Below, one piece after another: positions 1 to 8,144 of a stretch of 8,144 nucleotides of DNA. The DNA lies in the IMG/VR virus record IMGVR_UViG_2695420485_000006, one strand, 5' to 3'. This DNA comes from a virus. Lineage: Duplodnaviria > Heunggongvirae > Uroviricota > Caudoviricetes. The notes below the pieces were generated by a model that saw only the letters and a list, made by a program, of their open reading frames with translations, searched no databases and was not told where the DNA came from. A program made the position numbers and the translations under genes. How positions within the stretch are numbered: position 1 is the stretch's first letter; every line of letters begins with the position of its first letter.

Positions 1-98
1 CCCAGGCGAACCAGCACCTCCGCACACGGCTGTGCCACATCACGGATATCCCCGGCCCGGGCATCATGCGTGCCCTGCAGATACTGGATTTTTGCCAT
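1..98 (-). CDS. Hypothetical protein, 5' part only (gene runs off the window start); first gene downstream of the major capsid gene
   Basis: ATG at 98..96 (minus strand), open to the window edge (MAKIQYLQGTHDARAGDIRDVAQPCAEVLVRLG...). No convincing Shine-Dalgarno; placement is by position after the capsid gene. Function unknown. Confidence 0.3.
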   Translation of the reverse strand, partial: MAKIQYLQGTHDARAGDIRDVAQPCAEVLVRL

Positions 99-142
99 CT
101 GTTACTGCGGGACGCTCTCACCTCCCGCCCTCCTCATCAGAC

Positions 143-2080
143 TCAGCCGCCGGACGCACTGCCGTAGTTCACACCGGTGATCACAGCCACCGCCGCAGTA
201 CGGCGACGACGCCAGTTGATCCAGCGCTCCGCACGGATGGCCACGCTGCCGGTCTGGAACATGGAAACCAGCTCCACCGGCGACGGTGTGGTGCTGTCGC
301 CGCCCGGCTCAGACTGCATTTCCAGTGACGCTTCACGGGACATATCCACTGCCACACCGCCGTCATCCGCCAGATAAATATCCGGTGCATTCACCAGTAC
401 CAGCTGGTCACCCACATACTGGGAGACAATCACCGGAAGCCCCTGAAAGATCCCGCCCAGCAGGGTCATGTCCGGATATTCCTTCTGACCCAGCGCATTT
501 TTACGCATGGACAGCGCCAGGGCATTGGTGCTGGACATCAGCCAGACCGCACCAGTGGGCTGCAGATTTGCCGTCACAAACTGGCCAAACGCGGCCTCGG
601 CATCCGCATCCGGGTTACCGGTTGATGCCGTGCCCTTCACATCATGGGTGATGGACGCCGGGGAGACATCTGCCACTGCAGCTTTTTTCGGGTCCACAAA
701 GTCTGTGTCCAGACGCGCCACCACCGCTTCTGCCAGCGCATTACGGACCAGCGCATCAGCTGCCGGACTGGAAAAACGGATCAATTCTTCCGTCAGTACC
801 GCAATGGCCGACACCTTCGCATGACTGAAGGTGATGGATTCAAAATCAAACTTCGTCAGGGGTTTTGCCTTACCCTCCCCCACCCAGCCGGCAGCACCGC
901 CGGACACCTGGGCATGCACGCGGATATTGAACGGCACCTGACGAAGAGCAGGGATCCCGCCCTGACCAAATCGCCCGATAATGGTCTGAGGACGCAGGTA
1001 ATCAATAAAGTCCTGTGCGTATTCCTGATATTCAGACAGGCTGCCTGCCCACTGTGGGTCCGTGGTGGTCCCTGCCCCCACCGCCGATTTCAGGACATGA
1101 TGCAGACGGCTGTCATCCGGATACTGACGACGGGCCACTTCCAGGGCTTCAGAGCGGACACCTTTAGCCGCGGCCAGTGATTTGGCAAAGCGGGCGAAAC
1201 CAATCCCCTTCTCCAGTTTCTGCTCAACACGGATCACCGGCGCTGAAGCCACCGTGGCCACATTCCCGTTACCGGCCTGTTTCACCGGCTGTGCCGTGGC
1301 GGCCTTACTGGTTTCCAGTTCACGCAGACGCTTCAGGTGCGCATCCACCTGACGGATTTCCGCTGCGGTGTTGTCGTAGTGCTCTTCCTCTTCCACATCC
1401 AGTGTGCGGCCTTCCTCTGCGGCTTTGTTCATGATCTCCTCAAGGGAGGCTGCCAGCGCCGCACGCTTGTTTTCAAAACTTTTAATCTGTTCACCAGTAT
1501 TCATTGCTGACTTTTCCTTATGAAAAGAGGTTATTGACTGTGCCGAAGCGCCGGCAGAAGATGCGATTTTCACCACCGGTTTCCGGTTGCCGGACGCGGC
1601 AGAAAACGGGCGGTCGAAATATTTAATGGTCCGGATGGTGCATTCCGCATTCGCGGGCACGGTGACGGCAGACACCTCCATCAGCTCCCAGCGCAGAAAA
1701 TGCAGTCCGCCTCCGTCCAGATAAGTGTATTCATGGGGCCGGAAGCCCACAGAAAGCCCCCTGACCAGCCCGGTCTTAATGGCAGCCCAGGCCTCATCCA
1801 GCCGGGCTGCCATCTGGGAGGGCATCCCCGGCTCCGGCTTCACCAGCATTGCCGTGATTTCCAGCCCTTCCCTGACCCGACGCACCGTACACTGGCCTAC
1901 AGGGCGGGAATGGTCATGCTGCCAGAGAAACGGGATCGTACTGCCAAACTCCGCCCCCTCCGGCTCCAGGATGTCACCATCCCGATCCGGAGAAGGCGTT
2001 GACGCAATCCCGGTGATCACCCGTTCATCCTCGCTGAAGGATTTCACCGTCAGCAGGGAACAGGCCCGTTTAAGAGTCAC
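143..2080 (-). CDS. Fused prohead protease / scaffold (delta-like) / HK97-fold major capsid protein
   Basis: 645-codon ORF. GTG start at 2080 preceded by AGGAGG with a 5-nt spacer. N-terminal ~180 aa carries HK97-family prohead protease signatures (GIASTP..DRDGD, LWQHD, LSVGF, EVSAVTVPAN). The middle is a charged, coiled-coil-like segment (EEIMNKAAEEGRTLDVEEEEHYDNTAAEIRQVDAHLKRLRELE). The C-terminal ~380 aa matches the HK97-fold capsid pattern (TEELIRFSSPAADALVRNALAEAVVARLDTDFVDP; LLGGIFQGLPVIVSQYVGDQLVLVNAPDIYLADDGGVAVDMS). Assignment from remembered family signatures. Confidence 0.9.
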   Translation of the reverse strand: MTLKRACSLLTVKSFSEDERVITGIASTPSPDRDGDILEPEGAEFGSTIPFLWQHDHSRPVGQCTVRRVREGLEITAMLVKPEPGMPSQMAARLDEAWAAIKTGLVRGLSVGFRPHEYTYLDGGGLHFLRWELMEVSAVTVPANAECTIRTIKYFDRPFSAASGNRKPVVKIASSAGASAQSITSFHKEKSAMNTGEQIKSFENKRAALAASLEEIMNKAAEEGRTLDVEEEEHYDNTAAEIRQVDAHLKRLRELETSKAATAQPVKQAGNGNVATVASAPVIRVEQKLEKGIGFARFAKSLAAAKGVRSEALEVARRQYPDDSRLHHVLKSAVGAGTTTDPQWAGSLSEYQEYAQDFIDYLRPQTIIGRFGQGGIPALRQVPFNIRVHAQVSGGAAGWVGEGKAKPLTKFDFESITFSHAKVSAIAVLTEELIRFSSPAADALVRNALAEAVVARLDTDFVDPKKAAVADVSPASITHDVKGTASTGNPDADAEAAFGQFVTANLQPTGAVWLMSSTNALALSMRKNALGQKEYPDMTLLGGIFQGLPVIVSQYVGDQLVLVNAPDIYLADDGGVAVDMSREASLEMQSEPGGDSTTPSPVELVSMFQTGSVAIRAERWINWRRRRTAAVAVITGVNYGSASGG

Positions 2081-2092
2081 ATCAGCCTCCTG

Positions 2093-2118
2093 AAAATAAA
2101 AAAACCGCCGCAGCGGTT
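2093..2118 (-). terminator. Weak intrinsic terminator-like hairpin between terminase large subunit and capsid gene
   Basis: Minus-strand RNA reads AACCGC-UGCG-GCGGUU (6-bp stem, 4-nt loop) followed by a U-rich tract (UUUUUUAUUUU), sitting between the TerL stop (2144) and the capsid start (2080). Confidence 0.35.
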
Positions 2119-2143
2119 CATGATGGTTACAGGGTGAGCAGGG

Positions 2144-3805
2144 TTATATGAAAAAAACCTCATACGCTTTCTTTTTCGGTTCCGGATTCAGGGACATCAG
2201 GGACACCGCATTGAAGAGCGCCATCAGCGGGTCAATTTTTCCCCGTCCGCTGGCCTGTTTGGTGATAAGAATGGCGTTACCTTTAGGCTCCACCCGGGCA
2301 TTGCCAACGCACCAGGCCATCAGTGGCTGACCACCATGCACCAGTACTCCCTCAGCCAGTTTGCGCTCGGTGGTTTTTATGGCCCCGCCCAGCTTCCAGC
2401 CCTGGCTTATCCCCACAACAATTCCGTCGGGGATCCCGGCTTCCGCCAGTGAATCCAGAATCTGCCCCACACCTGACGGGTCAATACCGATATGCTCCAG
2501 TAACTCAGCCTCATGAATACGACGCACATACTCCGCCACTTCCGCCGTGTCATCCCCGACCCGACGGACAATCGTCATGTCTCCACAGGCCACAAAATCC
2601 TGAAAACGGGATGCCTCACTCTTCCGTCTGACCACCGCGGTTTCATGCGCCCAGGCATGGCCCCAGCCCAGCCATTCGCGGGTTTCCCTGTCACGGCCAA
2701 TCACGTACATTCCCAGCAGATCATCCAGGCCCCCGCCGTCAATCCCCACCGTCACCACATCAGCGCGCTGCAGGATATCGTCCAGGCTGACGCGCCTGCC
2801 CTGCTGCTCCCAGAAATCCGCACCCACCCAGCGGTCAGAACGCAGGGCAAGACCAATTTCCACATTGGCATGTTTTGACATGAAGCCACGAAATGCTTCC
2901 TCACCAGCCTCCCGGGCTTTACGGTACTCCCGGTACAGAAAAGCCTCATCCACCGAATAACCGAGATTCGGGTTAACCATGGCGAGGTTTTCCATCAGCA
3001 GGTGAGCCCCGCTTTCCACCATTTCAGGAGGATGCTCAAAAATCACCGGCAGAAAGTGCGGATCATGAATTTTGCCGTCACGGACATCCCGGGCATACTG
3101 CAGTTTCTGTCTGAACACCCCGGCGGGCGGTTCATTCGACTGGGTGGTCGTATACACCACAAACCCTTCCGGACGGGAGGCAAGCCCGCCGATGGCTTCA
3201 CGTAGCATGTCTTCCGCCTTGTACTGCTTGCCAAACAGCCACAGTTCATCAATCAGTGTCCCCACGGACTTGATACCGGACACCGTATTCGGATCGGCTG
3301 CCACCACCTTCAGGGTGGTGTCCGTCACCCGATGGGTGATGGTCCGGATATGTGTCTGCACCTGACAGAGGTCATCCAGATCATCGTCCCGTCGTACCAT
3401 ATCCCTGGCAGGGTTGAAGGCGTTAGCCGCCACCTCCACGGTCGGGGCCAGAATCGTGTAACCCGCCGCCTGCCGCCAGTTCAGTAACAGTGCAGTCATC
3501 ATGATCCCCGCGGCCAGCGTGGACTTCGAGTTTTTCTTGGGGATAAGGATAAAAACTTCCTTGATATGGCGTACACCGGTCTGCGCATCGTAGGAGCCAA
3601 ACAGGGCCGCCACCAGGTCAAACACCCACGGTGCACAGGACTCCCCGAACGTAGGGCTACCAGGTGCATCCACAATCCGCAGTTGTTTAAAAATCGCCAG
3701 GGCATGTGCGGCCTCGTCCGGATAAATCGGATCCGGAATAATCGACAGCCCCTTTTGCAGGCGCTCTGCCCAGTCCGGGCAGGCTGTGCTCCATACAGGT
3801 ATCAT
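2144..3805 (-). CDS. Terminase large subunit (Terminase_1-like ATPase/nuclease)
   Basis: 553-aa ORF. ATG at 3805 overlaps the TerS stop (ATGA). Walker-A-like PKKNSKST around residues 89-96, acidic nuclease-type region VGIDGGGLDDLLG, and a C-terminus (KIDPLMALFNAV) typical of this terminase family, all from memory of the family pattern. Confidence 0.9.
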   Translation of the reverse strand: MIPVWSTACPDWAERLQKGLSIIPDPIYPDEAAHALAIFKQLRIVDAPGSPTFGESCAPWVFDLVAALFGSYDAQTGVRHIKEVFILIPKKNSKSTLAAGIMMTALLLNWRQAAGYTILAPTVEVAANAFNPARDMVRRDDDLDDLCQVQTHIRTITHRVTDTTLKVVAADPNTVSGIKSVGTLIDELWLFGKQYKAEDMLREAIGGLASRPEGFVVYTTTQSNEPPAGVFRQKLQYARDVRDGKIHDPHFLPVIFEHPPEMVESGAHLLMENLAMVNPNLGYSVDEAFLYREYRKAREAGEEAFRGFMSKHANVEIGLALRSDRWVGADFWEQQGRRVSLDDILQRADVVTVGIDGGGLDDLLGMYVIGRDRETREWLGWGHAWAHETAVVRRKSEASRFQDFVACGDMTIVRRVGDDTAEVAEYVRRIHEAELLEHIGIDPSGVGQILDSLAEAGIPDGIVVGISQGWKLGGAIKTTERKLAEGVLVHGGQPLMAWCVGNARVEPKGNAILITKQASGRGKIDPLMALFNAVSLMSLNPEPKKKAYEVFFI

Positions 3806-4365
3806 CCGTTGCCCTCATTATCGTTATTCACCACCAGTCGGGGGGGCGGTGGCACCGCAAAACGGTTAGCCGCTTTTTTCGCGGCATCACCTTTTGCCGA
3901 TTTTTTACCGGCATCGCCTTTTTTATGGTGCGTGAACTGCGCCAGACGCCAGGCCGCATCCAGTGCCAGTTTCGGATCAATGCAGAGGTTTTCCACCAGG
4001 ATCCGCCCCATGGCTTTCACCGGATCGGGAAGACCATCCTCCATATATTCAATACCAGGAGACATCACCGCGGACGGTGGCATCTCCGGATTGTTTTCGT
4101 CCGGCTGTGGTATTGCAGCCACCTCACGGCGACGGGGTTTATCCTCCTGCTCTGATTTTTTCTGCCGGTAAACAGGAACCTCATCCACCTCCACCGTCTC
4201 GCACTGTTTACGGGCTATAAACGCGAGCACCTCCGGATCTTTTGCCAGCTGCGAGCCTTTAACCCTGGCGGTCTTCGCCGAATAACCGGCGGCAATGGCT
4301 GACGCTGTTTTGTTTTTCCCGGACATGAGCGCCAGCGCAAATTTTCGTTTTTGCGTTGTCAGCAC
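3802..4365 (-). CDS. Terminase small subunit (P27/HK97-type)
   Basis: 187-aa ORF. GTG start at 4365 preceded by GGGAGGAGG. N-terminal KRKFALALMSGKNKTASAIAAGYSAKTARVKGSQLAKDPEVLAFI matches the conserved HTH region of phage terminase small subunits. Stop overlaps the TerL start. Confidence 0.85.
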   Translation of the reverse strand: MLTTQKRKFALALMSGKNKTASAIAAGYSAKTARVKGSQLAKDPEVLAFIARKQCETVEVDEVPVYRQKKSEQEDKPRRREVAAIPQPDENNPEMPPSAVMSPGIEYMEDGLPDPVKAMGRILVENLCIDPKLALDAAWRLAQFTHHKKGDAGKKSAKGDAAKKAANRFAVPPPPRLVVNNDNEGNG

Positions 4366-4437
4366 AGCCTCCTCCCGGGTCCAGAACGCACTCAGCCGGG
4401 TATGGTTCAGCCCATTTTTCCCGGCGTCTCATGCCGC

Positions 4438-4565
4438 AAATGTTAACTGCTGCCTGGTTAACATTTGCTGAAAAAGCCAGTTAACATTTTTTTCGCACAA
4501 CAAACTGAATAATAAAGATAAAAACCGCAAAAATGCCCGGGCAGCCAGTTAACATGTTAACTGCC
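4438..4565. repeat. Array of GTTAAC-core sites (putative TerS recognition elements, cosB-like)
   Basis: GTTAAC at 4442-4447, 4457-4462, 4480-4485, 4548-4553 and 4556-4561. The 12-mer GCCAGTTAACAT is repeated at 4476-4487 and 4544-4555. A perfect 18-bp palindrome CAGTTAACATGTTAACTG lies at 4546-4563. An A/T-rich block (about 4490-4530) sits between the sites. Confidence 0.5.
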
Positions 4566-4590
4566 CTGAAACAGGAATTTTTTCTCTGCA

Positions 4591-4655
4591 TGAGACGGGG
4601 GGCGGTGTCCGGGGCGATCGTTTTTTTCGCCGGATGATCCCCCCCCCGGGGCGGA
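4591..4655. other. GC-rich block with homopolymer runs; candidate cos nicking region (cosN-like)
   Basis: G6 run at 4597-4602, T7 at 4621-4627, C9 at 4639-4647. Repeated CGGGGCG(G)AT motifs. Lies between the HNH stop (4656) and the GTTAAC array. Confidence 0.35.
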
Positions 4656-5021
4656 TCACAGTCCGATGATATCGTCTGCCCTGCCATGACCTCCGGACAC
4701 CTCCGGCAGCGTCGGGTCCGGCATACCACTCGCCGTTTCACTGACTGACTTCTGGCGATGGCATTCGGTACAGAGCGTCCAGAGATTCGTCTCCTCATTA
4801 CCACCACCGAACTGAAGTGCAATGCGGTGATCGAGTTCACTGTCACAGAGGTCAACCACACGACCACAGAGACAGCACTGCCCGGCATCCCTGAGCCAGA
4901 TATGACGCTTGAGGGAAACACGTGCACTGCCACTGACACGACGCTGTTCCCCCTTCAGAATATTCACCCGTCGGGTGTTCAGAGTTTTGATTCTGCTCTG
5001 GAGTGTACGAAGCTCAGCCAT
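4656..5021 (-). CDS. HNH endonuclease (phage packaging-associated, HK97 gp74-like)
   Basis: 121-aa ORF with an HNH/zinc-finger core CCLCGR..DSELDHRIALQFGGGNEETNLWTLCTECHRQK. GGGGA Shine-Dalgarno 6 nt before the ATG. Sits immediately upstream of the cos-like region and terminase genes. Confidence 0.85.
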   Translation of the reverse strand: MAELRTLQSRIKTLNTRRVNILKGEQRRVSGSARVSLKRHIWLRDAGQCCLCGRVVDLCDSELDHRIALQFGGGNEETNLWTLCTECHRQKSVSETASGMPDPTLPEVSGGHGRADDIIGL

Positions 5022-5062
5022 GTAAAATCCCCGTCATATGGCAATCAGTAAAGGAAATAAAT

Positions 5063-5263
5063 ATGTCATCGAAAAACCGGACCCGCAGAACCACAACCCG
5101 CAATATCCGTTTCCCCAATCACATGATTGAACAGATCAACATCGCCCTTGAGCATAAAGGGTCCAGTAACTTTTCAGCGTGGGTTATTGAAGCCTGCAGG
5201 AGAAGGCTGGCAACAGATGCAACGCATCTGCGTACGGCCAGCATGACAAATAACGAGAAATGA
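5063..5263 (+). CDS. Small basic protein with predicted ribbon-helix-helix (Arc/MetJ/CopG-like) pattern; possibly YlcI/YnfO-like (DUF3950)
   Basis: 66-aa ORF. AGGAA Shine-Dalgarno 7 nt before the ATG at 5063; the track's longer ORF from 5003 lacks an SD and overlaps the HNH start. Sequence RNIRFPNHMIEQINIALEHKGSSNFSAWVIEACRRRL resembles the Arc beta-strand plus two-helix pattern. It is the only plus-strand gene in the window. Confidence 0.5.
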   Translation: MSSKNRTRRTTTRNIRFPNHMIEQINIALEHKGSSNFSAWVIEACRRRLATDATHLRTASMTNNEK

Positions 5264-5585
5264 ACGTTCGGTTTCTTCCACCATCGTACCGGACAGGCGA
5301 CTATGAGGGGACAACGCCGCGCTCCGTTAACGCGGTAAACCCCGGTGTGTATCGTTTTTGATTATCCCCGCACACTCGCGCAGAAGGAATTCCCCGTCGG
5401 GCTACGGTCATGGTTAATGCGGAAATACAGCGACGATACAGCGCATGATGTGTCAGGCTTGAATACCTTTATCCGTTAAAAGGGATATCAGTTAAGTTAT
5501 CCCGTGTAGGGTATAAGTCATTATCAAGCCCACCAGTAGATGGGCTTTGTAATGGAGAGCCGTTGTGAAAGTGGCTCTCAGACTG

Positions 5586-5789
5586 TCATTTTTTCCCTTT
5601 CTGTTTACCTGCCCACTGTTTTGCAATGTACAGGCAGTTATCGAAAATTCGGCCTTTTCTGCTGGCTTGTGAACAACGGCGGTAATGTTCCACCGCCATG
5701 TCAGCGCCAGTCATAGCCGCGTTTTGGTCGTATCCAAGCTTTATTAACTCGGTTGTTACATTTTTATGTATGAAATCAATCGGAGTCAT
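5586..5789 (-). CDS. Hypothetical small protein (67 aa), translationally coupled to the upstream Rha-like gene
   Basis: ATG at 5789 overlaps the stop of the 198-aa ORF (ATGA overlap at 5786-5789). Lys-rich C-terminus. No recognisable family. Confidence 0.45.
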   Translation of the reverse strand: MTPIDFIHKNVTTELIKLGYDQNAAMTGADMAVEHYRRCSQASRKGRIFDNCLYIAKQWAGKQKGKK

Positions 5790-6382
5790 GCTGGTTTACC
5801 ATCAGGGAAGTCCCCCATGTCACATAGCTTGAACTGAATAAGATCCTTCACAAGCTGCTCAGCCTTTTTAATGGCCTTCTTCTCTTTCTTCCGACGAGTC
5901 ATGAGAGCGCTACCTGCTTGACCGTGCATTTCAAATGAGAACTTCTCAGCAGCCGCGACACGGTTTTGCATTTCGCTGATTGCCATATCGGTCAGGCCAG
6001 AGAAATCGAGAAGGTTAATCTCCTTCCCACCCTCAAGCTCAGTCATGTGGTCATACACCTGCGCCTGAAGCTCATAGCTGTAGCTCATTGCCATGAGGCA
6101 AGCTTCACGCTTGGGAAAATTGCAAATATCCCTCTCCACAACACCACCTGTTCCGTTGATATAGGTATCAGTTGCAAAAAATTTTGCAGCTGCATCCCCG
6201 AGGACCTTGGGTACTTTCTTCATGAAACTGCGGTGTTCGAGTTTGCGATATTTCTTACAGGGGAACGCAAGCCCCTCCGCCTCCGCTTTGGATTTCCGAT
6301 CAGCATTAATGTAATCCACCATCTCAAGACTGCTCATGGTCGGGTATTCGCCAGAAGGAAGAACGGTTAATGATTTGTTCAT
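5786..6382 (-). CDS. Putative phage regulatory protein, Rha-like (antirepressor-type); assignment tentative
   Basis: 198-aa ORF. AGGAA Shine-Dalgarno 9 nt before the ATG at 6382. N-terminal half (TMSSLEMVDYIN ... LEHRSFMKKV ... EACLMAMSYSYELQAQVYDHMTELE) resembles the Rha pattern (TMSSxEIAxxTGKxHxNVMRDI ... LLxMGFTGxxAxxFKxxYIxAFNxME), but with a ~15-aa insertion. Remembered consensus only. Confidence 0.55.
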   Translation of the reverse strand: MNKSLTVLPSGEYPTMSSLEMVDYINADRKSKAEAEGLAFPCKKYRKLEHRSFMKKVPKVLGDAAAKFFATDTYINGTGGVVERDICNFPKREACLMAMSYSYELQAQVYDHMTELEGGKEINLLDFSGLTDMAISEMQNRVAAAEKFSFEMHGQAGSALMTRRKKEKKAIKKAEQLVKDLIQFKLCDMGDFPDGKPA

Positions 6383-6527
6383 GTCGGTATTTCCTTTAGA
6401 AAGTTGAGCCTGTTCGCACAGAAAAACCGTCCCCGAGAGGTCCTCACCTATACGGCAGTTCTCAGGCTCAGCTTTCTGAAAGACTCGGGATTGTTACGCG
6501 CTGCGATACGCTGTGAAATTCAGATGT

Positions 6528-6553
6528 AAAAAAAAGCCCCGCATCGCGAGGCT
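6528..6553 (-). terminator. Rho-independent terminator downstream of Rz/Rz1
   Basis: Minus-strand RNA reads AGCCUCGC-GAU-GCGGGGCU (8-bp stem, one G-U pair) followed by a run of 7-8 U; starts about 30 nt after the Rz stop. Confidence 0.6.
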
Positions 6554-6584
6554 CATTAAATTGACTTTGTGATTTGCAAAAAAA

Positions 6585-7022
6585 TTATTTCAGGCATTGC
6601 GTCCTGATGTATTCCTGCAGGTAGTTAACCTGCGCGGTTATCTTGTCGATTCCACCTCGGAGACGGTAATAATTGAGTTCAGCATCTGCTGTAAGTCCTG
6701 GGCTTTCTCCATCGCCCATGCTGCTGGCTCCGGTCGTTGACTTTGCACAGGTGGCGGAGACTTGCAGGCGCTTACGCCCAGCAGAAACATCAGCACGGAG
6801 ACTTTCGATAGTCGCATTAGCATCAGCAAGCTCCTTTGTGTATCTGGCGTCAAGTTCTGCTACATCACGTTGCCGCTTCTGCATATCAGCGATGATGGAT
6901 GTGGCTCTATCGCGCTGCTCTTTGTAGGCGATGGCGTTATCACGGTAATGATTAACAGCCCATGAAAGGCAGACGATGAGGCAGATGACCAGAACGTAGA
7001 TAATCGCGGTTACTCTGCTCAT
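6585..7022 (-). CDS. Rz: Rz-type i-spanin (inner-membrane spanin subunit)
   Basis: N-terminal transmembrane helix ([20 protein letters not shown]) followed by a charged coiled-coil periplasmic domain. ATG at 7022 overlaps the endolysin stop (ATGA); the track's alternative start at 7034 adds MGAT. Contains Rz1 embedded in the +1 frame. Confidence 0.8.
6638..6823 (-). CDS. Rz1: Rz1-type o-spanin (outer-membrane lipoprotein), embedded within Rz in another frame
   Basis: Embedded ORF with lipoprotein signal peptide and lipobox ([20 protein letters not shown]) and a short proline-rich mature part ([37 protein letters not shown]), resembling lambda Rz1 from memory. Exact start is uncertain: M at 6823 or 6817; the track ORF begins at 6853. 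Confidence 0.7.
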
Positions 7023-7516
7023 TGTTGCCCCCACAAACAGACTTCACGCTCAATCTCACGGCGAGTCATCAGCCCTTTCCATTGCTTACCGCCAGCGTAT
7101 GTCCAGCGCCGTAGCTGATCACATGCGCTTTTGATATCGCCCTGGTTTATTTTGCGAAGAAGCGTCGATGTTCTGAAATTGCCAGCGCCCACGTTGTAAA
7201 CGAACGAGTAAAGAGCGCCGCGCGTTGTTTCCGGTATATCGACTTTGATGTACGGGTTTATTTGTCTGGCGACCGTGGCAAGGTCTTTATTCAGGAGGGC
7301 TTTGCATTCTGCTTCGGTATACGTTTTACCGGGCATGATGTCTTTTCCGGTGTGTCCATGACATACAGTCCATACGCCAACGATATCTTCGTATGGTATG
7401 TAGCTGACACCTTCCAGGCCATCGTCACCACTCGGACCAGTGATGAGCACAGACGCTATGGCAACAGCCCCACCACCAATAGCAGCAGCAACGGCTTTTC
7501 GTAATGATGGAGGCAT
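7019..7516 (-). CDS. R: SAR endolysin (phage lysozyme, T4-lysozyme/GH24 family, R21-like)
   Basis: 165-aa ORF. N-terminal Gly/Ala-rich weakly hydrophobic signal-anchor-release segment ([21 protein letters not shown]) followed by a lysozyme catalytic region ([23 protein letters not shown]). Start overlaps the holin stop (TAATG). Confidence 0.9.
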
Positions 7517-7722
7517 TATTCACCTCTTGCAGCCTTGCGCTTATCTTCTTTAATCTTGAAATAAAGGTTTGTCAGATACGTCAGCAGGCCAAACAGCAGA
7601 CTCCCCAGCACACCTATTGCCACCCACTGGGACGGAGAGACTTTGTCCAGCAGCTGCAGTAACCAGTATCCCGTCCCCACCGCTGACGTGGTGTATGACA
7701 CACCTGTTGTGATTTTTTCCAT
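7516..7722 (-). CDS. S: Class II holin / pinholin (phage 21 S21-like)
   Basis: 68-aa ORF with two transmembrane segments and a charged C-terminus ([13 protein letters not shown]). Near-identical in pattern to phage 21 S21 as I remember it (…[14 protein letters not shown]…[22 protein letters not shown]). GGAGA Shine-Dalgarno ~10 nt upstream. Confidence 0.9.
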
Positions 7723-7767
7723 CTGATGTATGTCTCCGTCACCGCCGACAGAAAATGAAAGTAAAGG

Positions 7768-7802
7768 AAAACAAAAAGCCGCCAGTGTCGCCCACTGACG
7801 GC
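7768..7802 (-). terminator. Strong intrinsic terminator in the late leader (tR'-like), just upstream of the holin
   Basis: Minus-strand RNA reads GCCGUCAGUG-GGCGA-CACUGGCGGC (10-bp stem, one G-U pair) followed by UUUUUGUUUU; ends ~46 nt before the holin start codon. Confidence 0.6.
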
Positions 7803-7980
7803 CAACGCCGGGAGCCGTGATTATGGCATTCAGGCTCTGCTAAAAATGCCAGATAACATTCCGGCTCCCCCCCCCTGATTCAGGTTATAAATGACACAAT
7901 ATCTTGACAACACCCATCACTGTCTGTCAGAAAATGTACTGCCAGATATAAGTATCATGTGAAACCCAACTATCCTTCTT

Positions 7981-8023
7981 AGCCAGTACTTCTCCGACGA
8001 AAGTCAGTACTGGCTGTTTTTTT
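7981..8023 (+). terminator. Perfect 10-bp hairpin followed by a T7 run on the plus strand (antisense to the late operon)
   Basis: AGCCAGTACT (7981-7990) and AGTACTGGCT (8006-8015) are exact reverse complements. The 15-nt loop contains GAC-GAAA-GTC (possible inner stem with GNRA tetraloop). Followed by G then T7 (8017-8023). On the minus strand the same hairpin has no U-tract. Confidence 0.5.
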
Positions 8024-8024
8024 A

Positions 8025-8144
8025 TTATGCTGCCGGTGCATTTATCTCCAGCACCAGACTTTCTATCTCAACGCCATACGCTGCATTTTTTGTAACATCC
8101 GTCAGCGTCAGCGCATTCAGTCCCAGTGTCAGACTGTCTTTTAT
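8025..8144 (-). CDS. C-terminal fragment of an upstream gene (runs off the window end); possibly a Q-type late antiterminator, by position only
   Basis: Only one minus-strand frame is open across 8144..8028 (…IKDSLTLGLNALTLTDVTKNAAYGVEIESLVLEINAPAA, stop TAA at 8027-8025). Its position upstream of the late leader, terminator and holin matches the Q-pR'-tR'-S layout of lambdoid phages. No sequence-based identification. Confidence 0.35.
   Translation of the reverse strand: MKDSLTLGLNALTLTDVTKNAAYGVEIESLVLEINAPAA

What the first reader, a model, noticed from the sequence alone, without database searches (positions are those of the whole stretch)
143..3805. Non-canonical head module: TerL is followed directly by a single 645-aa protease-scaffold-capsid fusion, with no portal gene between
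HK97-like phages normally run TerL - portal - prohead protease - major capsid as separate genes. Here the terminase large subunit stop (2144) is followed after 63 bp by one ORF that combines an HK97-type prohead protease domain, a coiled-coil scaffold-like linker and an HK97-fold capsid domain. No portal-like ORF exists anywhere in the window. The portal must be encoded elsewhere, and the fused polyprotein implies self-processing during assembly.
Basis: partly seen in the sequence, partly recalled or inferred. Interest (0 to 1): 0.55.

Follow-up and report, generated by a model that had tools for sequence, protein, structure and literature searches.

The report
Known fused protease-capsid phage head gene
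This is the ordinary, already-annotated head-gene block of a common family of E. coli prophages, in which the capsid-trimming protease and the capsid protein are one gene, the "missing" portal gene lies about 70 bases beyond the window edge, and a conserved second start site inside the gene probably also makes plain capsid protein.

Summary
On the minus strand, TerL (3805-2144) is followed after 63 bp by one 645-aa ORF (2080-143). That ORF carries an HK97-type prohead protease domain, a helical scaffold-like region and an HK97-fold capsid domain. The window contains no portal gene.

The arrangement is not new. The window is about 95-98% identical to Stx-converting phages of the genus Pankowvirus (2851, 1717, Stx2a_WGPS8) and to prophages in 1255 of 5426 complete E. 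coli genomes. In those records the ORF is already annotated "major head protein/prohead protease". The portal is not "elsewhere": in the relatives it is the next large gene, starting about 70 bp beyond window position 1.

The order TerL, protease-capsid, small ORF, portal is conserved from Enterobacterales to Alpha- and Betaproteobacteria. It also holds in relatives whose protease and capsid genes are separate.

I add one point. The capsid gene's own ribosome-binding site and start codon (AAGGA at 1519-1515, ATG at 1504-1502, Met193) survive inside the fusion and appear to be under selection. So the gene probably makes two in-frame products, a protease-capsid fusion and plain capsid protein, as lambda C/Nu3 and herpesvirus UL26/UL26.5 do. 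This is inferred from sequence comparison and has not been shown experimentally. Self-processing is plausible but untested.

The parts
4656..5021 (-). HNH endonuclease gene (121 aa), upstream partner of the terminase genes in HK97-like cos phages
   Evidence: Pfam HNH 2e-6. Annotated as HNH endonuclease in relatives. Conserved upstream of TerS in enterobacterial loci.
3802..4365 (-). Terminase small subunit (187 aa). Its stop overlaps the TerL start (ATGA).
   Evidence: Pfam Terminase_2 1.4e-8; ORF list.
2144..3805 (-). Terminase large subunit (553 aa)
   Evidence: Pfam TerL_ATPase and TerL_nuclease. 23% identity to HK97 gp2, E = 9e-12.
2092..2119 (-). Intrinsic-terminator-like hairpin (GAACCGC-TGCG-GCGGTTT) plus T-run in the 63-bp gap, immediately upstream of the fusion gene's RBS
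   Evidence: Pattern scan. A hairpin plus T-run is present at the same place, with different stem sequences, in Enterobacterales, Proteus, Phlomobacter and Candidimonas loci. Function not tested.
2086..2091 (-). Shine-Dalgarno AGGAGG for the full-length ORF (5-nt spacer to GTG 2080-2078)
   Evidence: Sequence. A GGAGG-type SD occurs at the same position in most related loci.
143..2080 (-). Full-length protease / scaffold-like region / HK97-fold capsid fusion ORF (645 aa)
   Evidence: phrog_617 'major head protein' matched end to end (1.8e-257) and phrog_4523 'major head and protease protein'. Annotated 'major head protein/prohead protease' in Stx phages.
1649..2080 (-). Prohead serine protease domain (aa 1-144). 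Predicted catalytic His55 (codon 1918-1916) and Ser110 (codon 1753-1751).
1505..1648 (-). Disordered, hypervariable, indel-rich linker (aa 145-192) joining the protease to the capsid-gene part
   Evidence: pLDDT about 40. Most variable stretch of alignment A1.
1502..1519 (-). Internal translation initiation region: AAGGA (1519-1515), 10-nt spacer, ATG (1504-1502) = Met193
   Evidence: Sequence. SD core plus start codon conserved in 25 of 27 lineages, including the switches ATG to TTG (L021) and ATG to GTG (L024). It is the only alignment column with SD conservation of 80% or more. Least-structured about 1% and A-rich top 2% of the mRNA. Orthologous to the true start of unfused capsid genes.
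143..1504 (-). Nested in-frame capsid ORF (453 aa: scaffold-like N-terminal region plus HK97 fold), predicted second product
   Evidence: Existence of the product is inferred, not shown.
1073..1504 (-). Delta-domain-like helical scaffold region (aa 193 to about 336): helical hairpin 195-262, further helices 293-331, flexible segments 267-283 and 335-348
   Evidence: AF2 model. The end point is inferred from a weak alignment of TDPQWAGSL with HK97 SDADSAGSL just after the gp5 maturation cleavage site and from the low-pLDDT segment 335-348.
146..1072 (-). HK97-fold capsid shell domain (aa about 337-645), predicted mature capsid protein
   Evidence: Pfam Phage_capsid. Foldseek hits to Bxb1 (5.7e-15), HK97, D3, T5, GTA and cf-PICI capsids.
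1..98 (-). 5' part of a small conserved ORF (MAKIQYLQGTHDARAGD...; about 73 aa in phage 2851) that sits between the capsid gene and the portal gene. It runs off the window edge. The portal start is predicted about 70 bp beyond position 1.
   Evidence: Sequence. ORF in L002 at 11877-12098 and portal at 9352-11931. phrog_829. This frame is conserved in 19 loci. Window 1-142 is 126/142 identical to phage 2851.

Best explanation
The window carries the late-operon head and packaging block of a lambdoid siphovirus prophage of the Pankowvirus (Stx phage 2851 / 1717) type. The order is holin, endolysin, spanin, accessory genes, HNH, TerS, TerL, protease-capsid fusion, small ORF, portal, connectors.

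Shown:
- The 645-aa ORF is a genuine, conserved fusion of an HK97-gp4-type prohead serine protease (aa 1-144), a flexible linker (145-192), a delta-domain-like helical scaffold region (193 to about 336) and an HK97-fold shell domain (about 337-645).
- In close relatives the portal gene lies directly downstream, just outside the window.
- The order TerL, protease, capsid, portal is characteristic of a whole lineage and also occurs where protease and capsid are separate genes.

Inferred:
- The fusion arose by loss of the stop codon between adjacent protease and capsid genes.
- The capsid gene's own RBS and start codon (Met193) were retained and remain functional. The gene would then yield two in-frame products: the full-length protease-scaffold-capsid protein from GTG 2080, and a 453-aa scaffold-capsid protein from ATG 1504.
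- The two co-assemble around the portal. The fusion subunits carry the protease into the procapsid by covalent tether to the inward-facing N-terminal scaffold region.
- After assembly the protease removes itself, the linker and the scaffold region, with a predicted cut near aa 335-348. This leaves a shell protein of about 33 kDa.
- The ratio of the two initiation events would set the protease-to-capsid stoichiometry.
For: Identity and annotation:
- Megablast gives 95-96% identity to Stx phages, with the ORF annotated 'major head protein/prohead protease'.
- The portal, connector and tail genes lie downstream.
- The module occurs in 1255 of 5426 complete E. coli genomes.

Domains:
- Pfam and PHROGs.
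- Alignment with HK97 gp4, including the catalytic His and Ser.
- Invariant H55, S110 and E135.

Lineage-wide order:
- tblastn mapping of 34 loci from Gamma-, Alpha- and Betaproteobacteria.
- An expressed polycistronic transcript with the same order in phage EVP-1 (PMC8156552).
- Unfused relatives L038-L040 show TerL, a 209-aa protease, a 465-aa capsid protein, a 76-aa ORF and a 419-aa portal.

Internal start:
- Met193 is invariant directly after the most variable linker.
- AAGGA is kept 7-11 nt upstream although the encoded residues vary.
- It is the only column with SD conservation of 80% or more, and it ranks first for SD plus start codon. L021 has TTG with AAGGA upstream, and L024 has GTG with AAGGAGG upstream.
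- The local mRNA is in the least-structured about 1% and the most A-rich about 2% of the gene across 25 loci.
- Stand-alone homologues start at the equivalent residue. The unfused junction reads TAA, 30 nt containing GAGGG, then ATG MNYAEQISAFETKRAA.
Against: - No protein-level data (virion mass spectrometry, N-terminal sequencing, ribosome profiling) were found for this family in the searchable literature. The two-product model and the cleavage positions therefore rest on sequence comparison alone.
- The anti-SD pairing energy of the internal site is only moderate (-5 to -6 kcal/mol, about the 13th percentile of in-frame positions).
- Two Snodgrassella loci lack the internal start, so the fusion can apparently work without it.
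- Met to Leu or Val are also conservative substitutions, so the TTG and GTG cases are suggestive rather than proof.
- The real flank of this particular window was not available. The portal position is taken from relatives with 89-96% identity.
Confidence: 0.75

Rival explanations
1. Single-product polyprotein. Every capsid subunit is made as the full 645-aa fusion and carries its own protease. The internal SD and ATG are only a relic of the ancestral capsid start, or are conserved for protein or linker reasons.
For: - The full-length ORF has a strong AGGAGG/GGAGG SD in most lineages.
- Two Snodgrassella loci have the fusion without an internal start codon.
- Fused protease-capsid genes in actinobacteriophages are described simply as fusions (PMC5513430).
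Against: - A relic would not keep SD spacing, a start codon (including ATG, GTG and TTG alternatives), low mRNA structure and A-richness across lineages that share only 35-50% protein identity, inside the most variable part of the protein.
- About 415 copies of a 36-kDa internal segment (protease, linker and scaffold) per T=7 procapsid would be an unusually heavy internal load compared with HK97. This point rests on my own estimate, not on a tool result.
Confidence: 0.2
2. Artefact. A frameshift or sequencing or assembly error merged separate protease and capsid genes in this window.
For: Unfused relatives exist in which a stop codon separates the two genes. A few singleton database entries show obviously aberrant read-through products, such as P0002 and P0003.
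Against: The identical 644-648-aa architecture is present in a cluster with 9916 member sequences and in thousands of other clusters. It is present in most of the top 150 representatives of 50%-identity clusters, in 1255 complete E. coli genomes, and in independently sequenced phages.
Confidence: 0.01
3. Degraded prophage. The module has lost its portal gene and cannot make heads.
For: No portal lies within the 8144 bases. In one relative (Stx2a_WGPS8) the portal is annotated as a pseudogene.
Against: - All ORFs in the window are intact.
- The left 142 bases match the capsid-to-portal spacer of phage 2851 (126/142).
- The window ends inside the conserved small ORF that precedes the portal in all relatives.
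- Phage 2851 has an intact 859-aa portal.
Confidence: 0.03

Closest known systems
Head module of Stx-converting phages of the genus Pankowvirus (Enterobacteria phage 2851, Stx2 phage 1717, Stx2a_WGPS8) and related E. coli lambdoid prophages
   Same: 95-98% DNA identity over the module. Same genes, same order and same 645-aa fusion, already annotated 'major head protein/prohead protease'.
   Different: Only point differences. The accessory genes between the lysis and packaging blocks differ (82% of the window is covered in the best phage hits).
Bacteriophage HK97 head module (gp1 TerS, gp2 TerL, gp3 portal, gp4 protease, gp5 capsid with delta domain)
   Same: Homologous TerL, portal and protease. 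Capsid of the same Pfam family and fold, with an N-terminal helical scaffold region that is part of the capsid protein. HNH-associated terminase.
   Different: - Here the portal follows the capsid gene instead of preceding the protease.
- Protease and capsid are one ORF.
- The scaffold-like region is longer (about 144 aa, against 103 aa in HK97).
- In the E. coli phages the portal carries a C-terminal extension of about 470 aa.
'Major capsid and protease fusion protein' of actinobacteriophages (Arthrobacter clusters AM, AU and AN; Microbacterium cluster EE; Rhodococcus RRH1)
   Same: The same concept: capsid maturation protease and major capsid subunit encoded by one gene (PMC5513430; PMC6606914 and PMC9671004).
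   Different: Different host phylum. No sequence relationship to this family was tested here, so the fusions may have arisen independently. Whether those fusions have internal starts was not examined.
Nested in-frame protease/scaffold genes: lambda C/Nu3 and herpesvirus UL26/UL26.5 (also reported for OsHV-1, PMC11565193)
   Same: A long product carrying the assemblin-fold protease, plus a more abundant N-terminally truncated in-frame product made from an internal start. The protease is delivered into the procapsid by being joined to the scaffold (established knowledge; OsHV-1 example).
   Different: Here the shared C-terminal part would be the scaffold region plus the capsid shell protein itself, not a free scaffold. 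The second product is inferred only from comparative sequence evidence.

Membership tests
Peptidase S78 / HK97 gp4-type prohead serine protease | Sequence match to the family profile above the curated threshold | tested here: met
   PF04586 32.7 bits against a cut-off of 21, aa 48-151. BLASTP against HK97 gp4 gives 29% identity, E = 2e-8.
Peptidase S78 / HK97 gp4-type prohead serine protease | Catalytic His and Ser at the positions of HK97 gp4 H65 and S114 (the identity of the catalytic residues comes from established knowledge of HK97 gp4) | tested here: met
   H55 aligns with H65 (WQHD against FNHK). S110 aligns with S114 (GLSVGF against GMSVGF). Both are invariant in A3 and A4 and at least 90% conserved in A2.
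Peptidase S78 / HK97 gp4-type prohead serine protease | Herpesvirus-assemblin-like fold | tested here: met
Peptidase S78 / HK97 gp4-type prohead serine protease | Proteolytic activity on the capsid precursor | not testable with these tools
   Needs expression of wild-type against H55A or S110A and SDS-PAGE or mass spectrometry.
HK97-fold major capsid protein (Pfam Phage_capsid PF05065) | Profile match above threshold and HK97 fold (A and P domains, spine helix, E-loop) | tested here: met
   PF05065 51.4 bits against a cut-off of 24.2. Foldseek probability 1.0 to Bxb1, HK97, D3, T5 and GTA capsid proteins. BLASTP against gp5 itself is not significant.
HK97-fold major capsid protein (Pfam Phage_capsid PF05065) | HK97-style isopeptide cross-link residues (gp5 K169, N356, E363) | not tested
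   No residue-level structural superposition was available. This feature is not required for family membership.
Capsid protein with N-terminal scaffold (HK97 delta-domain type) | Helical N-terminal region preceding the shell fold, and no separate scaffold gene between protease and capsid | tested here: met
   Confident helices at 195-223, 229-262 and 293-331 before the shell fold. No other ORF lies between TerL and the capsid stop.
Capsid protein with N-terminal scaffold (HK97 delta-domain type) | Removal of the region by the prohead protease during maturation | not testable with these tools
   The cut near aa 335-348 is predicted only from low pLDDT and a weak alignment to the HK97 mature N-terminus.
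Canonical HK97-like head gene order (TerL, portal, protease, capsid) | Portal gene between TerL and the protease | tested here: not met
   A 63-bp gap with no ORF lies between TerL and the protease-capsid gene. The portal is downstream of the capsid gene in relatives.
Fused 'major head and protease' protein families (phrog_617, phrog_4523) | Full-length match to a profile built from fused proteins | tested here: met
   phrog_617 at 1.8e-257 with aa 1-639 against profile 7-626 of 626. phrog_4523 'major head and protease protein' at 6.2e-11.
Nested in-frame two-product assembly genes (lambda C/Nu3, herpes UL26/UL26.5 type) | Internal in-frame start codon with its own ribosome-binding site, conserved across relatives | tested here: met
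   (SD plus start codon in 25 of 27 lineages, unstructured A-rich mRNA, orthology to the start of unfused genes).
Nested in-frame two-product assembly genes (lambda C/Nu3, herpes UL26/UL26.5 type) | Two protein products actually made from the one ORF | not testable with these tools
   No proteomic or ribosome-profiling data were found in the searchable literature.

The most novel reading that the evidence does not exclude
The protease-capsid 'fusion' is really a two-product nested gene. Initiation at the upstream start gives a minority protease-scaffold-capsid subunit. Initiation at the conserved internal RBS and Met193 gives the bulk scaffold-capsid subunit. The protease would then be targeted to the procapsid interior by covalent attachment to a capsid subunit, rather than by a C-terminal targeting peptide as in HK97, and its copy number would be set at the level of translation. 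To my knowledge, and in the literature I could search, this has not been described for this very common enterobacterial prophage head module.
Probability: 0.6. Interest if true: 0.45.

Novelty: already known. Interest (0 to 1): 0.27.

Why it matters
As given, the finding matters little. It rediscovers an annotated head-gene layout carried by about a quarter of complete E. coli genomes, including Stx1, Stx2a and Stx2c phages. Its puzzle, the missing portal, comes from where the window was cut.

Two points have modest value.
- The order TerL, protease, capsid, portal is an old, lineage-wide alternative to the textbook HK97 order. It should not be read as evidence of rearrangement or decay when annotating prophages.
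- The conserved internal start gives a simple, testable answer to how a phage with a fused protease-capsid gene avoids packing one protease per capsid subunit. It extends the lambda C/Nu3 and herpesvirus UL26/UL26.5 strategy to the capsid protein itself.

Gene callers and databases currently record a single product named 'major capsid protein', which hides both the protease and the probable second product.

Tried and rejected
- BLASTP of the capsid half against HK97 gp5 was not significant. The relationship needed Pfam and fold comparison.
- A search of solved structures by sequence gave only a weak hit to the Bxb1 capsid (E = 0.0025) and nothing for the protease.
- My first attempt to compare the capsid half used a wrong frame.
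- The search for related loci with the diverse alignment A2 failed for lack of conserved stretches, so I used A1.
- Liu & Mushegian 2004 and Duda & Teschke 2019, the papers most likely to discuss protease gene displacement and fusions, are not held. Whether they mention this family could not be checked.
- Several literature searches found no protein-level data on this fusion.
- The simple anti-SD duplex energy was weakly discriminating on its own (about the 13th percentile). The column-wise conservation test was more informative.
- The overall count of terminator-like sites is no higher than in shuffled sequence. Only the position and conservation of the site between TerL and the fusion make it notable.
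- I considered and rejected a sequencing artefact and a portal-less degraded prophage (see the rival explanations).


Full report
**What is in the window**

All coding capacity relevant to the finding is on the minus strand. Read in the direction of transcription, the window holds:
- a P21-type holin (7722-7516), an endolysin (7516-7019) and an Rz spanin (7034-6585);
- two accessory genes;
- a plus-strand DUF3950 gene;
- an HNH endonuclease (5021-4656);
- TerS (4365-3802) and TerL (3805-2144);
- after 63 bp, a 645-aa ORF (2080-143).

The 645-aa ORF starts at GTG 2080, preceded by AGGAGG with a 5-nt spacer. It matches Peptidase_S78 (aa 48-151) and Phage_capsid (aa 386-635), both above Pfam's curated thresholds. 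tblastn with two portal proteins finds nothing in the window.

**It is a known, very common module**

Megablast against phage records gives 94-96% identity over 82% of the window to Stx-converting phages now classified as Pankowvirus (Stx2a_WGPS8, 1717, 2851 and others). In those records the ORF is annotated "major head protein/prohead protease" or "major capsid protein".

The TerL plus fusion segment occurs at 80% coverage or more in 1243 of 5426 complete E. coli genomes, with a median of two copies per positive genome and a best identity of 98.4%. The protein's closest cluster has 9916 member sequences. The 644-648-aa architecture is constant across Salmonella, Enterobacter, Klebsiella, Serratia, Pantoea, Kosakonia and others.

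An exhaustive search of 1.84 billion cluster representatives finds 1156 clusters at E < 1e-30. Most of the top 150 are full-length fusions of 630-680 aa at 38-54% identity. PHROGs has a family whose 626-position profile is matched end to end (phrog_617) and one named "major head and protease protein".

Fused protease-capsid genes are also described in the actinobacteriophage literature (PMC5513430; PMC6606914 and PMC9671004). A sequencing artefact is excluded.

**Where the portal is**

In phages 2851 and Stx2a_WGPS8 the gene after the fusion is a small ORF. It is followed by the portal (859 aa, Phage_portal domain at aa 54-382, E = 5.9e-81), then a gp6-like connector, a head completion protein and tail genes.

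In window coordinates the portal start falls about 70 bp to the left of position 1. Window 1-142 is 126/142 identical to that spacer in phage 2851. It contains the start (ATG at 98) of the small ORF that precedes the portal. "No portal in the window" is thus a consequence of where the window was cut.

I could not see the true flank of this particular genome, so this step rests on close relatives.

**The gene order is a lineage trait, independent of the fusion**

I fetched 34 loci from one-genome-per-species contigs and mapped HNH, TerS, TerL, the protease half, the capsid half, the portal and the connector by tblastn.

Every locus with enough flank has TerL, then protease-capsid, then portal. 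This includes Alphaproteobacteria (Chelativorans, a Rhodobacterales MAG) and Betaproteobacteria (Burkholderiaceae, Snodgrassella, Candidimonas).

A published metatranscriptome contig of the siphovirus EVP-1 shows the same order on one expressed polycistronic RNA (PMC8156552).

Relatives whose capsid protein is 52% identical but unfused (L038-L040) have TerL, a 209-aa S78 protease, a 465-aa capsid protein, a 76-aa ORF and a 419-aa portal. The displaced portal therefore does not depend on the fusion.

HK97 itself has TerS, TerL, portal, protease, capsid. The canonical-order membership test fails, although TerL, portal and protease are all homologous to HK97's.

**Anatomy of the fusion**

AlphaFold2 with a 56-sequence alignment (mean pLDDT 81) gives:
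- a beta-rich domain, aa 1-144 (pLDDT about 90);
- a disordered linker, aa 145-191 (pLDDT about 40);
- a long helical hairpin, aa 195-223 and 229-262 (pLDDT above 90);
- a flexible segment, aa 267-283;
- more helices, aa 293-331;
- a flexible segment, aa 335-348;
- an alpha/beta domain running to the C-terminus.

Foldseek places the C-terminal domain with HK97-fold capsid proteins: Bxb1 at 5.7e-15, plus HK97, D3, T5, GTA and cf-PICI.

The domain aligns with HK97 gp4 at 29% identity (E = 2e-8). His55 and Ser110 fall at the positions of gp4 His65 and Ser114. These residues, with Glu135, are invariant across fusions of only 34-54% identity and in HK97 gp4.

A weak alignment of TDPQWAGSL (aa about 340) with the SDADSAGSL that follows the HK97 gp5 maturation site, together with the low-confidence segment 335-348, suggests that the mature shell protein starts near there. 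That would give about 309 aa, or 33 kDa. This is a prediction only.

**A conserved internal start: probably two products**

Alignment of 16 enterobacterial fusions shows that the least conserved, indel-rich part is aa 171-192. It is followed immediately by an invariant Met193-Asn and a conserved EQIKSFExKRAAL.

In the DNA, AAGGA lies 10 nt upstream of that ATG. Across 27 lineages the evidence is as follows.
- An AAGGA-type or AAAGGA-type motif is kept 7-11 nt upstream of the codon, even though the encoded residues differ (KKG, IKG, TQG, KEK, QEV).
- Of about 650 alignment columns, this is the only one where an SD core at start-site spacing is present in at least 80% of sequences. It ranks first for SD plus start codon (0.70, against 0.40 for the next column).
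- In the two lineages without ATG, the codon is TTG with AAGGA upstream (L021) or GTG with AAGGAGG upstream (L024). Only two Snodgrassella loci lack a start codon.
- The 60-nt mRNA window centred on the codon is among the least structured about 1% of windows in the gene (median percentile 0.008). The upstream 20 nt are among the most A-rich about 2%, across 25 loci.
- Stand-alone capsid homologues begin at the equivalent residue: P0256 residue 1 aligns to query residue 193. In the unfused locus the junction reads protease-TAA, 30 nt containing GAGGG, then ATG-MNYAEQISAFETKRAA.

The simplest reading is that the fusion arose by loss of the stop codon between adjacent genes, and that the capsid gene's initiation region has stayed under selection.

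I therefore propose that the ORF gives both a 645-aa protease-scaffold-capsid protein and a 453-aa scaffold-capsid protein. The former would act as the vehicle that brings the protease into the procapsid. This is the logic of lambda C/Nu3 and herpesvirus UL26/UL26.5 (established knowledge; an OsHV-1 example is).

The full-length start also has a strong SD in most lineages, with ATG in most and GTG in the E. coli lineage. Both starts look real, and their ratio is unknown.

The caveats are these. The SD pairing energy is moderate. Met to Leu or Val are conservative changes in any case. I found no proteomic or ribosome-profiling data. I put this inference at roughly 0.6-0.7.

**Verdict**

The fusion and its three parts are real, and the order is non-canonical. 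However, the portal is simply the next large gene beyond the window edge, and the whole arrangement is already annotated and extremely common. A strict one-polyprotein model is probably incomplete.

Novelty: already known. Interest is low to moderate. The only element that might be new is the comparative evidence for a nested second product.

Noticed in passing
window 2092-2119 (minus strand): A GC-rich hairpin followed by a T-run sits in the 63-bp gap between TerL and the fusion gene, right before its Shine-Dalgarno. An equivalent hairpin plus T-run, with different stem sequences, occupies the same place in Enterobacterales, Proteus, Phlomobacter and Candidimonas loci. It could be a terminator read through by Q-modified polymerase, or an mRNA-stabilising or processing element. 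Its function is unknown.
   Followed up: partly
window 1-98 (minus strand); L002 11877-12098: The small ORF between the capsid and portal genes starts at ATG 98 (MAKIQYLQGTHDARAGD...) and runs off the window. This frame (about 73 aa, phrog_829) is conserved in 19 loci, including Snodgrassella. The alternative 61-aa frame annotated in RefSeq for Stx2a_WGPS8 is not conserved. No function is known. Its 3' end overlaps the portal start.
   Followed up: partly
L002 9352-11931 (phage 2851 portal, just outside the window): The portal is 859 aa, roughly twice the usual size. The Phage_portal domain covers aa 54-382. A C-terminal extension of about 470 aa follows, containing 3.3 tandem copies of a 162-bp (54-aa) repeat and a C-terminal part with weak similarity to tail-fibre or collagen-like proteins. 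In the unfused relative L038 this part is a separate 238-aa gene after a 419-aa portal, and in EVP-1 the portal is only 453 aa. It is therefore a second gene fusion in the same head module.
   Followed up: partly
proteins P0123 and P0134 (metagenomic representatives): Proteins of about 1090 aa combine an N-terminal AAA ATPase domain with the S78 protease and the HK97-fold capsid domain (47-53% identical to the window protein over the fusion part). I did not check whether these are real triple fusions or gene-calling read-throughs.
   Followed up: no
window 4366-4655: A 290-bp non-coding gap lies between the HNH endonuclease gene and TerS. In HK97-like phages the HNH gene and the terminase genes flank the cos site, so this is the likely cos region. 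Not tested.
   Followed up: no
window 6638-6853 (minus strand, inside Rz 6585-7034): An ORF embedded in another frame of Rz encodes a lipobox-like sequence (LLGVSAC) followed by a proline-rich stretch. This is the expected Rz1 o-spanin, and relatives annotate an embedded 'Rz-like spanin' here.
   Followed up: no
window 5003-5263 (plus strand): A DUF3950 gene (Pfam 6.5e-20) lies on the strand opposite to the whole late operon, next to the start of the HNH gene. The same is annotated in the Stx phages. Its function is unknown.
   Followed up: no
window 5300-6400 compared with the phage records: The accessory genes between the lysis cassette and the HNH gene differ from those of the closest Stx2 phages. 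Here there is a 198-aa Ant-like or regulator-like protein and a 67-aa protein, whereas 2851 has KilA-N and a small protein. This explains why only 82% of the window is covered in the best hits, and it marks a mosaic joint.
   Followed up: no

Follow-up and report, generated by a model that had tools for sequence, protein, structure and literature searches.

In phage HK97, an HNH endonuclease has a role in cos cleavage (PMC11331095), and the small terminase (TerS) reads a single 15-bp, A-tract-containing site, at +15 to +29 from the cut, as the DNA leaves the central tunnel of the protein (PMC11331095). Small terminases of the SPP1 and SF6 build are ring oligomers with peripheral HTH domains, and the multipartite pac recognition of SPP1 is described as involving multiple contacts flanking the cut (PMC9611059). 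Closest to the locus considered here are cos phages whose ends have been mapped by experiment. Induced virions of Lys8385Vzw, analyzed with PhageTerm, have 3′ cohesive ends, with the 10-nt sequence CGCCCCCCCT at the genome end (PMC7946995), and the Acinetobacter phages fEg-Aba01 and fLi-Aba03 have HK97-type 10-nt 3′ ends, CGCCCCCCAT, identified with PhageTerm and a heat/anneal gel (PMC7354433). These papers report the 10-nt end only and do not describe repeats (PMC7946995, PMC7354433); literature string searches with the motif and the overhang returned nothing relevant except the same two phage papers, and no description of the repeats. What is new here is an array of GTTAAC sites beside the cut; the cos end of this phage group was already known.

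The window, by which we mean the whole 8,144-nucleotide stretch of DNA that was analyzed, is by its sequence a Pankowvirus-type lambdoid prophage (the long-tailed Stx-phage type). Its DNA is 95 to 99% identical to that of the Stx-converting or related lambdoid phages 2851, 1717, BP-4795, YYZ-2008, and phi330, the genus of which is Pankowvirus. All real genes of the window lie on the minus strand, in the order holin, lysozyme, Rz, an Ant/Rha-like ORF, HNH, spacer, terS, terL, and a protease-capsid fusion. A preliminary description of the locus, made from the sequence alone, had proposed the layout HNH, repeats, TerS, TerL, and Pfam assignments agree with it:

4656 to 5021, minus strand: HNH endonuclease gene, the last gene before cos, at the right end of the virion chromosome.
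4366 to 4655: HNH-terS spacer, 290 bp.
3802 to 4365, minus strand: terS, 187 aa, with a GTG start (4365) and a strong SD, GGAGGAGG, at 4368 to 4375.
2144 to 3805, minus strand: terL, 553 aa, with ATPase and nuclease (Pfam PF03354 and PF20441).

The spacer was found in 1,244 of 5,426 complete E. coli genomes, with a maximum of 7 copies per genome, and also in many Shiga-toxin-converting phages, so this cos would govern the packaging and transduction of stx. Directly after terL, a 645-aa fusion of prohead protease and major capsid protein is encoded (143 to 2080; Pfam S78 and Phage_capsid). The HK97 order is terL-portal-protease-capsid, whereas the window has no portal gene between terL and the protease-capsid fusion.

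The three packaging proteins resemble those of HK97 unequally. TerL is 23% identical to HK97 gp2 over 489 aa (BLASTP, E 9e-12). The HNH protein matches Pfam PF01844 (28.3 bits against a cut-off of 21.4) and phrog_589, HNH endonuclease (E 1.3e-42), and relatives have an HNH gene in the equivalent position, but BLASTP gives no significant similarity between it and HK97 gp74 (E 0.085). An HK97-type TerS was considered and rejected (BLASTP against gp1, E 1.2): the sole Pfam match of the window TerS is Terminase_2 (PF03592, residues 2 to 57, 35.9 bits against a cut-off of 26.1), the family that also contains the N-terminal HTH of the SPP1 and SF6 small terminases. TerS also matches phrog_641 and, weakly, the sequences of three SF6 DNA-binding domain structures (PDB 4zc3, 2cmp, and 3zqp; E 0.2 to 0.8). 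SPP1 and SF6 are headful (pac) packagers, whereas the phage group of the window has defined cohesive ends. The N terminus of TerS, MLTTQKRKFALALMSG, aligns from residue 1 with its relatives. In the Lys8385Vzw record (locus L003, 185 to 793; MT225100), terS is annotated from a CTG that lies 15 codons further upstream; because of the alignment of relatives and the strong SD, the sequence indicates that its true start is the GTG equivalent to window position 4365. In a window-type terS elsewhere (L107, IMGVR_UViG_2671181134_000002, 1501 to 2208), about 49 codons of the linker are duplicated in tandem within the gene (PEVLAFIARKQ...PQPDEN occurs twice over).

Homology to the two experimentally mapped relatives places the cut and gives its chemistry for this prophage, which may itself be defective. 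Lys8385Vzw, the TerL of which is 99.3% identical to that of the window, is 96 to 99% identical to the window across the whole spacer, all five GTTAAC sites included. Its record ends with ...GGACACCGCCCCCCCT and restarts with CTCACGCAGAGAAAAAATTCC / CTCACGCAGAG, a junction that corresponds to 4595|4594 in the window, so that by homology the published end maps to 4595 to 4604 and the top-strand cut falls between 4595 and 4594. At overhang position 9, the window has G and Lys8385Vzw has C; among unique relatives, 4596 is polymorphic (G in 10, C in 43). The more distant fLi-Aba03, with a TerL 52% identical to that of the window, has GGACAC left of the end and CGCACGCACAAAAAAAATTCCC right of the end in common with it. 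The relatives thus have defined cohesive ends and not headful-type (pac) ends. The preliminary description had predicted termini within 4590 to 4660, where by homology they map, and had called the site architecture undetermined, although the cut site of this phage group has been in print since 2021. It had also assigned the locus to HK97-type cos phages; the 10-nt 3′ overhang, the adjacent HNH gene, and the gp2-related TerL bear this out, and the Terminase_2, SF6-type HTH TerS does not. From left to right of the cut in gene orientation, the elements are as follows:

4635 to 4658: GC-rich imperfect palindrome, with C9 on the plus strand at 4639 to 4647 (G9 in gene orientation).
4605 to 4638, minus strand: left arm of cos, ATCATCCGGCGAAAAAAACGATCGCCCCGGACAC in gene orientation, holding the T7 run at 4621 to 4627.
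4595 to 4604, minus strand: cohesive end CGCCCCCCGT, a 10-nt 3′ overhang that contains the G6 run of the preliminary description.
4564 to 4594, minus strand: right flank, CTCATGCAGAGAAAAAATTCC..., with an A6 tract at 4578 to 4583 (+12 to +17).
4546 to 4563: proximal palindrome CAGTTAACATGTTAACTG, two inverted sites at +34 to +39 and +42 to +47.
4488 to 4545, minus strand: A+T-rich spacer with T-tracts, a putative 24-codon relic ORF, and a fragment resembling terS codons 48 to 54.
4478 to 4491, plus strand: single site CAGTTAACATTTTT, core at +110 to +115.
4436 to 4468: distal interrupted palindrome GCAAATGTTAAC-N9-GTTAACATTTGC, with perfect 12-nt arms and cores at +133 to +138 and +148 to +153.
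4395 to 4464, minus strand: putative decayed copy of the terS 5′ end (about codons 1 to 19), overlapping the distal sites.

Around the cut, the likeness to HK97 is one of layout. Both have a 10-nt 3′ overhang with HNH just to the left and terS just to the right (HK97 gp1 TerS, gp2 TerL, and gp74 HNH), a run of eight or nine G residues about 43 to 44 nt left of the cut (G8 at 43 nt in HK97), an overhang rich in C (CGCCGCCAAA for HK97, CGCCCCCCGT for the window), and, no more than 30 nt right of the cut, an A/T tract, which in HK97 is a T-tract followed by terS. The GC-rich block noticed earlier is as described, with 70% G+C over 4590 to 4655 and runs of G6 (4597 to 4602), T7, and C9, the last of which ends about 44 nt left of the cut. 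In the left arm, CGATCGCC and GGACAC are conserved family-wide, and the window has GAAAAAAA where most relatives have GTAAACAT (GTTAAC in L017 and L176). The right flank is nearly invariant from Enterobacterales to Burkholderia and Acinetobacter.

A run of six to nine G residues is present at this place in most relatives, in fLi-Aba03, in a PICI-like island treated below, and in HK97; lying about 36 to 45 nt left of the cut (window 4639 to 4647; HK97, L216, 685 to 692; fLi-Aba03, L349, 383 to 388), it is kept from HK97 to Acinetobacter even where the flanks differ. We found no published role for it; a cosQ-like termination element is a possible, speculative reading. In three relatives with ATTAAC in place of GTTAAC at +35 (L132 to L134), an exact 11-mer, CATGTTAACTG, occurs about 64 nt left of the cut, just before the G-run. 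The C/G run left of cos also holds an IS110-family element, ISEc20, in the PPompW prophages (L217, 2775 to 4233; LC567828), at the equivalent of window position 4643 or so; beyond ISEc20 lie tRNA genes and Q, the HNH and lysis genes are missing, and these prophages are probably unable to cut their own cos.

To the right of the cut, the window departs from HK97, with its single 15-bp site, in having a multi-copy array of palindromic cores together with an HTH-type TerS. The window contains eight GTTAAC sites against 1.11 expected, a number reached in none of 200 shuffles, and with eight sites placed at random the chance of at least five within 120 bp is 1.5e-5. Five clustered cores had been reported between 4442 and 4561, and they start at 4442, 4457, 4480, 4548, and 4556; of the sites outside the cluster, that report gave two (5326 and 6624) and missed a third, at 2972. 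The perfect 18-bp palindrome that it described at 4546 to 4563 is exact, as is the 12-mer shared by two copies, GCCAGTTAACAT, which can be lengthened to 16 nt with 94% identity. The hexamer is only part of the repeat unit: a 12- to 14-nt motif, CAGTTAACATKT, occurs in five oriented copies (CAGTTAACATTTGC, TGGTTAACATTTGC, CAGTTAACATTTTT, CAGTTAACATGTTA, and CAGTTAACATGTTA). Measured from the cut, the cores begin at +34, +42, +110, +133, and +148, and the array spans +34 to +153; the spacings of 8, 68, 23, and 15 bp have no helical phasing.

In this respect the locus resembles lambda cosB (R3-I1-R2-R1, the site of gpNu1), in which several short TerS-site repeats of mixed orientation lie between the nicking site and the terS start; the repeats in the window are likewise placed, and in both an A+T-rich segment separates the proximal from the distal repeats. 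Lambda differs in its 12-nt 5′ overhang (the relatives of the window have 10-nt 3′ overhangs), in having no HNH, and in gpNu1, a winged-HTH protein of another family. The A+T-rich spacer had been suggested as a bending or IHF-type site. The spacer is indeed rich in A+T (74% over 4488 to 4533, against 46% window-wide); an IHF site, which lambda needs, is unsupported here: the spacer holds a single one-mismatch match to WATCARNNNNTTR (4498 to 4510), and such matches number 10 in the window against 8.5 expected. The array is most likely the expected kind of element, a cosB-type recognition array, ordinary in kind. What is unusual is the pairing of an HK97-type nuclease system with an SF6-type TerS whose putative site, in most relatives, sits in its own start codon.

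We compared 207 loci that have the cos core in common, and these fall into four layouts by the distance from the cut to the terS start:

Layout A: terS starts 38 to 39 nt from the cut; 96 loci from many enterobacterial genera, including Salmonella phage FSL SP-016.
Layout B: 64 nt; seen in Proteus, with GTTAAC or ATTAAC standing free at +35.
Layout C: 75 nt; the Pantoea type, in which GTTAAC is found at +34 and +47 and RTAAAC at +56.
Layout D: 227 to 230 nt; window type, 102 loci; GTTAAC at +34, +42, +110, +133, and +148.

All four layouts keep GTTAAC or RTWAAC starting 33 to 35 nt right of the cut, and relatives from Enterobacterales, Pseudomonas, Burkholderia, and Acinetobacter have GTTAA-type sites that begin some 34 nt to the right of the cut. 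In layout A, the cut is followed by CTCACGCACAGAAAAAATTCCCCTCTGGAGGGTGTAAAC-ATG-TTA-ACA, such that GTTAAC forms codons 1 to 3 of terS (Met-Leu-Thr) and, together with an upstream GTAAAC, ATTAAC, or ATAAAC, makes a near-palindrome; a further GTAAACAT (again GTTAAC in L017 and L176) lies 29 to 34 nt left of the cut. The proximal palindrome of the window is orthologous to this family-wide GTWAAC-ATG-TTAAC element, which holds the terS start codon in most relatives.

Several comparisons speak to whether the DNA itself, rather than the protein, is conserved. TTA-ACA encodes Leu-Thr in all 66 unique layout-A sequences, in which codons 4, 5, 7, 8, 9, 10, and 16 vary synonymously; as a sign of selection at the DNA level this is only supportive, as some other codons are invariant too. 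Where terS starts elsewhere than at about +39, it starts with ATG-CTA, ATG-CTG, ATG-CTT, or GTG-CTG, and relatives with a displaced start keep free-standing GTTAAC sites at +34 to +47. Two relatives with TerS proteins 67% identical (L220 and L221) have diverged flanks and both cores kept. Phages of GC-rich hosts keep the A+T-rich motif at the terS start (GTTAATGGCGTTAAC in Pseudomonas CF53a and GTTAATGGCTTTAAC in Burkholderia Bcep176), and fLi-Aba03 carries three copies of AGTTAAA, near +33, +46, and +58. The cores are invariant among 55 unique, near-identical spacers, a comparison of little power (P about 0.05), and the pooled enrichment of 57 against 2.4 sites per kb is descriptive; because the compared lineages are related, enrichment statistics overstate independence. 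As a probe of viral contigs, the 14-mer CAGAGAAAAAATTC was rejected as too unspecific. The linker of terS in a Proteus mirabilis prophage (L021, 2680 to 2850) is a 12-nt tandem repeat coding for (K/E/D)VN(S/T), present about 12 times, which puts GTTAAC, GTTAAT, or ATTAAC every 12 nt and so repeats the hexamer of the cos-proximal site; these in-gene hexamers could be coincidence or an in-gene site array, and such GTTAAY repeats inside Proteus terS were left out of the evidence.

The strongest line of evidence for selection on the window-type sites at the DNA level comes from two diverged copies of the array in E. coli genomes, one in a prophage (84% identical) and one in an island (78% identical). 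Over the stretch between the cut and the fifth site, all 38 columns that fall in the motif 8-mers are identical in both copies, whereas the other 121 columns are 84% identical in the prophage copy and 69% identical in the island copy (Fisher p=0.004 and 8e-6, respectively). Invariant in both are AGTTAACATGTTAACTG in the proximal palindrome and AAAAAATGTTAAC in the single site, and both cores of the distal palindrome are kept together with their flanks.

The island is a PICI-like element of about 10 kb between clpS and cspD in E. coli FUJ80154 (L352; NZ_AP024687.1, 3250868 to 3260831). It encodes an integrase, an HTH regulator, an Icd-like protein, a RepA-type helicase/primase, a ClpP-protease/capsid fusion unrelated to the fusion of the window, and a 93-aa unknown protein; no terS, terL, or HNH gene was found in its 10 kb. 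Its cos (L352, 1700 to 1930) lies at the very end of the island and runs from the G-run to the fifth GTTAAC, and similarity to the window sets in with the G-run and breaks off directly beyond that fifth site. Island-type cos was found in 50 of 5,426 genomes. That an island lacking terminase genes has kept the G-run, the cut site, the A-tract, and all five sites points to a cis-acting packaging signal and not to a role in terS expression. The island looks like a satellite of Pankowvirus-type helpers that would have copied the whole cos of its helper. Lambda-type PICIs change cosB, and the island differs from them in this respect.

By these comparisons, the five sites are conserved at the level of DNA and retained in a satellite-like island without terminase genes; TerS as the binder, the geometry of binding, and the direction of packaging are inferred. 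The interval is a Pankowvirus-type cos in which the GTTAAC sites probably form a cosB-like array for an HTH-type TerS, an array that would have grown as the 5′ end of terS was duplicated. Comparative support for the array as a terminase recognition element is strong, short of proof, and its protein partner could be TerS, TerL, HNH, or a host factor. In the mechanism that we propose, TerL and the adjacent HNH would nick the concatemer to leave the 10-nt 3′ overhang CGCCCCCCGT (4595 to 4604), and the virion chromosome would start at 4594 and run into terS and terL, with packaging proceeding rightwards. The N-terminal HTH domains of ring-shaped TerS (one ring or more) would occupy the GTTAAC repeats from +34 to +153, and TerS so bound would position TerL and HNH at the cut, some 35 to 40 bp to the left.

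The alternative that best withstands these data, although we regard it as unlikely, is that TerS reads the conserved A-tract segment at 4574 to 4594, as in HK97, and that the GTTAAC sites serve TerL, HNH, or a nucleoid protein or shape the DNA. The 15-bp site of HK97 TerS, at +15 to +29, likewise contains an A-tract (PMC11331095), the G-run, C-rich overhang, and A/T-tract are laid out alike in the two phages, and CAGAAAAAATTCC, at +9 to +21, hardly varies within the family; the site that TerS actually reads could be the invariant A-tract at +12 to +17. However, the window TerS is unlike gp1 and has an HTH-type N terminus, HTH-type small terminases such as those of lambda and SPP1 use repeated sites, and the GTTAAC sites are as strongly conserved as the A-tract.

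Less probable still is that the proximal palindrome alone matters, the three distal GTTAAC copies being no more than inert remnants of duplicated terS 5′ ends. The segment of about 190 bp that separates the palindrome from the true terS start is lineage-specific and contains three of the five sites. A 24-codon ORF, MLTGCPGIFAVFIFIIQFVVRKKC (4481 to 4555, minus strand), starts at the ATG in the center of the palindrome and is probably not a gene but what is left, after decay, of the ancestral terS reading frame. Within it, GTTTGTTGTGCGAAAAAAA (4505 to 4487) matches nt 143 to 162 of the SP-016 terS at 17 of 19 positions, a match reached in 2 of 2,000 shuffles, and 4464 to 4395 aligns weakly with the 5′ end of the window's own terS (39 of 3,000 shuffles reached the same score) and with the terS of L005 (104 of 3,000). 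These alignments are suggestive of a derivation of the segment from copies of the terS 5′ end, and the position of the extra sites in decayed-terS-like sequence would have its explanation in common descent. Inert leftovers would fit this weak alignment of the distal region, and 96 relatives have the proximal element only; as one near-palindromic site apparently suffices in most relatives, a need for the three extra sites is not obvious. Against inertness, the distal motif columns are 100% conserved where their surroundings are 69 to 84% identical, all five sites persist in the island, which ends directly beyond the fifth, and the most distal core aligns with no GTTAAC in terS and so appears to have been gained by mutation.

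A role of the sites in terS expression, whether through an operator or an RNA hairpin that covers the start codon or through an antisense promoter, is very improbable: the element does straddle the terS ATG in most relatives, and one weak plus-strand promoter-like match (TTAACA-18-TAACAT, 9 of 12 positions) is made of the motif itself, but Proteus, Pantoea, and Acinetobacter relatives have free-standing sites 20 to 40 nt upstream of terS, the complete array persists in the island, where no terS follows it, no terminator was found in the region, and the RNA fold is only mildly stable and not distinctive (z -2.3).

If the GTTAAC sites are the cosB-like array that we favor, the ancestral site would be the proximal palindrome. 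The terS 5′ end with its embedded site would then have been duplicated in the window lineage to give the three distal sites; the duplicated coding parts would have decayed while the sites were kept, and the site would have been lost from the working start codon. A broader reading, which we offer tentatively and think more likely wrong than right, joins these points: a terminase recognition site embedded in the terS start codon (ATG-TTA-AC) may be multiplied by duplication of the terS 5′ end, and the five-site array may have evolved as a stronger cosB that gives an edge in competition for terminase against co-resident prophages of the same type (up to 7 spacer copies per genome) and against the PICI-like satellite that copies the array. 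A defined minimal cos (about 4436 to 4647) could be used in cosmid-style transduction tools, would help to predict which prophages and satellites can be mobilized together, and would serve the study of an HTH-type small terminase working with an HK97-type TerL and an HNH nuclease.

A 15-nt inverted repeat, GCATGAGAC / GTCTCATGC, pairs 4420 to 4434 with 4588 to 4602 at 13 of 15 positions, which puts an inverted copy of the cut-site flank GTCTCATGC beside the most distal GTTAAC site. A second, inverted pseudo-cos at 4420 to 4434 was considered and rejected, as this segment is part of the region that, by alignment, resembles a decayed terS 5′ end; the repeat is probably due to chance or a by-product of the terS relic.

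Follow-up and report, generated by a model that had tools for sequence, protein, structure and literature searches.

Several hairpins of phage messages are processed by RNase III, among them lambda sib, which acts in the retroregulation of int, the intercistronic sites of T7 and the lambda N leader. At the joints between lambdoid modules, the HK620 and Sf6 genome papers reportedly describe 'boundary sequences'. RNase III sites within the lambda late transcript itself have also been reported by Daniels et al. (1988, Virology 167:568), as cited in PMC7547250. The prophage sRNAs AgvB/AsxR, Pas and STnc100 are primary transcripts of 50-100 nt that have their own promoters and terminators and are encoded between Q/PR' and the holin gene (PMC4104026; bioRxiv 10.64898/2026.05.13.724894). 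Here we analyze a spacer between the lysis and the packaging genes of an E. coli lambdoid prophage and find that it is a non-coding module shared by lambda-like phages; it is neither filler nor a dead gene nor a set of operators.

The spacer belongs to the untranslated part of the late transcript

The window (the whole stretch of 8,144 nucleotides that was analyzed) covers the late region of the prophage, with the late genes on the minus strand, hereafter called the late strand. In order of transcription these encode a holin (7516-7722), a lysozyme (7019-7516), Rz (6585-7034), a 198-amino-acid Ant/Rha-like ORF (5786-6382) and a 67-amino-acid ORF (phrog_4439; 5586-5789), which is the final late-strand ORF ahead of the spacer. 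Downstream of the spacer follow the genes for an HNH endonuclease (4656-5021), the small terminase (3802-4365) and the large terminase (2144-3805) and an ORF of 645 amino acids (143-2080) that is annotated as phage major capsid protein in the near-identical prophage L001. The sole plus-strand gene of the window is ylcI/ynfO (DUF3950; PF13132, E = 4.6e-20; 5063-5263). Its stop at 5263 and the stop of the 67-amino-acid ORF at 5586 on the late strand bound the spacer (5264-5585), and both flanking genes lie outside the element described below. In the K-12 prophages DLP12 and Qin ylcI is likewise antisense to the late genes; the gene is an antisense insert within the late operon, and the spacer therefore forms part of the late transcript and is left untranslated. 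The preliminary description had presented the region as an unusually long spacer between convergent genes: its length of 322 bp stands, and the convergence has another explanation, ylcI being such an insert. We found neither a sigma-70-like promoter nor an intrinsic terminator-like site on either strand between 4950 and 5850, so that late transcription should run through the spacer.

Two conserved mosaic blocks make up the spacer

Similarity searches resolve the spacer into two conserved mosaic blocks. Block A (about 5265-5445, late strand) is a mosaic unit of three hairpins (HP4, HP5 and HP6), and block B (about 5465-5555, late strand) is a unit of two (HP2 and HP3). Block A is present in phage lambda, with its core at about 46874-46971 between bor and lambdap78, in 933W-type Stx phages and in DLP12. 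Its core (5340-5450) was found in 2984 of 5426 complete E. coli genomes (55%), with up to 10 copies per genome. Outside Escherichia and Shigella block A was retrieved from one Salmonella phage and one Raoultella genome, and a scan of genome contigs returned it only from Escherichia and Raoultella, plus contigs contaminated with lambda DNA. A covariance model of the block A hairpin (R1) run on 94 sources recovered only the copies already known, one per phage, and detected no A-like hairpin in P22-like phages. Block B is carried by HK97, HK022, HK620, Sf6, epsilon34 and many mEp and Stx phages, and by 2500 of the 5426 E. coli genomes (46%); its 65-nt core has an identity of at least 92% across 106 phage records. 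Both blocks are found among Stx-converting phages.

In more than 190 loci block A, block B or both always lie between Rz and the packaging genes and in one orientation relative to the late genes. The adjoining packaging modules are of five kinds (Nu1-type, HNH plus TerS, Fels-1-type, 933W-type and P22-type), and the blocks keep their place whether or not ylcI, bor, ybcV, a TonB-like gene or KilA-N-type genes surround them. Block A starts less than 100 nt from the Rz stop codon in 30 loci, and about 12 nt past it in one of the loci (L103). In P22-like phages and in HK97 the SD sequence and ATG of a DUF2560 gene directly follow block B. The possibility that the spacer is unconserved filler, raised when the region was first described, is thus discarded, as both blocks are common to many phages in the same position and orientation. 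They carry no annotation in the genome records listed, and elsewhere the same DNA has been mis-annotated as small ORFs.

Six hairpins form on the late strand

The inverted repeats of the preliminary description all lie where it had placed them: GGGATA (5482-5487) and TATCCC (5498-5503), TATCC (5470-5474) and GGGTAT (5509-5514), CCGTTAACGCGG with its GTTAAC core (5324-5335) and the echo of that repeat, GGTTAATGCGG (5412-5422), AGCCCA/TGGGCT (about 5527-5546) and GAGAGCC (5555-5561) with GGCTCTC (5573-5579). A repeat search returned these elements as well and extended them, to a 19-nt imperfect inverted repeat (5469-5487 with 5498-5516), a 14-nt inverted repeat (5519-5532 with 5541-5554) and a long-range pair that had been missed, TGTATCGT (5348-5355) with ACGATACA (5433-5440). 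Folded as late-strand RNA, the whole spacer has a z score of -3.5, and none of 100 shuffles was equally stable, versus a z score of 0.07 as plus-strand RNA; the segment 5465-5556 alone scores -5.7 on the late and -4.2 on the plus strand. Folding of the alignment gave -85.9 kcal/mol for the late strand (column-shuffle z = -10.9) versus -51.4 kcal/mol for the plus strand (z = -2.7). On the late strand the spacer contains six hairpins, HP1 to HP6. Its richness in structure, which had been noted from the repeats, is therefore beyond chance, both by the late-strand fold and by the helices that are kept through compensatory changes.

HP1 (5555-5579, late strand) is a 7-bp GAGAGCC/GGCUCUC hairpin that begins 6 nt past the stop codon of the 67-amino-acid ORF. 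It is specific to this prophage type and was found only in the few loci that also carry this ORF. HP2 (5519-5554, late strand) is a two-tier hairpin with the loop UACU. Its lower stem of 5 bp (here CAUUA/UAAUG) and an invariant 2x2 internal loop (CA/GA) are common to all 36 variants (168 copies), and the upper stem, here the 9 bp AAGCCCAUC/GGUGGGCUU, belongs to one of three unrelated sequence families that share a single architecture, with an upper stem of 9-10 bp and variable loops. HP2 also stands right behind the stop codon of the preceding ORF in HK97, HK620 and O55:H7, and about 15 nt past the gp65 stop in Sf6, and it is duplicated around late-strand inserts in Sf6, HK97, HK620 and mEp235. 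The record of phage Ayreon annotates it as a late-strand terminator. HP1, HP2 and HP5 are indeed G+C-rich stem-loops of the kind found in terminators, but no U run directly follows the stem, the late-strand tail of HP2 being GAUAAUGAC. Terminators had been among the suggestions for the spacer, and the scan of 4950-5850 found no hairpin followed by a U-tract on either strand.

HP3 (5469-5516, late strand), the core of block B, is an irregular hairpin with a 10-nt loop, a basal stem UUAUaCC/GGAUAA and an apical stem GGGAUA/UAUCCC; a competing UAUCC/GGAUA pairing is possible. It is too invariant for covariation, and its variants are loop changes or a single late-strand G.U pair. HP5 (5317-5335, late strand) pairs CCGCG with CGCGG around a 9-nt loop that holds the GTTAAC core. 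In HP5, 94.9% of cells are paired, with CG to UA changes in either direction. Its loop sequence differs among lineages; the UUAAC/GGAUAA loop repeats were considered as a CsrA-like multi-site protein target, and this was rejected as they are not conserved in HP5 across lineages. HP6 (5267-5293, late strand) pairs UCCGGU with ACCGAA, closes a loop of 15 nt and lies at the 3' end of block A as read on the late strand. Here 97.6% of cells are paired, and position 5290/5270 is occupied by a GC pair in 42 variants, by UA in 19 and by GU in 9.

HP4 (5349-5439, late strand) forms the core of block A. Its 26 pairs make up a long, irregular hairpin of four coaxial helices: helix I (5439-5433 with 5355-5349), helix II (5427-5417 with 5373-5363), helix III (5406-5402 with 5383-5379) and helix IV (5401-5399 with 5394-5392). 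We evaluated it on an alignment (A4) of 67 distinct sequences, in which 98.8% of 1731 cells are standard pairs and six pairs have double changes, cell counts that overstate the number of independent events as the variants are recombinationally related and the cells not independent. None of 500 shuffles did as well, and registers slid along the alignment reached at most 67% pairing. Many of the sequences were fetched with exact 27-mer and 37-mer patterns, so that one strand of helix II and the block B core are fixed by construction. Helix II has independent double changes in lambda (C-G to G-C), in E. ruysiae (C-G to U-A), in Raoultella (G-C to A-U) and in Salmonella phage 29485. Independent folding with RNAalifold gives helix I and the outer 7 bp of helix II as well. 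Its apex differs from that of the four-helix model and the apex is uncertain, and helices I and II together provide 18 well-supported base pairs. Folded as a single sequence HP4 is only mildly better than shuffles (z = -1.3), and a covariance model of it finds exactly one copy in the window. Two single-stranded sequences of HP4, AUAAUCAAAAACGAU and AUUAAC, are strongly conserved.

The substitutions fit an RNA read on the late strand

As a G.U pair on one strand corresponds to a C.A mismatch on the other, the wobble pairs of a conserved hairpin report on the strand that is read. On the late strand HP4 has 213 G.U versus 6 A.C cells, distributed over 14 versus 4 pair positions, and its 98.8% pairing on this strand compares with 86.8% on the plus strand. 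The excess of G.U over A.C points to a structure read on the late strand. HP6 (30 G.U versus 3 A.C) and HP5 (21 versus 6) have the same bias, and of the 36 HP2 variants, 26 gain stability when folded on the late strand (mean ddG -2.7 kcal/mol). The hairpins are thus maintained by compensatory and wobble-tolerant substitutions that fit a late-strand RNA.

These ratios bear directly on the alternative that the spacer functions on the plus strand, as the 3' UTR and terminator region of the antisense inserts (ylcI; ybcV/lambdap78) and as the upstream leader of bor, which we regard as unlikely. As part of this alternative, HP2 might be a weak or bidirectional terminator that halts lysogen transcripts running antisense into the lysis genes. 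The gene order is suitable, block A of lambda, DLP12 and the 933W-type phages being closely preceded by ybcV/lambdap78 or ylcI and followed by bor when read on the strand of these genes, but the blocks persist without a flanking plus-strand gene, for example in Fels-1-type and P22-like phages. On the plus strand HP2 is followed by UUUGUAAU or UUUUGUAAU, and one of its stem families is more stable there (-23.2 versus -19.2 kcal/mol); yet 26 of the 36 variants are weaker on that strand, several of them by 6-9 kcal/mol, and no plus-strand terminator passes the scan. The HP4 of lambda folds better on the bor-sense strand (z = -3.6 versus -1.8), against the plus-strand pairing of only 86.8% of cells over the whole alignment. 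The listing of ybcW-ylcI as overlapping convergent transcripts in K-12 RNA-seq data (PMC12288877) also fits a plus-strand role, and the bor-proximal PhoP-box-like promoter region, being outside block A, does not. Block A was considered as the bor promoter itself and rejected: the PhoP-box-like repeat and the AT-rich promoter lie between block A and bor, and they are absent here.

Block edges coincide with mosaic joints

The edges of the blocks (about 5265-5273, 5330, 5445, 5465 and 5555) are mosaic breakpoints, so part of the conservation could stem from recombination rather than from an RNA function. Taken to its end, this would make the blocks DNA-level linkers, shared homology for module swapping that spread by recombination and has no function as RNA, which we consider quite unlikely. 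Such linkers would account for the coincidence of edges and breakpoints, for the joining of five packaging-module types and several lysis and insert sets by the same blocks, for the HP2 copies that flank inserted genes in Sf6, HK97 and HK620 and for a near-invariant block B core, which recent spread would produce; the Sf6 record moreover annotates a 'bsq7 boundary sequence' nearby, and the examined part of that record has no 'bsq' feature over the blocks themselves. Homology for recombination, however, needs no base-pairing. The compensatory double changes in helix II, HP6 and HP2 would be left unexplained, as would three unrelated HP2 stems with one architecture and the strand-specific tolerance of G.U pairs. 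As the block B core is too invariant for covariation, a DNA-level role is possible for it and could be what its conservation reflects.

The spacer matches no known RNA family

A small RNA had been one of the proposals for this region, and the part of it that stands is a conserved structure, which fits best on the late strand as part of the mRNA; a promoter and terminator of its own are lacking. A search of the whole window with Rfam 15 (E <= 1) gave no match in the spacer, and at E <= 10 the segment 5200-5650 gave only a chance nuoG match at 5597-5650, outside it. The Rfam models of AgvB, AsxR, Esr41, STnc100 and IsrK have no match in the spacer, and the suggested covariance search thus assigns it to no known RNA family. 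ARAGORN found no tRNA or tmRNA gene in the window. An exact-sequence search of the papers examined returned no match to the element, and those on ylcI/ynfO, prophage sRNAs and RNase III give no description of it.

An independent trans-acting sRNA produced from the spacer, which would pair with host or phage targets as AgvB/AsxR or the Pas sRNAs do, is for these reasons very unlikely. Prophages are a rich source of sRNAs (PMC4104026; bioRxiv 10.64898/2026.05.13.724894), and the strongly conserved single-stranded loops of HP4 and the block B core would suit such a molecule. The sRNAs described in prophages, however, sit downstream of PR' and before the holin gene, not after Rz.

Open reading frames and operators

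The spacer holds a plus-strand ORF (5345-5479), with 44 amino acids here and 58-60 in some phages (58 in PhiR40_1). Most variants leave its frame, IVFDYPRTLAQ(KEF/RSL)PVGLRS..., uninterrupted; neither a replacement of several nucleotides nor a deletion of 9 nt shifts it, and some genomes have the ORF annotated. That it encodes a small protein, or is the remnant of a decayed gene, is nonetheless most improbable. The ORF has a GTG start without an SD sequence, and the frame of the upstream ATG is broken by two 1-nt indels; the lambda-type and O55-type variants are frameshifted. Its variable sites are distributed 14/5/11 over the three codon positions, a pattern that is not significant and not gene-like. 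Neither the 44-amino-acid ORF nor the 58-amino-acid one of PhiR40_1 matches any family of Pfam or PHROG, and among 5.8 billion proteins searched there were 73 relatives, all of them Escherichia or Shigella ORFs of 35-91 amino acids with shifting ends on copies of the same element, and none part of a larger protein. On the opposite strand ORF-84 of 933W-type phages has been called over the same DNA, and it matches only PHROGs that hold its own copies. The earlier idea of a decayed gene is accordingly dropped, no frame having a protein family or a longer homologue. A late-strand mini-ORF of 10 codons in the 5' half of HP4 (MRCIVAVFPH*) was also considered as coding and rejected: its start codon is absent in about 10 of the 67 variants and in lambda, and its codon-position pattern (4:3:6) is not significant.

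Operators for the RHH-like YlcI, a further suggestion that the adjacency of ylcI to the spacer and the repeated TATCC/GGATA and GTTAA motifs could have favored, are hardly credible, because the repeats lie 3' of ylcI and not in its promoter, because many phages that lack ylcI (Fels-1-type, 933W-type, P22-like, HK97) have the blocks in an unchanged place and orientation and ylcI occurs without adjoining blocks in K-12 Qin, block A of DLP12 being two genes away, because the ylcI and block A of O55:H7 prophages are separated by a TonB-like gene inserted exactly at this point, and because the pattern of substitutions is that of an RNA.

A possible role in cis on the late mRNA

We give about an even chance to the reading that the element is a cis-acting structured RNA of the late mRNA. 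From its features we infer that it may act in the processing or stability of this mRNA, possibly in a sib-like or RNase III-dependent manner; the version that invokes RNase III or retroregulation, which draws only on the anatomy and position of the hairpins, is considerably less probable than a cis role as such. The spacer would be an untranslated, highly structured segment of the late transcript, kept between the lysis cassette and the DNA-packaging genes, and its hairpins would act in cis. HP1 and HP2 follow immediately on the stop of the last lysis-module ORF, a placement which suggests that they could form a 3' stability barrier. HP4, with about 18-26 bp and internal loops, would be a candidate processing site of the RNase III or sib type, and processing there could give the lysis mRNA and the packaging and head mRNA independent fates. 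As the loop sequences and the block B core are invariant, they might be recognized by a host factor that E. coli and Salmonella share.

It is conceivable, if doubtful, that blocks A and B represent an unrecognized family of cis-regulatory RNAs of lambdoid late operons, a 'post-lysis-cassette element' that phage lambda carries at about 46.87-46.97 kb and that sets the balance between the expression of lysis and morphogenesis genes, for instance through retroregulation of the S-R-Rz message by RNase III in the manner of sib or through a host factor bound at the invariant loops; on this view HP2 would mark the borders of the cassettes, where late-strand inserts are exchanged. A functional RNA here would give the best-studied phage late operon a further, post-transcriptional level of control, located at the junction where the amount of lysis message relative to head and packaging message is decided, and it would account for the conservation of this stretch amid shuffled surroundings. 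In prophage annotation the element is a practical marker of the junction between lysis and packaging genes and a warning against ORF calls there.

Comparison with known systems

Like AgvB/AsxR (PMC4104026) and PasA-D/STnc100 (bioRxiv 10.64898/2026.05.13.724894), the element is a conserved non-coding sequence at a fixed position of lambdoid prophages, in an insert-rich zone and often in several copies per genome. Unlike these sRNAs, it lies after Rz, has no promoter or terminator signal and does not match their Rfam models. With terminators and REP-type 3' stem-loops it shares the location of HP1 and HP2 a few nucleotides past the stop codon of the preceding ORF; it differs from terminators by having no late-strand U-tract and by the 2x2 CA/GA loop and lower stem of HP2, which are not terminator features, and from REP by having no similarity to REP sequences.

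Boundary or linker sequences are conserved non-coding sequences at the joints of exchangeable modules in different phages, and the blocks are of this kind, as conserved non-coding DNA at the recombination joints of lysis, insert and packaging modules. They differ from the boundary sequences in being longer (about 90 and 180 bp) and in having compensatory pair changes and a strand-specific tolerance of wobble pairs.

The resemblance to lambda sib and the other RNase III sites lies in HP4, which is a long irregular, internally looped hairpin within a phage polycistronic mRNA, and in the location of the element just downstream of a gene block, here the lysis cassette, with conservation as RNA of the mRNA strand. 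An extended (about two-turn) irregular mRNA hairpin that is conserved as RNA is what characterizes sib-like sites, and HP4 is such a hairpin. The element has no sequence similarity to these sites, cleavage at HP4 is putative, and one paper on E. coli RNase III targets makes no mention of borD, ybcV, rzpD or DLP12, the K-12 prophage that carries the block A core. The element is further distinguished from them by additional conserved hairpins (HP2, HP3, HP5 and HP6) and by invariant loops. Judged from its sequence, we would place it provisionally with the conserved cis-acting hairpin elements of phage mRNAs.

Neighbourhood of the conserved non-coding blocks

Block A is the conserved non-coding unit that carries hairpins HP4, HP5 and HP6. 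O55:H7-type prophages carry an insertion placed precisely between the stop codon of ylcI and block A: a 327-bp gene on the late strand that encodes a TonB-C-like lipoprotein, together with flanks of about 280 bp (L002 3264-3870, compared with window 5264-5273). Expression of borD is activated by PhoP, and alignment of lambda (L223), DLP12 (L006) and the 933W-type locus L003 revealed, in the region that separates block A from the start codon of bor (L223, about 1380-1420), a direct repeat, TGTTTAGGGTTTGTTTA, that fits a PhoP box. The position of this repeat places the predicted bor promoter outside block A. The same stretch aligns weakly with the HP3 part of block B, the B core (GTGTAGGGTAT).

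The convergent spacer next to ylcI in K-12 DLP12 (L006 5088-5251) is devoid of both blocks A and B. In an RNA-seq survey of K-12 (PMC12288877), the pair ybcW-ylcI is listed as an "excludon" of convergent genes whose 3' ends overlap, and this K-12 spacer is therefore transcribed on both strands.

Another non-coding block, conserved over about 170 nt and flanked by two copies of the two-tier hairpin HP2, is common to P22-like phages, HK97 and POCJ13 (HK97, L262 850-1040; HK620, L265; also L264, L263, L225 and L226). The beginning of a short ORF (MNLQPYGKK...) lies within this block, which may be what is left of a gene resembling orf118 of ST64T.

ORF calls and off-taxon matches

Public records carry ORF calls on top of the non-coding element, among them a plus-strand ORF at window 5345-5479 and, on the minus strand, the 933W "ORF-84" (L003 1295-1540), which forms its own PHROG labelled "Rz-like spanin". 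Plus-strand ORFs of 44-60 aa over the element are sometimes labelled "Arginyl-tRNA synthetase". Both kinds of call look like annotation artefacts. A late-strand mini-ORF of 10 codons, MRCIVAVFPH* (window 5446->5414, minus strand), overlaps the 5' half of the long irregular hairpin HP4 and terminates in the invariant AUUAAC loop; it is kept in most variants and absent from lambda types. This mini-ORF has no SD sequence and its codon-position pattern (4:3:6) is not significant.

A pattern search of genome contigs also matched block A in about 25 contigs whose assigned taxa are unrelated, among them Pseudomonas, Cohnella, Kitasatospora, Flavobacterium and Pedobacter (loci L227-L260). Several of them are close to 3.5 kb or 48.4 kb in length, which looks like residual phage lambda control DNA in the assemblies.

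Other gaps in the window

Convergent prophage sRNAs, AgvB/AsxR (PMC4104026) and PasA/C (bioRxiv 10.64898/2026.05.13.724894), have been described at a position that corresponds here to window 7723-8022, the stretch separating the esterase gene from the holin gene. No Rfam model matched in this gap. Two terminator-like sites on the late strand (7803->7777 and 7865->7848) lie in it, as does a strong plus-strand hairpin followed by U7 at about 7980-8025 (weak ncr982 match). A 290-bp gap (4366-4655) separates the gene for the HNH endonuclease from that for the small terminase and, by analogy with HK97, presumably holds the cos site.

Follow-up and report, generated by a model that had tools for sequence, protein, structure and literature searches.

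Although the rha gene was mapped in the lambdoid phages phi80 and P22 as early as the 1980s and 1990s, little is understood of what it does and how it is controlled, and the Rha phenotype has been attributed to these two phages only. The phi80 record annotates the gene with 'DNA synthesis inhibition in IHF- hosts', and it has been reported that Rha blocks phage growth in IHF-defective hosts (PMC4936722). A second system that invites comparison is the IsrK-orf45-anrP locus of Gifsy-1, in which a translationally silent leader gates an antirepressor-like protein via a coupled ORF (PMC4825925).

In this study, we revisited a pair of overlapping genes (5586-6382, minus strand) in the window, by which we mean the whole 8,144-nucleotide stretch of DNA that was analysed. 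The window is part of a lambdoid Escherichia coli prophage; it matches, at 100% identity, an E. coli prophage in which the lambdoid gene order is complete. We show here that the pair, which consists of a 198-aa ORF and a 67-aa ORF, sits in the classical rha slot (Rz, rha, terminase) of P22 and phi80, and that it is a variant of the long-known, poorly understood accessory genes of the rha / Bro-network type that lambdoid phages carry in their late operons. The reading that we favour, with a probability of roughly 0.55, is that the pair forms a rha-slot cassette, that is a dispensable and exchangeable module of the late operon, which is gated by its leader and has a Rha-type function. A vague accessory slot is thereby turned into testable hypotheses, which concern a common leader that sequesters the Shine–Dalgarno (SD) sequence and is absent from Rfam, a partner gene linked to the C-terminal domain of the first product, and tails resembling clamp-binding motifs in relatives of the partner; the leader and the partner gene, both previously unrecorded, are in our opinion reasons for follow-up.

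The rha slot and its exchangeable module

Except for a YlcI/YnfO (DUF3950) gene on the plus strand (5003-5263), which lies downstream of the pair, the substantial genes of the window are all encoded on the minus strand. A holin gene (7516-7722) and a lysozyme gene (7019-7516) were identified by ORF and family searches, and Rz with an embedded Rz1 (6585-7034) is located upstream of the pair. A preliminary description of this DNA had noted a terminator closing the lysis cassette at 6528-6553; our terminator scan agrees and puts the stem of an intrinsic terminator after Rz/Rz1 at 6534-6554 on the minus strand, with nine base pairs, six of them G-C, followed by the T-run TTTTTTAC. This terminator, which lies at the upstream border of the mosaic module described below, is kept in P22, phi80 and the Stx phages. 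The 198-aa ORF (5786-6382; RefSeq WP_052909971.1, 'hypothetical protein') and the 67-aa ORF (5586-5789), each with an ATG start, are joined at the junction GCATGACT (in codons ...CCA GCA TGA CTC...), where the TGA of the first shares four bases with the ATG of the second, so that the ATGA-overlapping pair reported earlier was found again in both its ORFs and its overlap. A hairpin (5555-5579) follows right after the stop codon of the 67-aa ORF at the downstream edge of the module, with a z-score of -6.7 for the fold of 5480-5600. Further downstream lie an HNH gene (4656-5021) and, beyond it, TerS, TerL and a protease-capsid fusion, again on the minus strand. The GC content of the pair (0.479 and 0.436 for the 198-aa and the 67-aa gene, respectively) had been described as visibly lower than that of the structural genes, and it is indeed clearly below the 0.55-0.59 of the HNH, TerS, TerL and capsid genes, whereas the difference from Rz, lysozyme and holin (0.49-0.51) is only slight.

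When the window was compared by blastn with Stx2 phage 1717, identity stopped at 6531 and returned at 5555, and at this position the Stx2 phage has a leader of its own together with a KilA-N/ORF11CD3 gene and, coupled to it, an 85-aa ORF. The stretch from 5556 to 6530 on the minus strand, which comprises the leader, the two ORFs and the hairpin, is a discrete, exchangeable mosaic module, and the pair thus shows the exchange or presence/absence among otherwise similar phages by which morons in the Juhala/Hendrix sense are recognized. Elsewhere the slot is occupied by KilA-N genes with an 85-aa ORF, by canonical Rha, by Bro-N fusions and, in one strain (H43), by a GIY-YIG nuclease. The rha genes of phi80 and of P22 (orf201) have the same position as the window pair, after Rz/Rz1 and the terminator, on the same strand and in the late operon; however neither phage has a member of the coupled small ORF family, as P22 carries the unrelated orf25, orf80 and orf59c, and phi80 a gene on the opposite strand. 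Shiga-toxin phages carry related genes in the same slot, and they and HK620 (p38/p39) share with the window the leader motif and a two-gene layout with a 4-base overlap, between flanks that are 97-98% identical. Their first protein, which consists of KilA-N and ORF11CD3, is nevertheless unrelated in sequence to the window protein with its Rha-like domain and phi80-type C-terminal domain, and their 85-aa partner belongs to PHROG 875 and has no similarity to the 67-aa protein.

The discrete boundaries of the module and the frequent exchange of its occupants could also be read as the mark of a selfish, self-mobilizing cassette akin to homing elements, in which the DNA-binding protein serves only its own spread among phage genomes. 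The GIY-YIG nuclease found in the slot of one strain would fit such a view, as would the relationship of Bro-network domains to the DNA-binding modules of homing nucleases (PMC10111431). However, neither protein of the pair has a nuclease domain, purifying selection acts on both of them in a wide range of genera, and homologous recombination in the conserved flanks can explain the exchange by itself, so that we consider this alternative very improbable.

The two proteins of the pair

By its sequence relationships, the 198-aa protein belongs to the Bro/Rha network of predicted DNA-binding proteins, which shuffle their domains, and it would combine a winged-helix N-terminal domain (residues ~16-117, 6032-6337), which is a divergent Rha-like one, with a helical C-terminal domain of the phi80 Rha type (residues ~118-198, 5789-6031). 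The protein has 2108 database relatives across the Enterobacterales, many of which are titled 'Rha family transcriptional regulator', and its ORF can accordingly be taken as a real gene. Searches against Pfam and NCBIfam gave no direct family assignment, and Phage_pRha (Pfam PF09669) did not match the window protein even at E<=1. The Phage_pRha domain was found in 23 of 40 close homologues (62-89% identical; best E 4.2e-6), and an Erwinia homologue scored 20.4 bits against a cut-off of 29.9. Because the window protein itself fails Phage_pRha while its close homologues match, it is Rha-like by transitive homology only, and its N-terminal domain belongs to a subfamily that is divergent from the phi80 and P22 Rha proteins, with no similarity to P22 Rha detectable by hhalign. 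According to the alignment, homologues with a precomputed PF09669 match have a beta-hairpin segment that is 3-4 residues shorter than that of the window protein. An AlphaFold model (mean pLDDT 73; 82-90 over residues 21-110) has the order helices, beta-hairpin, more helices and two long C-terminal helices (128-153 and 159-186), and profiles of both the 198-aa and the 67-aa protein gave chance-level matches only when compared with PDB sequences.

The relationship to a genetically defined Rha lies in the C-terminal region, where residues 137-186 of the window protein are 36% identical over 50 residues to residues 121-169 of phi80 Rha (BLASTP, E 6e-6). It was found for phi80, whose Rha consists of Phage_pRha and the same C-terminal domain as the window protein, and not for P22, in which Phage_pRha is followed by ORF11CD3. 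No Pfam model matches this C-terminal domain. With hhalign, a comparison with ORF11CD3 (PF10549) gave a probability of 7.7% and an E of 0.0045 and aligned only the terminal Q-x-x-I-P-x-L motif, so that a resemblance of the phi80-type domain to ORF11CD3 is only suggestive. The same C-terminal domain also stands behind a Pfam-confirmed Bro-N domain (29.9-33.5 bits, cut-off 25.6) at three loci (L033, L046 and L049) and, by sequence, behind Bro-N at three more (L008, L050 and L054), with about 34-39% identity between the C-terminal domains of the Rha-like and Bro-N types. A profile search with the C-terminal domain alone retrieved truncated proteins only and is uninformative on architectures. Such an exchange of N-terminal domains, Rha-like or Bro-N, on a constant C-terminal domain is also how the Bro-N network is built (Iyer et al. 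2002; PMC10111431), although the window C-terminal domain, unlike the domains of that network, has no Pfam model.

In PHROGs, residues 5-141 of the 198-aa protein fall into Ant and regulator families (E about 5e-11). The best match is 'anti-repressor Ant', and relatives of the N-terminal domain are named anti-repressor in phage records, which would be in line with an Ant/AnrP-type antirepressor that inactivates the repressors of co-resident or competing prophages and so brings about cross-induction, with the small protein as a modulator. The anrP locus of Gifsy-1 would be a precedent (PMC4825925). However, these names are annotation transfers, the C-terminal domain is neither ANT, KilAC nor P22AR, and the same prophage already has antirepressor-type proteins with KilAC and P22AR-C domains in its nin region. 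The late operon would moreover be an odd time for the inactivation of a repressor, and we regard an antirepressor as improbable.

The 67-aa protein corresponds to PHROG 4439, a family of unknown function, and matched nothing in Pfam, NCBIfam or PADLOC; neither by fold nor by sequence did it have a significant neighbour in the PDB, and it has no homology to the 85-aa partner of the Stx phages or to orf80 of P22. This is in keeping with the preliminary description, which had found no recognisable family for the second product and had seen a partial Rha-like signature with an insertion in the first, a signature that our searches recover in the homologues and an insertion that corresponds to the longer beta-hairpin segment. 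The predicted model is a three-helix bundle (mean pLDDT 86). The family comprises 31 close clusters, and a profile search that covered 1.84 billion proteins yielded 103 representatives. Apart from a handful of long repetitive proteins that were matched in several stretches, almost all of these stand alone and are 50-135 aa long. Since the median pairwise dN/dS in the family is 0.12, the 67-aa ORF is a real gene under purifying selection. An RMF/CrpP-like identity was considered and rejected, as among 64 family members no more than two matched Pfam RMF, at E 0.063 or worse, and a PPR-like resemblance of the profile (summed E 0.0018, with no single significant stretch) was taken to be compositional or convergent.

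The linkage between the small ORF and the C-terminal domain was followed in both directions. At the 83 loci retrieved via the small ORF, nearly all of its close relatives (>=57% identity) adjoin an upstream ORF of about 190-220 aa with this C-terminal domain, mostly by a 4-base overlap; the N-terminal domain of the upstream ORF is Rha-like or a Pfam-confirmed Bro-N, and the C-terminal domain is the same either way. In reverse, among the 79 loci retrieved via the 198-aa family, a member of the small family lies directly downstream in 57 (in 23 of 33 clusters at 90% identity), and the remaining 22 have no small-family member in any frame. As the small protein is present with either type of N-terminal domain, it tracks the C-terminal domain and not the DNA-binding domain, and we conclude that the 67-aa gene is a previously unrecorded partner gene of the C-terminal domain. 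It is an optional partner, since it is absent from phi80 rha and from these 22 loci. A small protein 84% identical to that of the window can adjoin a C-terminal domain region that is just 34% identical, and the converse is also seen; the two thus recombine independently, which weakens the case for a tight, co-evolving physical complex.

The structured leader RNA

When the stretches ahead of the first ORF were compared among loci, a conserved, covarying structure emerged, which in the window is a leader RNA of 92 nt with four helices (6392-6483, minus strand). In helix P0 an anti-SD (6479-6483) pairs with the SD AAGGA (6392-6396); P1 is formed by 6463-6470 and 6405-6412 (GAGCCUG with CAGGCUC in the window), P2 by 6452-6462 and 6420-6430, and P3 by 6446-6449 and 6438-6441. 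When 32 divergent leaders were folded singly, most gave the same long hairpin, in which an outer helix of (C/U)CUUU with the SD AAAGG is followed by P0b and P1, then by an internal loop in which UGAG and CUGUGCGAA are conserved, and finally by P2 and a small hairpin at the apex. Compared with dinucleotide shuffles the median z-score of the leaders was -4.3; that of the window was -2.9 for the 95-nt core, which alone is significant, the whole 161-nt leader taken as one piece giving a non-significant z of -1.3.

On a raw MAFFT alignment RNAalifold recovered P2 only, because the outer helices were misaligned, and we therefore built a covariance model, R1, from a hand-specified structure; its match in the window spans 6377-6500. 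In the alignment fitted to this model, 84.7% of the cells are paired compared with 69.3% in shuffles (0 of 500 reach the observed value), 24 of 32 pairs have compensatory changes on both sides (again 0 of 500 shuffles), and the covariation score is 0.48 as against 0.09-0.12 with slid partners; these counts are biased by the fitting of the alignment to the model, a bias that does not extend to the folds of single sequences. On the sense strand, G-U wobbles make up about 10% of the paired cells, in keeping with an RNA of the minus (gene) strand.

The same motif precedes the rha genes of phi80 (100.8 bits with R1) and P22 (91.9 bits), which hence share the structured leader with the window, and the KilA-N gene of Stx2-1717 (89.6 bits); it is also found ahead of Bro-N fusions, further KilA-N genes and a TerB-like gene. 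A search by blastn alone detected the leader in 141 phage records and, among 5426 complete E. coli genomes, in at least 895, for the most part without annotation, and the motif should be useful as an annotation marker for the boundaries of such cassettes in prophages. Judged by the SD and ATG of the motif, translation of P22 rha would begin 23 codons after the annotated start, and that of phi80 rha 12 codons after it; it is likely that the leader corrects the start codons of both genes.

In Rfam, no family matched the window at E<=0.1, and at E<=10 the leader region gave no more than unrelated sub-threshold matches; an isrJ-like match over the Rz terminator (18.5 bits, cut-off 37) was dismissed as chance. 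Literature searches found no description of the leader. A ribosome-binding site locked in a stable leader and ATGA coupling are likewise features of IsrK-orf45-anrP and of the related P1 c4-icd-ant and P4 CI/seqA-eta systems (PMC4825925; PMC10111431). However, the window has no Rfam match to isrK or C4, neither of which is among the weak matches of the leader region at E<=10, its small ORF is located downstream of the regulator and not upstream as in IsrK-type loci, and its cassette follows the lysis genes, whereas the IsrK locus lies next to Q. In a further difference from the IsrK type, no complementary trans-RNA was found in the prophage, as a blastn-short search of the leader against 41.5 kb of prophage gave only the leader's own arms and chance 9-11-mers. 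IsrK-orf45-anrP is proof that locked leaders of this sort occur before antirepressor-like prophage genes and are of consequence, but it has a different RNA, and the leader described here is a previously unrecorded structured RNA that sequesters the SD and would in this way gate translation.

It might be argued that the repeats are no translational gate and instead form a site of DNA recombination or exchange, a transcription attenuator or an RNase III processing site that acts on mRNA stability. The motif lies at a mosaic boundary, occurs in up to three copies per locus and in some cases has no ORF of 30 aa or more behind it, and in the window a U-rich run comes after P2. Extended helices with hardly a mismatch are also typical substrates of RNase III. 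On the other hand, the compensatory changes and frequent sense-strand G-U pairs favour RNA over DNA, the SD, whose spacing to the ATG is constant, is always part of the outermost helix, and the U-run is not conserved, as for example in L109, which has CCCAUAUCU. Processing by RNase III would in any case be compatible with a translational gate. We think it quite unlikely that the repeats have no gating role.

Expression and possible function of the pair

The only promoter-like match near the pair, at 6517-6490, has a score of 9/12 and is no better than those in shuffled sequences (three sites in all, compared with 2.2 expected), and the two strong hairpins 3' of the pair have no U-tract. Because no promoter stands above chance, we suggest that Q-antiterminated read-through would be the sole source of transcription, with Q-modified RNA polymerase running past the Rz terminator into the cassette.

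A different view would be that the pair is a lysogen-expressed moron with a role in superinfection exclusion, anti-phage defence, anti-defence or lysogenic conversion. Its variable slot and lower GC content would be consistent with this, as would the terminator that separates it from the lysis genes; phi80 Rha inhibits the growth of lambdoid phages under some conditions, which resembles exclusion, and a precedent may be seen in BstA, which is reported to be a KilA-N-domain defence protein of prophages (PMC8585504). However, no PADLOC-DB 2.0 family was found for either protein at E<=0.1, the first gene lies on the late strand within the late operon, the single promoter-like site is at the level of shuffles, and a leader that sequesters the SD argues for repression over constitutive expression. 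A moron of this kind seems unlikely to us, and the pair probably does not serve as a lysogen-expressed factor. The classic moron or accessory slot of the preliminary description can be retained as a variable accessory slot, while a moron in the strict sense is not supported, given the chance-level promoter match and the hairpins without U-tract, and a defence or lysogenic-conversion role gained no support. That description had also missed the identity of the rha slot, the tracking of the C-terminal domain by the small ORF, and the SD-sequestering leader, which lies just outside the coordinates it covered.

According to the rha-slot cassette reading, the leader hairpin would keep translation of the first gene low unless it is opened or cleaved. 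The 67-aa ORF has no evident SD of its own, and for this reason we propose that its translation is coupled to that of the 198-aa ORF, the protein being made by termination and reinitiation at the ATGA overlap. Since the 67-aa protein accompanies the C-terminal domain under a Rha-like as well as a Bro-N N-terminal domain, it may act together with this domain. As position, leader and C-terminal domain are all common to the window pair and phi80 rha, a Rha-type function appears most likely, and the pair would then, like Rha, interfere with DNA replication or phage growth in lytic development. The IHF consensus WATCAANNNNTTR has no match in the window.

A more far-reaching proposal is that the leader represents an undescribed class of cis-regulatory RNA that, in lambdoid phages such as P22, phi80 and those encoding Stx, gates the Bro-network cassettes located behind the lysis genes, that it answers to a trans factor, for instance RNase III, an sRNA, temperature or a protein of the cassette itself, and that the C-terminal domain and the 67-aa protein act on the host replisome. 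We offer this as a speculation with a small chance of being correct. If true, the action on the replisome would provide a molecular explanation for the 40-year-old Rha phenotype, that is the arrest of DNA synthesis in IHF-deficient hosts. The idea of the replisome as a target is based on relatives of the small protein encoded in early regions, which carry a QxxLF tail similar to a beta-clamp-binding motif, for which the consensus is QL[SD]LF. The 67-aa protein of the window ends in ...WAGKQKGKK and has neither a clamp-binding pentapeptide at its C-terminus nor the longer tail. The C-terminal tails that resemble the motif were seen among 97 family representatives, of which 20 have a longer tail (median 32.5 residues) that terminates in L[FL], with Q at position -5 or -6 in 12 of the 20. 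The more distant relatives of the 67-aa protein found in early regions are encoded after cII-like, RusA or RdgC genes.

A leader RNA shared among lambdoid phages

Just beyond the 198-aa/67-aa gene pair, on the minus strand at window positions 6392-6483, lies a structured leader RNA of 92 nt, within which the SD sequence of the first gene is sequestered according to the predicted structure. This leader is conserved and has no entry in Rfam. Copies of the motif were located in P22 (L167:2027-2150), phi80 (L168:2488-2609) and Stx2 phage 1717 (L002:4032-4155), and in many lambdoid phages it precedes rha, KilA-N, Bro-N or TerB-like genes at the site 3′ of the lysis cassette.

The annotated rha starts of P22 and phi80 both fall within the hairpin of the leader, in its 3′ arm. 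With the SD and ATG that are conserved in the motif as a guide, we predict that P22 rha encodes a protein of 178 aa as opposed to the 201 aa annotated (start positions compared, L167:2076 versus 2145), and that the phi80 product would be 172 aa long as opposed to 184 aa (L168:2568 versus 2604).

Several loci contain two or three leader copies in tandem with a separate cassette behind each, as seen in L049 (2651-2774, 2969-3092 and 4340-4463), L008 (2998-3119 and 3314-3437) and L052 (1690-1806 and 2909-3031); phi80 also has a further copy (L168:4082-4186). Some copies have no ORF of at least 30 aa behind them and resemble vestiges of cassettes that have been lost.

Relatives of the 67-aa protein

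Proteins related to the 67-aa protein (P0152-P0240) were found in loci L010, L012, L060, L068 and L069. Those situated in the early region are placed 3′ of cII-like, RusA or RdgC genes and have a tail of about 30 residues with the terminus QxxLF or QxxLL, which on sequence resembles a β-sliding-clamp-binding motif. An L[FL] terminus is present in 20 of the 97 family representatives, and the 67-aa protein of the window lacks a tail of the QxxLF/QxxLL type. The profile of the family alignment (A4) showed a weak likeness to pentatricopeptide (PPR) repeats, with a summed E of 0.0018 for a synthetic PPR protein in which no individual stretch was significant, and a large profile search matched 5-8 stretches in each of several long proteins (428-1495 aa). 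The PPR likeness is probably due to a convergent helical-hairpin composition.

Hairpins and other genes of the prophage

Two very stable hairpins, both without a U-tract, are located directly 3′ of the stop codon of the 67-aa ORF (window 5519-5579, minus strand; z of -6.7 for 5480-5600), the first within the mosaic module (5556-6530) and the second in the flanking sequence that shares 98% identity with Stx phages. They may serve RNA stability or terminate transcription from both directions, with ylcI facing them on the plus strand. This YlcI/YnfO (DUF3950) gene (window 5003-5263) is on the strand opposite to all other genes, its start overlaps that of the HNH gene (5003-5021), and it resembles a moron with its own transcription more closely than the 198-aa/67-aa pair does.

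The source prophage may be defective, since its portal gene is frameshifted according to the RefSeq annotation (L001:12311-14733). A single ORF of 645 aa makes up the head gene (window 143-2080, minus strand), which is taken as the capsid gene both in the preliminary description and by RefSeq ('phage major capsid protein'), and the N-terminal part of its product looks like a putative prohead protease.
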